From positions 416,001 through 480,000 of the forward strand of contig OZ253564.1 in the NCBI GenBank assembly GCA_965262915.1: DNA of 64,000 nucleotides, read 5' to 3'. Shown here one piece after another: positions 1 to 64,000 of this stretch. The position numbers and the translations under genes are program-made. The number at the start of each line of letters is the position of its first letter. Positions within the stretch are counted from its first letter, which is position 1. This DNA comes from Candidatus Spongiisociaceae bacterium (GTDB lineage Bacteria > Actinomycetota > Acidimicrobiia > Spongiisociales > Spongiisociaceae). Below the pieces are notes generated by a model. That model was not told where the DNA came from. It saw only the letters and a list, made by a program, of their open reading frames with translations, and searched no databases.

Positions 1-38
1 GGTCGCGCCCTTGGGACCTCCGGGCCCGGGAGTTCGGG

Positions 39-2111
39 ATGACAACCGCGGCGGTCGTCCCGGGGCGCCTCCCACCGCCGCACGGATCGCCGGGAGCCAC
101 AACCCTGCTGGAGGTCGAGAATCTATCGGTGCGGTTCGAATTACCGACCGAGACGGTGCACGCCGTGAGCGGGATAAGCCTCACCGTCGCTCCCAGCGAG
201 ACATTCGCCCTGGTGGGAGAGTCGGGGTCCGGCAAAAGCGTCTCGATGCTCTCCGTGATGGGACTGCTTCCCACGCCGCCGGCGGTGGTGTCCGGCGCCA
301 TCCGTCTGGAGGGCCGCGAGATCCTCGGGATGCCGGGGCGGGAGTTGAACCGGTTCAGGGGCCGGGACGTGGCGATGGTGTTCCAGGAACCGATGTCGTC
401 GCTGAACCCGGTCCATAGGGTCGGTCGCCAGATCGGGGAGAGCCTCCGGATCCATCATCGAGTGAGCCGGTCAGAAGCTCGCCGGCAGGCCGTCCGCCTG
501 CTGGACCGGGTCGGGATACCGGCGGCCGCCACGAGGGTGGACGACTACCCGCACGAGTTCTCGGGCGGCATGCGGCAACGGGCGATGATCGCCATGGCGC
601 TTGCGTGCAACCCCAAACTCCTCATCGCCGACGAGCCGACGACCGCCCTCGACGTGACGGTGCAGGCCCAGATCGTCGACCTGGTCCGGGAGCTGCAGGA
701 CGAGTACCGGTTGGCGGTCGTGTGGATCACCCACGACCTCGGCGTCGTGGCGGAGATCGCCGATCGGGTGGCGGTGATGTACGCGGGCCGGATACTGGAG
801 ACCGGTCCGGCCGGGGACATCTACCGCTCGACCCGGCATCCCTACACCTCGGGCCTGCTCCGGTCGATACCCAGGATGGATCGCCCGGTGGCCTCCCGCC
901 TGGCGGAGATACCGGGGTCCCCGCTCAGGGTGGCGGAGCAACTCCGCGGATGCCCGTTCCACGAGCGCTGCCCATTGGTGGGGGAAGGTTGCCGCGAAGC
1001 CCTCCCCGAGTTGGTCGAGGTGGGATCCGCCCGGCACCGATCAGCCTGTATCCACCACGAGATGATGGGTCCCTCGTCCGCTCTCTGGCCGGAGGAGCCC
1101 GCGGACGCGTCCGACCGAACCGGCCAGGGCGCCGGCGAGACGGTGATCTCGGTGCGGGGGCTCCGGGTGTACTACCCGGTCCACAGGGCACTTGGCCGAT
1201 CCCGGCGGGCGGTCGTGCGGGCCGTCGACGGCGTCGACCTCGACGTGAGGAGGGGTCGGACCGTCGGGGTGGTGGGGGAGAGCGGCTGCGGAAAGACGAC
1301 CTTGGGCCGGGCCCTGGTCGCCCTGGTGCGCCCGACCGCCGGGACCATCGAGATCAACGGCCGCCCGATCGACCATCGGAGCGGGCGGCACCGGCGGGCG
1401 GTGCAGATGATCTTCCAGGATCCGTTCTCCGCCATGAACCCCGGGATGAGAGTGGCAGACGTGATCGCCGAGCCCCTCCGGATCCATCGCGTCGCCGGAC
1501 CCGACGAGATCCGTGCCCGGGTATCCGAGCTGCTCGATCTGGTGGGCCTGCCGCCCGACTCAGGCAAGCGGTATCCGCACGAGTTCAGCGGCGGGCAGCG
1601 GCAGCGCATCGCCATCGCCCGGGCTCTGGCGGCCGAGCCCGAGGTGATCGTCTGCGACGAACCGGTCTCCTCCCTCGATGTCTCGGTGCAGGCACAGGTG
1701 GTGAACCTGCTGGCGGACCTGCAGACCAGGACGGGGACGGCTCTGGTCTTCATAGCCCACGACCTGGCTGTGGTGCGCCACATCTCGCACGAGGTGGCTG
1801 TCATGTACCTGGGCGAGATCGTGGAGCGGGCCGACCGGGATCGCCTGTATGCGGCGCCACTCCATCCGTACACCAAGGCGCTGCTCGATGCGGTCCCCGT
1901 TCCGGAACCGGGCATCCTGGATGGCACGGCCCGTACCCGACTCCTCGGGGATCTTCCCAGCCCGGCAGATCCGCCGTCCGGCTGCCGTTTCCATACCCGA
2001 TGCCCGGTGGCGATCGAAGGCCTGTGCTCGACCGTCAAGCCGGAGCTTGCGGAGGCCACCCCGGGACGTTGGGTGTCGTGCCATCTCGTCAACCCGCCCG
2101 AGCGTGGGTGA
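39..2111 (+). CDS. ABC transporter ATP-binding protein, fused OppD/OppF-type (two NBDs)
   Basis: Two Walker A motifs (GESGSGKS, GESGCGKT), two signatures (FSGGMRQR, FSGGQRQR) and two oligo-HPY C-terminal extensions. Confidence 0.95.
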   Translation: MTTAAVVPGRLPPPHGSPGATTLLEVENLSVRFELPTETVHAVSGISLTVAPSETFALVGESGSGKSVSMLSVMGLLPTPPAVVSGAIRLEGREILGMPGRELNRFRGRDVAMVFQEPMSSLNPVHRVGRQIGESLRIHHRVSRSEARRQAVRLLDRVGIPAAATRVDDYPHEFSGGMRQRAMIAMALACNPKLLIADEPTTALDVTVQAQIVDLVRELQDEYRLAVVWITHDLGVVAEIADRVAVMYAGRILETGPAGDIYRSTRHPYTSGLLRSIPRMDRPVASRLAEIPGSPLRVAEQLRGCPFHERCPLVGEGCREALPELVEVGSARHRSACIHHEMMGPSSALWPEEPADASDRTGQGAGETVISVRGLRVYYPVHRALGRSRRAVVRAVDGVDLDVRRGRTVGVVGESGCGKTTLGRALVALVRPTAGTIEINGRPIDHRSGRHRRAVQMIFQDPFSAMNPGMRVADVIAEPLRIHRVAGPDEIRARVSELLDLVGLPPDSGKRYPHEFSGGQRQRIAIARALAAEPEVIVCDEPVSSLDVSVQAQVVNLLADLQTRTGTALVFIAHDLAVVRHISHEVAVMYLGEIVERADRDRLYAAPLHPYTKALLDAVPVPEPGILDGTARTRLLGDLPSPADPPSGCRFHTRCPVAIEGLCSTVKPELAEATPGRWVSCHLVNPPERG

Positions 2112-2146
2112 CGCTGGACCATCCCAACGGCCTCGACTCCAGCGGT

Positions 2147-2251
2147 TAGGAGGGTGGTCCGAAACGGTGGGGAGCAACGGCCCGTCTTCCTCTGAACAGG
2201 CATTATCTCATCGGTCGACGGGCCGGGAAGGGGTTTCACACCACCCTCCTA
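2147..2251. mobile_element. MITE-like element, copy A (105 bp)
   Basis: Terminal IRs TAGGAGGGTGGTCCGAAAC / GTTTCACACCACCCTCCTA; internal stem CGGCCCGTC..GACGGGCCG around CTGAACAGGCATT; related copies elsewhere in window. Confidence 0.75.
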
Positions 2252-2476
2252 GATCCCCGACCCCGACAGGAGTCGTCGCCAGGAAGCACGCTGCCACCTG
2301 ATCGCAGCGGCCTCGTTCCGGCAGATTCCGCACGTAGCACGGGGCAGGGCCTACTTTTGGCCGACGCCATGGCTATATCCTGGGTACGCTCCTATGCGTG
2401 CTGGGAGGGATACGCACCCGGTAGCCGAATTACATCGACAACCCCCTGGCGGGAGGGGGAAAGGGGACCGAGAAAA

Positions 2477-4294
2477 ATGCAACGGCTGATCCAGTCCAGG
2501 AGCATGCCGCTCCTAGTCGTTCTCGCTCTGGCGGTGATCGCCTGCGGGGGTGATGAGACAGAACCCGAGCCGGCGCCGGCCACGGTTGCTACAGGCGCGC
2601 CGGCCACGACGCAACCAGCCGTCCCGCCTACGACCGTAACGGCGGCGCCCTCCGGGACGGACGAGACGCCCACTACCACGGAGGCTGAGGCCACTACCAC
2701 CGAAGCTGAGGCCACTACCACCAGCGCGGCGCCAACTCCGGAGCCGCCCCCCGCCGAACCCGTGAGGATGCGTGCGGCGGTCACTGGTGATGAGGCAACC
2801 CTCAACCCCTACACGTACATCAGCGGCTTCCCGGGCTGGAACCTGCTCATGCTGCAGTACGACTCGCTGATGCAACTCGACAAGAACGGGGTTCCGCGGC
2901 CCTGGCTGGCGTCCAGCGTCTCCGTCAATGAGGATCTGACGCAGTACTCCGTCACGCTGGTCGAGGGCGTCACCTTTCACGACGGTGAGCCCCTTACGGC
3001 CGACGACGTGGACTTCAGCGTCGACTTCTACGTGAACAACGTCGAGGCGAGTAGGTTCGCCCGTGACTTCAGCGGGGTCGAAGATGTCGTTGTGACGGAC
3101 GACTACAACCTGACCTTCGTTCTTGCGGCCCCCAACGCCGGCTTCGAGCTGGCCGCACTGGCTGACGCGCCCATCATCCCGCGCCACATATGGGAGGGCG
3201 TCGAGCTCCCCTCCGAGCACCAGTTCGAGGGCGGTACCAACATCGGGACCGGTCCCTACAAGCTGGTCGAGTACGTGGAGGGGCAGAGTTACCGTTTCGC
3301 GGCCAACCCCGACTACTTCCGGGGCGCTCCTGCGGTTGACGAGCTCGTTGTGATCGTCTTTGCAGACGACACGGGGTCCCAGGCCGCGATCAGGACCGGG
3401 GAAGTGGACGTGATCTTTGAGCGGATCCCGCCCGAGCAGATCGGCCTTCTTGACTCCCAGGATCCTCTGGACGTCATCCTCGGACCGGAGTTCACCACCC
3501 AGATGATCAACTACGACGCCTCGAAGCGCCCCTTCGACGACGTGGTGGTCCGCCAAGCCATCAACCTGGCCATGAACCGCCAGGACATCGTCGACACGGT
3601 CTTCCTCGGGGCGGCCACCGTGGGCAGTCCTGGTTGGATCCATCCCGGCCATCCGTCCTATAACCCGGATATAGCCACCGTCTACGACCCGGCCGCTGCC
3701 AACGCTTTGCTCGACGGGGCCGGTTATCTCGACAGTGATGGTGACGGCGTGCGGGAGTTCGACGGGCAACCCATGTCGTTCGAGATCATCACCAACTCCC
3801 CCGATTCGCTCCGGCTGCGGATAGCCGAGTTGACCGTGGAGATGCTGGCGGCGATCGGCATCCGCACCTCGGTGTCGGCGGTCGAGACCGGAACATGGGA
3901 GCAGGCCGTCTGGCCGGGTTTCGACGTCAACAACGGCCGCAACTACGACATCGCGATGTGGGGCTGGTCAGCGCCTGTGCAGGCCGACCCGCTGCGACTG
4001 CCATGGTTGGTCCACAGCTCTACGGCCTCGGGGTTCCTCAACCTGACCGGCTACGGCAACGCCGAGATGGACGCGCTCTCCGAGGCGCTGCCTCTGGAGC
4101 CCGATGCGGCGGAACGGAACGCAATCCTGGGCCGTATGCAGGAAATCATCGCCGAGGACCTGCCGTTCGTGCTGCTCCTCTATCCGGACGGCGCCTACGT
4201 CTACAACTCCAGCGTCTACTCGGACTGGGAGTTCATCGCCGGGCAGGGCATCGTCAGCAAGTTGTCTCTGCTTCCGCCATCCGCGCGCCCTTAG
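2477..4294 (+). CDS. ABC transporter substrate-binding lipoprotein, family 5 (peptide/nickel)
   Basis: Lipobox-like VIAC, Thr/Ala/Pro linker with TTTEAEA repeats, motifs TFHDGEPLTADDV and GTGPY; ATG 2477 chosen over the longer ORF start. Confidence 0.92.
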   Translation: MQRLIQSRSMPLLVVLALAVIACGGDETEPEPAPATVATGAPATTQPAVPPTTVTAAPSGTDETPTTTEAEATTTEAEATTTSAAPTPEPPPAEPVRMRAAVTGDEATLNPYTYISGFPGWNLLMLQYDSLMQLDKNGVPRPWLASSVSVNEDLTQYSVTLVEGVTFHDGEPLTADDVDFSVDFYVNNVEASRFARDFSGVEDVVVTDDYNLTFVLAAPNAGFELAALADAPIIPRHIWEGVELPSEHQFEGGTNIGTGPYKLVEYVEGQSYRFAANPDYFRGAPAVDELVVIVFADDTGSQAAIRTGEVDVIFERIPPEQIGLLDSQDPLDVILGPEFTTQMINYDASKRPFDDVVVRQAINLAMNRQDIVDTVFLGAATVGSPGWIHPGHPSYNPDIATVYDPAAANALLDGAGYLDSDGDGVREFDGQPMSFEIITNSPDSLRLRIAELTVEMLAAIGIRTSVSAVETGTWEQAVWPGFDVNNGRNYDIAMWGWSAPVQADPLRLPWLVHSSTASGFLNLTGYGNAEMDALSEALPLEPDAAERNAILGRMQEIIAEDLPFVLLLYPDGAYVYNSSVYSDWEFIAGQGIVSKLSLLPPSARP

Positions 4295-4329
4295 GGCGCG
4301 CGGACCCGCGGCCAAGTTGAGTTGACGGG

Positions 4330-5304
4330 TTGAGACGGCGTATCGACGTCCGTCGACTGGCCCAGTACGGGGTGGTCGTCGTGGTGGCGGTGACCCTGAA
4401 CTTCCTGCTACCCAGGCTGATGCCCGGCAACCCGCTGGTCCTGATCGCGGGGGTGGACGTCGGTCTTCTGAGCCCTGAGCAGCGGGCGGAGATCGTGGCC
4501 CGCGTGGGTTTGGACGCGCCACTCTGGAAGCAGTACCTCCGCTATTGGGGGGACATATTCACCGGAGACTTCGGGTACTCGTTCCGGTCGAGCCGGCCCA
4601 TCGTCGATATGATCTGGGATCGGCTCCCGTGGACCTTGCTGATCACGGGGCTGTCGCTGATCGTATCGGCAGTGGTGGGGGTGGTCCTGGGGGCTGTCTC
4701 GGCGTGGCGGAGGGGCACCAAAAGCGACCTGGGCCTACTCTCGGGGATGATCTCGATCGAGTCTCTGCCCTCCTTCTGGTTGGGCATGGTCCTGATCTCG
4801 ATCTTCGCTGTCCAGTGGGGCTTGCTGCCGTCGTTCGGCGCCGTGACCCCCGCTTCCGACCTCGTCGGGTGGGCCCACACTTGGGACATCATCAGACATG
4901 CCATTCTGCCGGTGGTCACCCTGTCGGTCCTGGCGACACCCGGTGTCTACATGACAATGCGCTACTCGATGCTCGAGACTCTCGGGGAGGATTACATCCG
5001 CACCGCCAGAGCCAAGGGCGCCGGTGAGCGGAGGGTGCTCTTCGGGCACGTCGCCCGCAACACCATCGCCCCGGTGGTCACTGTGCTTGCCCTCCGGTTC
5101 GGATTTGCCTTCGGCGGCACGGTCATCATCGAGACGGTCTTCACCTATCCAGGGCTGGGGCGGCTCGTGTTCGAGGCGGTGTCAGGCCGTGACTATCCGG
5201 TCATGCAGGCGGCCTTCCTGGTCTTCACAGCGGCGGTGCTGGTGGCCAACCTGGCGGCCGACTTACTCTATCCCCTGATCGATCCCCGGACCAGGGCATC
5301 ATGA
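4330..5304 (+). CDS. ABC transporter permease (OppB/DppB-like)
   Basis: PG-P N-terminal motif, EAA loop EDYIRTARAKG, RDYPVMQ. Confidence 0.93.
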   Translation: MRRRIDVRRLAQYGVVVVVAVTLNFLLPRLMPGNPLVLIAGVDVGLLSPEQRAEIVARVGLDAPLWKQYLRYWGDIFTGDFGYSFRSSRPIVDMIWDRLPWTLLITGLSLIVSAVVGVVLGAVSAWRRGTKSDLGLLSGMISIESLPSFWLGMVLISIFAVQWGLLPSFGAVTPASDLVGWAHTWDIIRHAILPVVTLSVLATPGVYMTMRYSMLETLGEDYIRTARAKGAGERRVLFGHVARNTIAPVVTVLALRFGFAFGGTVIIETVFTYPGLGRLVFEAVSGRDYPVMQAAFLVFTAAVLVANLAADLLYPLIDPRTRAS

Positions 5305-6167
5305 CCCTTGCCGAGGAGCAGGACGGCGTGGTGAGGCGGACCATACGTCGCCGTTCCCGGCTCCCCGTGCTCTTCGGGGTGAGCGGAGGAACGATCGTAG
5401 GAGTGCTCGTATGTGGGGCGGTGTTCGCCCCCTGGCTGGCGCCCTACGACCCGTCCGAGCGGGTGGCGACCCCCTTCCTTCCGCCCAGTCCGGACCACCT
5501 GCTCGGTACCAACGACGTCGGCCAGGACCTCCTCTCGGAACTCATCTTCGGAGCCCGGGTATCTCTGTCGATCGGGATAATTGCCGCGGCGGTCGCCCTG
5601 CTGATCGGAACGGCGGTAGGAGTGGTGGCGGGGTACTACCCCAAACGGTTGGGGGCGGTGATGATGCGGGGCGTCGACGTGATCCTCATCCTGCCATTCC
5701 TGCCGCTGCTCATCGTGCTCGCCGCCTATCTCGGGCGGAGCCTGCTCAACACGATTCTGGTGATCGGAGTCCTGATCTGGGCTGAGCCGGCTCGTATCAT
5801 CCGATCGCAGGTACTCTCCCTCCGGGCGCGCGAGTACGTGCTAGCGGCCCGCTCGATGGGCGCTCCGGACCGCTGGACCATACTCCGCCACATCGTGCCG
5901 CGGACCGCTCTGCTGGCCACGGGCTCCTTCGTGCGGGCGGTTTCGGGGGCGATCCTGCTGGAGGCGGCGCTCAGCTTCCTCGGTCTCGGCGATCCCATCC
6001 AGAAGAGCTGGGGATCGACCCTGTTCTGGGCCCAGAACCGAGGGGCCTTCCTCACGCCGGCGTGGAAGTGGTGGGTACTGCCGCCCGGGCTACTGATCAT
6101 GCTGGCATCCCTCGGGTTCGCGCTCATCGCCTTCTCGCTCGAGGACCGCATCAACCCGCGTCTCTAG
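5301..6167 (+). CDS. ABC transporter permease (OppC/DppC-like)
   Basis: HLLGTNDVGQD, REYVLAARSMG, EAALSFLGLG; ATGA overlap with upstream permease. Confidence 0.93.
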   Translation: MTLAEEQDGVVRRTIRRRSRLPVLFGVSGGTIVGVLVCGAVFAPWLAPYDPSERVATPFLPPSPDHLLGTNDVGQDLLSELIFGARVSLSIGIIAAAVALLIGTAVGVVAGYYPKRLGAVMMRGVDVILILPFLPLLIVLAAYLGRSLLNTILVIGVLIWAEPARIIRSQVLSLRAREYVLAARSMGAPDRWTILRHIVPRTALLATGSFVRAVSGAILLEAALSFLGLGDPIQKSWGSTLFWAQNRGAFLTPAWKWWVLPPGLLIMLASLGFALIAFSLEDRINPRL

Positions 6168-6281
6168 GAGAGTCGGCAGGGGATGAATGTATGGAGAGGT
6201 CGTGGAGGTTGTACACAGCCGGGAATGTTCGCGTACCGTCCCCTCTTCCCAGCCTGATAGCCTTTGCGAACATAGCCATGG

Positions 6282-8039
6282 TTGAGGGGCGACTGTTTGA
6301 CTGGGGCACGCGACGACGAAAAGATCCGCTACGAGCCGGACGATAGCCCACCCTCTTTAGTAGCCATTGGCGCTGGTTTTCAGTCGGCTATGGTAATCGT
6401 TGCGCCGGTGGTCTTGACCGTGGTCATTGTGGCTCGCATTGCCGAACAGCCCGAGAGTTACGTATCGTGGGCCGTCTTTGCGGCACTGCTGGTCAGCGGA
6501 GTCACGACCGTTCTCCAGGCCGTCGGGGTCGGACGGGTCGGAGCCAGGCATGTGCTCATCATGGGTACCTCAGGGGCCTTCATCGCGGTCTGTGTGGCGG
6601 CCCTGGTAGGAGGCGGTCCTTCCACGATGGCGAGCCTGATCGTGGTCTCGTCGCTGTTCCAGTTCATGCTGGCAGCCCGGCTCTCGCTGCTGCGCCGCAT
6701 ATTTACTCCGGTTGTCTCGGGCACTGTGATCATGCTGATAGCAGCCACGGTCCTGCCGATCGTCTTCGCTTCGCTGACCGACGTGCCCGATGGCGCATCG
6801 CCGGCTGCCGCTCCGGCAGCCGCTGTGGCCACACTGGCTGTCGTCGGAGCCCTTGTGCTGCGTGCTCCCTTGGCATGGCGGCTATGGTCGCCGGTCATCG
6901 GCATAGCGGTGGGTTGTGCGGTGGCCGTGCCCTTCGGGCTGTACGACGCGCAGCAGGTGTTGGACGCGCCGTGGTTCGGCATCTCTCCGGGCGCCTGGCC
7001 GGGATTGGATCTGACCCCGGGTCCGCAGTTCTGGGCACTGCTGCCGGCGTTCGTGGTGGTCACCCTCGTCGGCGCGGTGGAAACCATCGGCGACGGGGTA
7101 GCAATTCAAAGGGTGTCCCGACGCAATCCGCGGGCAACCGATTTCCGGGTGGTCCAGGGCGCTCTGAACGCCGACGGCGTGGGAAATCTGCTCTCGGGTA
7201 TTGCCGGAACGCTTCCCAATACGACCTACTCCTCCAGCATTTCTCTTGTCGAGGTCACGGGAATCGCCACACGGCGGGTAGGCGTCGTCATCGGTGCAGT
7301 CTTCGTGGGGGTGGCCTTCCTCCCCAAAGCTACGGCCTTGCTGATAGCCATACCCAGCCCGGTGGCCGCCGCCTACGTGACCGTCCTTCTGGGAATGCTC
7401 TTCGTCCAGGGTATGAGGATCATCATTCAAGATGGTGTCGACCACCGGAAGGCCACCGTTGCAGGATTGTCGTTCTTGATCGGCGTGGGCTTTCAGAACA
7501 AGTGGATCTTTCCCGACCTGCTGGGAGATGGATTCTTGGGTGTACTGCTCGGCAACGGCATGACGTCCGGCGCTCTCGTCGCGGTCGTCATGATGGTGTT
7601 CATAGAACTGACCGCCCCCAGGCGCAAGCGTCTGGAGGTTGAATTGAACCGGGACGCCCTGGCGAAACTGGCGCACTTCCTGCGCGGGTTCGCATCCAGG
7701 GCCGGATGGGACTCGGCTTCGGCCGAGCGCCTGGTCCTGGTCGGAGAGGAAACACTGTCCAGCCTGTTCTCGGAGGAAGGCGAATACCTGGCGGATGATG
7801 GCGCTCGGCGTCTGGTCGTAACCGCCCGCCCCGACGGCGCCGGGGCGCAACTGGAGTTCGTGTCGGCAGCCGAGGGGGAGAACTTGGAGGACCGGCTGGC
7901 GTATCTGGGAGAAACGCCGGAGATACCGGACGGTCGGGAAATATCCTTCCGCCTGTTACACCACTATTCCTCCTCGGTACGCCACCAGAAGTATCACGGC
8001 GTGGACATCGTTACGGTGCAGGTGGAAGGCTCGCGCTAG
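6282..8039 (+). CDS. NCS2/nucleobase:cation symporter family permease with extra C-terminal soluble domain
   Basis: SGVTTVLQ, GTSGAF, ETIGD, ADGVGN and PNTTYS motifs of uracil/xanthine permeases; ~140 aa hydrophilic tail. Confidence 0.85.
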   Translation: MRGDCLTGARDDEKIRYEPDDSPPSLVAIGAGFQSAMVIVAPVVLTVVIVARIAEQPESYVSWAVFAALLVSGVTTVLQAVGVGRVGARHVLIMGTSGAFIAVCVAALVGGGPSTMASLIVVSSLFQFMLAARLSLLRRIFTPVVSGTVIMLIAATVLPIVFASLTDVPDGASPAAAPAAAVATLAVVGALVLRAPLAWRLWSPVIGIAVGCAVAVPFGLYDAQQVLDAPWFGISPGAWPGLDLTPGPQFWALLPAFVVVTLVGAVETIGDGVAIQRVSRRNPRATDFRVVQGALNADGVGNLLSGIAGTLPNTTYSSSISLVEVTGIATRRVGVVIGAVFVGVAFLPKATALLIAIPSPVAAAYVTVLLGMLFVQGMRIIIQDGVDHRKATVAGLSFLIGVGFQNKWIFPDLLGDGFLGVLLGNGMTSGALVAVVMMVFIELTAPRRKRLEVELNRDALAKLAHFLRGFASRAGWDSASAERLVLVGEETLSSLFSEEGEYLADDGARRLVVTARPDGAGAQLEFVSAAEGENLEDRLAYLGETPEIPDGREISFRLLHHYSSSVRHQKYHGVDIVTVQVEGSR

Positions 8040-8153
8040 GAGGGTGCTGAAAAACCCGGTGCAAAGGGGTTCGCCCGCTAGCCCGCAACGCTCAGACCAG
8101 GTAGTTTTGCCAACCAGCGAACCCCGCAAGATTCGTTTTTGAGCATCCTCCTA
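8037..8153. mobile_element. MITE-like element, copy B (117 bp)
   Basis: IRs TAGGAGGGTGCTGAAAAAC / GTTTTTGAGCATCCTCCTA, each end within CTAG; internal stem GGGGTTCGC..GCGAACCCC; left TAG is the permease stop codon. Confidence 0.75.
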
Positions 8154-8186
8154 GTTCGTCACCGGCGAGAGCGAGCCCTCCGCCGG

Positions 8187-8930
8187 TTACTCAGCCGGCA
8201 CGAAGGCGGCGATCTCCAGGCCTGCTCCCCGTGCCAGGCTCATGAAGAGGCCATCGAAGCCGTCGGCGCCATCTGGATAGGCACCTCGGGCGGCGGCCAG
8301 GGCGGCGGCCGCCATGCATATTGCATTGAGGAAGGCCCCGTCGTCGGCGATCCCCCGGATACGCTCATGATCACCCTGGTCGTCACGCACTTTCAGGCGG
8401 ACCTCAACCCCCCGCCATGGTGTGTCGTCGGGAGCGGCGAGACAGGTCGCGGACGGCCAGGGGAACGGGCTCTCCACCCTGCCGGCCCATAGTGGGCCTA
8501 CGGGATCGGGGAAGGTGACCGGTATCCCGGCGCCCAGAGGGTGGCCGGGCACCGTCCAGGCGAGGCGCGACTCGACGGGCCTGACGCCCGGTTCGATCAT
8601 CGACATGGCCAGGGCGGCGGCCAGTCCCGACCCCGTCAGTACTCCACCTACGAAGGTACTTCCCTTTGCGGGGTACCCGGTGGGCAGTTCGTCCCCGACC
8701 ACTACCGGAATCCCCAGCGATGAGGCTTCGCCGACGACGGACCGGGAAGCCTCCGAGATAGCACCCACCGCCAGAGCATCCCAGCCGGCCACCGTCGTCA
8801 CTGAAACCGTGCGGTCGAGCACCGGGTCTCCGTGGAACAGGCCGACCTCCACATCGGGCTCGGCGAGGAGGACCCTCATCACACGGCGACCCAGGTCACC
8901 GTCCACATGGAGGGCGATGCGGGCGGTCAC
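8187..8930 (-). CDS. Hypothetical protein, possible degenerate Rossmann-fold oxidoreductase-like
   Basis: GTG start overlaps stop of upstream small ORF (GTGA); N-terminus RIALHVDGDLGRRV resembles a beta-alpha nucleotide-binding start. Confidence 0.6.
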   Translation of the reverse strand: MTARIALHVDGDLGRRVMRVLLAEPDVEVGLFHGDPVLDRTVSVTTVAGWDALAVGAISEASRSVVGEASSLGIPVVVGDELPTGYPAKGSTFVGGVLTGSGLAAALAMSMIEPGVRPVESRLAWTVPGHPLGAGIPVTFPDPVGPLWAGRVESPFPWPSATCLAAPDDTPWRGVEVRLKVRDDQGDHERIRGIADDGAFLNAICMAAAALAAARGAYPDGADGFDGLFMSLARGAGLEIAAFVPAE

Positions 8931-9073
8931 CGATCCGCCGGCGCCGGAACCCAGGTTCCCGGCTCGGCGGGAGGCTTGACCACCGGGGGCCGGCGGGCAG
9001 CCCGGATAACCAGAACTGCAATGGCCGCCACCACCGCCAACGTGAACAGGCGTCGGAACTTCATCATTCGCAT
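8927..9073 (-). CDS. Small single-TM protein
   Basis: Basic N-terminus, hydrophobic LFTLAVVAAIAVLVI, GTWVP tail; coupled to the downstream ORF. Confidence 0.55.
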   Translation of the reverse strand: MRMMKFRRLFTLAVVAAIAVLVIRAARRPPVVKPPAEPGTWVPAPADR

Positions 9074-9179
9074 TGTAGATCGGGGTGGAACAGACCCTGG
9101 CCGGGCATCGGAGTCGACAACGGATGGTTCCATCAGCGAGCAACGATGGCTACCGCCTCGTCATCAGGAGGAACGTGAT

Positions 9180-9857
9180 ATGACTTCCATGCTGACCCGC
9201 CCCACCTACAGCCTCTCTGAGGCGTCACGGCTGCTCCGTGTATCGCCTTCGAAGCTCCGTTGGTGGCTGGAGGGCGCAGTTCGGGGTCCGAGGCGATATC
9301 CGTCCGTCCTTCGTAATCCGTCCGTCCTTCGTAGCGAGCCTACGGGCAGCTCGCAGGTCTCGTGGGGCGAGTTCATCGAGGCGGCATACCTGCGCGAGTA
9401 CCTCCAACACCTGCCCCTGCAACGTCTCCGCCCGCTAAGGGAAGTTCTGAGCCGCGAGTTCGATACACCGTTTCCGTTTGCGGTCTCCAAGCCTCTGATA
9501 GCGGGCCGAGATCTCGTTTCTGAGATGCAGAGGAGCTTGGAGATCCCCGAGGAACTGTGGATGGTCGTGGGTTCTGGGCAGCTCATGCTCAGTTCGGCTG
9601 CGGAGACCTTTTGCAGACGCGTCGGGCTCGATGAGGCAACGGAAGAAGCCATACGCTACGTCGTAATGGAAGCGACGGAGCCGGTGTACGTGAACCCCCG
9701 TTTCTCGTTCGGAATCCCGACCGTAAGGAGCGTTCGCACCGAGATCATCGCGGAACTGCACTCGGCGATTATCGACATCTATCAGGCTCACGGAGTCACC
9801 GAACAGGACATCAATGCGGCGGTCGATTTCGAGACAAGGTTTCTCAGGGCTGCGTGA
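9180..9857 (+). CDS. DUF433-domain HTH protein (VapB45-like antitoxin)
   Basis: AGGAG RBS; YSLSEASRLL HTH start; VNPRFSFGIPTV DUF433 motif; contains an 18-bp in-frame duplication (PSVLR twice). Confidence 0.8.
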   Translation: MTSMLTRPTYSLSEASRLLRVSPSKLRWWLEGAVRGPRRYPSVLRNPSVLRSEPTGSSQVSWGEFIEAAYLREYLQHLPLQRLRPLREVLSREFDTPFPFAVSKPLIAGRDLVSEMQRSLEIPEELWMVVGSGQLMLSSAAETFCRRVGLDEATEEAIRYVVMEATEPVYVNPRFSFGIPTVRSVRTEIIAELHSAIIDIYQAHGVTEQDINAAVDFETRFLRAA

Positions 9858-10318
9858 CTGGGTTGGTGGAATTGCCCCAGCGCGTGAGACGGGGCGGCAC
9901 TATCCGGTTCTTCTTCGATGAGGACACCCTCGGCATCGGACAAGTCATGGCTGCCGCACGCGGCGACTGCATCTACCCGGGGCACCCTCGGTCGCCGGTA
10001 AATGTCGGTACGGACGACGTGGACTGGATTCCGGCGGTGGCGGCAGAAGGGTGGATCGTTGTAGCGCGGGACAACAAGATCCGCTCGCGACCGGCCGAGA
10101 GGGCGGCCCTAGCCGAGCACCCGCTCCGCATGCGGGTGCTTACCGGCGCAGGGAACCTCAGTGTGTGGGAACAACTCCGTGTATTGGTGGCGGGAACCGC
10201 CTCCCTGGATGTATGCGGTAACGAAGAACGGGCTTCGCGAGATACGGTGTCCGGGATAACGAGTTCGAGCGGGGTTCAGAAGTCGATGCCGCGTATGGCC
10301 GTGATGCCCTGCTCGTAG
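9854..10318 (+). CDS. PIN-like toxin (VapC45 type)
   Basis: RFFFDE, DDVDWI, GWIVVARDNKIR motifs; GTGA overlap with the DUF433 gene; 3' end runs into cobO and may be degenerate. Confidence 0.75.
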   Translation: MTGLVELPQRVRRGGTIRFFFDEDTLGIGQVMAAARGDCIYPGHPRSPVNVGTDDVDWIPAVAAEGWIVVARDNKIRSRPAERAALAEHPLRMRVLTGAGNLSVWEQLRVLVAGTASLDVCGNEERASRDTVSGITSSSGVQKSMPRMAVMPCS

Positions 10319-10838
10319 GCGTGCTTGACGGGGGTCATCTCGGTCACCGTGTCGGCAATCTCGATCAAGCGGGCCGGAGCGTCGCGTCCGGTGATCACCA
10401 CGTTGACGTTCGCGGGCCGGTTGGCGACGGTGGAGACCACCTCGTCCTCGTCGATCCAACCCCAGTTGATCGGGTAGGTGATCTCGTCTAGGACCACGAG
10501 TCGGTGCTTGCCTTCCTCGATCCGCATCCGGGCCAGGCGCCAGGCATCGCGGTTCAGGTCGGCGGAGCGGTCGAGATCCTCGCTGTCCCACGAGAACCCG
10601 TCACCCCCGGCGTCCCAGTCGACCCCGAGACGGCGGCCGACCTTCTCCTCGCCCACCTTCCACTTGTCCGATTTGATGAACTGCACCACGGCCACCTGCC
10701 AGTTGCGGGCGACCGATCGCATCACCATCCCCATGGCGGCGGTGCTCTTGCCCTTGCCATCCCCGGTGTTGACGATCACCACCGAGCGGGCCCTCCTCAC
10801 GTCGGGGCGACGGGGGTCGTCCGTGGGGGGACCTTCGG

Positions 10839-10842
<4 letters not shown>
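10276..10842 (-). CDS. cobO: Cob(I)alamin adenosyltransferase (CobO/BtuR)
   Basis: NTGDGKGKSTAA, VQFIK, VLDEI, ITGR, ADTVTEM, C-terminal GIDF. Confidence 0.95.
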
Positions 10843-11614
<772 letters not shown>

Positions 11615-11618
<4 letters not shown>

Positions 11619-12661
11619 GCCACGTACCGCCGCGTGGTGCGCAGCACGACCATGAAGAAGGGCGCCCCGATGAAGGCGGTGATGACGCCGATCGGAATCT
11701 CGGCCGGGCTGACCACCGTCCGGGCGGCCAGGTCGGCCAGGATCAGGAAGGCGGCGCCCGCAACCGCGGAAATCGGAATCAGCGAGCGGTAGCTGACCCC
11801 CACCAGCAGCCGGATCGTGTGAGGAACGACGAGGCCGACGAAGGCGATGAGGCCGCTGACCGCCACCGCGGCCGCGGTCGCCAGCGTGGCGAAGATCACC
11901 ACGGTGGTCCGCACCCGTGATGATGACACCCCCAGGCCCTGGGCCTCCTCGTCGCCGACGCTCATCACGTCGAGCAACCGCCGGTGCATCACCAGAGCCG
12001 CCCCGCACACCACCGCGTAGGGGATCAGGATCAACACCTCGCTCCAGCCGGTGGTGACCAGCCGGCCGAGGATCCAGGAGTAGACCTGCCGGATGGTGTC
12101 GGCATGGCGCTGGAGGATGAACGTCTGGAGAGCGGTGAAGAAAGCTGCCACCGCCACGCCGGCCAGGATGAGCGACACCGCGCTGCGGCCACCCATCGAG
12201 CGACCCACCGCGTAGGTGAGCACCGCCGCGGCAAGGGCGCCGACGAAGGCGGCGATGGGAAGCAGGCGGGGGTCGGCCGAGGGAAGCAGGGCGATGGCCG
12301 CAGTGGCGCCCAGGCCGCCCCCCGCCGCTACCCCCAGTAGGTACGGATCTGCCAGGGGATTGCGGAATACGCCCTGGTAGGAGGCCCCGGCCAGCGAGAG
12401 GAGTCCGCCCACCAGGCCTCCGAGTACCACTCTGGGCAAGCGGATCTCCCAGATGATCGCCCTATGGGTCTCGGAAAGGCCCGACGGGCGCCCAACGAGC
12501 GGCCCGGCCACCAGTTCCCGTATGACCTGCCACGGATCGAGCCCGGCGGGCCCCACCGCAATCCCGGCCAGCGCGGCGGCGGCCAGTACGGACAGCGCCA
12601 ACCCAAGCCAGCCCCACCGCACCCGGGTGGGGTCGAGGGCGGTGCCCGGCAGGGAGGTCAC
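11615..12661 (-). CDS. FecCD/BtuC family permease
   Basis: IRLPR, QGVFRNPLADPYLLG, GLIAFVGLVVPH, EIPIG motifs. Confidence 0.92.
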
Positions 12662-13716
12662 CGGGCGCCGTTCTCGAGGAGGCTCGCCAGGGTATGGCCG
12701 ATCAGCTGGACGAACTCGATCAGCCTGGGTCCCCAGCGACTGCTGATGTCGTCGTCCACTTCGACCACCGATCCGTTGCGGACGGCCTGCAGTCCGCTCC
12801 ACCCGGGCCGCTCGGAGATGGCCTCGGCGCTGGTCCCGCACCAGACCGCGCATCCGTAGAAGATGAGGTCCGGGTCGGCCTCGATGATGTACTCGGCGGA
12901 GAGCTGCGGGTAGCCCGACCCGTCGACGCCGGCCGCGTCGGCGATGTTCTCCAACCCGAAAAGGGCATAGACGTTGCCGATGAAGGTGGCCGAGGTGGCC
13001 GAGTAGAGGGTGTTGTCGACCTCGTGGTAGTAGGTGAGGCTCCGGTCCGAGACGCCGTAGCTCGCCACCAGGTCGGCGATCTCGGCCTGTATGGAAGCCA
13101 CCAGGTCCTCGGCTGCGACCCGGTTGCCCGTAGTATCACCGAGTTGGCGCATCTGGAGGTAGGCGTCGTCGATGCTGAGGGCCGGCGGCTGGACGAGGAC
13201 CGGGATGCCTAGAGCCTCGAGGCCCTCCTGCACCTCGCCCGGATCCCAGGAGATCACCACCAGGTCCGGCTCGTAGGAGGCGATGGCCTCCACGTTTGGT
13301 TGGAAGGCGTTGAGGTCGGTGACCGGGGCCTCGGGCGGGAAGTCGGACGTGGAGTCCACGGCCGTGATCCGGTCACCTGCTCCGAGGGCGAACAGGATCT
13401 CGGTGGCGGTGGCCGACAGCGAGATTATCGCCACCGGCTCCTGCGGAATCACGACCCCCGCCACCGTGACCGGGAACCCTGTCGCCTCCACCCCAGTGGT
13501 GTTTGTGGTCGGCGCGGCGGCGGTCGTGGACGGGACATCCAATGCGGCTGTGGTATCCGTGACGGGCAGGCCGGCCGTGGTATCGGTGATAGGCCGATCG
13601 ACCGTCATATCCGTGGCCCTGATCGTTGATGTGGCCGGGGGGGTCTCCGCTTCCTGAGCGCCGCACGCGCCGACTACCAGGAGCAGGAGAGCAGTTAGTA
13701 GGTGCTTTCCTCGCAA
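12658..13716 (-). CDS. Cobalamin-binding lipoprotein (BtuF-like)
   Basis: AGGAGG RBS 10 nt before TTG; lipobox VGAC; IISLSATATEILFALG, PNVEAIASYEPDLV, WGPR. Confidence 0.88.
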   Translation of the reverse strand: MRGKHLLTALLLLVVGACGAQEAETPPATSTIRATDMTVDRPITDTTAGLPVTDTTAALDVPSTTAAAPTTNTTGVEATGFPVTVAGVVIPQEPVAIISLSATATEILFALGAGDRITAVDSTSDFPPEAPVTDLNAFQPNVEAIASYEPDLVVISWDPGEVQEGLEALGIPVLVQPPALSIDDAYLQMRQLGDTTGNRVAAEDLVASIQAEIADLVASYGVSDRSLTYYHEVDNTLYSATSATFIGNVYALFGLENIADAAGVDGSGYPQLSAEYIIEADPDLIFYGCAVWCGTSAEAISERPGWSGLQAVRNGSVVEVDDDISSRWGPRLIEFVQLIGHTLASLLENGAR

Positions 13717-13817
13717 GAAAAAACATCCTCCTTGGATCGGGGAGGATGAAGAGAGATCGTCAGATTCCGGGGAGGGAACCGGCACGACCAACCCTTCCTC
13801 CGAGAACTGATACGCGA

Positions 13818-13920
13818 CCATGGGTCAGGCGGCCTGGCTCGTCCCCTTCCCGAGGATGGGGCTTGACAGTTGCGGGACAGCGCCGGACTCCAACCGGACT
13901 TCGCTGATCCCCATGGCACC
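13818..13920 (-). promoter_or_regulatory. Cobalamin riboswitch
   Basis: Minus strand reads GAAGTCCGGTTGGAGTCCGGCGCTGTCCCGCAACTGT...GAGCCAGGCCGCCTGACC (core and B12-box), directly upstream of the btuF-like gene. Confidence 0.9.
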
Positions 13921-14133
13921 CGGTTGTCTCTCCGGGCCAACCCGTACTATAGCGCCGGTGGCCGGTGGTCGGTGGACTAACTGAACCCCGGCTCGCTACC
14001 ATCACTCGACGAGAGGCGACGCGCGATCCGTTCGCCTTTGCTAGCAGCCGCGGCGGGCACCGATCCTGATCGCGTTCGTACCCCGGTAGCGCGGTAGGCG
14101 AGCAATCGAGGACTGCAATCCCGGAGTTCCACG

Positions 14134-15237
14134 ATGACGAACTACTCGGTAACCCTTTCCGAAGTGCTGGACCGGATACGTCCTGCGGACGGTGCCGCTG
14201 CCGAACGGGCCGCCGCCAGGCACCTGACGCTCACCAAACCTCCCGGCAGCCTGGGACGATTGGAGGAACTCTCGGTCCGGCTGGCCGGGATCCTCGGGGT
14301 CGACCAGCCGGTGATCCTGGGCAAGGCGGTGATAGTGGCGGCCGGGGACCATGGCGTCGTCGCGCAGGGGGTAACCGGCTATCCGCAGGCCGTGACTGCC
14401 CAGATGGCGCGGAACTTCCTGGCGGGCGGAGCGGCCATCAGCGTGATGTCTCGCCTGGGCGGCGTACGCCAGATCGTTGTCGATGCGGGAATCGCGTCGG
14501 CCGAGTTGCCGGACCACCCTGACCTCCGGACCGTAAGGGTCGGGCGGGGGACTGCCGATATCAGTAAGGGTGCGGCAATGTCCAGGGAGCAGGCGGTTTG
14601 TTGCCTCGAGGCGGGTGCCGAGTTGGCTGCGGAGGTTGCGGAGGGGGGCGCCGACCTGATCGCCACCGGCGATATGGGCATCGGAAACACCACCCCTTCG
14701 AGCGCCATCACGGCCGCCATCACCGGTACGAGCCCCGTCGAGGCCACTGGTAAGGGCACCGGCCGCACTCCGGGAGAACTGCGCCGCAAGGTAGCCGTGG
14801 TGGGAAGGGCGCTGGAGGTCAACGCTCCTGACCGGCGTGACCCGATCGACGTTCTGGCCAAGGTGGGAGGGTTCGAGATCGGGGTGCTCGCCGGGGTCGT
14901 GCTGGGGGCAGCCTCCGAGCAGCGGGCGGTCGTCCTTGATGGGTTCATTTCGGGCGCGGCGGCGCTCATCGCCCACGGCCTCAGCCCGGCGGTCCGTGAC
15001 TACATGATCGCTTCCCACCGCTCCGCGGAGAGGGGGCACCGGGCGGTCCTGTCCTATCTGGGACTCCATCCACTGCTGGACCTCGGGATGCGCCTCGGGG
15101 AGGGAACCGGAGCGGTCCTGGCCATGGGCATCATCGAAGCCGCCGCCGCGTGCCTCAACGGGATGGCCACATTCGGGGAGGCAGGCGTTTCGGACCGCCC
15201 GGGCGACGATGGGGTGGTGGAGGACGCCGGGGGATGA
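14134..15237 (+). CDS. cobT: Nicotinate-nucleotide:dimethylbenzimidazole phosphoribosyltransferase
   Basis: LTKPPGSLGRLEE, AGDHG, GDMGIGNTT, GGFEI, LGMRLGEGTGA, MATFGEAGV. Confidence 0.96.
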   Translation: MTNYSVTLSEVLDRIRPADGAAAERAAARHLTLTKPPGSLGRLEELSVRLAGILGVDQPVILGKAVIVAAGDHGVVAQGVTGYPQAVTAQMARNFLAGGAAISVMSRLGGVRQIVVDAGIASAELPDHPDLRTVRVGRGTADISKGAAMSREQAVCCLEAGAELAAEVAEGGADLIATGDMGIGNTTPSSAITAAITGTSPVEATGKGTGRTPGELRRKVAVVGRALEVNAPDRRDPIDVLAKVGGFEIGVLAGVVLGAASEQRAVVLDGFISGAAALIAHGLSPAVRDYMIASHRSAERGHRAVLSYLGLHPLLDLGMRLGEGTGAVLAMGIIEAAAACLNGMATFGEAGVSDRPGDDGVVEDAGG

Positions 15238-16160
15238 GCGGGCTACGGGCCGCCATCGGTTTCCTGACGATCCTTCCGGGCGCACCACGGGGCCCGGCCA
15301 CCGGTCTGTCGAAGGCCCCGGCCTGGTTCCCGGTCGTGGGCCTACTCCTAGGGGTGATCGTTGCCCTGCTGGATGGGTTGTTCCGCCTGGGATACTTGAT
15401 GCTCCGGACCCGGTCCGTGCTGGGTGCCGACGAACTCCACTCCCTGCTCATCGGGTCCCTGCAGCCTCAATACCTCGTGGAGAGCATTATCCACATGGGT
15501 GGCACCGGCCCTATCTCGATCGTGTCCCGGGAGGTTCCGTTCCTCCTGGAGGGGGTGGTGTTGGTAGCCGTGGCGGCCTTGCTGACCCGCGGTTTGCACC
15601 TGGACGGCTTCATGGACACCTGCGATGCGCTGGCGGGCGGGCACGATCGTGAGCGGCGACTGGAACTGCTCAGAGATCCGCACGTGGGGGCCTTCGGCGT
15701 CGTCGGCGTCGTTCTCCTGCTCCTCGTCAAGTGCTCGTCAATGGCTGCCCTGCCTGCGGAGAGCCGGCTATGGACGATCGCGCTGGTTCCCTGCCTGTCC
15801 CGCTGGGCCATCCTGGTCGTGATGGACCGGTTCCCTTACGTGCGTCGCGAGGGCCTCGGCACGGCGTTCCTCCGTGGTGGCAGCCGGCGGAGCCTGCTGG
15901 CTGGCTCGGCGGTAGCCGTGGTAGCGACCATGGTGTTGACCGGTCCGTTGGGCCTCCTGCTCACGGCGGCGGCCGGCCTCATCGCCGGCGCGGTCGGGGC
16001 GTGGGCAAAGCGACGCATCGGTGGTGTGACCGGAGACATCTACGGGGCGGCATGCGAAACGAGCGAAGCCGTGGTGCTCGTGCTGGCGGTGGTCATCACC
16101 CTGGGTGATCCGGGGGCGCTCGCCTCACCGCTTCTCGCTCTGATAGACACGCCTGTCTGA
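15234..16160 (+). CDS. cobS: Adenosylcobinamide-GDP ribazoletransferase
   Basis: FLTILP, WFPVVG, GLHLDGFMDTCD, GAFG, GGVTGDIYGA. Confidence 0.93.
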   Translation: MSGLRAAIGFLTILPGAPRGPATGLSKAPAWFPVVGLLLGVIVALLDGLFRLGYLMLRTRSVLGADELHSLLIGSLQPQYLVESIIHMGGTGPISIVSREVPFLLEGVVLVAVAALLTRGLHLDGFMDTCDALAGGHDRERRLELLRDPHVGAFGVVGVVLLLLVKCSSMAALPAESRLWTIALVPCLSRWAILVVMDRFPYVRREGLGTAFLRGGSRRSLLAGSAVAVVATMVLTGPLGLLLTAAAGLIAGAVGAWAKRRIGGVTGDIYGAACETSEAVVLVLAVVITLGDPGALASPLLALIDTPV

Positions 16161-16171
16161 GGAGTTGCCGG

Positions 16172-16830
16172 ATGTGGTCGGGCGAGTGGCGTGTCGAGGC
16201 GGCGACCCTGCTCTGCGCGGTCGTGCTGGACCTGGCAACGCGGGAGGCCCCACCCGCCCTCCACCCGGTTGTGTGGATGAGAAGGCTGATCGCGTGGCTG
16301 GAAGGGCTCCTGCCCGCTCCGGAACGTAAGGCGGCTTCGCTGGCGGCAGGGATCGGCCTCGCCGGAGTTATACCGGCTGTGTTCGAGGGTCTTGCCCGGC
16401 ATGGTCGCCGTAGCAATGCGCCAGGTGCATCCCGTCGCCTATGTGGTCGTGGGAGCCGTTCTCCTCAGCACGACCTTCGCGGTCAGGGAACCGGGACGCG
16501 CCGCCACAAGAACGCAAGTGGCCATGGAAGCGGGCGACGGCGACGGCGCTCCTCGAAGCCTGGTCAGCCACGACACCCGGACCCTGGCGCCACCGATGGT
16601 AGCGATGGCTGCCAGCGAGTCCGTCGCCGAGAACACCCCGGATGGCTTCGTCGGTCCGTGGCTGGCATTTGCCCTGTTCGGGCTGCCGGGGGCGTTCGAC
16701 TACCGGGCGATCAACACCCTGGACAGCATGATCGGCTACCGGGCAGGTACGAGTACCTAGGCAAGGCCTCCGCCAGGCTCGACGATCTGGTCAACCTGAT
16801 CCCGTCCGCGCCTCAGCGTCCTGTTGATGG
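16172..16830 (+). pseudogene. cbiB: Adenosylcobinamide-phosphate synthase CbiB/CobD, frameshifted and truncated
   Basis: HPVVWM in one frame, ESVAEN..YRAINTLDSMIGY in a second, GKASARLDDLVNLIP back in the first; C-terminal third absent. Confidence 0.85.
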
Positions 16831-17024
16831 TGGTTACGGTCGACAAAGTACTCGAGGAGGTGACGTCCGCTCTGGACGTGGCCCTCGACGTTGAAGACCT
16901 GTTCGGTGCAGTCCCGGCTCGCCAGAGGTGCTGGATGGACCGGTATTCGGGTTACGGGAGGACGCGGGGAGAGACGGCGCAGGCGACCAGCCGCGACTTC
17001 GGAGACGAGCCTGAAGGAAGATCA

Positions 17025-17654
17025 ATGCGTAGATGGTTCTTCGTACGACACGGGCAGACGGACTGGAATCGGGTCGGGCGGGCGCAGGGCCAATCCGACC
17101 CACCCCTGAATAAGGAGGGGCACCGGCAGGCGCAAGCCGTCGCTGCCCGCTTGAAGCGAGCGGACTTCGTTGCGGCCTACACCAGTGACCTGGGCCGGGC
17201 CGTGGACACCGCGGCGCCCATCATGCGCGGTCGGGATGCCCCGATGATCCATCGGATCGATCTGAGGGAGAAACACTTCGGTGAGTGGGAGGGAATGACC
17301 TTTGACGAGGTCAGAAGGAAATACCCCCGCATGTATGAGAGGTTGTTCGACGAGAAGCCGGAATTCGCCCCACCCGGAGGCGAGAGCGACATGGCGCTAC
17401 GCGCCCGGGCAGTCGCCGCCTTCGCTCGGATCGCCTACCGGCACTCCGGTACCGAAGGAAACGTGCTGGTGGTTTCTCATGGCGGCACCCTACGCGCAAT
17501 GATTGTCTCCATGCTCGGGCTGCCCATCGACGCCATGTGGAGGTTTCGACTGTCGAATGCGGGACTCTCCATCGTCACCGTGTTCGACGAGGGGAGCGCG
17601 ACCCTGGATCTGCTCAACGACACCAGCCATCTGGGAGCAGGCTTCGATGTCTGA
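17025..17654 (+). CDS. cobC: Histidine phosphatase family, probable alpha-ribazole phosphatase
   Basis: VRHGQTDWN, SDLGRA, LREKHFGEWEG, GGES, VSHGG; cob context. Confidence 0.85.
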   Translation: MRRWFFVRHGQTDWNRVGRAQGQSDPPLNKEGHRQAQAVAARLKRADFVAAYTSDLGRAVDTAAPIMRGRDAPMIHRIDLREKHFGEWEGMTFDEVRRKYPRMYERLFDEKPEFAPPGGESDMALRARAVAAFARIAYRHSGTEGNVLVVSHGGTLRAMIVSMLGLPIDAMWRFRLSNAGLSIVTVFDEGSATLDLLNDTSHLGAGFDV

Positions 17655-18282
17655 CGGCTCAATCCGGGCCGCGGCTTGCCCCGGCGAGCTCGTACTCGTT
17701 CTAGGAGGTGCTCGCTCCGGAAAGAGCACCACGGCGGAACGCATGGCGAGGGGTGGGGAAAGGGTGCTGTTCATCGCTACTGCAGAAGCCCTCGACGAGG
17801 CAATGCACAGGCGCATCGCGTCTCACCGCCGCTACCGGCCGGAGCATTGGGATACCCTCGAGGAGCCGATCCACCTCAACAGAGCCGTCCGGCCGATCAT
17901 TGATCGGCCGATCATTGATCGCTATGACACTTTCATCCTCGACTGCCTGACCCTGTGGGTGAGCAACCTTCTCCTTGAGAACGAGGAGGCCCCCGGCGCG
18001 GAGAGCATGATTCTCGAGACGGTGAGGCGTCTGCTCGACCTGATCGACGCAGCGGGCGGCAGGTGGATCCTGGTCAGCAACGAGGTCGGCCAGGGCATCG
18101 TGCCCGCCTCACCGCTCGGAAGGGAGTACCGGGACGTGCTGGGGCGCGTCAATCAGCTGGTTGCATCAAGGGCAGATAAGGCCTACCTGATGGTGGCCGG
18201 TCTGGCCTTGGAGCTCAAGTCCCTCGAGGATCGGTCATCAGGCCCGGGTCGGGGGGAGGCCATCGTCGACGAGCCCCGATGA
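17647..18282 (+). CDS. cobU: Bifunctional adenosylcobinamide kinase/guanylyltransferase
   Basis: GGARSGKS, IATA, EEP, DCLTLWVSN, SNEVG, GRVNQ, MVAG; 15-bp in-frame duplication (RPIID twice). Confidence 0.95.
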   Translation: MSDGSIRAAACPGELVLVLGGARSGKSTTAERMARGGERVLFIATAEALDEAMHRRIASHRRYRPEHWDTLEEPIHLNRAVRPIIDRPIIDRYDTFILDCLTLWVSNLLLENEEAPGAESMILETVRRLLDLIDAAGGRWILVSNEVGQGIVPASPLGREYRDVLGRVNQLVASRADKAYLMVAGLALELKSLEDRSSGPGRGEAIVDEPR

Positions 18283-18873
18283 CCGCGCTGGGCCGGCCAC
18301 ATCCGCCGGGGCGTCCGCGACAGCGCCGGGTACGTGCGCGGAACGGGCACAAGCGCCCCTCGACGGGGAAGACGTCCTGGCCTCCAGTTGGACCTGGGTG
18401 TAGCGAACCTGTAACACGTCGATCGTCACGTCGTCCCGCTCACCGAGAGGCCTCGGATCGACATCCGAAGTGCCGTCGGGGGACGGAGACAGCGCCAGAA
18501 TCGCCTCGCGGTGGGCCTCGGAGTCGTCGGTGAAGGCCACCACCACGGCACCGTTCTCCCGGTCGATCCACCTCCCGCCGTAGGTCTCGGCATGCTCGTC
18601 CCGATAAGTGCCGATCAGTTCCATAACCACGGGGTTAGGATTCTGGCGGGCACCTAGGTTGCCCTCCAGGCGCGACACGAGTGCTGGCACCTTGTCGCAG
18701 CGCTCGAGCCCGACCGCGTCCACTGCCGCATCCTGGGCAACACCCTGAGCGGACACAGACCCGATGGTGTCGGCATCCCGCGTCGGGTCGTCCCGCAGTA
18801 TCAGCATCGCTCCGACGACCCCAACCGTCACAGCCCCGACGGCGGCGACGACAAGAAACCTGATCCTGCGCAT
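18238..18873 (-). CDS. Membrane-anchored/secreted hypothetical protein, possibly 3'-truncated
   Basis: N-terminal basic plus hydrophobic segment; ETYGGRWID..VVVAFTDD segment; low-complexity tail overlapping cobU. Confidence 0.55.
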   Translation of the reverse strand: MRRIRFLVVAAVGAVTVGVVGAMLILRDDPTRDADTIGSVSAQGVAQDAAVDAVGLERCDKVPALVSRLEGNLGARQNPNPVVMELIGTYRDEHAETYGGRWIDRENGAVVVAFTDDSEAHREAILALSPSPDGTSDVDPRPLGERDDVTIDVLQVRYTQVQLEARTSSPSRGACARSAHVPGAVADAPADVAGPARSSGLVDDGLPPTRA

Positions 18874-19206
18874 CCGCCACCGATGTTCGTTCGCTTACTG
18901 CCCGCCAGCCGAATGGTAGAACAGGAGTCCAGCCGTACTGTCCCAGGTTGGGTCTGGTGGCGGGTCGGCCTCCCGGATGGCTCCTGCATCTCGAGAACCC
19001 CCTCGCCAACCGGAGACTGATCGACCCCTGCGTGTGAGGTGGAGCCTTACGTCCGCTTTCTAGCCTGCCGAGGCAAGAACCCCACATCTGAGACAGGTTC
19101 CGGGTACCACTTCCCCGTGGTGGGTCGAGCGATGCTGACAGTCACCCCCGGCGGGCCTCGGATAGGGTGTGGGGACTGACCGGTACGTCACGCTCCGGGG
19201 AAGCAC

Positions 19207-20556
19207 ATGGAAGTCACGACGATTCGAACCGACGGATTGGGAGACAGCACCTACCTGCTCACCCACGACGGGGGCGGCGTGGTCGTCGATCCCCAGCGGG
19301 ACGTGGAGCGCTTCGAGCAGGCCGTGTCAGACACCGGCGTCGACCTCACCCATGTTCTTGAGACCCACATCCACAATGACTACGTATCGGGCGGCCGCGA
19401 GCTGGCCCGGCGCACAGGTGCCCGGCTCGCGCTACCAGCGGCCGCCGGCGCGGCCTTCGATCACTTCCCTGCCTTCCACAACGAGGAACTCGCCGATGGC
19501 CCTGTGGTCATCCGGCCGGTGCACACTCCCGGCCACACTCCGGAGCACATGAGCTACGTGATCCTCGTCGAGGAGGAGATCGTGGCGGTGTTCTCCGGGG
19601 GGAGCCTGCTGGTCGGCTCGGCAGGACGCCCCGATCTCCTGGGAGACGACCGGGCCGAACAGTTGGCTCGCCTCCAGTACCTATCGGTCAGCCGCCTTGC
19701 CGAGCTTCCCAACGATACCGGCCTGTACCCCACCCACGGCGAGGGTTCGTTCTGCACTGCTTCGGGGGCGGGGCGTTCCACCTCGACGATCGGTCTGGAG
19801 CGGCGGACGAATCCTGTGCTGGCGTACCCCGACGCCGAGGCCTTCGTCGCCGGTCAACTGGCCGGCCTGCAGCCCTTCCCCGACTACTACGCCCACATGG
19901 GTCCGATCAACCTCATGGGTCCCGAGTCCCCGGCGCCGCGGGAACTCGACGAACTGGACCCGTCGGACCTGCCCGGCGACGCCACTCTGGTGGATATACG
20001 GCCGCGCCCTGCCTACGCGGCGGGTCACATCCCCGGGTCGCTGGGGATAGAGATGAGCGATCAGGTTGCGGTGTGGGCGGGTTGGCTGCTGCCCTTCGAC
20101 AGCCCGGTGGTCCTCGTCGCTCAGCGAGAACAGGACGTGGAGGAGGTCGTCCGCCAGTTCGGGCGGATCGGCTTCGACGACATGCTGGGCGTCGTGTACG
20201 GCGTCGAGGGCTGGGCGGAGGCCGGAGGCGCCCTGGCTTCGTTCGAGACCAGAACCACGGACGAGCTGGCTCTCGCGATCGCAACGGGTGACGACCCCCA
20301 GGTGCTCGATGTTCGCTCTCCGGGGGAATGGGAAGAGGGACGGATCGAGGGTTCTGCCCACCGCTACGCGCCGTACCTGAAGGATGGGCTTCCGGGAGGG
20401 TTGGACCGGTCCAGAGACCTGTGGGTGACGTGTGGGAGCGGGTACCGAGCCTTCGTGGGCAGCGCGTCTCTCGAAGGCGAGGGACTGCGGCTGATAGTCG
20501 TCACCCCGGGCGGGGTTCCTGACGTGCTGGAGAGGCTGTCCCGGCTGACCTCCTGA
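19207..20556 (+). CDS. MBL-fold hydrolase fused to two rhodanese-like domains (persulfide dioxygenase/sulfurtransferase-like)
   Basis: ETHIHNDYVSG, TPGHTPEH, PTHG, DIR..GHIPG, DVR..EW, CGSGYR active loop. Confidence 0.9.
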   Translation: MEVTTIRTDGLGDSTYLLTHDGGGVVVDPQRDVERFEQAVSDTGVDLTHVLETHIHNDYVSGGRELARRTGARLALPAAAGAAFDHFPAFHNEELADGPVVIRPVHTPGHTPEHMSYVILVEEEIVAVFSGGSLLVGSAGRPDLLGDDRAEQLARLQYLSVSRLAELPNDTGLYPTHGEGSFCTASGAGRSTSTIGLERRTNPVLAYPDAEAFVAGQLAGLQPFPDYYAHMGPINLMGPESPAPRELDELDPSDLPGDATLVDIRPRPAYAAGHIPGSLGIEMSDQVAVWAGWLLPFDSPVVLVAQREQDVEEVVRQFGRIGFDDMLGVVYGVEGWAEAGGALASFETRTTDELALAIATGDDPQVLDVRSPGEWEEGRIEGSAHRYAPYLKDGLPGGLDRSRDLWVTCGSGYRAFVGSASLEGEGLRLIVVTPGGVPDVLERLSRLTS

Positions 20557-20568
20557 AGGCGCCGACCT

Positions 20569-21438
20569 CTACGGGAGGACTTGCTCCAGAGCCGGGCCGA
20601 TCTCCGACGGGGTGTCCAGCACGGTGGCGCCTGCTCCCTCCAGCGCCAACCGCTTCGATGCGTACGAGCCCCTGTCCCCCTGGAAGATCGCTCCGGCATG
20701 GCCCATCCTGCGATCCGGAGGCGACGCGCGGCCGGCGACGAAGGCCACGACAGGCTTGCTCATCTCCCGTACGCACGTGGCGGCGTCCTCTTCCATGTCG
20801 CCACCGATCTCGCCGATCAGCACGACCGCAAGGGTTCGCCGGTCCCTCTCCAGAACCTGCAGAGCGTCCCGCGTGCGGGTCCCGACCACCGGGTCGCCTC
20901 CGATCCCGACGAACGCCGACTGGCCGAATCCTGCTCTGACGATGTTCAGGCAAGCCAGGGTGCCGAGACTCCCGCTGCGCGAGACGACCCCCACCCGGCC
21001 TGGGCGGAAGATCGAAGGATCGAAGGCCGGCATGAAACCGACGAAGCACTCGCCCGGAGTCACCAGCCCCGCCGTATTGGGGCCGACCACCGCGGTCCCG
21101 GCTTCCCGGGCGGCGGCGAGCAGGTGCATGACATCCCGGACCGGGACATGCTCGGTGAGGATCACCAGCTTGGGCGCGCCGGCGCCGATGGCATCCAGGG
21201 CGGCGGCCTTCACGCTGAGCGGGGGGACGAACAGCACCGCGACGTCGAATACGGAGCGGTCCATAGCGTCCGGTGCGCTTCCGTAGACCGGGACGCCACA
21301 ATGGGCGATGCCGGCCTTCCTCGGGCTGACACCCGCCACCACCCGGGTTCCATATTCCTGCATGCGGACGGTCCAATACGTTGCTTGCCGCCCGGTGATT
21401 CCCTGGATCAGGACTCGCTCGTAGCCGCGGACGATCAT
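20569..21438 (-). CDS. ADP-forming acyl-CoA ligase alpha subunit (SucD-like)
   Basis: QGITG, GPNTAG, SRSGSL, GIGGD, IGEIGG, RMGHAGA (phospho-His). Confidence 0.9.
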   Translation of the reverse strand: MIVRGYERVLIQGITGRQATYWTVRMQEYGTRVVAGVSPRKAGIAHCGVPVYGSAPDAMDRSVFDVAVLFVPPLSVKAAALDAIGAGAPKLVILTEHVPVRDVMHLLAAAREAGTAVVGPNTAGLVTPGECFVGFMPAFDPSIFRPGRVGVVSRSGSLGTLACLNIVRAGFGQSAFVGIGGDPVVGTRTRDALQVLERDRRTLAVVLIGEIGGDMEEDAATCVREMSKPVVAFVAGRASPPDRRMGHAGAIFQGDRGSYASKRLALEGAGATVLDTPSEIGPALEQVLP

Positions 21439-22571
21439 CGGTCGCCTCCGCCCGCGGCACGGATAGCCGCCGCCACGGCCTCGTCCATGGCCGGGTACGG
21501 TTCGGAGCCGAGCCGCTCCTTCAACATCCTTCTGGCCGCCGCCGCCCCGGTGCCGTCGATGGTGAAGAATGCGGGGACATCCGGCCGTAGTTCCAGCCAC
21601 GCCTCGGTCAGCCCGTCGACCATCACGTCGGTACGGGCGAAAGCCCCGCAGAAACTGACCACCAGGCTGCGTACCCCACCGTGCGCCAGCACCAACTCCA
21701 GAGCGGGCCGGGCCTTGGTGTAGGCGTCACCGCCTATCTCCAGGAAGTTGGCGGGGGCCCCTCCTGAATGGACTATGACATCCATGGTGGTCATGGTGAG
21801 ACCGGCGCCGTTGGCGAGCACACCGATGTCCCCGTCGAGCTCGACGAACTGGAGGCCGAGTCCTCGGGCGGTTCGCTCCAGATGGGTCAGCGGCTCCGGT
21901 GTGGCCCGACCCGCGAGCCAGGGTTGGCGGGAGGCGGCTGCACCGTCGACGATGAGCTTGCAGTCCAGCGCCACCACCTCGCCTGCCGGAGTTATGGCGA
22001 GCGGGTTGACCTCGACCAGTTCCGCATCGCAACTCCGATGCACCCGATGCAGCCGTACCAGGGCCTCGGCCACCGAAGAGGCTGCAGAGGTAACTCCCGC
22101 CTCCGTCACGAGGTGGAGGGCGGCGTCGGCATCCAGGTCCCGTCGAGGATCGATGTCCAGGCTCCTGAGCAGCTCCGGATGGGTACGGGCCGTGTCCTCG
22201 ATGTCGATGCCACCGCGCTTGGAGAAGACCACCCGCGTCGCGGGGCCGCCGGGGTGGTTGAGGACCGCGGCGTACAGTTCCCGCGCAGCCTCGATCCGTT
22301 CCTCGACCAGGACCTCGGCAACCAGGCGGCCGCCCAGGCGGCTCCCGATCAGTTCCGCGGCGACTGCATGAGCCTCACCCGGGGTCTGCGCAGACCTGAT
22401 GCCACCTGACCTCCCACGACCCCCGATAGGTACCTGCGCCTTGACCATCACAGGACCGAGCCGACGAGCCGTCCGTGCGGCGCCGTCCGGTGTGGTCGCC
22501 ACGGCGCCGTCCGGTACCCGCATGCCTTCCTCTGCCAGCACGGCCTTTGCTACGTGTTCGGGGATGTTCAT
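21435..22571 (-). CDS. ADP-forming acyl-CoA ligase beta subunit (SucC-like)
   Basis: MNIPEHVAK, KAQVPIGGRG, EVNPL, ALDCK, NGAGLTMTTMD, ANFLEIGG. Confidence 0.9.
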   Translation of the reverse strand: MNIPEHVAKAVLAEEGMRVPDGAVATTPDGAARTARRLGPVMVKAQVPIGGRGRSGGIRSAQTPGEAHAVAAELIGSRLGGRLVAEVLVEERIEAARELYAAVLNHPGGPATRVVFSKRGGIDIEDTARTHPELLRSLDIDPRRDLDADAALHLVTEAGVTSAASSVAEALVRLHRVHRSCDAELVEVNPLAITPAGEVVALDCKLIVDGAAASRQPWLAGRATPEPLTHLERTARGLGLQFVELDGDIGVLANGAGLTMTTMDVIVHSGGAPANFLEIGGDAYTKARPALELVLAHGGVRSLVVSFCGAFARTDVMVDGLTEAWLELRPDVPAFFTIDGTGAAAARRMLKERLGSEPYPAMDEAVAAAIRAAGGGDR

Positions 22572-22962
22572 CGGCGGTCCGTGCTGGTTTGTCCTTGGTC
22601 AGTCGGGCGAACGTGCGGCCAGACAGGGTGCCAGGGACCCGTCGCCGTGCCGTCGGTCGGCGCGCCGCTCGGGTCCGGGGTGTGCAAGGTCCCCCGCTCC
22701 GGACCGTGGGGAGAAGACGACGCTTGTCGAGTCCCTATAGCCGTCCACCGCAGCGGAGCCCGATAGCTGTCATGGTACCGGGTATCACATGGACGCTCTC
22801 CGGACCTGCCATCCCACGCGGTACCTGCGGGCTGTCTCGAACGAGGCTCGGCTGTCACCCGCCGAACCGTAGCGAGCGGCCCGGCACGCCCGGAGCCGTC
22901 GTCCCACCACCGGCTGCGCCGAACCCTCCAAACTCGCGGAACCGGGAGCCCGGCGATCTGGC

Positions 22963-23784
22963 ATGATGTCATCTATGGCGCGTGCAGGATCCACGGAATC
23001 GGGGCGGTCGCCGGGCTCGGCGTCGGTCGCCGCCCTGACCGACATCGGGCCTCGCAAGGTGAACGAAGACCGGGCGTTCACGGCGGCGGCGGATGACGGC
23101 GCCTGGATGATCGCGGTGGCAGACGGGCTGGGGGGCCACGTCCGCGGCGACGAGGCGGCGCAGGCTGCGGTCGAGGGCCTGCCGCAGCGGATCGACAACG
23201 AGGCCGAGATGGCGGCGGCGTTTGCGGAGGCCAACGAGCGGGTCCTCGCGCTGTCCGGGCCGCGGAAGTGGGACCGGCGGGTGCCGCTGTCCAGGCTCCC
23301 GATGAGCACCCTGTGCGTGGCGGCATGGACACCCGAGGGCGGTCTGCTGATCGGGTGGATGGGCGACACGATACCGTTCGTGGTGAAGTCCGGGCCGGGC
23401 GGCTTCGCGGGATACTGCTGCGGCGTTCCCCATCGGGGCCCCTTCGGGAACATCGACTCCTGTCTGGGAATGCCGCCCGAGGGTAAGGGATCAGGTACCG
23501 GGGGGCCGGTCGACGTGGATGTAGTCGGCTCCTTCGAGGAGGCCGAGATGCCGGACGCCGTGATCATCGCCAGTGACGGGGCCTGGGAGCCACTCGCGAT
23601 TGAATACGGTGACACAGAGTGGCTCTGGGACGACTCACCCGCCGGTATCGGATCGGCGTGCGCCCCGGACGCCGGCGACGCATCGGATATCGCCCGGAGC
23701 GTCCTGGGGAGGGCCCGGAGCAGGGGCCTCAACGACAACGCCACCGTCGCGGTCGCCCACTGGCGCCGGCTACCCGAGCGATGA
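22963..23784 (+). CDS. PP2C-family phosphatase-like protein
   Basis: TDIGPRKVNED, VADGLGGH, GD, ASDG, DNATV metal-binding motifs. Confidence 0.85.
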   Translation: MMSSMARAGSTESGRSPGSASVAALTDIGPRKVNEDRAFTAAADDGAWMIAVADGLGGHVRGDEAAQAAVEGLPQRIDNEAEMAAAFAEANERVLALSGPRKWDRRVPLSRLPMSTLCVAAWTPEGGLLIGWMGDTIPFVVKSGPGGFAGYCCGVPHRGPFGNIDSCLGMPPEGKGSGTGGPVDVDVVGSFEEAEMPDAVIIASDGAWEPLAIEYGDTEWLWDDSPAGIGSACAPDAGDASDIARSVLGRARSRGLNDNATVAVAHWRRLPER

Positions 23785-23794
23785 GAACGCACGT

Positions 23795-25225
23795 ATGACC
23801 ATCCGGACCAGAGCCGCCATCGGCACCGCGACCCAGGAAGTCGAAACCGTTGCGAAGCTGGTAGCCGGGGCGCGGTCGGCCATGGCCGAGTTCGTCGATT
23901 CGGACCAGGAACGGGTGGATGAGGTGGTTACCGCGCTGGCCTGGTCGCTATACAAGCCCGAGCACGCCCGGGAACTGGCTGAGATTGCGGTCCGGACGAC
24001 CGGCCTCGGGAACGTGGCGGACAAGGTCGTCAAGAACCGGCGCAAGACTTTCGGAACCCTACGGGACCTGAGCCGCGCTCGGACGGTCGGGCTGATCGAG
24101 GAGGATCCGGCCCGGGGCCTGATGGTCTTCGCAAAGCCGGTCGGCGTGGTCGCGGCGGCGACGCCGTCAACAAACCCCGCCGCCACGCCCGTCAACAAAG
24201 CCATGATGGCCGTCAAGGGCCGCAACGCCGTGATAGTGGCCCCCTCCCCGCTGGCCTACACGACCACTAGCCGGGCGGTGGAGTTGATGCGGGATGCCCT
24301 GGGGACGGTGGGAGCGTCCCGGGATATGGTGCAGATCCTTCCCGCTCCGGTCACGAGGCGAGCCACAACCGCGTTGATGGAGGCATGCGACCTGTCCGTG
24401 GTCACGGGGTCGCAGAACAATGTCCGGGGGGCGTACCGGAGCGGCAAACCGGCGATCGGGGTAGGGGCAGGCAACGTACCGGTCATCATCGACCGTAGCG
24501 CTGACCTCGAGCAGGCGGCAGCGGGCATACTCGCATCCAAGACATTCGACAACGCCACCTCCTGCTCCTCCGAAAACTCCATCGTGGTCCTCGACGACAT
24601 CTACGACCGAGCGATGGAAGAGCTACGCAAGGTAGGGGCATATCTAGCCGACGAGAAGGAGAAGACAGCCATACAGGATGTCCTGTGGTTGGACGGGAGG
24701 CTGAACAGGGAACTGATCGCCAAGGACGCCGAGGTTCTCGCTCGCCATGTCGGCCTGGACGACGAAGCCCGGAGCGCCCGCCTATTCCTGGTGGAGGACG
24801 ATCTCCCTGCCGAAGCCGGATCGTTCGCGGACGAGAAGCTGTCCCTCGTTCTCACCGTCTACCGGGCGGCCGACATGCGCGAGGCGATCGAGACGGTACG
24901 AGCCGTCCTCGAGGTCAGGGGACGCGGTCATTCCTGTGGCATCTATACGGCCTCGATGGACAATGCCCGCCTCCTGGCCGCCGAGTTGGACGTGGTGCGC
25001 GTGCTGGTGAACCAGGCCCATGCCATAGGAAACGGGGGCAGCTTCACCAACGGGCTTCCCTTCACCCTGACTATGGGTTGCGGGACTTGGGCGGGGAACA
25101 GCATCAGCGAGAACCTCAACTACCGGCACTTCATCAACCTCACCCATCTATCCACCACCATCCCGGAGGACCGACCCGACGAGGAGGAGCTGTTCGGTGG
25201 TTACTTGGAGCGATACGGTAAGTAG
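23795..25225 (+). CDS. sauS: CoA-acylating aldehyde dehydrogenase, SauS (sulfoacetaldehyde dehydrogenase)-like
   Basis: PSTNPAATP, GVGAGNV, SKTFDNATSCSSENS, GCGTW; TGLGNV.DK..KN.RKT and C-terminal ELFGGYLERYGK recall SauS. Confidence 0.75.
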   Translation: MTIRTRAAIGTATQEVETVAKLVAGARSAMAEFVDSDQERVDEVVTALAWSLYKPEHARELAEIAVRTTGLGNVADKVVKNRRKTFGTLRDLSRARTVGLIEEDPARGLMVFAKPVGVVAAATPSTNPAATPVNKAMMAVKGRNAVIVAPSPLAYTTTSRAVELMRDALGTVGASRDMVQILPAPVTRRATTALMEACDLSVVTGSQNNVRGAYRSGKPAIGVGAGNVPVIIDRSADLEQAAAGILASKTFDNATSCSSENSIVVLDDIYDRAMEELRKVGAYLADEKEKTAIQDVLWLDGRLNRELIAKDAEVLARHVGLDDEARSARLFLVEDDLPAEAGSFADEKLSLVLTVYRAADMREAIETVRAVLEVRGRGHSCGIYTASMDNARLLAAELDVVRVLVNQAHAIGNGGSFTNGLPFTLTMGCGTWAGNSISENLNYRHFINLTHLSTTIPEDRPDEEELFGGYLERYGK

Positions 25226-25359
25226 GTGGTCCGTAGGGTGACCGGACGGCGTGAGGAGGGGCCGCGATCGCTCTGCAGGCGGCCCAATTAGGGGGCGGTG
25301 CTCTTGGTTGCGCCTTACAAGCACGTGCAGAACTCCCGGAGATAGTGGAAAGGAGCGGC

Positions 25360-26181
25360 TTGTCTCGCAATGAGTTAGCAGAGGCTTTTGCAGCCAAGGC
25401 TCGGCGGAGAGAGATGATCGTAGTGGCCGGTGCCGGAACCGGCCTGTCTGCCAAGTGCGCCGAGGCCGGCGGAGCCGACGCCATCGTCATCTACAACTCG
25501 GGAAGGTACCGCATGGCCGGCCGGGGCTCGCTGGCCGGTCTCATGCCCTACGGGGACGCCAACCGGATCGTTCTCGAGATGACCAGAGAGGTCGTCACGG
25601 TTGTCGACAGGATGCCGGTGATCGCGGGGGTATGCGGCACGGATCCGTTCAGAGACATGGCGAGGTTGCTGGATGAGTTGGCGGGGCGAGGCGTGGCCGG
25701 TGTCCAGAACTTTCCGACCGTGGGTCTGATCGACGGCGGGTTCCGGCGCGCGCTGGAGGCAACCGGTATGTCGTACTCGGCCGAGGTGGAGATGATCCGG
25801 TTGGCCTGCCGGTGCGGGCTCTTCACGATGCCGTACGTGTTCAATGCTTCGGAGGCGAGCGCCATGGTCGACGCCGGCGCCGATGTCTTGGTCGCTCACG
25901 TCGGACTGACCACGGGGGGCATGATCGGCGCCTCTGACCGGCGCACTATCGAGTCCTTGGCGCCGGTACTGGAGGAGATCTGCGAAACCGCGGATGCGGC
26001 CGGACGGTTCATTCCCGTCCTCTGCCACGGCGGTCCCATCGCCGAGCCGTCCGACCTCGAAGAGGTCCTTCGCCTCGTTCCGAGACTCAACGGGTTCGTG
26101 GGCGCATCCAGCATCGAGCGGCTGCCTACCGAGTCCGCCATTGTCGACCGCGTGGTCCGCTTCCGCGCGGTGCGCGCATGA
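25360..26181 (+). CDS. Phosphoenolpyruvate-hydrolase-like / TIM-barrel signal transduction family protein
   Basis: GAGTGLSAK, YNSGRYRMAGRGSLAGLMPYGDAN, GVQNFPTVGLIDG, CHGGPI, GASSIERLP. Confidence 0.88.
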   Translation: MSRNELAEAFAAKARRREMIVVAGAGTGLSAKCAEAGGADAIVIYNSGRYRMAGRGSLAGLMPYGDANRIVLEMTREVVTVVDRMPVIAGVCGTDPFRDMARLLDELAGRGVAGVQNFPTVGLIDGGFRRALEATGMSYSAEVEMIRLACRCGLFTMPYVFNASEASAMVDAGADVLVAHVGLTTGGMIGASDRRTIESLAPVLEEICETADAAGRFIPVLCHGGPIAEPSDLEEVLRLVPRLNGFVGASSIERLPTESAIVDRVVRFRAVRA

Positions 26182-26195
26182 TCCGTGGTGCTCCT

Positions 26196-26300
26196 GAGGA
26201 GGATGCTCCAAAACGGTGGGGAGCAACGGCCCGTCTCCCTCTGAACAGGCATTATGGCATCGGTCGATGGGCCGCAAAGGGGTCTTGCGCCGCCCTCCTT
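26196..26300. mobile_element. MITE-like element, copy C
   Basis: Closely similar to copy A (AAACGGTGGGGAGCAACGGCCCGTC..CTGAACAGGCATTAT..ATCGGTCGA); degenerate IRs. Confidence 0.75.
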
Positions 26301-26449
26301 GCGGCCTGCGGAGAGCCCGTCGGAGCGTTGGGGTGGTTCGGTTCGTGTTGCTCGGTGCCTCCTTGCGGTCGGAGAGCCACGGATGACAATGGTTGCAGGC
26401 CGCCTCGACGCCCGTTCGCTGTGATCGGTGCAAGGGAGAGGGCTTCTCG

Positions 26450-28081
26450 ATGATCCGGCGGCCCGGAGCCCATGCCGACGCAAGTGGGCGTGCGTCGAGG
26501 CTGACGCCGAAGGTGCGAAGAACCTTTTTCGCGTTGCTGCTGGCGATGACCATCTCCGCGATGGACTACACCATCGTGTCGACAGCGTTGCCGACCATCG
26601 TCGGCGAGATGGGCGCCCTCACGCTGCTTCCCTGGGTGCTGACCGCCAACGTGCTCGCGTCGACGGTCACGGTTCCTCTCTACGGCAAGCTATCGGACCT
26701 CTACGGTCGTCGGAGGCTGATGCAGGTCGCCATCCTCCTGTTCGCCCTGGGTTCGTGCGCAGCGGGCCTCAGTCAGGGCATCGGTCAGCTCATCGCCTTT
26801 AGAGCCATCCAGGGAGCCGGTTCGGCTGGCCTGATCTCCCTCAGCTACATGATCGTGGGTGACATCATCACGCCGCGGCAGCGGGGCCGGTACCAGGGGT
26901 ACATAAGCGCGGTGTTCGCTGTCGCCAGCTTCTGCGGGCCCTTGGTGGGAGGCCTGGCGGTCGATCACCTTTCGTGGCGTCTCGCGTTCTTCCCCAGCGT
27001 TCTGCTGGCCATCATCACATTGGTTGTGATCCGCCGGAACCTGACCGATCCGCAAGTGACCGGGGGAATCGGCGTCGACTGGCTCGGAGCGGCTCTCCTG
27101 GCGCTCGGGCTGGCAGCAGTCCTGCTCGTCGCGACCTGGGCGGGTCGCGAGCATGCATGGCACTCACCGGTGATCGTCTCGACGATGGCCGTAGGAGTGT
27201 CGGCACTGTTGTGGTTCGTGAGGCAGGAGCGAAGAGCACCTTCTCCCATCCTGCCCCTGTACCTCTTCCGGAACCGCGAGTTCTCGGCTGCCAACGCGAC
27301 CAGCTTCATCGCCGGTTTCGGCCTTTTCCTCCCGCTGGCCTACTTCCCCGTCTTCCTACAGATCTCCTTGGGCATGTCCGCAACCCGTTCCGGGCTCCTC
27401 CTGGTTCCGATGCTGACGGCCTCGTTGGTGGCAAGCCTGGTCTCGGGGCGTATCGTGGCGCGATGGGGTCGCTACCGATCGGTGGTCACCGCCGGGTGCG
27501 TTCTCCTCGGAGTGGGATTGACGCTAATGAGCACTATGACCGTCTCGACTAGTCCGCAAGTCGCGGCCGTCTACTTGCTCGTCTTCGGCTTGAGCATGGG
27601 AATCCTCATCCCGGTGCTGGTTCTGGTCATACAGAACGCAGTCCATCCGCGAGATCTGGGGGTGGCGACATCGTCCGTGCAGGTGTTCCGCCAACTCGGG
27701 GGGAGTACGGGGGTAGCCGTGTTCGGGGCCCTGTTCAACGCCCGTCTCGTCGCGACCCTCACTGGGCTCCCGCCGGACTCGCCGGTGTCGGGCCTAGACG
27801 TCAGCGAGCTGATCGCGAGCCCGGCAGTCGTTGCGACGATGGAACCACCCGTGCGCGACATCATCCGCGAGGCGGTCGCGCTCAGCTCCGGCGAGATGTT
27901 CCGGTTGGCGATACCTGTGGCCGTTGTGGCCACTATCGCCGGTCTCATGCTGAGGGGGCTTCCCCTCCGCGACGTTCTCCCACACCAACAGACGGGTCCC
28001 GCCCAACCTTCGGGAGATGCTCGGGGCGGGCTCACCCTGCCCTCCCCCGGCGAGCGCTCCAGATCGGCCGACGTCGAATGA
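26450..28081 (+). CDS. MFS transporter, DHA2 (EmrB/QacA) family
   Basis: MDYTIVSTALPTI, GKLSDLYGRR, RAIQG, GPLVGG, ~14 hydrophobic segments. Confidence 0.92.
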   Translation: MIRRPGAHADASGRASRLTPKVRRTFFALLLAMTISAMDYTIVSTALPTIVGEMGALTLLPWVLTANVLASTVTVPLYGKLSDLYGRRRLMQVAILLFALGSCAAGLSQGIGQLIAFRAIQGAGSAGLISLSYMIVGDIITPRQRGRYQGYISAVFAVASFCGPLVGGLAVDHLSWRLAFFPSVLLAIITLVVIRRNLTDPQVTGGIGVDWLGAALLALGLAAVLLVATWAGREHAWHSPVIVSTMAVGVSALLWFVRQERRAPSPILPLYLFRNREFSAANATSFIAGFGLFLPLAYFPVFLQISLGMSATRSGLLLVPMLTASLVASLVSGRIVARWGRYRSVVTAGCVLLGVGLTLMSTMTVSTSPQVAAVYLLVFGLSMGILIPVLVLVIQNAVHPRDLGVATSSVQVFRQLGGSTGVAVFGALFNARLVATLTGLPPDSPVSGLDVSELIASPAVVATMEPPVRDIIREAVALSSGEMFRLAIPVAVVATIAGLMLRGLPLRDVLPHQQTGPAQPSGDARGGLTLPSPGERSRSADVE

Positions 28082-28263
28082 CTGCCCCTGTACCCTCGGA
28101 AGAGTGCGCCGGACGGGTCGGCAGGTATCCGGGGACCCGGCGTTTCCGCGCTGGGCATACGGCTCGCCAGGCTCCTCCGGCCCCGGTCGATGCTTCCGAC
28201 CGGCCAATCTCGAGCCAACCCTACGGCCGCCGGGTCCCCGACGCGCTTCCTACGACATCATCT

Positions 28264-28324
28264 GTGACCAGGCACTTTGTCACCGACCGATGGGCCAACA
28301 CGGGGTTTTCTTACCACTCTCCTA
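28264..28324. repeat. MITE-like element, partial copy D (right half)
   Basis: TGACCAGGCACTTTGTCACCGACCGATGGGCC..GGGGTTTTCTTACCACTCTCCTA matches the right half of other copies. Confidence 0.6.
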
Positions 28325-28379
28325 GAAACGCTGTCATACGGCAAAGCTACACTGGGACGTATCTAAGGAGGAGTGCCAC

Positions 28380-28568
28380 GTGACCATCACCGTCCCTCGG
28401 GAAGAAGTCGTCAGGATGCTCGAGAGGGCCGCCAACGATGTCGGGCTTGGACTGCGCGGGTTTTATGAGCTCGGCAAAGCCGATCGCCTCGACGACCCGT
28501 CGCTGCGGGACATGTGGCTCATCTGGGGCGACGCCCTCACCGAAGAGGACCTCCCAGCCGTAGCGTGA
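28380..28568 (+). CDS. Small acidic protein, putative antitoxin
   Basis: Strong RBS AAGGAGGAG, TACACT -10-like box at 28348-28353, GTGA coupling to next gene. Confidence 0.65.
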   Translation: MTITVPREEVVRMLERAANDVGLGLRGFYELGKADRLDDPSLRDMWLIWGDALTEEDLPAVA

Positions 28569-29278
28569 ACGATCCTCTCCAATCGAAATCCGGAGAGTTC
28601 GCCAGCCGTCTGACCAACTTGATCCGAGGGTGCGTCGCCGGTGCGCCTGAGTTCGGCGTCGTTGAGACGAGCGAGGTGGAGCAACTGCGTATCGGACCTC
28701 TGCCGTTCAGTTCCGACAGCTCTGGGTTTAGCCTGATCCCACTCGCTCGTTCTTGCGACGCGGGCCAAAGTCGTCTGATGTTGAAGATCGAGTTCCGTGT
28801 ATCACTGGACGACGAATCAGAGTTCCTTGCCGTCCAGCACTCGACCTACGGATTGTGGGTACGACCCGATCCACGCAGGAAACCGCGCCCGGTATTTCGT
28901 GTCGAGTACGACCGAGACGCATACAGCAAGTCCCCAGCCCATGTGCATCTGCATGCCGAGTCTCTGGAGTTTGGGTGGATATATGGAACTGCCGGACTGC
29001 CTCCGCCGCGATTGTCCGAGATCCACTTCCCCGTTGGCGGACGGCGTTTCAGAGCCACAGTCGAGGAGTTCTTGAAGTTCTTGGATCGCGAGAAACTGTT
29101 TGTGGATTGGCAGAATGGATGGGGCATGATCGTGGAGAGGTCCCTCATCGAATGGGAACGGAACCAGGCTCGGGCCACCGTGCGTCAACACATCGGAACG
29201 GCGCTCGAACAGCTTCGCTGTATGGGATACGAAGTCACCTCGCCGCCTCTACCCTCCGCCCCGGCATCCCGAGACTGA
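28565..29278 (+). CDS. Hypothetical protein with FRxEY..HxHxH..HFPVGGRRFR motif, putative toxin/nuclease
   Basis: Coupled start; His-rich conserved-looking motif; lower GC than flanks. Confidence 0.65.
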   Translation: MNDPLQSKSGEFASRLTNLIRGCVAGAPEFGVVETSEVEQLRIGPLPFSSDSSGFSLIPLARSCDAGQSRLMLKIEFRVSLDDESEFLAVQHSTYGLWVRPDPRRKPRPVFRVEYDRDAYSKSPAHVHLHAESLEFGWIYGTAGLPPPRLSEIHFPVGGRRFRATVEEFLKFLDREKLFVDWQNGWGMIVERSLIEWERNQARATVRQHIGTALEQLRCMGYEVTSPPLPSAPASRD

Positions 29279-29680
29279 ATCGCCGACCGGAAGACCTTGG
29301 CAGCAGGTGGTGGCATATCCCCAAAATACGAGTAGGCGGATAGGAAGGTTGCCACCGGATTTCGAACACTGCGTTCTTGATGAGCCGCAAAAAGCGGACG
29401 GTTACTCGACGGTTGCGGCACGCCAGTGGGCGGCGCAAACTCAACCCACCCACGTTCTTCGGTGGTTCGGCTGCAAACGGCTCCGGGTGCAGGAGGCCGA
29501 TCTGCCGACCCCTGAATCGGATCCTAGGCTTATGCGTTACGTTGGTTAACAATCTAACGCCGCGATATGGCCGGTTTGGACCGTTTTCCAAGGGAACCGG
29601 CTAGTCGACAGGTAGGGTCGCTCCGAACCAGCGGATCGTCTCGCCGTCGGGCTGGGCGGTACGTAGACCGGGCAGTAAGA

Positions 29681-30180
29681 GCGGCGATCCGGCCGTGCGA
29701 GACGATCGCCGCGAACGGACCGTGGAGCGAAATCGAGGCCGGTGGCCGGAGTCCCGGATCGACGATCTCGGCGCGACCAGGGGATCGTCTCCCGGTGGTC
29801 GTGCGGGCGGTCGGCCCCGGTGCCGACTGCCCTCCCTCGTGACTGCCCATGGTCCGGTAATCATGCTCGACAGAGGCGCCGGATGGACGGCCGAGGTCGA
29901 GATCCGCGAGTCGACCTATCTGCTGGCAACGGTCGAGGGCGATCCGCATCCCGACGTGCTCGTCCCGCTGCCGTTCGCTATCACCAGCCCGGTGTGGGTG
30001 GAGATTGACGGTAGGCCGGTGTACGTCGAGGAGGATGTCAGGTGGTGCCTGCGATGGCTGGACGAACTCGAGCGGGTCGTGGGAGAACACGGACGGTTCG
30101 AGGCGCCTGCCAGGCGTTCCGACGTGATGCGAACCATCGATCGGGCGCGTTCCTGGTACCGGGCGAGGCTGGACAGTTGA
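29681..30180 (+). pseudogene. Duplicated 3' fragment of the metallohydrolase gene at 35250-37304
   Basis: Near-identical to 36804-37304, with one indel; no 5' part. Confidence 0.9.
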
Positions 30181-30216
30181 CAGGGGCGGGCGGTGGTTGC
30201 ATGGCCCGTGTAGGTG

Positions 30217-31881
30217 TCAGATCACGGCGAGGGGCGCTAGCGCGTCGATATCGGTTGCGACGTCGACGATGGCAGGGCGTCCCGCTGCCAGTGCCCGTTG
30301 TATGGCGGGGCGGAGGTGGTCGGGCTTCTCCACCCGGATGCCCATTGCCCCCATTCCCTCGGCGAGCCGGGCAAAGTTCACGTCGGTGAAGGTCCAGAGG
30401 CGGCGTCCCTCCTGGGTCTGCTCCCCGCCGTAGGCCCGGTCGAAGCCGAGGGTGGACTGGTTGCCCGAGGAGTTGTTGTTGACCACTGTGACGGTGTTGA
30501 TGCCCCATCGAACCGCGGTCTCGACCTCGGCTATGTGGTACCAGAAGCCCGCGTCGCCGGTGAAGCAGACGACTGGGCGATCCGGGGCGGCGCACTTGGC
30601 GCCCAGCGCGGCGGGGAACGCCCAGCCGAGGTGTCCGGCGCTGCGGAGGTAGCTCTGGTCAGGTGTGCGGGTGTCGAACATGCCACCCATCCACATTCCG
30701 GCGTGGCCGGTGTCGACCACGGTGCAGGCGTCGTCGGGCACGAGAGCCGTCAACTCCGCGCAGATCCGCTCCGGGCGGATCGGTATCGCGTCAGACTCGA
30801 GATGACCCAGGTGCTGCTCTCGCCAGACGGTGACCTCCCGGCGTACTGCAGCCAGCCACTCCTCCCGGCCGGGACCCCGCGGGCCGGACTGTTCCAGGAG
30901 GGCGGCGAGGGCCGCACGGACATCGGCTTTGATAGCGACCTGCAGGGGGTAGTTGCGGCCCAACATCTCGGGGTCGATGTCGATCTGGATGGCGGGTGTC
31001 CCCGGCGCCGGAACCTGCCAGAAGTGGGTGGTCATGCTGCCGGTGCCCGACCCGACGAAACACACGAGGTCCGCCCGGTTGACGACCCGGTTCGCGGCGC
31101 TCCGCGAGTAGGTGCCCACGGCTCCCACGCAGAGGGGATGGTTTCCCGGAATCGTGTCCTTCCCGTTGAGGGAGGTCACCACGGGGATAGTGAGACGTTC
31201 TGCCAGGGCCACCAGCTCGCGTCCGGCCTGGGAGGTTCGGACGCCGCCGCCTGCCACGAGCACCGGCCGCGCAGCACGATCGAGCAGGTCCAAAGCCGCA
31301 GCCACGTCTTGCGGGTCGGGGAGGGGCCGCACCGGAGGCACGGAGGCGAATCGTGTGTCCACGGAGGGGTCGAGGTCGGCCCGTTCGCGGTCGATCTGGC
31401 CTTCGTTGCCGACGAACTGGAGGTGTACCGGTCCAGGACGGCCCGACACCGCCGAACGGAAGGCCTGGCGAACCAGATCGGGAATCTGTTCCACCGCGTC
31501 GACGACGGAGCTGAACTTGGTGACGTTGACGAAGGCGGGGAGGTCGTCCACCTCCTGGTAGACGCCGTTGTGGGCTGCGTCCGGGTCGCGACCACCGGTA
31601 AGGGCCATGACGGGAGAGTTGGCCAGGTGCGCGTCTCGGAGGCCGGCGGCCAGGTTGAGTGCCCCCACCGCCTGGGCCATGCACACTCCCGGGCGGCCTG
31701 CCATCCTGGCGTAACCGTCGGCCATGTACGCGGCCGGCTTCTCGCCGTGGGTGTGGATGCGCCGCACGCCGAACCGCTCGAGCTCGACGAGAGTACGCCG
31801 CAGGATGGCCGGCACCATGAAGACGTGCGTGACGCCGTACCCGTGGAGCATTTCGGCGAGAACGCGGGCACCGGTAATCAC
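30217..31881 (-). CDS. Thiamine-diphosphate-dependent enzyme (acetolactate synthase-like superfamily)
   Basis: GVTHVFMVP, HGEKPAAYMADGYAR, RPGPV, GDAGF..NN ThDP motif; start at GTG 31881. Confidence 0.9.
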   Translation of the reverse strand: MITGARVLAEMLHGYGVTHVFMVPAILRRTLVELERFGVRRIHTHGEKPAAYMADGYARMAGRPGVCMAQAVGALNLAAGLRDAHLANSPVMALTGGRDPDAAHNGVYQEVDDLPAFVNVTKFSSVVDAVEQIPDLVRQAFRSAVSGRPGPVHLQFVGNEGQIDRERADLDPSVDTRFASVPPVRPLPDPQDVAAALDLLDRAARPVLVAGGGVRTSQAGRELVALAERLTIPVVTSLNGKDTIPGNHPLCVGAVGTYSRSAANRVVNRADLVCFVGSGTGSMTTHFWQVPAPGTPAIQIDIDPEMLGRNYPLQVAIKADVRAALAALLEQSGPRGPGREEWLAAVRREVTVWREQHLGHLESDAIPIRPERICAELTALVPDDACTVVDTGHAGMWMGGMFDTRTPDQSYLRSAGHLGWAFPAALGAKCAAPDRPVVCFTGDAGFWYHIAEVETAVRWGINTVTVVNNNSSGNQSTLGFDRAYGGEQTQEGRRLWTFTDVNFARLAEGMGAMGIRVEKPDHLRPAIQRALAAGRPAIVDVATDIDALAPLAVI

Positions 31882-32074
31882 CGGGGAGACGTTAGTGGCT
31901 CTGGCTCTGCGCCGGCCGTCGGCTGCGCTTACCGGCCCGGAGCAGACCGAGTGTTCATGACGGAGGCGGGACGCGTAAGGGGGATCCCGTACCAGCGGCG
32001 GCAATGTTCCTCGATGTGCGGGTTCATGAGGTCTGCGAGTTCTCGCCGGCGCTGCGCCTCTGGAGTGGGCTTGT

Positions 32075-32350
32075 AGAGCCTTCGACGTGGTGGGCCTCAA
32101 GACCACGGCCGAGCAGGCGTTCGCCATGCTGCGCCCCGGGGGCACCGCCACCCTCATAGGCATGATTCCCCTCGGGGTCGAGATCTCTCTCCCGGGCGTC
32201 GATTTCCTCGATGAGAAGACGGTCAAGGGCTCGAACGGGGGATGTCGACCCGGTCCCGGGTCGACATCCCCCGGTACCTCCACCTCTACCGCAGCGGACG
32301 ATTCAAACTCGACGAACTGATCAGCCGTACACGTCCCCTCGAAGAGATCG
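32075..32350 (+). pseudogene. Zn-dependent alcohol dehydrogenase, C-terminal remnant
   Basis: FDVVG..AFAMLRPGGTATLIG..EKTVKGS, then after a frameshift VDIPRY..GRFKLDELISRTRPLEEI. Confidence 0.75.
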
Positions 32351-32354
32351 GGGC

Positions 32355-32658
32355 TGGACGCCGAAGGCCGCCGCGAGGTCCACACGTTCAGGAAGAGACA
32401 TTCCTCGCTCTTGCCCTCCCGGACCCGGTAACGGGCCGCCATTCCGCCCGTGGCGCCTCCTGGTTGCGGAGGCGCCGGACCGGGTTGGAGGCGCGGGCGT
32501 ACCCCGTCCCGGGGTGCAGGCGGGATCGGCTTGCGTACCGCCGTCTGCCGACTGGGCGCTGTGCAAGGAGAGCCCGCAAGAACATGATTCCCGTCCCCGG
32601 TCGCGCCTCGAACCACGCCTGTCGTGGTCGTTACCAGGGGATCGTCGGGCCTGGTCAC
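32355..32658 (-). pseudogene. Type-B carboxylesterase, N-terminal remnant
   Basis: VTTTTGVVRG start and SEECLFLNVWT motif; no catalytic GxSxG follows. Confidence 0.7.
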
Positions 32659-33003
32659 GCGCCGGTTCCTCCAGGCTGGGCCGGCTGCTGGCGGGCTCGC
32701 GGCCTGCATTCTCTCAAGAGGCTCCCTCGGAGAGTGCCCAACAATGACGGTGCTTGGCTCGTCGGTCCCCGACCCGGCATCCGCCGGTGGTCTACGGGCC
32801 GCCCGAGGCTCCTCCGGCACCCTTCGTGAGGCCCGCGAGCCGCCGGTGACCCCGCACGCGGAGCGCTCCGGTGCCCGTCCCCGGTGAAGGTGCAGGGAGC
32901 GGGCTTCAGGATGACCCACCGGCCCGGAGGTCGACCCTCCGGTCGGGTCCTCGACGCGCTTCCTATGCTGGGCTGATCCGGGAGCCGCCTAGGGAGTTGA
33001 TCC

Positions 33004-34668
33004 ATGTCAGATACGACGGGCCTTGTGGCCGGCTGGCCCAATATCGTCGTCATCCTCGCTGACGACCTCGGCTTCTCTGACCTCGGCTGCTACGGCTCCG
33101 AGATCGCCACGCCCGCGATCGATGCGCTCGGCTACGGTGGCCTGCGTTTCACCCAGATGTACAACTCTGCACGGTGTTGCCCGTCGCGAGCCGCCCTGCT
33201 GACCGGCCTGCACCCGCACCAAGCCGGCATCGGGCACATGACATACACCATGTCGGACACGGATCCCGCCTACCAGGGATTCCTCAACGACTCGTGCGTG
33301 ACCATCGCGGAGGTGCTCCGGGCGGCGGGCTACCGCACGCTCATGTCGGGCAAGTGGCATGTGGCGCGCCAACGACCCATGGCGGAGCGCGCCTCCTGGC
33401 CCGACGATCGCCCCGGCTACCCCCTGCCCACCGAGAGAGGCTTCGACGAGTTCTTCGGCACCATCGGTGGGGCCGGTTCGTACTACAAGCCCACCTACAT
33501 GATGCGAAACGACGATCTGCTCGAGCAGAACGAACTCGACTGGTATTACACGGATGTGATCACCGACCATGCCCTCGACATGGTGGCCGAGGCGACCGGC
33601 GACGGGGTGCCCTTCTTTCTCTACCTGGCCTATACCGCTCCGCACTGGCCGCTGCATGCCATCGAGGAGGACATCGCCCGGTACGAGAGCCGCTACCGGC
33701 AGGGATGGGATGCGCTCCGGACCGCTCGCCACGAGGAGCTGAAAGCCGGCGGCCTCGTCGATCCCCGGTGGCCGATCAGCCCCCGGGACCCGACCTCCTT
33801 TCCATGGGAGGAGTCGACGTACCCGGATTGGGAAGCCCATCGGATGGCGGTCTACGCCGCCCAGATCGATCGCATGGACCAAGGCGTTGCCAGGCTGGTT
33901 GCCGAACTGCGCAGGAGCGGCCAACTCGACAACACCATCATCTTCGTGCTCTCGGACAATGGCGGGGCCGCCGAGTTTCTCGCCGAGGACGGCCCCATGC
34001 GGCCCGGCTGGTTGGCTCATGACACCCCCGACGGACGGCCGATCCACTACGGGAACACGCCCGATCTGAGCCCCGGCGGACCGGAGACGTTCCAGAGCTA
34101 TGACATCTGCTGGGCGAATGCCTCGAACACGCCGTTTCGCCGGTTCAAGGGATGGGTACACGAAGGGGGGATCTCGACGCCCCTGATCGTTCACTGGCCG
34201 GGCGGTATTCCCTCGCCGGGGATCGTGCGCACCCCGGCCCACATCATCGACATCATGCCGACCTGCCTCGAGGTCGCAGGTGCGGACTATCCGACTCACT
34301 TCGGCCCCAACGACATTACCCCGTGCGAGGGTCGGAGCCTGGTACCCACCTTCACGCGTCACGATTGGCAGCGGCCGGGGTCGTTGTTCTTCGAGCACGA
34401 GGGCTACCGGGCAATACGGCGGAAATCGTGGAAGCTCGTGAGCGCCGACCTGAGGAGTTGGGAGCTGTACCGGATCGAGAACGATCGGACCGAGAGCACG
34501 GACCTCTCCGGGCGGGAGAGGCCCCGGGTCATCCGGATGGCGCGAGAATGGAACGAGTGGGCGAGCCGGGTCGGGGTCAGCTTCACGCTGCGCGAGGACC
34601 TCGCCCAGTTGTTCGAACTGGAACGGAGGGGGGTCGACCAGGGACGCGCCCGGCTACGGCGGGCGTGA
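33004..34668 (+). CDS. Arylsulfatase (formylglycine-dependent, Cys type)
   Basis: PNIVVILADDLG, CCPSRAALLTG, GKWH, APHWP, SDNG, EGGISTP. Confidence 0.95.
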   Translation: MSDTTGLVAGWPNIVVILADDLGFSDLGCYGSEIATPAIDALGYGGLRFTQMYNSARCCPSRAALLTGLHPHQAGIGHMTYTMSDTDPAYQGFLNDSCVTIAEVLRAAGYRTLMSGKWHVARQRPMAERASWPDDRPGYPLPTERGFDEFFGTIGGAGSYYKPTYMMRNDDLLEQNELDWYYTDVITDHALDMVAEATGDGVPFFLYLAYTAPHWPLHAIEEDIARYESRYRQGWDALRTARHEELKAGGLVDPRWPISPRDPTSFPWEESTYPDWEAHRMAVYAAQIDRMDQGVARLVAELRRSGQLDNTIIFVLSDNGGAAEFLAEDGPMRPGWLAHDTPDGRPIHYGNTPDLSPGGPETFQSYDICWANASNTPFRRFKGWVHEGGISTPLIVHWPGGIPSPGIVRTPAHIIDIMPTCLEVAGADYPTHFGPNDITPCEGRSLVPTFTRHDWQRPGSLFFEHEGYRAIRRKSWKLVSADLRSWELYRIENDRTESTDLSGRERPRVIRMAREWNEWASRVGVSFTLREDLAQLFELERRGVDQGRARLRRA

Positions 34669-34732
34669 GTACCGCTCCCCGCACGGCGCCCCGTGGCGAG
34701 GCGCCAGTTGTGGAGAATGAGAGGAGGCTCGG

Positions 34733-35089
34733 TTGCGCCGCGTGGTCAAGATCATGACCGAGGAGGAATGGGAGAACTCGTTGGGCTCGGGGAGGGTATT
34801 TGTGTCCTCGTCGGAGAACGACGTAAGGGACGGCTTCATTCATTGCGCGTCCGCAGAACAGGTGACGGGTTCGTTGACGAGGTGGTACTCGGATCAGGCG
34901 AAGGTGGTGATCGTCGAGATCGATGCCGACAGGTCGGCCGCCGACGTGAGGTGGGAGCCCAACGCAGAGGGAGAGCTCTGGCCCCACATCTACGGTTCGA
35001 TCACCCCGGAGGCCGTCGCCGGCGCCCGGATGGCCATACGGCAGGAGAATGGAACCTTCCGGCTCGGCGCAGACCTCCACGGCGGGTGA
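34733..35089 (+). CDS. DUF952 family protein
   Basis: DGFIHCAS..QV and WPHIYGSI motifs. Confidence 0.85.
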   Translation: MRRVVKIMTEEEWENSLGSGRVFVSSSENDVRDGFIHCASAEQVTGSLTRWYSDQAKVVIVEIDADRSAADVRWEPNAEGELWPHIYGSITPEAVAGARMAIRQENGTFRLGADLHGG

Positions 35090-35116
35090 CCGGTCCTGCC
35101 GGACCTCGGCCCGGCT

Positions 35117-35221
35117 TAGGAGAATGCTGAACAATGACGATTACTGTTGGCCTGTCGCTCGCTGACCAGGCATTTTATGGTTGAGCGACGGGCCCCTTGT
35201 GGATTGCTCAGCACTCCCCCA
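35117..35221. mobile_element. MITE-like element, copy E
   Basis: IRs GGAGAATGCTGAACAAT / ATTGCTCAGCACTCC; stem GGCCTGTCGCTC..GAGCGACGGGCC around CTGACCAGGCATTTT. Confidence 0.7.
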
Positions 35222-35249
35222 GACCCCGCCGCCGGAAAGGAGACGCACC

Positions 35250-37304
35250 GTGTGCTGTGACGTTCCGGATTTCGAACTGCCGGAATCCATCCAGGAGATG
35301 GTTGCGCAGTACCGGTTGCGGATCGGGGCACCGGTCGACCGGTGGGGCCTCGACGCCTGGGCGTCCCCCGCGGCGGCGACGGGTGAAGAACTCGCCGGAG
35401 ATGCACGATTCCGGCGGGCCGTCGGCGTCCGGCAGGCGAGTATGGCGGGCTCGGCGTCACTCGAGGATCTCTACGGACCCGACGCCGTCGGAGTCGTGGT
35501 CCGGGACGCGCTGGGGGGTCGGATCCCGCCCGGGCTCGGCGTCGTCACCGTTCTCGGGAACGCGGTCCGGCTCGATTCCGGGGCGCCCCGCTCACACCTC
35601 CCCGGTCGGCCGGCGCGGGCGTGGCTGATGGTCGACTCATCCGTCGGCAGGTCCGTGCCGGTTCGTGTCGGCAATAGCGAGCGGGTGGTACCACCGCGGG
35701 GAGCACTTCTCACCGAGGTCGCTCCCGGAACCCTGTCGTCGGTCGACGGGCATCCGGTCGCAGTGGAGAGCCTGTTCACTCGAAGCGAGCCGGCGGTACT
35801 GAGTTTGCGGGCGCTCGCGCTCTCCCGATGGTCGGTGGTCGACGAACGGGGCTGGGGCTGGTTCCCGCAGGGTTGCCTCGAGAAGTACGACTACCACGGG
35901 CGTCCCTTCTTCCATGCCGGCGAGGTCAACTTGCCGGTGCCGTCGGGCCGGCTTGAGGTCTCCGTGACCAGGGGTATCGGCTGGACCACCGAGCGGGAGA
36001 CGTTATCGGTGGAACCCGGCGAGCAGCGCACGGTCGAGATGGCGCCGGGCATACGCTTCGATCCGGGAGAGAAGGGCTGGTACGGCGCCGATCTTCACGT
36101 GCATATGAACTACGGAGGGAACCAGGTTTGCGAGCCGGCAGACGCGGCCCGTATGCAGGTGGGCGAGGGACTCGACTTCATGAGCCTGCTCGCCGCCAAC
36201 ATCTCCACGGCCCTGGTGTACGACCGGGAAGCGCTCGAGGCATGGCCGGAGCGGGACCTGCCGTGGTCCGGCGCCAAGTACAGGGCGAGGATGGGCGTGG
36301 AGTACCGCAACGACCTGCTCGGGCATTTCCACGTGACGGCGCCGGCAGGCCGGCCGGAGCGGTTCGCCAGCGGGCACGGGAACCGTCCGGATTGGCCACC
36401 GAACTCGGAAGTTGCCCGTGAGTACCGGGCCGCCGGAGCGACCGTCGGCTACTGCCACCCGGTATATCCCGAGAGCATCCCGTGGCAGCCCGGAGCGGTT
36501 CACCACGCCGATCCGCTCGATCGGGTCATGCGGAGGACCAACCCGCGCAACGTGGAGGCGAGGGAGATCGTCGCGGATGCCGCCCTCGGATTGGTCGACA
36601 GTCTCGATGTTGTCTCGAATGCGGACGACCGGGCCGGAGCGGTGCTGTATCGTCGGTTGCTGGGAACGGGGCTCCGGCTGGCGGCAACGGCAGGCACCGA
36701 CGCGATGCTCTCGGTACGCCACAGCGGTGTTCGGTCGAACCCTCCCGGCTGGTCACGGGTGTACGTGAGGGCAGGGGAGCACCTCGACGCCGACTCCCTC
36801 AAGGCGGCGATCCGGCGGTGCGAGACGATCGCCACGAACGGACCGTGGATCGAATTCGACGTCGGTGGCCGGGGCCCCGGATCGACGATCGCGGCGCGAC
36901 CGGGGGAGCGGCTCCCGGTGATCGTGCGGGCGGTGGGCCCCGGCGCCGACCGGCCCTCCCTCGTGACTGCCCATGGTCCGGTAGTCATGCTCGACAGCGG
37001 CGCCGGATGGACGGCCGAAGTCGAGATCCACGAGTCGACCTACCTGCTGGCAACGGTCGAAGGCGATCCGCATCCCGAAGTGCTCGCCCCGTTGCCGTTC
37101 GCGATCACCAGCCCGGTGTGGGTGGAGATCGACGGTAAGCCGGTGTGCGTCGAGGAGGATGTCAGGTGGTGCCTGCGCTGGCTGGACGAACTCGAGCGGG
37201 TCGTGGGAGAACACGGACGGTTCGAGGTGGCCGCCCAGCGTTCCGACCTGATACGAACCATCGATCAGGCGCGCTCCTCGTATCAGGCGAGGCTGGACGG
37301 CTGA
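35250..37304 (+). CDS. CehA/McbA-family (PHP-like) metallohydrolase
   Basis: AAGGAG RBS; GWYGADLHVH, GVEYR..GH, YCHP, AGTDA, TNGP, TSPVW motifs. Confidence 0.85.
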   Translation: MCCDVPDFELPESIQEMVAQYRLRIGAPVDRWGLDAWASPAAATGEELAGDARFRRAVGVRQASMAGSASLEDLYGPDAVGVVVRDALGGRIPPGLGVVTVLGNAVRLDSGAPRSHLPGRPARAWLMVDSSVGRSVPVRVGNSERVVPPRGALLTEVAPGTLSSVDGHPVAVESLFTRSEPAVLSLRALALSRWSVVDERGWGWFPQGCLEKYDYHGRPFFHAGEVNLPVPSGRLEVSVTRGIGWTTERETLSVEPGEQRTVEMAPGIRFDPGEKGWYGADLHVHMNYGGNQVCEPADAARMQVGEGLDFMSLLAANISTALVYDREALEAWPERDLPWSGAKYRARMGVEYRNDLLGHFHVTAPAGRPERFASGHGNRPDWPPNSEVAREYRAAGATVGYCHPVYPESIPWQPGAVHHADPLDRVMRRTNPRNVEAREIVADAALGLVDSLDVVSNADDRAGAVLYRRLLGTGLRLAATAGTDAMLSVRHSGVRSNPPGWSRVYVRAGEHLDADSLKAAIRRCETIATNGPWIEFDVGGRGPGSTIAARPGERLPVIVRAVGPGADRPSLVTAHGPVVMLDSGAGWTAEVEIHESTYLLATVEGDPHPEVLAPLPFAITSPVWVEIDGKPVCVEEDVRWCLRWLDELERVVGEHGRFEVAAQRSDLIRTIDQARSSYQARLDG

Positions 37305-37309
37305 GAGGA

Positions 37310-37475
37310 GCGGCTGGATTCTCGCCGTGGGTGTGGATGCGCCGCACGCCGAACCGCTCCAGCTCCACGAGAGTACGCCGCAGGATGGCCGGCACCACCA
37401 AAACGTGCGCGACGCCGTACCCGTCCAGCATCTCCGCAAGGGCTCGAGCGCCGGTCATCATGCTGGGGGACGTTA
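37310..37475 (-). pseudogene. Duplicated 5' fragment of the ThDP enzyme gene (31730-31895)
   Basis: Encodes MTGARALAEMLDGYGVAHVLVVPAILRRTLVELERFGVRRIHTHGE, then breaks. Confidence 0.9.
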
Positions 37476-37488
37476 ACGGTCGCGGCTC

Positions 37489-37783
37489 GTCCCTGGGATG
37501 GATCCGGTCAGGACGGTGCCAGCCCTTTCGGGTTGACCGCCGTGGGTGGCGTCTCGCCTGCCAGGGCGGCGAGCAGGTTGCGTACGGCCAGCTCCCGCAT
37601 CCGTCGCCGGGTCTGCGTGGTGGCGGTACCGATATGGGGCAAGCACACCACGTTGGGCAGGTCGAGGAGTGGTTGGCCGGGGGCGGGAGGTTCGGTCTTG
37701 AGGACATCGAGGGCGGCGCCAGCGATGGTGCCTGTTCTCAGGGTCTCGGTCAGCGTCCGCTGGTCGACCAGCTCGCCCTGGGC
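37489..37783 (-). pseudogene. Duplicated 3' fragment of the 2-hydroxyacid dehydrogenase gene (38863-39157)
   Basis: High identity to 38863-39157 including the stop and downstream GGATCCATCCCAGGGAC. Confidence 0.9.
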
Positions 37784-37804
37784 CGTTCCCCGGCTGTCGA
37801 GGTC

Positions 37805-37834
37805 AAAAAAGACCCGGCCCTAAGTGGGCCGGGT
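37805..37834 (-). terminator. Intrinsic terminator
   Basis: 9-bp stem ACCCGGCCC/GGGCCGGGT with 5-nt loop, followed on the minus strand by C then T6. Confidence 0.85.
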
Positions 37835-37879
37835 GGGTAACCGCCCCTGATACAAGCGCATCAGGAGCTAAGCGCTTGT
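37805..37879 (-). ncRNA. Candidate ~75-nt structured sRNA downstream of the NYN gene
   Basis: Extended -10 TG-T-TATATT at 37892-37884; hairpin GCUCCUGAU/AUCAGGGGC with loop complementary to the 5' end; terminator. Confidence 0.55.
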
Positions 37880-37928
37880 GCCCAATATAACACAAGTATT
37901 AGCCCGGGGACACGGAGGTGGCGTCGGG

Positions 37929-38666
37929 TTACCACCGTGGGAGACGCTGGTATGTTCCCACCGTTTCGGGAAGCTGACACGAGTGGAAATCATTGGCTGC
38001 CAACCGATACCACCAATGCCCGCCGACACCGTCATCGTGTCTGCCGCGAAGGTCCCCGGCCGTCGGGTTCGTGCTCGGGTTGACGACGCCCACCGGAACC
38101 CGTTGGCGGGCTAACCGTATCGGGAAGCGCAGGTCACTGTCATTCGAGATAACAATCGCAGCGTCCATTCGCCTGGTCAACACGTCGAACAGCAGATGGG
38201 AGGCTAGGTTCACGTCAGTCGCTTTCTCCTCCTCCCTTAGGTACGACACCATGAATCGGGCGTCGTGAACGGCCGCACCGGTACCGTCCTGCACCATCAC
38301 CGGCCATCGAGACGTGTGGACAACCGGCCGGCCGTTCCTGTCCCGCGTCGCCAACAGTCCGGTCTTCCAGCGAGCCGTGAACCTGCCCTTCTCAAGGTGA
38401 TCAAACGAGCGGTTAGCTTTCAATGCGGCCACATACACCTGCTGCCGTTGGTGCTCCGCAGGGTGGATATTCCCGTCTATGAACGCAGTGCAGTACACCA
38501 CACGCTGAAGCAGCGCACCTTGCTTCAGCCAGTCGGAACGGCGTGCTAGCAGCCGTTCGCTAAGTTGACGCAGGTCAAGCCACCGCCACCCTCGCGCAGC
38601 TCTACCGAAGTGGCTTCGACCTCCGTAGTACAGATTCAGACCATCGACGTACACGCCAACCTTCAT
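37929..38666 (-). CDS. NYN-domain (LabA/DUF88, PIN-fold) putative RNase
   Basis: VYVDGLNLYY, EEKATDVNLA, ISNDSDL acidic motifs. Confidence 0.92.
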   Translation of the reverse strand: MKVGVYVDGLNLYYGGRSHFGRAARGWRWLDLRQLSERLLARRSDWLKQGALLQRVVYCTAFIDGNIHPAEHQRQQVYVAALKANRSFDHLEKGRFTARWKTGLLATRDRNGRPVVHTSRWPVMVQDGTGAAVHDARFMVSYLREEEKATDVNLASHLLFDVLTRRMDAAIVISNDSDLRFPIRLARQRVPVGVVNPSTNPTAGDLRGRHDDGVGGHWWYRLAANDFHSCQLPETVGTYQRLPRW

Positions 38667-38881
38667 GAACTCTCCTGACAGGGTGCGCTCGCCGCTCCCA
38701 TCGAGGAAGCAACCATACAGAGGCATAGGCTCCTCGGAGAGCAAACCCAACGGCCCCAGCCGGCCGAGCGGAAGGAGATCAGAGCATCGGCGAGAAAGGA
38801 CGTAACGCCAGACGTCGATCCCGCCAGCGTTTCACCGGCTAGCTGTGACAACCGGGGATGTTGTCCCTGGGATGGATCCGG

Positions 38882-39859
38882 TCAGGACGGTGCCAGCACT
38901 TTCGGGTTGACCACCGTGGGTGGCGTCTCGCCCGCCAGGACTGCGAGCAGGTTGCGTACGGCCAGCTCCCGCATCCGTCGCCGGGTCTGGGTGGTGGCGG
39001 TACCGATATGGGGCAAGCACACTACGTTGGGCAGGTCGAGGAGTGGTTCGCCGGGGCCGGGGGGTTCGGTCTCGAGGACGTCGAGGGCGGCGCCGGCGAT
39101 GGCGCCGCATCTCAGGGCCTCGGTCAGCGCCCGCTGGTCGACTAGCCCGCCCCGGGCGGTGTTGATGAGGTAGGCGGTGGGCTTCATGAATTGCAGCTCT
39201 TCCGTACCTATGAGATGCCGGGAGGCCTCGTTCAGGTCGGCGTGGAGCGTGACGAAGTCCGAGTGGCGGAGCAACTTGTCGAGAGGGCGGTACCGGCTGG
39301 CCGGTGCCTTCGGATGAGGGTCGGCGATCGCGTCGTACCACAACGTGCGCATCCCGAAGGTCTGCATGCGGCGGGTGACCTCCTGGCCGATACGGCCGAA
39401 CCCGACGACGCCGAGGGTCTTGCCATCGACATCGGTGCCGAGATCCGGCGGCGGCTCGCCCCGCGCCCATCCCCCCGACCGAGCGTACCGCTCGTTGTCG
39501 AACAGCCGTCTCGCCAGCGAGAAGATCATCATCATGGTGAGATCGGCCACCGCCGCGGTGAGAACGCCGGGGGTGTGGCAGACGACGACGCGCCGTCGTG
39601 TCGCCTCGGCCATGTCGATCGTGTCGTAGCCGACGCTGGCCGTGGACAGGACCCGCATCCGTGGCGCCGCCTCGAAGAACTGCTTGTCAACCGGCGTCAG
39701 GGGATTCAGGAGAACACCGTCGGCGTCACCGATTGCATCGAGTTGAGCGCTCCGAACGGCTGCCATGTCCGCGAAACGGACTTCGTGGCGTTCCTCGATC
39801 GCGGAGACGAGGTCTGATTCGAAGGCCGGGAAGATGCACACCGTGAGTCGCTCGACCAC
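38882..39859 (-). CDS. D-isomer-specific 2-hydroxyacid dehydrogenase (glyoxylate/glycerate reductase-like)
   Basis: VGYDTID, GFGRIG, INTARG, LDVLETEP, PHIG. Confidence 0.93.
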   Translation of the reverse strand: MVERLTVCIFPAFESDLVSAIEERHEVRFADMAAVRSAQLDAIGDADGVLLNPLTPVDKQFFEAAPRMRVLSTASVGYDTIDMAEATRRRVVVCHTPGVLTAAVADLTMMMIFSLARRLFDNERYARSGGWARGEPPPDLGTDVDGKTLGVVGFGRIGQEVTRRMQTFGMRTLWYDAIADPHPKAPASRYRPLDKLLRHSDFVTLHADLNEASRHLIGTEELQFMKPTAYLINTARGGLVDQRALTEALRCGAIAGAALDVLETEPPGPGEPLLDLPNVVCLPHIGTATTQTRRRMRELAVRNLLAVLAGETPPTVVNPKVLAPS

Positions 39860-39902
39860 GCGTCAAGCGCTCCTGGATGCGGGTAGGAAGCCCGGTCGAC
39901 TC

Positions 39903-41534
39903 TCAGAAGACCGGATAGGTGTACTCCTTGGCGGTTATGAACTCAAGCAATGCCGGCGTGCCCTCCCGCGTCTGGCAGATTCCGCGCCGGATGGCCGGGA
40001 CTATCTCCGAGGGCTCGGTGATCCGCTCGCCGTAGCCTCCGAACGCCTTGGCCATGTCTGCGTAGTTCCCCGAGATGTCTGTGCTGCCGTACTTCTCCTG
40101 GGCCACCTGCATTATGGGGATCTCGATCGCCATCGAGAAGTTGTTGAGGAGGATGGACAGGATGGGGATCCGTTCCCTCACCGCCGTCTCGAAGTCCATT
40201 CCGGTGAAGCCGATGGCTGCGTCGCCCCACACGTTGATGCAGAGCTTCTCGGGCCGGGCCAGCTTCGCTCCCATGGCCAGGCCCAATCCGTACCCCAGTT
40301 GCGTCGTCTTGCCCCACCCCAGGTAGCTGAGCGGTTCCCGGCTCACCCAGAACGGGGACATCTGGTCACGAGGACTGCCTGCGTCGTGGGTGACGATGGT
40401 CTCGGCCGGGTCGACCGTGTGCAACAGGTCCCAGATCACCCGGTACGGCGACAGCGGCTGCTCCTCGGAGGACAGCCTGGGCATCCAATCCGCGATCCAT
40501 CCCGCGTTGAGGTCACGGATCCGGCCGGTAATTCCTTGCCGTGCCTCTGCCTGGGGGAGGGCGCGACCCGCCAGTTCATCGAGCAGTGCCCGGAGCACGA
40601 GCTGCGCATCGCCCACAACGGGATGCTGGACTTCGAGATCCTTGTTCAGGTCGTCCGGGTCGAGGGTGGCATGGATGAAGGTCTTGCCCTCAGGCATCTC
40701 GAGGCCGAAGGCGGTGGTGGTGAAGCTGCACCCGATCCCGAAGATCACATCGGCGTCGTCCAGAAACCTGCGAACGGCGAGGGTTGTCGACCGTCCCGCC
40801 GAACCGAGGGCCAGCGGGTGCGCCTCGTCGAAGGCGCTCTTACCCCCCAAGCTGGTGGTTACCGGAGCCTTCAGTAGCTCCGCCAGCTCCCGCAATTCCG
40901 GCCAGGCCTTGGCGTAGTGAACCCCCTGTCCGGCGTATATCACCGGACTTCGCGCATTCGCCAGGATCTCCGCCGCGGCGGAAGCGTCTTCGGGGTCGGG
41001 GCCGACCCGGGTCGAGAAACTCGGCTGGTAGCGGAGTGGCTCGGGAACGTCCTGGCCGAACAAGTCGATGGGGACCTCGACCAGCACCGGGCGGGGACGC
41101 CCGTTGCGGAGTCGGGCGAAAGCCCGGCGCATCACCTCCGGAACTGCCTCGGCGACCGTCACCTGTTCCGACCACTTGGTGACGTGGTGGTAGTTGAGGG
41201 CGGAGTTGAAGTTGGGCGCCACCTGGGCGAGGCGTCGCGGGTAGCCGGCCGGCAAGACCAGGATCGGGACGGACTCACCGTAGGCCTGTGCTACCCCTCC
41301 GAAAGCATTCTCGGCGCCCGGTCCGTGCTGCATGGCAAACACGCCGATACGGTCGCCCGAGTTGACCCGGCTGTAGGCATCCGCCATATGCAGACCGATA
41401 CGTTCCTGGCGCACGACGATGGTGCGGATGTCCGCTTCGGCGCAGGCTTCGATGATCGGGTTGACGGGGTAGCTGACGAGGAACTCCACGCCCTCCCGTT
41501 TCAGGATCTCGGCGATGGCAGCGGCGACTTTCAT
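39903..41534 (-). CDS. Thiamine-diphosphate-requiring enzyme of unknown substrate
   Basis: RQERIGLHMADA, QHGPGAEN, HDAGSPRDQ, WGDAAIG..NN. Confidence 0.9.
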   Translation of the reverse strand: MKVAAAIAEILKREGVEFLVSYPVNPIIEACAEADIRTIVVRQERIGLHMADAYSRVNSGDRIGVFAMQHGPGAENAFGGVAQAYGESVPILVLPAGYPRRLAQVAPNFNSALNYHHVTKWSEQVTVAEAVPEVMRRAFARLRNGRPRPVLVEVPIDLFGQDVPEPLRYQPSFSTRVGPDPEDASAAAEILANARSPVIYAGQGVHYAKAWPELRELAELLKAPVTTSLGGKSAFDEAHPLALGSAGRSTTLAVRRFLDDADVIFGIGCSFTTTAFGLEMPEGKTFIHATLDPDDLNKDLEVQHPVVGDAQLVLRALLDELAGRALPQAEARQGITGRIRDLNAGWIADWMPRLSSEEQPLSPYRVIWDLLHTVDPAETIVTHDAGSPRDQMSPFWVSREPLSYLGWGKTTQLGYGLGLAMGAKLARPEKLCINVWGDAAIGFTGMDFETAVRERIPILSILLNNFSMAIEIPIMQVAQEKYGSTDISGNYADMAKAFGGYGERITEPSEIVPAIRRGICQTREGTPALLEFITAKEYTYPVF

Positions 41535-41822
41535 GAGTTGATCACCGGCTCACGACCGAAGGCCATGTCCCGGCGGGCCACCGCGCTGTTCCCGAGGGCT
41601 GGTGAGTCGTCCATATCCAGGAGAATCCCACTGCCCAGCGCAGATTCACCAGTTTCGTAACGGATGTAGATTCCCGCCTGGGACGCGTTCGGGGCGGCCA
41701 CTGACTCCTCCTGATCGGTCACAGAGACACGGCGCATCTCGTCGAGCTACCGCATCATGGCAGCCTACCCACCGGGTGAGGGCACCCCGATCTAGAGCCC
41801 GCAGAAGTGGTGGACCCCCAAT

Positions 41823-41926
41823 TGGGAGAGTGCCGAGAAACCCCCCGTAGGCCCGACGGTCGATGACAAAATGCCAGGTCGGCGGACGGAGGGCCAACCA
41901 ATATCACCGTTCTTGAGCACCCTCTA
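41823..41926. mobile_element. MITE-like element, copy F (reverse orientation)
   Basis: Reverse complement TAGAGGGTGCTCAAGAACGGTG..GACCTGGCATTTTGTCATCGACCGTCGGGCC..GGGGTTTCTCGGCACTCTCCC. Confidence 0.7.
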
Positions 41927-42010
41927 ACTGTCCGCCAACCGGCTACCGGGCCATACTCAAGGCATCGCGCCGCACCACGAAGTTGCTGCTGCTGACGATC
42001 ACTGAGATTT

Positions 42011-42042
42011 CCCAGTCTCGATCACCCCCAGTCTCGATCACC
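42011..42042 (+). repeat. 16-bp perfect tandem duplication
   Basis: CCCAGTCTCGATCACC twice. Confidence 0.9.
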
Positions 42043-42212
42043 GAAACTTCACAGAGGGTTCTCGGGGGTCGTGCTAGAGCGGCCTGGGGTCAGGGTGCGA
42101 GGTCTCGGGCGCGGTGAAGCCGCCGGCGGGTGCAGCCGGTGTGGGAGTTCCCGGGCCCGGATGCCGTACTGGGTCACAGACAGGCTCCAACCCGGTGCGC
42201 GGGCGCAACTCT

Positions 42213-43364
42213 TCAGCGAAGCAGCGCGATGCCGAGGAGCGGCACGATGATGAACATTCCCACCACATAAGCCACGGCTAGCAAACGCCGCTCAACTGCC
42301 ACGCCGGCGAGGGCTTCAGCCCCACGGATGGGGATCTCCCGAAGGGCGGTGATCGGGTAGAGCAGCAGGATCCCGCCTATGTTGAACAGCGTGTGGACCA
42401 GCGCGATGGTGAGTGCCTCGGGCCGACTCGTCGCCAGGGCCGCCAGCAATGCCGTGATGGTGGTACCGACATTGGCGCCAAGGGTGACCGGGTAAGCGTT
42501 ACGCAGCGACAGAACCCCAGCGGCTGACAACGGGATCAGCAACGACGTGGTGATACTCGATGACTGCACCGAGACCGTGATCAGCAACCCCACCAGGAGG
42601 GCCACCATGCCGCTGCCTTTGCCGAGAGCCCTGTTCAGGGTCCGCTCCACGCGGTCGGCCACAAGACGGCGCATGTTCTTGGTTACGAACGCGAGCGCTA
42701 CCAACACGGTCACGATCCCACAGACGACGAGCAGCGTGCCGAGCGTGTTGCCGTCTGCCCCGAGGCTGTTCCACAGTTCCTCGAGCCAGCCGACCGGTTT
42801 TTTCACCAGCGCCTTGATCGGACTCTTCCATTCGGTGCCGGCCGAACCGACCAAGGGGTCGCTGATTCGTTCGGCCAGGCCCGAAATGACACCGGTAGCC
42901 AACTCCAGCGGCAACAGGATTGCGACGATCGCAACGTTGAAGAAATCGTGGACTGTCGCCGCTGCGAAGGCCCGCCTGAACTCGACAGACCGCCTCAAAT
43001 GGCCGAGTGATACGAGCGTATTGGTCACCGTCGTGCCGATGTTGGCGCCCATGACCATAGGTATGGCATCGTCGAAACCCAGCACACCGGAGGCCACAAG
43101 GCCGACTATGACCGAGGTGCTGGCCGACGACGACTGCACCAGCACGGTTCCGAGAAGCCCTACGAAGAGCCCTGCGAGCGGGTTACTAACGCTGGAGAAG
43201 AGGCTCTCCTGGATGTCGGCGCCCAGGAGTTTGATGCCGGACTCGAGTGACGAGACGCCGACAAGGAACAGATAGATCAGACCCGCCACGAGCCCGGCTC
43301 TCACCAGCGGCGCCATCAAGCGATCATCCGCCAAGGGATCATCCGCCGTCGTCGAGATCCTCAT
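42213..43364 (-). CDS. Na+/Pi cotransporter (NptA/SLC34-like)
   Basis: Two QSSS repeats, GANIGT/GANVGT, AAATVHDFFN, HTLFN. Confidence 0.93.
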   Translation of the reverse strand: MRISTTADDPLADDRLMAPLVRAGLVAGLIYLFLVGVSSLESGIKLLGADIQESLFSSVSNPLAGLFVGLLGTVLVQSSSASTSVIVGLVASGVLGFDDAIPMVMGANIGTTVTNTLVSLGHLRRSVEFRRAFAAATVHDFFNVAIVAILLPLELATGVISGLAERISDPLVGSAGTEWKSPIKALVKKPVGWLEELWNSLGADGNTLGTLLVVCGIVTVLVALAFVTKNMRRLVADRVERTLNRALGKGSGMVALLVGLLITVSVQSSSITTSLLIPLSAAGVLSLRNAYPVTLGANVGTTITALLAALATSRPEALTIALVHTLFNIGGILLLYPITALREIPIRGAEALAGVAVERRLLAVAYVVGMFIIVPLLGIALLR

Positions 43365-43829
43365 CTGGTCGGGATCGTCCTAGGGCGTCGCCGGTCTATT
43401 GTCTTCGGCTGTCTTGTCGGTGCCTCTTGGTCGGGCTGCGCGTAGACGGGCCCGCCCTCGACCCGGCCGGCCTCGGGGGACCCTTCTCTGCTCAAGCCCA
43501 CGGAACCGAGACCCCAATGTGGCTCGGCGTTAGGACCATCCGCACCGCCCGGTCGCGACACCTGCCCGGCTAGCCAGAGGTGCTCGGCGAGGCAGAGACA
43601 CCTTGTCACTTGGCCAAGCGTTCAAGTGCTCGGTCTCGCTGTAGCAGTTTGAGGGCCTGCGAAGCGAGCTCTTTGTCTGTCCTGACGCGGTCGGTGGTGG
43701 CGCGTAGCGAGTGCACGATGAGCTAGTTTAGGCTTTCGTCTTGAAGGCGGGCACTGCTCGGGTGTCGTCGGTCAACCCATCGGGGAGGCCTCACGGGTGT
43801 CTGGTTGACCACGACCGCATGACATCGAA

Positions 43830-44175
43830 GTCGAGGGCGAAGAAGGATTCGGCTACGGCGTTATCGTAAGCGTCGCCATTCCGTCCCATAGACCCTCGAC
43901 GCCGGCCTGGTGGCAGCAGGTCCGGAACGCGGGGACGCATGAGACGGGCCACCCGTTTGTGGCCCACACAGACACCGTCGGCTGCCGGCTCGGCATGGAC
44001 GCGGGGCGCGCCATAGGTGCCCCGTGACCGGCTGTGGATGTCCACAATCCGGTCCCGGAGTGCCTGGTCAGCCCCCTCACAGGCTGATGGACGGCGGCCA
44101 AGCCATGCGTAGTAGCCGCTGGGGGAGACACCCAGAAGCTCACTCATGCGCCGTACCGAATGAGAGGCGATGGTG
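43830..44175 (-). mobile_element. IS3-family transposase OrfB remnant, internally deleted
   Basis: SVRRMSELLGVSPSGYYAW, TYGAPRV, KRVARLMR, then SMG..GDAYDNAVAESFF. Confidence 0.85.
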
Positions 44176-44885
44176 TAGTGCGGGGGGGCGTTGGATCTCG
44201 CGGCTTCGACCAGATCCTTCCTTCCCAGCACCAGGCCGGTGCATGCAGGCCCTGACAAGCCCTTGCCGCCGCTGAATACGGTCAGATCGACGCCCATGTC
44301 GTAGAAACGCGACAAGCCGCCGGGATGTGGCAGTTCGGCCGCAGCATCGACAATGGTCGGGACCCCGTGCCGCCGGGCGATGTCGACTCCTGCGCGGATG
44401 AGGTCCTCCCCGTCCTGCAGGTCAATGAAGAAGAGAGCAGCCGTCTGTTCGGTTACGGCGGCCTCGATCTCCCGGGGAGACAGAGCCTGAGGCGTGCCCA
44501 CCGGTCGCAGCACTGCACCGGTGTAGCGGATGCCCTGATGGATATAGCTCGGGCCGGCCGGCGGGCGGAGCACCACCTCGTTGGGCATCCCCTCCGCGTC
44601 CGGCAAGCGGGCAATCCTCCTCGCATCGGTCCCCGTCAGGCAGGCTGCCGTCGCCAGCACGACCCCGCCCGCGGCGCCGGAACTGACGTGGGCCGCCTCG
44701 ACTCTGGCCAGGCGGGCGATGTCCAGCCCAACCTTCTGGCTCAGTTCCACCAGATCGACAAAGGAACGCCCCGCCTCCATCATGGCCTCGAACACCTCCG
44801 GAGCCATGAGCGACCCCCAGATGTTGGTATTGTTCCCGGCCGCATTGATCAGCTTCTCGACCCGTAGCCGGTCATAGATATCCAT
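44176..44885 (-). pseudogene. SelA/DgaE-like PLP enzyme truncated by IS3 remnant
   Basis: INAAG, SGAAGG, DAAAE, FSGGKGLSGP (PLP Lys); C-terminal third replaced in-frame by IS3 sequence. Confidence 0.85.
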
Positions 44886-45136
44886 CGAGGTGTTCTTCAA
44901 GACTTGCGTTCCCGCTTCGTTTCTGACAAACGTACTCCTCCCCTTCTCTAGTCAGATCGCCTACTGTGGCAAGGGCGCCACGGAGCCTCCTTGCAAACAT
45001 CAGCCCTCCAAGCCGACATCGCCTCCCAGTGGGCACCCCGGTCGTCCTCGGGCCATTTCATCCCGCCCAGGACCGAACCCTGCCAGCAACGAAGCGTTCT
45101 TCGAAGTGCTCGCGAGTTCCGATGTGGGTCTGACAG

Positions 45137-46417
45137 TCAACGATCACGTCGCGCCGATCTCCGACGCCCGGCGACTTGTTGGTGACCCTGGGCGTCGCTC
45201 CGAGGATCCGCTCGTGGGTCGATCTTTTCGAGTCGGGTGAGAGCGGCAATAGCGATGATGGGACCCACTGCAAGGATCAGGAAGGCATAGCGCCAGCCCC
45301 AAGCCTCGGCGAGTGCCGGCACCATGCCGATCGTGATAAGGGGGACGAGGAATCCCACGGCGAGCTGGAGCGTGAGAGCGGTACCTCGTTTCGTCTTGTC
45401 GGCCGCTTCGGTGGTCATGACCGAGAACAGCGGCGAGTCGGCCACGACGGAGAAACCCCACACGACGAACAGGAACGTGACGACTACTGGCTGAGCGCCG
45501 AACACCAACGGCGATAGCAAGGCGGCCCCACCGGATACGACCAAGGCCAGTCTTGCGATCCGGATTCGCCCGCATCGATCGGACCAGAGTCCGGCCAACC
45601 AGGCGCCCAATGCCCCGATAGCGACAGCGGCGAACGCTACGGGCAAGGTCCACGCCTCCGGGTAGCCGCCAGACCGGGCCGAGGCGGCCAGGAAGACTCC
45701 GATCCAGGTCCACAGCCCGAACAGCTCCCAGTTGTGGCCGAAATACGCCAGGCTGATCAGCCGTACTCTCCGATTGCCGAAGAGTTGGCGGAGGTCGTGC
45801 CACGAGAACCGGACCGGGGGCGGATCGTAGGGGCCGTCGCCAACGAGCACCACCATGATGAGCGCGCCGAGAGCAGCGAGTCCGGACGAGGCGAGTACAA
45901 CCTGTTCCCAGGCCAGGTCCATGCCGGCCACCAGGAACGGAGTTGCGGCGCCGACGGTGAGTGCACCGATGAGCACCCCGGCCGCCGATCCCAGAGTGTC
46001 CCGAAACCACCCAGCCACCGCTTTGATAGCAGTCGGGTAGCCGCCGGCGAGACCGACACCGGTCAGAAACCGAAGCACCACCGCCCACCGGTACTGTCCG
46101 GGACCTAGGAGGACGAGCGCCGCGTTGGCGGAGAGAGCAACGACGGTCGCGATCGCGAACATCGCCCGGGTCGGCAGGAGATCGGGCCACCCGGTGATGA
46201 TCAGACCCACCGACCCGACTACGAACCCGACCATAACGGCCATCGTCAGACCACCAACCTGAGCAGTACTGAGGCCCCACTCCGCCTCCAACCGGGGGCC
46301 GATGGCAGCCGCTGACAGCCACAGGCTGAACAGCAGAAGCAGGCTGATCGAAATGGCGGTCAGGGCCAGTCTCTGCTCGACACTGACCCTCCGGCCACCT
46401 TCAGCCTTCGAAACCAT
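45137..46417 (-). CDS. MFS transporter
   Basis: ~12 TM segments; LRFLTG, YFGHNWEL, ADSPLFS motifs. Confidence 0.88.
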   Translation of the reverse strand: MVSKAEGGRRVSVEQRLALTAISISLLLLFSLWLSAAAIGPRLEAEWGLSTAQVGGLTMAVMVGFVVGSVGLIITGWPDLLPTRAMFAIATVVALSANAALVLLGPGQYRWAVVLRFLTGVGLAGGYPTAIKAVAGWFRDTLGSAAGVLIGALTVGAATPFLVAGMDLAWEQVVLASSGLAALGALIMVVLVGDGPYDPPPVRFSWHDLRQLFGNRRVRLISLAYFGHNWELFGLWTWIGVFLAASARSGGYPEAWTLPVAFAAVAIGALGAWLAGLWSDRCGRIRIARLALVVSGGAALLSPLVFGAQPVVVTFLFVVWGFSVVADSPLFSVMTTEAADKTKRGTALTLQLAVGFLVPLITIGMVPALAEAWGWRYAFLILAVGPIIAIAALTRLEKIDPRADPRSDAQGHQQVAGRRRSARRDR

Positions 46418-46524
46418 ACTTGCCGTCTACGCCGGACGCCTGAAGGCTGACACCGGTTCCCGGATCACGACGAGGTATCGGTTTCCATAGCCAACTCGAG
46501 GTACTCCCGCATCATTCGCACTCG

Positions 46525-47071
46525 TACACCTCGGCTAGCAATTATGGCGCAACGCTACTCCGCTGAAAGGCAGAGAAGACCAGGGGTCTCCCTGAGATCC
46601 CATTGATCCTCGGGAAGCACCGCGGCCGCCATTCCCTGCCGAACCCTGATAAGCCCCGAGCTCTCCAGTTGCTGGATGGCTTCGCGCATCACGGTCTTGC
46701 TGACACCGAACCGCTCCACCAGCTCATCGGCAGGCGGTGGGGATCTGTCATTGAGTATTACCTCTGAAACCACGTCCAGGGCAACAGCCGCGGCGACTGG
46801 ATCGCGCATCTTGGTACGTGGTACCGCCTCTATCGGCCGGGTACTCAGGCTCACAGCTGCCAATCTGGCACCTGGGTCATGTACCCTCCGTTGGCAGTGC
46901 CTGTCACAGCGTATCAGTCATATGATCGTCTACAGTAAGGTCATATTGTCTTAATGTCACCGTGTTGTGCAGGTTCCACTCAATCTCAAGTGGAGCCCGT
47001 TCTCCCATGTCCATTATGATGCAGACCTGGATCGTTTGCTTGAGGCGCCGGAGCAAGCCATGGTTGTCGTG
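46525..47071 (+). repeat. 547-bp direct repeat, copy 1
   Basis: Appears identical to 55468-56014 (offset 8943); ORF-track translations in both copies are identical. Confidence 0.92.
46555..46863 (-). pseudogene. GntR/FadR regulator, HTH-only remnant
   Basis: ELVERFGVSKTVMREAIQQLESSGLI HTH; early stop. Confidence 0.8.
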
Positions 47072-47458
47072 AAACACAGGTCTGCGGCGTTCGTCAGGCC
47101 GGACCTCTCACTGGCAGGTGGCATCACCAACATCAGGAAGATCGCTGCCATTGCCGAAGCAAACTACGTCGGCGTCATCCCACACAATCCGCTCTCCTGT
47201 GTGCAGACCGCTGCCTGTGTGCAGATCGACGCCGCTATACACAACGCCCCGGTTCAAGAGTATCCGCCGGACGATGCCGGCGGAACAAAAGCGGATCTGG
47301 TTGACCAACCCCTGACACGCGAGGGGGGTTACCTGCTGCTGCCCGACAGGCCGGGTATCGGCATCGAACTCAACGAAGAGGCCTTCTCGAAGTATCCACC
47401 CGTGTCCTACAACCGCCCGGCTCTGATCAATCCGGACGGAAGCCTGCGGGATTACTAG
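46967..47458 (+). pseudogene. Mandelate racemase/galactonate dehydratase family, C-terminal remnant
   Basis: RPDLSLAGGIT..KIAAIAEA..PHNP, PGIGIE, DGSLRDY; N-terminal ~60% missing. Confidence 0.85.
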
Positions 47459-48287
47459 GGCGTGTTCACCTAAAGTTACACTGATGTGATATCATTACGA
47501 TATGACAATAACACAAGAACAATACCAACTCATAGTAGACGTGTTCCCGAAACCCCGCGGTACCGTCAAGGTATCCAACCTCCAAGCCCTCAACGGCATC
47601 CTGTACGTACTGGAGCACGGCTGCAAGTGGCGGGCGCTTCCCGAACGGTTCGGGAACTGGCACACCGTTTACATGCGGATGAGCCGCTGGGCGGCCAGCG
47701 GCGTCTTGGACCGGGTGTTCCAGCGTCTACAGCAGGAACAGCTCATCGACCTCGAAGTTCTGGGCCTGGACAGCACGTCGGTCAAGGTTCATCCCGACGG
47801 CTGTGGTGCTCTCCGAAAGCGGGGTCCCCAGGCCATCGGTCGCTCCCGGGGAGGGTTGAACACCAAGATCCACATGGTCGCGGCCAGCGCTTGTAGCGCC
47901 GTCTTATTCGCTCTTTCCCCAGGTCAGGACCATGATGCTCCCCATGGGCGGGAGCTCCTCAAAAAGATGGGCCCACGAAAAAAGGAGCAGGAAGGGGAGC
48001 AGCTAGAGCTGTTCCTGGTAGCGGACCGCGCCTATGAAGGGGACGAAACACGGCAACTGGCCGTCGCTCTGGGCTACACGCCGGTCATCCCACCCCGAAG
48101 CAACCGCCGCCACCCGTGGGACTACAACCGTCCGATATACAAGCGACGGAACGAGGTCGAACGGCTCTTCCGACGGCTCAAAGGCTACCGGCGTGTCTTC
48201 ACCCGCTACGACAAACTCGACGTGATGTTCCTAGCATTCATCACCCTCGCGCTCATACACGACACGCTCAGAAACGTGAACACGCCC
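47458..48287 (+). mobile_element. IS5-family (IS427-like) insertion sequence, 830 bp
   Basis: Perfect IRs GGGCGTGTTCAC / GTGAACACGCCC flanked by TA on both sides (CTAG context). Confidence 0.92.
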
Positions 48288-48290
48288 TAG
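47502..48290 (+). CDS. IS5-family DDE transposase, single frame
   Basis: GCKWRALP, LDSTSVK, GRSRGG..TKIH, ADRAY, YKRRNEVERLF. Confidence 0.93.
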   Translation: MTITQEQYQLIVDVFPKPRGTVKVSNLQALNGILYVLEHGCKWRALPERFGNWHTVYMRMSRWAASGVLDRVFQRLQQEQLIDLEVLGLDSTSVKVHPDGCGALRKRGPQAIGRSRGGLNTKIHMVAASACSAVLFALSPGQDHDAPHGRELLKKMGPRKKEQEGEQLELFLVADRAYEGDETRQLAVALGYTPVIPPRSNRRHPWDYNRPIYKRRNEVERLFRRLKGYRRVFTRYDKLDVMFLAFITLALIHDTLRNVNTP

Positions 48291-48297
48291 TGGTCTA

Positions 48298-49557
48298 TTG
48301 AACGCCGCTGCTGAGTTCACCGTCAACGGTCGCCACTACCGGGTCCCGGCTCGTCCCGTCGTCGTCATCTGCATCGACGGCGGCGCGGACGAGTACCTCA
48401 GCGCCGCGATGTGTCGTGGGCGTGTGCCTCATATCACCGCGATGTCGGCACGAGGCTACCGCGGCTTGGTGCGGGCGGCCCTGCCGACCTTTACCAACGT
48501 CAACAATGCCGCCATCTGCACGGGTTTGCCACCATCGAAGACGGGTATCTGCGGCAACTTCTTCATCGATCCGGACACCGGCAAGGAGGTGATGACGAAT
48601 TCGACGAAGTATCTGCGGGCGCCAACGATTCTCGCCGCGGCGGCCGAAGCAGGTCGCCGGGTGGCGTTCGTCACTGCCAAGGACAAGCTGCGGGCGTTTC
48701 TGTCGGATGGTTTGCGCGGGATCGCGTTCTCTTCGGAGAAGGCCGACGAAGCGCGATTGCTCACGCACGGGATCGAAGATGTCGAGTCGCTAGTCGGCGA
48801 GTCCAAACCATCGATCTACTCGGGAGCGGCGAGCGTATTCGCACTGCGTGCGGGTGTCGCGATGATCGCCGACGGCAAGGCCGACTTCCTGTACCTGTCG
48901 TTGACAGACTACCTTCAGCACAAGTTCTCCCCCGAGGAAGAGCCGGTCGTGGAGTTCTACGAGCAACTCGATCACGAGATCGGGCGCATGCTCGAACTGG
49001 GCGCCGTCGTCGGCGTCACAGCCGATCACGGCATGAACGCCAAGCACGATGGCGCGGGCCAACCGCAGGTTCTCTACCTGGAGACCGAACTCGTGGCCCG
49101 ATTCGGAGACGGTATCCGTGTCGTCTGTCCGATTACGGATCCATACGTTGTTCATCACGGGGCCTTGGGTGGCGCAGTGACGGTCTATCTACCGAACGGG
49201 CTGGATCGTGCAGCGGTCGTCGCCTGGATTGCCGACCTCGACGGTGTGTCCGAGGTGTATCCGCGCGAGGTCGCGGCCCGCAAACTCGAACTCGATCCAG
49301 AGCGCATCGGCGACATCTACGTTCTTGCCACCCGCGACGTGGTACTCGGTCGCACGCCGGCGGACCACGACCTCATCGGATTGGATCGGCCTTTGCGTTC
49401 CCACGGCGCTCGCTACGAAGAGATGGTGCCGATGGTCGTCTCGGAGCCGTTGTCGGCCGAATACCGGATGAAGGCGCTTGGCGATCCGCGCAACTTCGAC
49501 ATCTTCGATTTCGTCTGCAACGGCACCGACACGGTGGAAAGGGTGAGTTTGACGTAA
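48298..49557 (+). CDS. phnA: Phosphonoacetate hydrolase
   Basis: VNGRHY, ICIDG, PTFTNVNN, GICGNFF, TDYLQHK, TADHGMN, ITDPYVVHHGALG, LRSHG, NFDIFD. Confidence 0.93.
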   Translation: MNAAAEFTVNGRHYRVPARPVVVICIDGGADEYLSAAMCRGRVPHITAMSARGYRGLVRAALPTFTNVNNAAICTGLPPSKTGICGNFFIDPDTGKEVMTNSTKYLRAPTILAAAAEAGRRVAFVTAKDKLRAFLSDGLRGIAFSSEKADEARLLTHGIEDVESLVGESKPSIYSGAASVFALRAGVAMIADGKADFLYLSLTDYLQHKFSPEEEPVVEFYEQLDHEIGRMLELGAVVGVTADHGMNAKHDGAGQPQVLYLETELVARFGDGIRVVCPITDPYVVHHGALGGAVTVYLPNGLDRAAVVAWIADLDGVSEVYPREVAARKLELDPERIGDIYVLATRDVVLGRTPADHDLIGLDRPLRSHGARYEEMVPMVVSEPLSAEYRMKALGDPRNFDIFDFVCNGTDTVERVSLT

Positions 49558-49741
49558 CAACTTCAGCGTGCAAGCGCGTGGGCGCGGAGCGAAGCGATCC
49601 GCTCGCCGACTGCCGGATCACCCTGAAGCTCCCCGAGGAGTGTTGGATGCTGCTCAAGGAGCGGGAGAGAGCAATCCTGGCTGCTGTCCTTCTACCGGAG
49701 CTGTCTCGACGATTCTGATGAGCCGGGGGGCGCTTCATCTC

Positions 49742-50059
49742 TCAGGTTGAACGGAACCGGCCTGTTCCTCGAAGTGCCCGCCACAGCCCGTCGACCTCCG
49801 GTTCGGGGTCCTCAGCGAGACGTTCCAAAACGGCGGGCAGGGCCCAGCGGCTTTTGGCTACCCCCGTCCGCACACTCGGATGGGGATCCCCCACGAGGTG
49901 GGCAACCAGCCCGGGAGGTGTCCAATGTCCGGAAGTTATCTGGACACGATGACCCGGATCCTCGGCGAGACGGTCCCGCACCTCCGGTGGTATGTCTTGG
50001 CTGCCCGCGACCCATGCCCGCAACTCGGCGTCCGGGTCCCCGGCCATACGGGTCGCCAC
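49742..50059 (-). pseudogene. LRV/HEAT-like repeat fragment
   Basis: Repeated LAxDP..VR units. Confidence 0.5.
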
Positions 50060-50567
50060 ATCAGCAGCCGACGTAGCCGAATCGTCGCCTGCCCATACTG
50101 CTTACGAGCCTCGGCTAGCTTCTTGCGGAGCTCACCCAAATCGTCGAAAAACGCAATCCCGAACTCATTCCCTGTCCCAACAACTGGTTCCCGTACAGGC
50201 GCCATCACGCCCAGCGGATGTTCATAACTGAACTATGCGTACGAACCAGCTGTGACATCCCCTAGGTACCGTTCTGACTAACTGTTGCCCCAGGACAATA
50301 GCCCTTTCTATGGACTCGTGAACACTCCGGTGTTACTTAAGGTGTTCCTATTGGACTATGAAGGAGAACGAACGGGAGGCCATCATGGTACCCCGGGGGA
50401 GCCTACTGGGGGTTCGTGCCCCCCTTGTCTGCTGGTTGAGACAAGTCCTTGGGTTTCGTGGGCCCGCCCTCGATGGTGTATTTGCCTATTCAGAGATATT
50501 GGCAGAGCATCTCTAGTAACAGCCGACCGTTACCCCGATTATGGGCTCATCGATGCTCCTATGGTTG

Positions 50568-51799
50568 TCAAGTCGGTGATGGGGCCGGTTGGTGGGTTAG
50601 GAGCCAGGTCTGGTATTGGCTGGCGAGTTGGTGGTTGTGGTCTCGGCCGCGTTCGAGTGCGGAGATGCGGCTGGGGTGGGTTCCGAGCTGTTGGGCGGCC
50701 TGGGTGACGGTGATGTTGGCGTGTTGACGTCGGCGGCGGAGCCGGGCGCAGTTCGGGGTTGGTGGCGGGTTGGTCAGCAGTCGGTAGATCTGTGGGGCGA
50801 TGTGCCGCTTGAGGCAGCGGATGATCTCTTTTCGGTTCTTTGCTTCCCCCTGGCGCCGTGCCACGTATTGGTTGGTGGCTGCGTCGTGGCGTATCCGGGT
50901 GGTAGCGCATCGGCCAGAGCGCGTTGTTGGCTTGGCGGTTACCTCCCCGGTTGAGACGATGCCGGATGGTCTGTCCCGATGATGCCTGGACGGGGCTGGC
51001 GCCACACAGCGCGGCGAAGGACCGTTCTGATTTCATACGCTGGGGGTTGTCGCCGGCTGCGACTAGCAGGGCGGCTGCTGTGTCAGGGCCCACACCTTTG
51101 GCGGCTAACAGAGCCGGGTTAGCCTCGGCGCAGAGGCGACGGATCTCGATCTTGAGTTCTGCGATTTCTGTGTCGAGGGCTTGGTATCGGCGGGCCAGGT
51201 AGCGTAGAGCCATCTTCGGCGTACGCGGTCGTGGTCTGTGCTTGGCGGGGACGCCAGCGGGCACAGACCCGAACCCGGGCCTTGAGCTTGAGACCTCTGA
51301 GCTGGCGTTTTACCTGTTCAGGTGCAGTAACGGCCACAGAATGGATCTGGTTAGCGGCCTGGGTGCGGGCCTTGGTAGCGGAGCGGCGGGCCATCAACAA
51401 CATCCGTATGCACTCAACGGGGCCGTCACCAGATTTGGGAACTGCGGTAGCTTGCCCCGAGGCCGCTGCCCGAGCTGCCGCCTCGGCGTCGACGCTGTCG
51501 GTCTTGCCGCCCCGCTGGCGGCGTAGCTGCCGGTTCGGCCGGTTCACTTCTACCACCTCGATGCCCGCCGCCATCAGATAGCGGGCTAGGCCGGCGCCGT
51601 AGCTGCCGGTGCCCTCCACTCCTACCCGGAGCAGGTGCCCGTGGGTTCCGAACCACCTGGTCATCTGCTCATATCCGACCGGATCAGCCCCGAACGGAGC
51701 GGTTCCCAGCACTCGACCGGCGTTGTCGACCACCGCCGCAACATGGGTATCACGATGGGTATCAACCCCACCGAACACAACCCGACCATCTTCTTCCAT
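50568..51799 (-). pseudogene. IS110 recombinase with two frameshifts and a C-terminal XRE-like HTH
   Basis: GVDTH, GVEGTG, KTDSVDA (DEDD); GVGP, ASSG, GNRQAN; tail ITVTQAAQQLGTHPSRISALERG; spread over three frames. Confidence 0.88.
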
Positions 51800-51849
51800 G
51801 ACGCCTTCCTCCTCTGTGGGATAGAATCACTTCCTAATCCTCGGACCCG

Positions 51850-52015
51850 GAAGGCGGTTGGACAGACCACTCACGGTGGAGAACTCGAAGGCTCCTATTA
51901 GGTCACATCCGCCCCGGGTCAGGGGGTTACGCCCTAGGCCGGGAACAGGCCGACAGATCGATGAAAAGGCACAAGGCCAGATTTCAGTTGGGTCAGACCC
52001 GTCCCAGCCCAGGAA
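51850..52015 (-). ncRNA. Putative IS110 bridge RNA
   Basis: Two internal-loop stem-loops carrying ACUGAAAUC/UCAUCGAU (match target) and AUAGGAGC/UGAGUGG (match donor junction). Confidence 0.75.
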
Positions 52016-52036
52016 CCTTCTAAGTATGAGTGGATT

Positions 52037-53338
52037 TCAGTGGGGAGTGACGGTGGCGAGGAGGTCCCAGTTGGGTTTCCCCGCGTAGAGGAGTGCCCGG
52101 ATTCGGTAGTTCGCGAAGTTGGGTAACCCGAACGCGATGCGTTTGATCCGCTTTATGAGGTTGTTGAGGGCTTCGGTGGGTCCGTTGGTTACCTTCGAGA
52201 TGTGCCAGTTGGTGATCTGGGGGGTCCAGCGGGCGATGGTACGTCCGAGCTTGTTGATCTCGGGTGGGCAGGATTCGTCCTGGAGGTCGTCTGCGAGCTG
52301 GAGGGTGTATTGGAGAGCGAGGGCGGGGCTGTCGATCTTGTAGATGCCTCTCACGGTTTCCTTCGCGTGCCAGGCTGTGCGCACTTCGCCGTGGGGGTCA
52401 CCAGCGTCGAGGAGTCCGCGCAGGCGGGTTTGGCCGCGGTCGCTGATCTTGTCGTGGGCGGCGGTGAGGAGGCGCCGTATCCCATAGAGTGGGTCTCCTT
52501 TCCGGCCTCTGTGTCCGAGGGTTTCGTTTTGGACTCTTCTGCGTACTTCGTCGAGACGCTGGTTGGCGAGGCGGCTGACACCGAACGGGTCCGCTACCCC
52601 GGGGGCGTGGGGCAGCACCCTGTCATACGCCTTCCGATACGAACCGGACATGACCCGACACCGCCCAGCGGATAGCCTCACACCATTCGGTGGGCTGCGC
52701 CCGGAACCAGGCTGCGGCGCTTTCTGCCGTTCTACCAGGGACTATGTCGATCAGCTGGTGGCCCCCAACGTCGACGACAGAGGTGCACCAGACTTTGGTG
52801 CGCCACCGGCCTTTCCGCCAGAACAACGCTTCTTGTCGATGCCCACAGCTCCGACCTCGCCTATCCGATCGGTGTCGGCTTCCAACAGGGCTTCGCCCCA
52901 GCGGACGACCTCGTTGTTCACCGTATGCCAATCACAACCCAACTCCGCGGCGACCTCGTCGACCGAACGGCCCCGCCCACCCACCTGGACGGTCACCCAC
53001 CGCGCCGCTCGGGATGTCAACAACGCCCGTTCGGGACCAATCGTGGGGTCTTGTTCGATGAACGACCTGAGCGCACAGTCCGGATTCGGACACGTCCAGC
53101 GCCGTTTCCTCCACCGCAGCCGCACAGGCCGACTGAACGCCGGTAAATCCACCAACACCACACTCCGATAGCCCTTCGACCACACCGACCCGCCACATGC
53201 CACACACAACGGGCGGGCCTTGCGGGACCCGATCACCACCTCAAGAGGTGCACCCTCGCCCGGGTCGTTGATCCCCACCAGATCAACCTCACCTAGGCCT
53301 ACCAACTTCTCGCACATGCGCGTAGGATCAGCTTCCAC
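52037..53338 (-). pseudogene. ISL3 transposase, frameshifted
   Basis: Near-identical to 58782-60080 but broken near GIDE and near WAVLDM. Confidence 0.9.
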
Positions 53339-53864
53339 AGGGGTCCTCCTGCCTCGGATGTCATTACCAACACCCGATTATGGAGGACCCCTCCTCACTT
53401 CTGGTGGATTCCAACTCCCCCTGGCAGATCCCCTACTCCCCACTCATTTCCGAAGAGCCCGATTATGCAGGCGGTTCGGGTAGCCTCCACACCTGTGAAC
53501 CCCGTCGAATATCTCCAGTAAGACCGATACCGTGGTCGAAGTCTTGGCCCTCCCGCACCGTGTCCCCACCCTCGGGCCCAGCCGTCGCACAGTTCCTAGC
53601 CGCCAAACCCCTGTCCGCCAACGGGTCACGCGGACTCAAATCAGGGTCCCACGTCAGAACGAAGCGCCGCTCAGCTCCACGGACACGCTTCCCTGTCGTT
53701 GGTTGCGTTCTCACGGCACGACGAGGCTACTCATCCCTGGCTAACCGAGGCGGGTCGAGCCAATCGCTGGGAGGTTGTTGCGGCTTGGTCGTGCTTCAAC
53801 CGCTTCTCATAGGCGCCGAAGGCGCTTGGCGGCCCGCTCGACTATGACGCCACCTGTCTGCTGC

Positions 53865-55166
53865 TCACTCGAAGAGGGTGTGTGGCGGCCAGACTGCGAG
53901 GCACCATCTCGTTCCGCGATCGCCAGGCAGTGCGGGATAGTCGTCGGTGGCCCGTTCGCTCATCCGAAAGCAGAGGTCGCGAGGCTCGTTGGCAACGATT
54001 GCAAACCCCCGAATGTCGACTAAGCATGCTCGATCAAAGTTCATGGCCGTGATCTTGTAGTCGTCGATCCGGTACGCCCCGTAGATTTCCTTGGCACGCT
54101 TGGCTGCTTGTCCCTTGGACTCGCAGCCACGCAGTGCCTCCGGAATGAACGGCGTGATGAGTTCCCAACGCCCATGGCGCCACGCCTCAAGGAAGGCGGA
54201 GGCGGCAGCAGCGGCAGGATGGGATGCGAACTCCGGTGCAGCGGGATCGAGGGTCCATGGGACGAATTCGTCGCTGTGCTTCCGAAATCGACGGTTCCGG
54301 CTGAGCTGCTCAAGTGACTCTGTGAACGTCGGCCCTGGCTCCTCGGGGACGGCTGCCTTCTTCGTGGCCTGTGCCCAGTCGACCACTGAGTAGAGCAAGT
54401 TCCATGCCTTTGTGGCGACGACCACGTTGTCGAAGTTGACGACTGATCCGTGAACGATCCCATGGCGGTAGACATCGTGGACCTCTTCGTCGATGCGCTT
54501 CTTAATGGACTTGGTGAATGTCTTCATGACGTGGGTGAGGCCCATGTGATGGCCGACAATGCTGTCCCAAGCGGTCATGTCGTCTGGATCACGGGCGGCA
54601 AGCCCCTTCCGTGCGCCGGGATCCAAGTCGTTGACATAGCCGTCCATCACCGCGATGAGTTGAAGGACACAGCTGTTGAAGTGGCCCGCCTCGTAGTGCT
54701 CCAGGGCGCGCTCTACCTGATGCAGGCGCTCGCGGAGGCCGTCCTGAGAGCGGAACCCGATCATCCGCCACTTAGTCGTCTCGCTGTCGCGATACAGGTC
54801 GATCAAGCGGGATTCGGCGGCTTCAACGCTTGAGGTCTCGCTGAGCAGCGCTTCGATCTTGTCAAGGCTTAGGTAGTCGTGGAAGATCCAGTTGCGAGGG
54901 CCCAGCCGTTCGTAGAAGTCATCCACCAGCTCGGTCAACCGCAGCATCTTGCGCTCGATTTCGATTAGGTGCTTCCGTTGGTCCCTGGCGATCACCCGCG
55001 TGAGTAGCTTCATGCCCTGTAGCTGCGTCTCCATCTGTCGGAAGCTCGGGATGTCACGCGCCGAGCCGTAGGGCTTGGTCGGTGTTCGATTGAGGGTCCC
55101 GCGGTGGCCATAGAACGATTCTACCGAACAGATGTTCGCGCGCAAATAGGTGAGATTCAACGGCAA
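53865..55166 (-). CDS. Hypothetical protein with HEPN-like RxxxxH motif (start uncertain)
   Basis: RALEHY..SCVLQLIAVMDG helix followed by YRHGIVHG. Confidence 0.65.
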   Translation of the reverse strand: MPLNLTYLRANICSVESFYGHRGTLNRTPTKPYGSARDIPSFRQMETQLQGMKLLTRVIARDQRKHLIEIERKMLRLTELVDDFYERLGPRNWIFHDYLSLDKIEALLSETSSVEAAESRLIDLYRDSETTKWRMIGFRSQDGLRERLHQVERALEHYEAGHFNSCVLQLIAVMDGYVNDLDPGARKGLAARDPDDMTAWDSIVGHHMGLTHVMKTFTKSIKKRIDEEVHDVYRHGIVHGSVVNFDNVVVATKAWNLLYSVVDWAQATKKAAVPEEPGPTFTESLEQLSRNRRFRKHSDEFVPWTLDPAAPEFASHPAAAAASAFLEAWRHGRWELITPFIPEALRGCESKGQAAKRAKEIYGAYRIDDYKITAMNFDRACLVDIRGFAIVANEPRDLCFRMSERATDDYPALPGDRGTRWCLAVWPPHTLFE

Positions 55167-55199
55167 GATGCCTTGGGATTGCAGGCTCTTTGTGCATGG

Positions 55200-55806
55200 G
55201 CTGCCGCCTATTCGCGCGCGCTCTTAGCCTGAATCCACCGATTCATGTTCCGAAAACCAATCCTGACCACGGCGATCTCCGGGATCCACCACTCACAGGA
55301 AGTTGCTCCTCTTCTCAGGACCGAACTATCCTTACCAATAGCTATCGCCGCAGATCAGGAGGTATTTCCACCATATCTCCATGTCCGCTGCGCGCTCCCC
55401 ATCGGTGGATTCAGGCTTAGTCGGAGCGAGGCGCACGAGGTTCGGCTCCAGCAGCATTCGCACTTCATACACCTCGGCTAGCAATTATGGCGCAACGCTA
55501 CTCCGCTGAAAGGCAGAGAAGACCAGGGGTCTCCCTGAGATCCCATTGATCCTCGGGAAGCACCGCGGCCGCCATTCCCTGCCGAACCCTGATAAGCCCC
55601 GAGCTCTCCAGTTGCTGGATGGCTTCGCGCATCACGGTCTTGCTGACACCGAACCGCTCCACCAGCTCATCGGCAGGCGGTGGGGATCTGTCATTGAGTA
55701 TTACCTCTGAAACCACGTCCAGGGCAACAGCCGCGGCGACTGGATCGCGCATCTTGGTACGTGGTACCGCCTCTATCGGCCGGGTACTCAGGCTCACAGC
55801 TGCCAA
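55200..55806 (-). pseudogene. GntR/FadR regulator pseudogene (longer copy)
   Basis: Same HTH as 46555-46863; out-of-frame EVYEVRMLLEPNLVRLA (FCD start) follows; 3' limit approximate. Confidence 0.7.
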
Positions 55807-56014
55807 TCTGGCACCTGGGTCATGTACCCTCCGTTGGCAGTGCCTGTCACAGCGTATCAGTCATATGATCGTCTACAGTAAGGTCATATTGTCTTAATGT
55901 CACCGTGTTGTGCAGGTTCCACTCAATCTCAAGTGGAGCCCGTTCTCCCATGTCCATTATGATGCAGACCTGGATCGTTTGCTTGAGGCGCCGGAGCAAG
56001 CCATGGTTGTCGTG
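55468..56014 (+). repeat. 547-bp direct repeat, copy 2
   Basis: Matches 46525-47071. Confidence 0.92.
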
Positions 56015-56169
56015 CTGAGTAGACGCGGTTAAATCCTCGCCTGGAAGCCTCGACTGGGATGGAAAGAGGTTAGATGAGTCGACCGAGGCCCTACGAACGA
56101 CATCTCTTCCGGCTGGGCTTGTTGGTGGTCGCCTCGACGTTCGTGACCACTCGCCTGAGTTAGCAGGTA

Positions 56170-57118
56170 TCACCGCAAAGAGGTATCGAAGTGGTCTGCT
56201 GTCATCCGGGCTACTGCTTCTACCCCGGGCCTCGTGTACACCGCCAAAGTACGAAGATCACGGTGGCTGCTCTTGGCCTGCAACATCACCGCGGAGGCTC
56301 CCGCCTCGGCCAGATGCGTCAACGACGAGTGGCACAGCTGGTGCAAAGTCCACCCACCGGAATGCCGGCGGAACTCCGCCGTGGCTGTCCGGTACGAGAG
56401 GCGTGCCTGGGGCCGGTCCGCTCATACAGATCACGGGCCGGTGGGACGGTGCGGGACCGCCACCGGGTCAAAAACAGGGGACCTTCCGTACGGTCAGCCA
56501 AATAGCGGCCCAACAGGTGGGTGGTAGGCGCCGCCCACACCACCATATCTGTGCTGCCACCCTTCGAGCGGATACGGGCCCGCCGTCTCGCCCGGTCCAA
56601 GTCCCCCACATCGAGGGCCAGCACTTCCGACGCTCGAGCGGCTGTTTCGTACAGCATCCGCCACAACGTCTTCTCCCGCAAAGGCACCGTCCGCCGGCGC
56701 ATAGGTCCTTGAGGTCCCCCACCGGGAGCGCCCGGGTGTTGTCCACCGACCGGCGGCGTGGCTCCACCCCGGCCAGCGGATCGCCGGCCAGGGGCCACCG
56801 CTCACCACACCAGGAGGCGAAAGCCCGCACCGCGGTGCGTCGGGTGTTCCACGTCGCCGCCGCACGCCCAGCCCACAACTCCTCGAAGACGGCCGCCACC
56901 CGGCCCGGGTAAAGGTCGGTGACCGGACAGTCACCACCCACCGCTTCGACGAGAGGATCGAGGGTCTGGCGGTAAGTACGACAAGTCGCCGCAGCCAGAT
57001 CACGGACGGCGAAGAACGCCTCCACCGCCCCCACCACAGACGGCACATGACACACCGGATGATCCGACTCCGAACCCGATGACGCCTTGGGTGGAGGGAA
57101 GTAGACGACACGGCCCAT
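56170..57118 (-). pseudogene. Tyrosine recombinase/integrase, frameshifted
   Basis: AAATWNTRR; LWRMLYETAARASEVL, SKGG; third frame TLHQLRHS..SSHRDLRTLAVY. Confidence 0.88.
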
Positions 57119-57663
57119 AGCCCCGAGTATCGCCCACCGGTGTGACACAGCCCGGTAAATGCCCCACAACCCCCAAGAAATGGGAGAACCCCGAACCTGC
57201 GGAGGTAGGGGGTTCCCATGGGGTGTGGGTACCCGGAACTCTAACCGACGGCGCCCGGCCCTGTCCACCCCTTGTCCCGGCGACCGTGTCCGAGGGCCGG
57301 ATCATGCGGTATTTCACATATTCCGCAGGGTTCACGCAGTTTCTGGTTTCGCGTGGTGCCTGGTCACAGTGTTTCGGGTGGTGCGGGTATTGCACATATC
57401 CGTCCCATACCTGCAACACTCCTGCCGGTGCTGTCAGTCTTTCAGCACAGGATGGGCTCTAGACCACCCTTACACAACGTTAAGTGGACCCGTTTAGAGG
57501 GAGTATCCTCTGTTTTGGGGTGTGCACCGCTATGATTGTCCCCGTTGTTCAGCCGTATTGTCAAAATATACAGCCTCAATGTCCCTACCATTACCATCAC
57601 CTCACTACGCATAGACGTGAGTGATAGACGCAACGTAACCGGCAACTGAAAGGAGCCTTTACG

Positions 57664-58683
57664 ATGAACAGAGCGATCATATTCATCATCTTTGCGGTGG
57701 TGACCCTCATCATATTCATCATGTACAGGGGTGCCAAGAAGGGAGCAAAGAACACCAGCAACCCAATATCGATGCAGCGTTCGTTCCAAGAGAGCGAACG
57801 GTATCTACGCATCGCCACCACCATAGGTGTAGTGATTACACTGGTGTTGGGGTTCATCTCCACCATCACCCTTATAGATGCCAATACAGCAGGCGTGGAG
57901 GTCCTATTTGGCAAGCCCAGGGCTACACATACGGAAGGGTTGCATTTCAAACATCCGTTGGCCAGTGTGACTCAGGTACCTGGCCTACAGCAGGAGACTA
58001 CATATAGCAACACTGTAGGTGAGGGTGATAAGGATGGCCCAGACGCTATTGAGGCCATCACCGCTGACAACGCTGTAGTGGACGTGGACGCCAGCATCTT
58101 GTGGTCACTAGATCTACAAGGTCAAGCACCCATATTTATCTACCGTGAATACAGAGAGCTGAGTCAGGTAAGGCAGCGTCTGATTAGACCTGTCACCCGG
58201 AATATAATCCGCAATTGCATAGCTAGGTATGCCTTTGAAGAGGCACGGACTAGCGACCGTGAGGCCATAAGTAATTGCTCACGAGCCGGCATCATCGCTG
58301 AAGTAGCCAACTTTGGTGTCATTGTGCGTGATGTCCAGATCCGCAATATGAGCGCAAGGTCTGCGGATTTGCAGGCTGGGATTGATCGCAAGCTGCAGGC
58401 TGAGCAGGCTGCCCGTGAGGCTGAGTTCCGGCGGGACCAGGCTGCCATTGACGCCGAGACTGCCCGTATACATGCCGAGGGTATAGCCAACGCTGAGATA
58501 GAACGGGCCAAGGGTATTGCCGAGGCGAACCGACTAGTGGACGAATCGCTCACACCCACGCTCCTCAGCTACCGTGGTCTGGAGTTCCTATCCAACGCTG
58601 GCAACACCACGTGGATCATAGGTGATAGAGTCACCATACCTGAGCTGGTCATTCCCGTAGGGGATGACATTACACAGCCGTAA
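57664..58683 (+). CDS. SPFH/band 7/prohibitin family membrane protein
   Basis: AAGGAG RBS; two N-terminal TMs; GVEVLFGK..EGLHFKHP; Ala/Glu coiled coil; markedly lower GC. Confidence 0.9.
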   Translation: MNRAIIFIIFAVVTLIIFIMYRGAKKGAKNTSNPISMQRSFQESERYLRIATTIGVVITLVLGFISTITLIDANTAGVEVLFGKPRATHTEGLHFKHPLASVTQVPGLQQETTYSNTVGEGDKDGPDAIEAITADNAVVDVDASILWSLDLQGQAPIFIYREYRELSQVRQRLIRPVTRNIIRNCIARYAFEEARTSDREAISNCSRAGIIAEVANFGVIVRDVQIRNMSARSADLQAGIDRKLQAEQAAREAEFRRDQAAIDAETARIHAEGIANAEIERAKGIAEANRLVDESLTPTLLSYRGLEFLSNAGNTTWIIGDRVTIPELVIPVGDDITQP

Positions 58684-58768
58684 CAAGCAAGCCTCCCTCC
58701 CGGACCCTAGAGATACGGCGGGCATTTACAGACGGAACCTCCATAGTACGGAAGCTCCATAGTAATGC

Positions 58769-60202
58769 GGCTCATCGGATTTCAGTGGGGAGTGACGGTG
58801 GCGAGGAGGTCCCAGTTGGGTTTCCCGGCGTAGAGAAGGGCGCGGATTCGGTAGTTCGCGAAGTTGCGGAACCCGAACGCGATGCGTTTGATCCGCTTTA
58901 TGAGGTTGTTGAGGGCTTCGGTGGGTCCGTTGGTTACCTTCGAGATGTGCCAGTTGGTGATCTGGGGGGTCCAGCGGGCGATGGTGCGACCGAGCTTGTT
59001 GATCTCGGGTGGGCAGGATTCGTGTTGGAGGTCGTCTGCGAGCTGGAGGGTGTATCGGAGAGCAAGGACCGGACTTTCGATCCCGTAGATGCCTCGTACC
59101 GTTTCCTTCGCGTGCCAGGCTGTGCGTACCTCCCCGTAGGGGTCACCGGCATCCAAAAGACCACGCAGCCGTGTTTGACCGCGGTCGCTGATCCTCTCGT
59201 GGGCGGCGGTGAGGAGGCGGCGTATCCGATACAGCGGGTCATCCTTGCGGCCTCGATGCCCGAGGGTTTCGTTCTGGGTGCGGCGTCGTACTTCGTCGAG
59301 TCGCTGGTTGGCGAGGCGGATGACGTGGAAGGGGTCTGCTACCTGGAGAGCGTTCGGGAGCACCCGGTTATACGCCTTCCGGTAAGGACCGGACATGTCC
59401 AACACCGCCCAGCGGATCCCGTCGAGCCACTCGGGGGGTTGGGATCGGAACCACGAAGCTGCGCTATCAGCCGTTCTACCAGGGACTATGTCGATCAGCT
59501 GGTGGCCTCCCACGTCGACGACAGAGGTGCACCAAACCTTGGTGCGCCACCGGCCTTTCCGCCAGAACAGCGTCTCGTCGATGCCCACAGCTTGGACCTC
59601 GCCTATCCGATCGGTGTCGGCCCCCAGGAGGGCTTCGCCCCAGCGGACGACCTCGTTGTTAACCGTATGCCAATCACAACCCAGCTCTGCGGCGACCTCG
59701 TCGACCGAACGGCCCCGCCCACCCACCTGGATGGTCACCCACCGGGCCGCTCGGGATGTCAACAACGCCCGTTGGGGACCAATCGTGGGGTCTTGTTCGA
59801 TGAACGATCTGATCTCACAGTCGGGGTTCGGGCACGTCCAGCGGCGTTTCCGCCACCGCAGCCGAACCGGACGGCCGAACGCCGGTAGATCCACCAACAC
59901 AACCGTTCTGTGACCCTTGGACCACACCGGGCCGCCACAGGACTCACACAACGGGCGGGGCTTGCGGGAACGGATCACCACCCCAAGCGGTGCACCCTCG
60001 CCCGAGTCGTTGATCCCTACCAGATCAACGTCGCCCAGGCCTACCAACAACTCGCACATGCGCGTAGGATCAGCTTCCACAGGGGTCCTCCTGCCTCGGA
60101 TGTCTTTTCTCAGCACCCGATTATGGAGGACCCCCCATCACTTCTGGTGGATTACCACTCCCCCTGGCAGATCCCCGACTCCCCACTCATTTCCGAAGAG
60201 CC
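58769..60202 (-). mobile_element. ISL3-family element copy 2 (intact, 1434 bp)
   Basis: IRs GGCTCATCGGATTTCAGTGGGG / CCCCACTCATTTCCGAAGAGCC; 8-bp TSD AGTAATGC. Confidence 0.95.
58782..60080 (-). CDS. ISL3-family transposase
   Basis: Zn finger CESCG..CPNPDC, GIDE, DM..Y, DPFHV, TNGPTEALNNLIK..GFRNFANY. Confidence 0.95.
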   Translation of the reverse strand: MEADPTRMCELLVGLGDVDLVGINDSGEGAPLGVVIRSRKPRPLCESCGGPVWSKGHRTVVLVDLPAFGRPVRLRWRKRRWTCPNPDCEIRSFIEQDPTIGPQRALLTSRAARWVTIQVGGRGRSVDEVAAELGCDWHTVNNEVVRWGEALLGADTDRIGEVQAVGIDETLFWRKGRWRTKVWCTSVVDVGGHQLIDIVPGRTADSAASWFRSQPPEWLDGIRWAVLDMSGPYRKAYNRVLPNALQVADPFHVIRLANQRLDEVRRRTQNETLGHRGRKDDPLYRIRRLLTAAHERISDRGQTRLRGLLDAGDPYGEVRTAWHAKETVRGIYGIESPVLALRYTLQLADDLQHESCPPEINKLGRTIARWTPQITNWHISKVTNGPTEALNNLIKRIKRIAFGFRNFANYRIRALLYAGKPNWDLLATVTPH

Positions 60203-60271
60203 AGTAATGCGTCCTAGGTCATCTATTAGGTCTTTAGGTTGGAGACAGAAAGTGTGAAAAGCGAGTACGTG

Positions 60272-60300
60272 TGCGGGTTCAACTCCCGCAGGAGGCACCA
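60272..60300 (+). other. tRNA-like 3' end (T-arm, acceptor strand, CCA)
   Basis: GCGGG-TTCAACT-CCCGC-AGGAGGC-A-CCA. Confidence 0.6.
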
Positions 60301-60551
60301 AGGGGTCTTCGCGTGTTATGGGCTGTTGAGTTCGCGGGTTATGGGTGTTGGTGGGGGTTCTGGCCTGTTTCAGGGGTCTTAGAGCCGGTTTCGGCGGTGT
60401 TCGGTGTGGTTGTGGCGCCGGTTATGGGTGCTGGTGGTTTTGGTGGCTGGTTCTGGACGCGTCTGGTTCGACGGGTGCGTTCCCGTCAAAGATGAGCGGT
60501 AGGGGGTTGGTTTATGGGGGTGCGCGGGTGGGGGCGCTAGCCTGCGGTTTC

Positions 60552-60773
60552 ATGCCCCGGTTCTTGAAGCCTGCGTTGAGAAATGTGTCTGAGAGAGACA
60601 TCCAGCGTGCGCTCGACGCCCCGATCTCTAAGGGGCCTATAACTACCCGCCACGGGAACCCTGGACTGTCCGTGAAGGGACTATCAGCGTCGTCGGGGCT
60701 GCCGATATACGTACTCGGGGAGTATGACCCGGACACAGGCGAACTGGTGGTGTACCACGCCCACTGGGCGTAA
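60552..60773 (+). CDS. Small protein resembling RelE/BrnT/DUF4258-like toxins
   Basis: VSERDIQRAL helix, beta-rich middle, C-terminal VVYHA. Confidence 0.5.
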   Translation: MPRFLKPALRNVSERDIQRALDAPISKGPITTRHGNPGLSVKGLSASSGLPIYVLGEYDPDTGELVVYHAHWA

Positions 60774-60802
60774 GGGGGAATCGGCTGGTCGGAACAGCGG
60801 CT

Positions 60803-61060
60803 CTAGAGGGCTGTGATCTTCACCTTGCGGTCTGTAGGCACCCCGTCGTATCCCGACGCGATCCAGATATCTTCGGGCAGGGTCGGGTCGGTGCGGACGA
60901 CGCGGCCGCCTTCATATATGTAACCGTCCGGTAGCTGGCTGATCAGGTAGTCGTCGTGCCTAGCGAAGATGTGGTCGTATGCGCCTGCGTCGGCTTCGTC
61001 GGCCTGACGGAGCAGCCGCGCTTCGAACTCTTCGCGGGTCTCAGTGCGGGTTACCATCAC
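60803..61060 (-). CDS. Small acidic hypothetical protein
   Basis: 85-aa ORF with ADEADAGAYD segment, AAGGTG upstream. Confidence 0.5.
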   Translation of the reverse strand: MMVTRTETREEFEARLLRQADEADAGAYDHIFARHDDYLISQLPDGYIYEGGRVVRTDPTLPEDIWIASGYDGVPTDRKVKITAL

Positions 61061-61220
61061 TGATCACCTTGCCACCGTCGGGGCCGCTTGTCAAGGACAG
61101 CCGAGGTCGCTAGTGCCTTTGCGAAGTCCAGCCGACGCCCAATGCCTCGATTGGTGTCCGGGGGGGGAATCCGAGTGAGCGACGAGGGCCAGGCCCGGTC
61201 GGTCGGGTATCATCACACCT

Positions 61221-61580
61221 ATGACTTCGCCCGCCCGTTCGGTGACCGTATCGCGGACCCGCTTGTTGAGCCGCCCGCCTGTGTCCATCCCCGACGACAT
61301 GGAAGACCGGACGCTGCCGAAAGCGTCCGGGGTTGTGACCCTACCCGGCCATGTGGCCTGGTCAGCGCCCCGCACATTCGACATGGACAACCAGCGCCAG
61401 CTGATAAGCATGTACCAGACGGTGATGACCGAGGGGTTAGACGACGACGTCCGCTACTACATCGACATCGACTTGCTAGTCGAATTGTGGGACGATCTGT
61501 GGCTGTCCCCCTATGTCCGCGAAGCATGGTCAGCGTGGCTGCACGACAGGGGACTGATCGACGACCCCGCTGGATGCTGA
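61221..61580 (+). CDS. Putative antitoxin partner of AbiEii-like nucleotidyltransferase
   Basis: LPGHVAWS..MYQTVMTEG..LWDDLWL..VREAW pattern; overlaps next gene. Confidence 0.7.
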   Translation: MTSPARSVTVSRTRLLSRPPVSIPDDMEDRTLPKASGVVTLPGHVAWSAPRTFDMDNQRQLISMYQTVMTEGLDDDVRYYIDIDLLVELWDDLWLSPYVREAWSAWLHDRGLIDDPAGC

Positions 61581-62188
61581 CCGAACTACAGGAACGGACC
61601 TGGCGGATACTCGCAGCGGTTCCCGAAGCAGACGGGTTCGCGTTAGCGGGAGGCTCAGCGCTGATCCTGACCGGTGTAGTCCAGCGCGGAAGCAACGACC
61701 TAGACGTGTTCGGGACGTACCCTGGGTCAGTCATCCCCTTCGCTGAAGCAGCCCAGCGAGGTCTGACCAGCGAAGGGCTGAACCCGACAGTGGAACTATG
61801 GGGAGAGGGGTTCGTCCGTATGCGAGTCACTGACGGTGCTGACACAACATGGGTGGATATCGCGATCGATGTCCGTCGGCACCCGACGGTTGCAGACCCG
61901 ACCGGACCGGTCCTGAACATCCGAGAGTTAGCAGCCGACAAGATGCTGGCGTTGGTAGGCCGCGTCGCGCCACGCGACTACATCGACGTGTGCGCTATCA
62001 CCCAGCGTCATCACATCAGCGACGTTATCGACTGGGCGTCCGACAAAGACACCGGATTCACCCTTTAGCAGATCAAGGACGCTCTGAAACGGTTCGCCAG
62101 TATCGACCGTGACAGCTTCGAGCTCGACACGGACAGCTACCAGCAGCTACAACGATGGGTAGCCAGCACCCTACAAAACCTGCCCTAG
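61574..62188 (+). pseudogene. AbiEii/type IV TA nucleotidyltransferase with in-frame TAG at 62066-62068
   Basis: LAGGSAL, RGSNDLDVF, ADKMLAL..RVAPRDYID; frame continues 39 codons past the TAG. Confidence 0.8.
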
Positions 62189-62192
62189 CCCG

Positions 62193-62706
62193 ATGATGGA
62201 ATTTGACGGGCTGTTCTTGCGCAACTGTTCGGGGAGGTGGATGATGAGGTCGCCGAACGGGTAGGAGAGCTTTTGCTGGTAGTCGGGGCACCGCCCTGAT
62301 CTTCGCGGGCATGCCTAGGGGGACGGAGGATGTTGATGTCCTTTCCCGCCTGTCTTCGAGGTCCCTGCTCAGAGCGATTCGCGTGGTTGGGGAGCGCCAC
62401 GAATTGCCTCACGACTGGATTAACGACAACATCGCGGGAATCTCCTTTCTCGATCTTTCCGTCTGCGATCTCCGCCTGGTGTGGTCAGGCCGCAATATCC
62501 AAGTATTCCGGCCGGATCTGTCCTACCTTCTCGCCCTGAAACTCAGGAGCGCCCGAGAGAAAGACAGGAGCGACGTACTGTGGCTGATGGGCAAGGTTGG
62601 CATCAGAACGAGAGAGGAACTGCTCAACCTGATCAGGCGGGCCTTCCCCGGTATGCCCATTCCCGAGTACATGGAAGGGTTCGTGGAAACTGTGGCTGAG
62701 GAATGA
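62193..62706 (+). pseudogene. DUF6036-like nucleotidyltransferase with frameshifted N-terminus
   Basis: GTAL..RGTEDVD, LPHDWIND, YLLALKL..REKD motifs; 5' part in other frames. Confidence 0.7.
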
Positions 62707-62966
62707 AGCGGTGCGAAGACTCACGGTGGAGAGAGGCTTGCCTCCGCGTGGACCAGGCTGCCTCTCTACTGGAGAATACCCGCAGAAGCGTTGACCCGAG
62801 AGTGTGGGAGGCCAGAGATCGCTGGGCAGAGGCTGCCCGGGCTTGGTTGAAGGGTACTGCAGGCCTCGATGGTGCCATCGAGGCCTCCATCGGGTTCGAG
62901 GAATCCGCTAGAACGGCAACATCGGGCACCGCTATCCCTGCCGAACATTTACCGGACTCGAGGTGA
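62703..62966 (+). CDS. Small hypothetical protein
   Basis: ATGA overlap with the upstream gene. Confidence 0.4.
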   Translation: MKRCEDSRWREACLRVDQAASLLENTRRSVDPRVWEARDRWAEAARAWLKGTAGLDGAIEASIGFEESARTATSGTAIPAEHLPDSR

Positions 62967-63335
62967 CGTCCTGCCCAGTTCGGAGGTGACGTCCTTCGCT
63001 GCCCCCGAACGAACTCCCTGGTGGGGGGTGGTCGCGAAGACCCCACCAAGAAAGGATGAGTATGACTCCTCCTAATGTCACTGACCTGGTCGCCCGTGTA
63101 GGGACGGCGAAAGTGCCGGCCGTATCTCTAGGGTGCCCGTAGATGATGGGCGGAGAGCCGGAAAACGGTACGCATGATGCCGCTACGTCGGGACGGTCCC
63201 CGGGGGTGTCGTTGGCGGTGGGGTCACCAGCCTCAGCCCGTAGTCACCGCCGTTCGTACCAGTAAACCGACCAGTGCGCTCGGAACCACAAAAGGCCTAT
63301 GATCTGGGGTTCTCAGGTGTACCCGTAAGTAATCG

Positions 63336-64000
63336 GGCTCATCGCGTTTCAGTGGGGAGTGACGGTCGCGAGTAGGTCCCAGTTGGGTTTCCCGGCGTAG
63401 AGAAGGGCGCGGATTCGGTAGTTCGCGAAGTTGGGTAACCCGAACGCTGCTCGTTTGATCCGTTTGATTAGGTTGTTGAGGGCTTCGGTGGCGTCTGTTG
63501 GTTACCTTCGAGATGTGCCAGTTGGTGATCTGGGGGGTCCAGCGGGCGATGGTGCGACCCAGCTTGTTGATCTCGGGTGGGCAGGATTCGTCCTGGAGGT
63601 CGTCTGCGAGCTGGAGGGTGTATCGGAGAGCAAGGACCGGACTCTCGATCCCGTAGATGCCCCGTACCGTTTCGGTTGCGTGCCAGGCTGTGCGTACCTC
63701 CCCGTGGGGGTCACCGGCATCGAGGAGGCCACGCAGCCGTGTTTGACCGCGGTCGCTGATCCTCTCATGCGCGGCGGTGAGGAGGCGGCGTATCCGATAC
63801 AGCGGGTCATCCTTGCGGCCTCTGTGTCCCAGGGTCTCGTTGGGGACCCTTCGTCGTAGGTCGTCGAGACGCTGGTTGGCTAGGCGGATGACACCGAACG
63901 GGTCCGCTACCTGCAGCGCGTGGGGCAGCACCCTGTCATACGCCTTCCGATACGAACCGGACATGACCCGACACCGCCCAGCGGATAGCCTCACACCATT
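63336..64000 (-). mobile_element. ISL3-family element copy 3 (frameshifted, runs off window)
   Basis: Begins GGCTCATCGCGTTTCAGTGGGG; homologous to copies 1 and 2. Confidence 0.92.

Follow-up and report, generated by a model that had tools for sequence, protein, structure and literature searches.

In type III toxin-antitoxin systems, among them the ToxIN, CptIN and TenpIN families, the unit of antitoxin RNA is about 35 nt long. A small RNA also acts on its partner in AvcID, which is described as a phage-defence module in which the sRNA AvcI inhibits the deaminase AvcD (PMC10511110). A review of the PIN superfamily presents those NYN domains that have been studied as RNases, gives the bacterial groups of PF01936 as being of unknown function, and counts the stand-alone bacterial NYN (LabA/COG1432-like) proteins in thousands, with no function assigned to them (PMC5499597). 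One such gene, HEC-09, is a PADLOC NYN candidate defence gene (Payne et al., bioRxiv 10.1101/2024.01.29.577857); according to its description it is embedded in Hma systems and, in E. coli, gave protection against none of the phages tested, and the main text mentions no RNA partner for it (bioRxiv 10.1101/2024.01.29.577857).

The window analysed here, a stretch of 64,000 nt from Candidatus Spongiisociaceae bacterium (GCA_965262915.1, OZ253564.1, positions 416,001-480,000), carries on its minus strand a gene for an NYN (PIN-like) nuclease of 245 aa (37929..38666), running from an ATG at 38666 to a TAA at 37931-37929. The open reading frame could also start further upstream, at a TTG at 38750, but the ATG is favoured, as most of the 120 homologues listed have 243-245 aa and the family alignment begins there. 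In Pfam, the protein matches the NYN family only (PF01936, 32.8 bits against a cut-off of 24.2, E 1.1e-7, thus above the curated threshold), and no ToxN/AbiQ-like toxin family. Residues D8, E147, D151, N153, N175, D176 and D178 are invariant across 30 homologues and the acidic site is intact; the protein further has an insert, roughly residues 95-145, and, at the C-terminus, a conserved extension (GVGGHWW...CQLP...GW). A family-profile search of the sequences of solved structures, C-terminal extension included, returned no match. When an AF2 model of the protein (pLDDT 89) was compared with solved structures by Foldseek, the top match was 2qip (E 1.1e-3, prob 1.00), followed by the MARF1 NYN structures 5yaa and 6fdl (prob 0.96 and 0.94), all with weak E-values, and the model thus predicts a PIN-like alpha/beta fold resembling solved NYN structures. 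The PADLOC model of HEC-09 matches the protein in two stretches (E 2.3e-27, 94 bits), while searches of NCBIfam gave no match, PHROGs returned only phrog_7929, whose function is not known, and phage records held one distant prophage match at 28% identity.

Past the NYN stop, on the same strand, folding and comparison of long forms delimit a predicted small RNA gene of about 73 nt (37805..37877). Its extended -10 box, TGtTATATT (37884..37892), begins 36 nt past the stop and lines up with the TTGACA-N16-18-TAnAAT promoters that precede the orthologous RNAs; in the window itself, a consensus scan found this extended -10 only and no full -35/-10 promoter. From its 5' end, the RNA consists of AAGCGCU, hairpin 1, a GGUUACCC linker, hairpin 2 and a U tract. 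The AGCGCU (37871..37876) is palindromic and single-stranded, and in 16 long-form RNAs its GCG is invariant and the next C and U are nearly so. Hairpin 1 (37843..37868) has 9-11 bp, and hairpin 2, a 9-bp GC stem (37834-37812) followed by CUUUUUU, was also recovered in a terminator scan. The part shared across the phylum (37805..37845), made up of the UUACCC leader, the ACCCGGCCC/GGGCCGGGU stem and the U tract, scores 42.7 bits (E 4e-10) against R1, the covariance model introduced below. The preliminary description of this locus had placed the open reading frame, the -10 box, the two-hairpin RNA and the 9-bp terminator on the minus strand, all of which was borne out, and its preference for that strand agrees with the folding energies (-51.4 kcal/mol, z -5.8, with 0 of 200 shuffles as good, vs -41.1 kcal/mol, z -3.8, for the plus strand). 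Its suggestion that the RNA motif might already be catalogued did not hold in Rfam 15, where a permissive E-value search gave sub-threshold matches only (the best at 19.6-26 bits vs thresholds of 45.7-112). A match to Hammerhead_HH9 on the plus strand (26 bits vs a threshold of 52) was set aside as a chance match. There is no tandem repeat at 37400-39200.

Orthologues of the NYN protein, with 64-84% identity, occur in 7 of the 28 other genomes of the window's taxonomic family, and the RNA element follows the NYN stop in all seven, preceded in three of them by a TTGACA-N16-18-TAnAAT promoter. In the consensus promoter scan, locus L011 reaches 12/12 for both of its RNA copies and L012 11/12 for both. 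A single fold (AGCGCU, hairpin 1, (G/A)(G/A)UUACCC, hairpin 2, U tract) is common to 16 long-form RNAs, a set that comprises the window, the orthologous loci, second copies and orphans. Hairpin 1 is confined to the window's own family; its stem is kept in 16/16 of these RNAs although the sequence varies. The hairpin 1 loop, GCGCUUGU, is the exact complement of the 5' ACAAGCGC, as had been noticed at the outset, but the pseudoknot proposed from it finds no support in the comparison: only the closest relatives share the complementarity, elsewhere in the clade the loop reads GUUA, GGAA or CUUA, other long forms have loops of 3-4 nt, and the short forms have no hairpin 1 at all.

Across the phylum, we surveyed the best 80 of 593 NYN relatives in species genomes, whose carriers include cultured Microbacterium, Kribbella and Curtobacterium strains. 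Almost all of these 80 loci carry a short form of the RNA, composed of a -10 box, about 7 nt, and (C)AUACC-ACCCGGCCC-loop-GGGCCGGGU-U tract, and the core conserved among Actinomycetota NYN orthologues is the -10 box, a AUACCACCCGG leader, a covarying GC hairpin and the U tract. From the spacing of the -10 box, transcription would begin about 5 nt ahead of the stem, giving a short RNA of about 34 nt with only about 5 nt unpaired. Since most orthologues have this one-hairpin RNA only, the 73-nt form of the window is a clade-specific extension. The separately transcribed RNA of about 75 nt that had been proposed is thus sustained as to its own conserved promoter, which accompanies the RNA in both orientations, but not as to a length and a two-hairpin architecture that most orthologues do not share.

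Model R1 was built from 31 copies picked by regular expression, and part of its invariance is due to this choice of seeds. An R1 match (E<=1.1e-4) lies within about 150 nt of the NYN stop in 70 of the best 80 loci, 64 times on the NYN strand and 6 times convergent to it, and 7 further loci have a weak or variant match (L069, L081, L082, L086, L091, L092 and L095). In two loci the contig ends within the locus (L029 and L093), which leaves 78 assessable, and only one of these, L054, has an intact NYN gene without any R1 match; its catalytic residues are in place, and R1 is absent from both the locus and the genome. At L054, a long, different hairpin is seen upstream of the NYN gene.

The preliminary description had proposed looking for a conserved, covarying structure beside homologues, and such a structure was found. 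In 86 R1 matches, 99.9% of the stem cells are paired and 7 of the 9 pairs show changes on both sides, with 31 double-change cells against 3.3 +/- 1.6 in shuffles, none of 500 shuffles reaching the observed values, and at most 57% paired in slid controls, in an alignment that was fitted to R1 and whose sequences are mutually related and hence not independent. Of 78 elements, 49 have a TANNNT hexamer 10-14 nt ahead of the stem. Many of the remaining elements carry CATAAT, which falls outside the search pattern, or are long forms. Conservation of the single-stranded leader, ACC(A/G)CCCG, extends over protein identities of 27-55%, and the RNA itself persists where the NYN proteins share only 27-37%: L126 (37%) has TTGACG-17-TATATT and then ...GUACCCACCCCG-hairpin-U6, and L180 (27%) a convergent two-hairpin RNA. 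Convergent copies retain their own promoter, some NYN loci have two or more RNA genes, and at some metagenome loci the -10 box of the RNA encloses the NYN stop codon. No R1 match was obtained at more distant NYN genes carried by plasmids of proteobacteria, Leptospira and enterobacteria; the partner of these genes is a divergent HTH or hypothetical gene. Judged by these sequence comparisons, the RNA is a conserved, separate gene that is tied to this NYN family and has its own predicted promoter.

The same linkage is seen when the search starts from the RNA. In 29 genomes of the family, R1 has 16 strong matches, 14 of them at NYN genes, an NYN pseudogene or NYN remnants: 8 adjoin an intact NYN gene, 2 are second copies at intact-NYN loci, 1 adjoins a frameshifted NYN gene, 3 lie by C-terminal NYN remnants (aa 162-245, 218-245 and 191-239), and the other 2 are orphans. 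Two complete genomes each have exactly one R1 match, adjoining NYN. In a metagenome collection, an exact 17-mer scan gave 74 loci, from which 39 chance matches without a hairpin were dropped before counting; 35 full elements were left, 5 of them with flanks too short to judge. The 30 assessable elements comprise 17 with a full NYN gene, 4 with NYN cut by the contig end, 5 where a partial NYN is the best match despite room for more, 2 with an NYN trace only and 2 with no NYN, so that 28 of the 30 adjoin NYN or its remains, with some loci being near-duplicates, and 9 of the 30 are without an intact NYN. Most remnant and orphan copies of the RNA have retained the -10 box. Degraded NYN genes often come with the RNA and intact NYN genes without any RNA are rare, and the RNA therefore often outlives the NYN gene, an asymmetry that is expected of an antidote.

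As the preliminary description had it, the cassette sits between two copies of a dehydrogenase 3' end. An intact 2-hydroxyacid dehydrogenase gene (38882-39859, minus strand) has its 3' end in direct repeat A (38863..39160), and the displaced 3' end forms direct repeat B (37489..37786, 298 nt), both on the minus strand; the 298-nt repeat, which corresponds to the dehydrogenase 3' end plus 19 nt, brackets the cassette at 92% identity, and since it is only 92% identical it is not a fresh target duplication. The leader and promoter region of the NYN gene (38667..38826, minus strand) is conserved between cassette copies and forms the 5' limit of the mobile unit. In blastn, homology to the cassettes in four other genomes (loci L006, L007, L013 and L008) extends from 38690-38826 to 37804-37806, the end of the U tract, and because homology between the copies stops there, the mobile unit is taken to be about 1 kb and to consist of the leader, the NYN gene and the RNA gene. 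Two congeners without NYN have the dehydrogenase, about 95 nt and then the TPP-enzyme gene that occupies 31880-30245 in the window; about 7 kb (31880..38881) are thus absent from them, and from this empty site we take 31.9-38.9 kb to be an insertion with the NYN-RNA cassette at its edge. A low-depth contig of a divergent relative joins 37732 to 39200, too weakly to count as evidence. The earlier claim of an acquired module is in keeping with the empty site and the sharp end of cassette homology, and the sequence comparisons support a module that was acquired and is mobile.

The NYN gene has as neighbours in the window the dehydrogenase, TPP enzymes and a sulfatase, and does not lie within a defence system. 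Among 150 of the 165 nearest flanking ORFs (76 loci), called by a crude GC3-based script, there is no conserved protein neighbour; the flanking ORFs of orthologues are mostly housekeeping genes, with a minority encoding ParA, resolvase, transposase, integrase, Abi_alpha, Schlafen-AlbA_2, PIN and GmrSD. The NYN protein is also found on 139 plasmid records. In mycobacterial plasmids of 18-41 kb, its gene is placed after parA and a small parB-like gene. Of the two plasmids read, one has a resolvase gene immediately behind NYN and the second has two more genes in between; two mycobacterial plasmids have R1 matches with E-values of 8e-14 and 3e-12. The par/resolvase regions of plasmids and the match to HEC-09 suit a role in toxin-antitoxin function or defence.

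The reading we prefer, with a probability of roughly 0.45, is that of a type III-like RNase toxin with an RNA antidote, possibly serving as a defence module. It is built on the gene pair, the promoter of the RNA, the covariation of its stem, the linkage in both directions, the mobility and the contexts as they emerge from the comparisons above, and to these we infer binding, inhibition, toxicity and a trigger. The pair would form a mobile, self-contained module of two genes and about 1 kb, encoding an NYN-fold endoribonuclease and a dedicated tiny RNA, the latter with a constitutive promoter and an intrinsic terminator to itself and a length of about 34 nt across most Actinomycetota, which an additional 5' hairpin brings to 73 nt in the window's clade. 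The RNA would bind NYN through the AUACC/UUACCC leader and the lower half of the GC stem and so keep it inactive; should the supply of RNA stop, by plasmid loss or by phage transcription shut-off, NYN would be set free and would cut cellular or phage RNA. As NYN would be freed whenever the RNA supply stops, we propose that the pair acts as a type III-like toxin-antitoxin or abortive-infection unit. Several points weigh against a toxin and its antidote. By analogy, the lack of a phenotype for HEC-09 would do so, and HEC-09, which according to its description could be cloned in E. coli, does not suggest strong toxicity. Antitoxins are usually labile. The GC-rich 9-bp hairpin is probably stable, which counts against an antidote as well, and L054, with its apparently intact NYN and no RNA, is an exception to this reading.

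The RNA might instead be a true partner of NYN in another role, as a specificity or activating subunit, as a scaffold, or as a decoy that tunes a feedback of NYN on its own mRNA. The linkage, promoter and covariation data would fit this equally well, the NYN transcript would hold the element in its 3' UTR at 64 of the 70 loci, and HEC-09 is not reported to be toxic in its description; on the other side, the leader is conserved rather than variable, and the RNA is therefore not a programmable guide, while outliving NYN is less to be expected of a cofactor, useless once its enzyme is gone, than of an antidote or a neutral terminator. We consider such a role somewhat unlikely, though a serious contender. 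A partnership at the level of the mRNA, with the RNA as an antisense (type I-like) repressor of NYN, is by comparison very improbable. It could draw on CUCCUGA in hairpin 1 of the window, which complements the ribosome-binding region of NYN, and on AUACCACC, which complements Trp-Trp-Tyr codons there, yet over 75 loci the pairing of leader and mRNA is no better than with shuffled leaders (median fraction 0.45, with 3 of 75 at <=0.05), the best pairing sites are scattered, and the short form leaves only some 5 nt unpaired. The pairing of AUACCACC with the Trp-Trp-Tyr codons, a post-hoc idea, was rejected on the lack of an antisense signal in the 75 loci.

Other explanations would dispense with a partner RNA. 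A U tract behind a conserved hairpin also makes a plain terminator, in which a same-strand NYN mRNA would end, and the element might act in cis only, terminating or insulating the cassette, with a promoter whose product has no function in trans or serves to block read-through or antisense transcription. Its core is indeed a textbook intrinsic terminator, the 3' end of the cassette coincides exactly with it, and a covarying stem is expected of any terminator under selection. A plain terminator is nevertheless insufficient, because the leader ACC(A/G)CCCG is conserved at 27-55% protein identity, the promoter is kept at fixed spacing and with a perfect consensus in some loci, convergent copies retain promoters of their own, some loci have two or more RNA genes, and orphan copies still bear promoters; we therefore regard a cis-only element as unlikely. 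We rate a role at the level of DNA, in which the hairpin would be an end or recombination site of the mobile cassette and NYN would act in its mobility, as lower still. The halt of homology at the U tract, the 298-nt duplication flanking the cassette and the empty site in congeners all speak for it, but the 5' end of the cassette has no matching element, the repeats at 92% identity are no fresh target duplication, the conserved promoter points to an RNA product, and NYN domains are, in the review's account, RNases as far as they have been studied (PMC5499597).

With regard to the antidote reading, we found no published description of an NYN-RNA pair in the literature on NYN domains, toxin-antitoxin systems and anti-phage RNAs. 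The pair, kept across Actinomycetota on chromosomes and on small plasmids, looks like an undescribed toxin/antidote or defence module. We go further only tentatively in suggesting, as a possibility, that NYN proteins with a dedicated promoter-to-terminator hairpin RNA make up a new and widespread class of RNA-antidote toxin or anti-phage modules, a fourth, structurally unrelated type III-like branch carried on cassettes of about 1 kb and on small plasmids throughout Actinomycetota. To our knowledge, stand-alone bacterial NYN genes have been without a known function since 2006, and a conserved, dedicated RNA partner offers a testable mechanism for their proteins; the lack of defence by HEC-09 may reflect a missing RNA partner or the wrong phages. 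At about 34 nt, and essentially a promoter fused to a terminator, the RNA would be among the smallest dedicated gene products proposed, and would escape gene finders and sRNA screens. Should it prove to be an antidote, it would extend the type III concept to a new nuclease fold and to high-GC Gram-positives, and would provide actinobacterial genetics with a compact plasmid-stability or defence cassette.

Small RNAs of the 3'UTR type, such as DapZ and MicL, have an internal promoter and share the terminator of the mRNA. The RNA described here resembles them in having its promoter at or just past the end of the upstream ORF and in sharing a terminator at 64 of 70 loci, but differs in staying with one gene family across a phylum and in occurring also as convergent (6 of 70), duplicated and orphaned copies, with no antisense signal. 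HEC-09 and the window protein are both described as MARF1-like NYN proteins with three active-site aspartates; HEC-09 lies within Hma systems according to its description, whereas the NYN gene of the window is outside any defence system. With ToxIN, CptIN and TenpIN, as they are described, the pair has in common the combination of an endoribonuclease with a small non-coding RNA in place of a protein antidote, and its occurrence both on plasmids and in defence contexts. The toxin fold, however, is NYN here and ToxN/AbiQ-like there; the RNA is a single promoter-to-terminator hairpin, in contrast to the tandem repeats cut by the toxin in type III; it lies downstream and in either orientation, whereas the type III antitoxin lies upstream and is separated by a terminator; and the conserved pseudoknot of type III antitoxin RNAs is not seen. 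The NYN-RNA pair is thus not a member of ToxIN, CptIN or TenpIN, and of the type III-like module originally suggested, the fit of the contexts to toxin-antitoxin function or defence stands, while its place is outside the known type III families. AvcID, whose toxin is a deoxycytidylate deaminase and whose AvcI RNA is, by its description, unrelated, provides, as it is described, a precedent for an sRNA that neutralises a toxin that is not ToxN-like (PMC10511110).

Some loci of the NYN nuclease and its partner RNA carry two RNA genes, each with a consensus promoter: at L011 they lie at 699-739 and 1366-1406, with a third promoter-like site at 630-601; at L012 they lie at 1102-1142 and 1382-1422, and the duplication also takes in the flank 3' of the RNA; and at L056 they lie at 3782-3822 and 5198-5239. 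At two metagenome loci, L238 and L262, the NYN and RNA genes overlap, because the final Trp codon and stop of NYN (TGG TAG), immediately 5' of the RNA, make up the extended -10 box of the RNA gene (TGGTAGTGT).

Within the window's RNA gene (37805-37877, minus strand), the 5' AGCGCU (37871-37876) is self-complementary and is conserved at the equivalent position in 15 related RNAs; it could serve in RNA-RNA pairing or be read by a dimeric protein. On the plus strand, a sub-threshold match to Hammerhead_HH9 (37778-37854; 26 bits vs a gathering score of 52) overlies the terminator hairpin, and since the catalytic core is unmatched, we set a hammerhead identity aside as a chance match.

The segment of about 7 kb that holds the cassette (31880-38881) is missing from the interval between the 2-hydroxyacid dehydrogenase and TPP-enzyme genes in two congeners. 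It includes a sulfatase gene (33004-34668), a DUF952 gene (34733-35089) and a 707-aa ORF for which a Pfam search returned no match (35181-37304), as well as fragments paralogous to genes nearby, one of them (37310-37475) 86% like 31730-31894 and another (37100-37313) 90% like 29976-30189.

Elsewhere in the window's own genome (G000), two distant NYN paralogues were found (C1:4564899-4565402 and C1:4928424-4928606), which align with the protein only in part, at 38-44% identity; a search of their loci, L003 and L004, with R1, the covariance model of the RNA core, gave no match. A further, weaker R1 match lies outside the window at G000:C1:760426-760465 (27.6 bits, E 2.3e-4).

Among the best 80 of 593 NYN relatives, L054 is the sole locus with an intact NYN gene and no R1 match. 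Upstream of its gene, a TAGTTA box is followed by a long hairpin at 2925-2975 (GCGUCCCGGCCAGCCCC...GGGGCUGGCCGGGACGC with U5 after it), which could be either a variant of the partner RNA or the terminator of katG. Plasmids of E. coli, Klebsiella, Xanthomonas, Leptospira and Phaeobacter (L110, L111, L122-L124), down to 3.5 kb in size, also carry NYN genes, distant ones with 29-34% identity. The R1 RNA was not found beside these genes; each has instead a divergently transcribed partner, which encodes an HTH protein in L110 and L111 and a hypothetical protein in L122-L124, and the plasmid NYN gene together with its divergent neighbour is possibly a protein-regulated form of the module.

Follow-up and report, generated by a model that had tools for sequence, protein, structure and literature searches.

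A decayed IS110-family element with a candidate guide RNA in its left end, very probably targeted to the terminal inverted repeat of an ISL3 element

The window analysed here (the whole stretch of DNA, 64,000 nt) holds an ISL3 element with one terminal inverted repeat (IR) interrupted by an IS110-family element, which raises the question of what directed the insertion to this very position. We consider it very probable that the insert is a decayed member of the IS110 subgroup, with a guide RNA encoded in its left end, and that it entered the terminal IR of ISL3 by RNA-guided, site-specific insertion. The two elements comprise the following features:

50536–50543, no strand: left 8-bp target-site duplication CGATTATG, from the ISL3 insertion, read directly
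50544–50552, minus strand: outer 9 bp of the ISL3 IR, GGCTCATCG, at the 3′ end of the ISL3 transposase gene
50553–52032, minus strand: IS110-family element (subfamily A), 1480 bp; its flanks sum to an intact IR with no base lost
50566–50571, minus strand: TTGACA, a perfect −35-like hexamer, 13 nt from the right end
50568–51799, minus strand: IS110 recombinase pseudogene (DEDD RuvC-like domain, Transposase_20 and C-terminal HTH)
51800–52032, minus strand: left non-coding end, 233 nt, encoding a bridge-RNA-like transcript; guides invariant in 17 copies of subfamilies A and B
52033–53459, minus strand: ISL3 body (inner part of the split IR, transposase pseudogene and other IR)
52033–52045, minus strand: inner part of the split ISL3 IR, GATTTCAGTGGGG
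52037–53338, minus strand: ISL3 transposase pseudogene, with its stop codon within the IR
53438–53459, minus strand: other ISL3 IR
53460–53467, no strand: right copy of the 8-bp target-site duplication CGATTATG, read directly
58769–58790, plus strand: intact, unoccupied 22-nt IR of a second ISL3 copy, that is, an empty target (G000:C1:474769-474790)

The insertion severs the outer 9 bp of the IR from the remainder, and GGCTCATCG joined to GATTTCAGTGGGG gives the 22-nt IR found intact in the second ISL3 copy, with the G at 50552 being the complement of the crossover C that is shared at the right junction. Both the bounds of the ISL3 copy, set by the duplication CGATTATG, and the splitting of its IR had been proposed in the initial annotation and were found as described there. 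In gene orientation the IS110 element starts with CACTCAT and ends with ATAGGAGCAT, and no terminal inverted repeats occur on it (50553–52032). The assignment of the host to the ISL3 family agrees with the 22-nt IRs and matching 8-bp duplications found at many of its copies, and with the Pfam matches to DDE_Tnp_ISL3 and to HTH and Zn-ribbon pieces on 52037–53338 (minus strand), although the ISL3 gene of the window copy is broken as well. More generally, occupied ISL3 copies are more decayed, with a full ORF in 3 of 13, than free copies, 15 of 17 of which retain one. The insertion may disable one IR of its host and abolish ISL3 mobility, and the IR would constitute a safe site for the IS110 element.

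Pfam searches of 50539–51799 (minus strand) identified DEDD_Tnp_IS110 (PF01548, E 1e-23) and the C-terminal Tnp domain Transposase_20 (PF02371, E 9e-16), spread over two frames. The gene is broken by two +1 frameshifts, near 51218/51219 and near 50908, which had already been recognised, and the window copy is a dead pseudogene. An intact 409-aa homologue is located at G000:C1:3663651-3664877; it scores 206.2 bits (cut-off 140) over residues 10–343 with the NCBIfam model NF033542, 'IS110 family RNA-guided transposase', and matches by sequence the solved transposases of ISCro4 (E 3e-14) and IS621 (E 5e-11). Its residues D13, E62, D101, D104 and S274 align with D13, E62, D104, D107 and S243 of the IS621 chain, numbered as the D11, E60, D102, D105 and S241 of the paper plus 2, and all five catalytic residues are kept in the intact 409-aa copies. 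The recombinase has around 65 additional C-terminal residues, with an HTH_31/HTH_3 match, which lie outside both the NF033542 model and the solved IS621 chain. All four guides can be read, as noted in the initial annotation, which proposed a candidate programmable recombinase; the candidates for an active enzyme are the intact copies elsewhere in the genome, the window copy being a pseudogene.

The left non-coding end contains two predicted domains, each enclosing a pair of guide segments, and the four segments occur on the minus strand exactly where the initial annotation had placed them:

51937–52010, minus strand: target-binding domain (RNAalifold)
51980–51988, minus strand: left target guide ACUGAAAUC (DNA ACTGAAATC), in top-strand sense of the left half of the IR
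51957–51964, minus strand: right target guide UCAUC followed by an invariant GAU (DNA TCATCGAT), covarying with the right flank
51839–51922, minus strand: donor-binding domain, with a basal stem of 51922–51909 and 51857–51839 enclosing the donor guides
51891–51898, minus strand: left donor guide AUAGGAGC (DNA ATAGGAGC), identical to the right-end sequence 50562–50555
51867–51873, minus strand: right donor guide UGAGUGG (DNA TGAGTGG), with reverse complement CCACTCA, the start of the left end plus the preceding C

The arrangement of these guides is that described for bridge RNAs by Durrant et al. (2024). In the RNAalifold prediction, the target-binding domain consists of a basal stem (52010–51992 with 51954–51937), an internal loop and a distal hairpin (51978–51968). 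The target-loop stem covaries: 94.2% of cells are paired, versus 35–50% when the arms are slid, there are five compensatory pairs with changes on both sides, and the covariation score was 0.228 versus 0.126, a value reached by none of 500 shuffles. Duplex folding of the arms gave a basal stem of 16–18 bp per family for the donor domain, which changes in step between families (cognate arms, −26.8 kcal/mol; non-cognate arms, −20.1 kcal/mol), and the foldings gave no resolved hairpin for the inner donor loop. These data support a two-loop structure. The left donor guide motif occurs twice, in the left end (LE) and at the right end (RE), and the reverse complement of the right target guide, ATCGATGA, equals the right junction (the AT of the RE end, C, and GATGA). 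Since the donor guides and ends hardly vary between families, donor pairing is backed by sequence match rather than by covariation; the G adjoining UGAGUG appears only in guide sets whose target has a C before the crossover C (4/4). The minimum free energy of the left end has a z-score of only −2.2, and the covariance models of Rfam 15, which may or may not include one for bridge RNAs, gave no match at E ≤ 1 in 50400–53600. The only signal in RNA libraries consists of two contigs at a depth of 2–3 from one metatranscriptome, and may be DNA carry-over.

If these segments guide insertion, other copies should lie at the same site, and a comparison of the flanks of all copies bore this out with a single exception. 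The genome contains 17 close IS110 copies (subfamilies A and B; identity 80–100%), of which 16 are inserted at the same IR position and in the same orientation; the identical IS110–ISL3 junction occurs at 15 genomic loci with differing unique flanks and matching 8-bp duplications. Both counts place the arrangement far beyond chance. The guides are invariant in all 17 copies despite an element divergence of up to 19%, and the two such copies on the chromosome of a second genome, an Acidimicrobiia MAG (A-type, 96.7%; B-type, 80%), occupy the same ISL3 IR position (2/2). ISL3 ends of a variant with CG instead of GA beside the crossover are occupied in 0 of 8 cases, versus 16 of 33 for the matching type (Fisher p 0.014, with related copies counted that are not independent); within the clade of CG-type elements, the occupied copy (1145772) is also the sole one whose target-side IR belongs to the matching type. 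The exceptional copy (G000:C1:3663633-3665110) has identical guides and its site matches 5 of 9 plus 1 of 5 guide positions, indicating that base pairing does not explain every insertion.

Alternatively, an ISL3 already bearing the IS110 element could have been copied as a unit by ISL3 transposase acting in trans, with the interrupted IR still functional, and the loci would then not be independent. We regard this as unlikely overall, although the window copy itself speaks in its favour: together with the copy at G000:C1:2151254-2154160 it forms a pair of mutual nearest relatives (1.4% apart in IS110 and 3.0% in ISL3) that share a +1 frameshift in ISL3 and another in IS110, each with its own perfect 8-bp duplication. 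Moreover, contigs of runs X1 and X4 represent an allele that lacks the whole 2924-bp insert and has one copy of the duplication (50533 joined to 53458), and the absence of the unit from some members of the population indicates that the unit, decayed as it is, did not become fixed long ago. Even in this pair, however, divergence in ISL3 is about double that in IS110, as would fit a later arrival of the latter. For the other copies the IS110 and ISL3 trees disagree (Mantel r 0.20, reached by 280 of 5000 permutations), and the nine B copies, which are identical or 0.1–0.7% apart, reside in ISL3 hosts that are 1.4–12% apart, indicating repeated independent insertions. Likewise, over 1424 nt one occupied ISL3 does not differ from any of 10 free copies with a 22-nt IR, and a mere 9 bp of IR remains at the ISL3 tip, both of which argue against copying as a unit.

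Independent insertion at a preferred site could also be dictated by the recombinase protein, for instance by its extra C-terminal HTH, or by the DNA structure of the IR, the matches to the RNA being incidental. The HTH extension of about 65 residues beyond the NF033542 model and the IS621 chain, and the copy with unchanged guides at a poorly matching site, are compatible with this explanation, as is a structural layer of target recognition reported for ISPpu10 in the abstract of a 2026 preprint. It is nevertheless highly improbable in view of the covariation between guides and flanks. For this comparison we used 13 guide sets, from this genome and related genomes, covering 21 insertion contexts. 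In 19 of the 21, the flanks match their own guides at 12–14 of 14 positions, as compared with a mean of 5.8 of 14 for 368 non-cognate pairings, only three of which reach 11; the window element matches at 9/9 plus 5/5 positions. Recombinases that are 67–80% identical use seven different guide sets in this genome, and each set matches its own flanks. Similarly, the pentanucleotide that precedes GAUCUG agrees with the right flank at 4–5 of 5 positions in 19 of 21 contexts, this right guide changing exactly with the flank while the surrounding RNA remains constant. Together with the repeated independent insertions and the covarying two-domain RNA, these results substantiate the earlier suggestion that the guides are tuned to an ISL3 end.

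An assembly artefact as the source of the nesting, or chance as the source of the complementarity, has a negligible probability: multicopy repeats are open to assembler misjoins and the Logan contigs break at repeat borders, none spanning the whole stretch, but the same junction recurs at the 15 loci and in the second genome, a contig of the independent run X3 reads from unique flank through the duplication and the tip of the IR into the right end of IS110, of which it covers 19 nt, and four segments of 7–9 nt in the expected order and strands have an estimated chance probability below 1e-9 for the 233-nt end.

The crossover can also be located. With one C shared, the flanks of occupied sites add up to exactly the 22 nt of the intact IR, the same base accounting holds for a family D insertion and its empty site, and this C is the only base common to donor and target at the crossover. 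The initial annotation had warned that the ideal target of the guides is one G shorter than the IR and that the core was therefore ambiguous. The first part stands, as guide overlap predicts 21 nt versus the 22-nt IR; the ambiguity is resolved to one C, and the identity of an occupied ISL3 to 10 free copies with a 22-nt IR indicates that the target was the 22-nt and not a 21-nt repeat. The left target guide appears to pair with an offset of one position relative to four sister families; at the crossover C this would probably require either a G-U pair or a base left unpaired.

We propose that a left-end RNA with putative ends and a putative length of roughly 170–190 nt would fold into two stem-enclosed internal loops. 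The first would read the ISL3 repeat and the second the joined ends of the element, with the right end matched by AUAGGAGC and the left end by UGAGUG(G). Numbered as in IS621, the target would be CTGAAAT-CC-GATGA and the donor AGGAGCA-TC-ACTCA, with the second core base, C, alone in common; the exact register of core pairing is putative. The 3′ halves of both loops would match the junctions formed after strand exchange, which fits the handshake pairing of IS621. A presumed circular copy would then recombine with the repeat, placing the element 9 bp from the ISL3 tip, always in one orientation, just after the stop codon of the ISL3 transposase. IS110 elements are reported to reconstitute a promoter across the RE–LE junction (Durrant et al., 2024; PMC11208160), and on such a circle TTGACA would sit 17 nt upstream of CATACT (LE positions 5–10), as judged from a pattern match only; a promoter scan of the linear region found no minus-strand promoter.

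The element resembles IS621 and related IS110-subgroup recombinases that use bridge RNAs (Durrant et al., 2024; Hiraizumi et al., 2024, PMC11208158) in its DEDD RuvC-like and Tnp domains with a catalytic Ser, in a non-coding RNA in the left end, upstream of the gene, with two internal loops whose 5′ sides are in top-strand sense (8–9 nt) and whose 3′ sides are complementary to the top strand (5–7 nt), in the lack of terminal inverted repeats with scarless insertion around a short core, in 3′ guide halves that match the post-exchange junctions, and perhaps, on a pattern match only, in a −35-like box in the right end that might contribute to a promoter on the circle. It differs in the weak protein match by sequence and the C-terminal HTH, in an invariant core base that is C instead of T (NC versus CT), in a first core base that differs between donor (T) and target (C), in an apparent shift of the left target guide by one position and in a natural target that is an IS end rather than a REP element; besides, the present element is known from sequence alone.

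Residence in the repeats of other mobile elements has precedents. IS1383, also of the IS110 family, is reported to integrate specifically into the inverted repeats of the co-resident IS1384 in Pseudomonas putida H (Muller et al., 2001); host phylum, target IS family and target sequence are different. IS4321/IS5075, of the IS1111 subgroup, are aimed at the terminal IRs of transposons of the Tn21 family (Partridge and Hall, 2003), which has been explained by a seekRNA (Siddiquee et al., 2024; PMC11187229); insertion is likewise RNA-guided and orientation-specific at one position of a terminal repeat, which is split, but the IS1111 subgroup is described as having its guide RNA downstream of the gene and subterminal inverted repeats, whereas the element described here is of the IS110 subgroup. 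Multicopy, non-essential targets with many identical landing sites are also reported for ISPpu9/ISPpu10 and further IS110 elements that insert into REP sequences, although these sequences are part of the host and not another mobile element. Both IS110 bridge RNAs and the targeting of transposon IRs by the IS110 family (IS1383/IS1384, IS5075/Tn21) are thus already described, the latter being cited as prior art in the bridge-RNA papers, and the novelty initially attributed to this locus was overstated. For the field as a whole, existing knowledge is confirmed rather than changed; with ISL3 as the host element, the locus extends the short list of IS110-family elements residing in transposon ends and hints that such nesting restrains the host IS.

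The targets of the clade found here are two kinds of ISL3 end, the right ends of sibling IS110 elements, another IS110-type gene and the tail of an IS5/IS1182-like element. A broader interpretation, which taken as a whole we find rather doubtful, is that the IS110 clade of this lineage lives almost wholly on other mobile elements, in an arms race between guides and repeats. If so, ISL3 lineages would escape through the two IR bases beside the crossover, as in the never-occupied CG variant, and IS110 lineages would adjust their guides by single halves in turn. Insertion directly after the ISL3 stop codon and in the same direction would link expression of bridge RNA and recombinase to read-through out of the host IS. 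Activity of that host would then turn on the parasite, and for the bacterium the expansion of ISL3 would in effect be capped. The intact copies also provide recombinases that have an NC core and an additional HTH domain and stem from a lineage of high-GC actinobacteria distant from IS621. Finally, a single genome offers a natural experiment on bridge-RNA targeting, with 16 on-target insertions and one off-target insertion, 17 empty matching sites, 8 unused near-cognate sites and six sister guide sets with other targets, the 22-bp site, the 21-bp site, the 2-base variant and the other IR serving as natural controls of specificity.

Within the window, an IS110-family element, now a pseudogene, interrupts one terminal inverted repeat (IR) of an ISL3 copy, in the following arrangement.

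Organization of the nested locus, read directly from the sequence
50536-50543, plus strand reading: end of the unique flank, CGATTATG, which is the duplication
50544-50552, plus strand reading: IR piece GGCTCATCG
50553-52032, gene on the minus strand: IS110 insert of 1480 bp (direct sequence and Pfam)
52033-52045, plus strand reading: IR piece GATTTCAGTGGGG, followed by the ISL3 remainder to 53459
53460-53467, plus strand reading: second copy of CGATTATG

Joined, the two IR pieces give GGCTCATCGGATTTCAGTGGGG, the 22-nt repeat found in an intact ISL3 copy (58769-58790), and the insertion parts the terminal 9 bp of the IR from the remainder of the repeat. Pfam searches located pieces of the ISL3 transposase on the minus strand (52037-53338) and, in the insert, domains DEDD_Tnp_IS110 and Transposase_20, also on the minus strand and split between two frames; the ISL3 stop codon is 4 nt short of the IS110 insertion point, and the insertion left the ISL3 gene intact. 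The initial annotation had described in the IS110 element four segments resembling bridge-RNA guides, tuned to the ISL3 IR, and a motif search found all four at exactly those positions. The other ISL3 repeat (53438-53459) contains CCACTCAT, which corresponds to the start of the IS110 left end (LE) plus the preceding C and is therefore also complementary to the right donor guide (RDG); this match may be a coincidence, because the same LE start is found in families with other targets.

Blast comparison of the insert with the single 5.06-Mb contig containing the window retrieved 42 matching pieces, 31 of them long. Two close subfamilies with the same guides total 17 copies: A, with eight copies (92-100% identity to the window copy), and B, with nine (ca. 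81%). In gene orientation, the left flank ...CCCCACTGAAATC is found in 16 of the 17 copies (one diverged at 2 bases), and the right flank of those with an intact right end (RE) is CGATGAGCC (10 copies) or CGAAGAGCC (four copies). Alignment of the flanks, as proposed in the initial annotation, thus places 16 of the 17 A and B copies in the same ISL3 repeat, at the same position and in the same orientation. A census of ISL3 ends of the target side identified 45, of which 16 are occupied, 17 are free and matching (including one 21-nt variant), eight are free and belong to a subfamily with CG replacing GA next to the insertion point, and four are more diverged. None of the eight CG ends is occupied (Fisher p 0.014, with the proviso that related copies are not independent), and the sole copy of the CG-type clade with a matching-type target-side repeat is an occupied one. 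A third ISL3 copy, of this never-occupied CG subfamily, begins at window position 63345 and continues past the window end (64000); the longest ORF is merely 235 aa in all five full-length free CG copies.

The remaining A copy (L002, G000:C1:3663633-3665110, in coordinates of the source contig) is outside ISL3. Its identity to the window copy is 99%, its guides are the same and its 409-aa gene is intact. It directly follows the end of an IS5/IS1182-like transposase gene (Pfam DDE_Tnp_1, DDE_Tnp_1_6, DUF772), past the stop codon, within a repeat of at least 12 copies; the guides match this site at just 5/9 and 1/5 positions. It is a natural off-target insertion, once more into another IS; off-target insertion through partial matches is among the properties reported for IS621. 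The reverse nesting occurs at L017 (G000:C1:4175386-4178261), where an ISL3 copy from the currently expanding lineage, identical to 10 others, is inserted in the 3' end of a B copy with duplication ACCAAACC.

The initial annotation also noted that the ideal target of the guides was one G shorter than the IR. This caveat is resolved in favor of the 22-nt repeat as the pre-insertion site: one of the occupied ISL3 elements has the same sequence as 10 free copies that carry this repeat, and on this ground the 21-nt variant, present in one free copy (G000:C1:306078), is ruled out as the true target. The flanks, of 13 and 9 nt, make up the full repeat if the element is written CACTCAT...GGAGCAT or, equivalently, with one C at both junctions, and the same base accounting holds for sister family D against its own empty site. 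In the numbering of IS621, with 14-nt sites and the core at positions 8-9 (Hiraizumi et al., PMC11208158), the target is CTGAAAT-CC-GATGA and the donor AGGAGCA-TC-ACTCA; the only core base common to both is the C at position 9, whereas position 8 is specific to each partner. This resembles IS621, in which the second core base is described as nearly invariant and the first as less conserved (PMC11208158).

Reverse-complemented, the 3' side of the target loop reads ATCGATGA, which is the right junction after exchange (RE ...A, TC, then GATGA), in agreement with the handshake logic described for IS621 (PMC11208158). In the donor loop, the base adjoining UGAGUG is G only in guide sets with a target C at position 8 (4/4), and U in the other 14 sets, with targets A (8), T (6) and C (1), one set being entered under both A and T. 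[quoted passage not shown] The equivalent 9-mer ends at position 9 in four sister families, so that the one-base discrepancy of the initial annotation corresponds to a one-base shift in the register of this guide.

The source genome contains further IS110 subfamilies, with recombinases 67-80% identical, whose LEs keep the frame GUCUGAC-N3-[9 nt]-UGGC...GCC-UUU-[5 nt]-GAUCUGUCG, with variation in the bracketed segments. Together, the source genome and its relatives provided 31 different insertion contexts (both flanks are known for 21) and 13 guide sets, a second genome contributing additional sets of the same kind. The covariation of guides and targets expected from the initial annotation was borne out: in 19 of the 21 contexts the element's own guides match at 12-14 of 14 positions, the two poorly matching ones being the off-target A copy (6/14) and one interrupted element (9/14), whereas the mean for 368 non-cognate pairings of guides and flanks is 5.8 and the highest value 12, three of them reaching 11. 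That the IS110 element is guided to the ISL3 repeat is well supported.

Sister elements with other guides (among them L026, G000:C1:4996100-4997573, and L022-L024, at 713844-715333, 1292113-1293602 and 1730396-1731885) occupy other sites. Family D lies immediately 3' of a transposase gene belonging to another, distinct ISL3-family element (Pfam DDE_Tnp_ISL3), with an intact empty site near 544600, and family C1 interrupts the 3' portion of a distant gene of the IS110 family (Pfam Transposase_20). Families E and C3 are targeted to two positions, separated by 20 nt, of a single ca. 130-bp repeat with at least 13 copies (G000:C1:541942-546194, 2007816-2009293, 2809329-2810806, 3639893-3641372 and 4419106-4420586). 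Elements L055 (genome G002) and L074-L076 (G041), with left target guide UUGACAAAC or UUUGCAAAC, are sited in the RE, at the -35 region, of sibling IS110 elements, and are thus IS110s parasitising IS110s. At L035, L045 and L051 (G021), a full element is preceded by ca. 50 nt of a second LE, which is cut off just past the DNA for its left target guide. The element seems to have inserted into the guide-coding DNA of another copy, a stretch that inherently resembles the left half of the target.

RNAalifold, applied to an alignment of 22 distinct LEs (A1), predicted a target domain with a basal stem, an internal loop containing both target guides and a distal GGC/GCC hairpin. Its 18 predicted pairs are paired in 94.2% of cells, versus 35-50% with the partner slid by 1-3 columns, and five of the 18 show changes in both partners; a covariation score of 0.228 was obtained, versus 0.126 in shuffled alignments (reached by 0/500 shuffles). 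The donor loop, its inner part included, was not recovered by RNAalifold on this LE alignment. The donor guides are, however, enclosed by a 16-18-bp stem with arms upstream of GUGACC and downstream of UGUCC, which in duplex folding average -26.8 kcal/mol for cognate arms and -20.1 with arms from other families, including one mis-cut row (G002_L043). Single-sequence folding of the LE (z = -2.2) mainly paired the RDG with the LE start, which we rejected as an RNA fold since it is the guide-donor match seen in cis. Rfam produced zero matches in window 50400-53600 at E <= 1.

The IS110 gene of the window carries +1 insertions near 51218/51219 and 50908, and contigs of public runs contain other copies without exactly those two inserted bases. 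By our count, the 409-aa frame is intact in 12 of the 17 A and B copies. The product of one of these (G000:C1:3663651-3664877) reaches 206 bits on NF033542, above the cut-off of 140, and also aligns with the solved transposases of ISCro4 and IS621, including at all five catalytic residues. Its residues 344-409 (window 50568-50760, minus strand), an extension of ca. 65 residues present in all subfamilies, match HTH_31/HTH_3 (XRE-type) and lie beyond both NF033542 and the solved chains of IS621 and ISCro4.

By analogy, the mechanism is most likely that of IS621. A circular copy of the IS110 element would express the LE RNA from a putative promoter formed by TTGACA, 13 nt from the RE end, and a -10-like hexamer in the LE, with a 17-nt spacer according to pattern matching and arithmetic; a promoter reconstituted across the RE-LE junction of the circle is described for IS110 elements (Durrant et al., 2024, PMC11208160). 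This RNA would link the ISL3 repeat to the junction of the circle, with strand exchange at the common C carried out by the DEDD/Ser recombinase. Such a target could offer many identical landing sites, harmless to the host and replenished by each transposition of ISL3; at present, there are ten identical free ISL3 copies. IS110 bridge RNAs and their natural reprogramming are established (PMC11208160, PMC11187229), and IS110-family elements that target transposon repeats are already cited in that literature, as IS1383 in IS1384 and IS4321/IS5075 in Tn21-type repeats. Novelty here lies in the pairing of this IS110-subgroup element with an ISL3 repeat, in the lineage, in an NC core whose first base differs between donor and target, in the shifted guide register and in the extra HTH, as well as in the density of natural controls for bridge-RNA targeting. 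Our literature search did not turn up a publication describing an IS110 element lodged in an ISL3 repeat, and ISL3 occurs 0 times in PMC11187229; the supplementary tables (Durrant 2024; Siddiquee 2024), which cover the natural targets of a great number of IS110 elements, may already list this family or ISL3 targets.

Most nested loci are separate IS110 insertions, because the nine B copies are 0-0.7% apart whereas their respective ISL3 hosts are 1.4-12% apart, and one occupied ISL3 shows no difference from 10 free copies across 1424 nt. The distance matrices of IS110 and ISL3 correlate weakly (Mantel r 0.20 for 13 pairs, reached by 280 of 5000 permutations). For the window copy and its nearest relative (G000:C1:2151254), movement of ISL3::IS110 as a unit, with help in trans, is an alternative explanation, as they have one frameshift in common in ISL3 and another in IS110. 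The same IS110 +1 frameshift after ca. residue 295 occurs in four A copies (window 50908; 2151254, 4977455 and 660551) within four different ISL3 hosts, which suggests that defective A copies moved in trans or that the frameshift spread by recombination or gene conversion. An ISL3 ORF of at least 432 aa is retained by three of 13 occupied and 15 of 17 free copies (p 5e-4, related copies not being independent); this higher decay would fit immobilisation by the insertion, and would fit equally well older copies, longer exposed to hits.

Beyond the source genome, the 19-mer of the junction was found in one other species genome among 185,579 scanned, the chromosome of an Acidimicrobiia MAG, which contains A-type (96.7%) and B-type (80%) copies, each within the same ISL3 repeat. 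We estimate ca. 4 chance matches for a 19-mer in 596 Gb, and rejected as such a Pseudomonas match (one of three in genome contigs) and five in metagenome contigs, the latter five having no IS110 or ISL3 homology. The junction was absent from 40 relatives searched, though the IR, with up to one mismatch, is present in 13 of them; related LEs with other guides occur in 10 of the 40.

In each of sixteen public runs, drawn from several studies, at least half of the words sampled from the stretch are present. The evidence from runs comes from assembled contigs; positions without contig cover are uninformative. An RNA run (X19) yielded two contigs at depth 2-3, which we did not count as expression. 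Contigs from two independent metagenomes (X1 and X4) join 50533 to 53458, with the whole 2924-bp ISL3::IS110 unit missing; therefore, part of the natural population lacks the unit at this locus, though both nested genes are already broken. A contig from run X3 crosses the flank, the IR tip and the IS110 end. Another X1 contig, set aside as evidence together with a go-back joint from 52362 to 52032 in run X3, connects positions 50561 and 52022 through one intervening letter. It would leave only ca. 9 nt of the RE and 11 nt of the LE inside the ISL3 repeat, and could represent a remnant, the end of another family or an alignment artefact.
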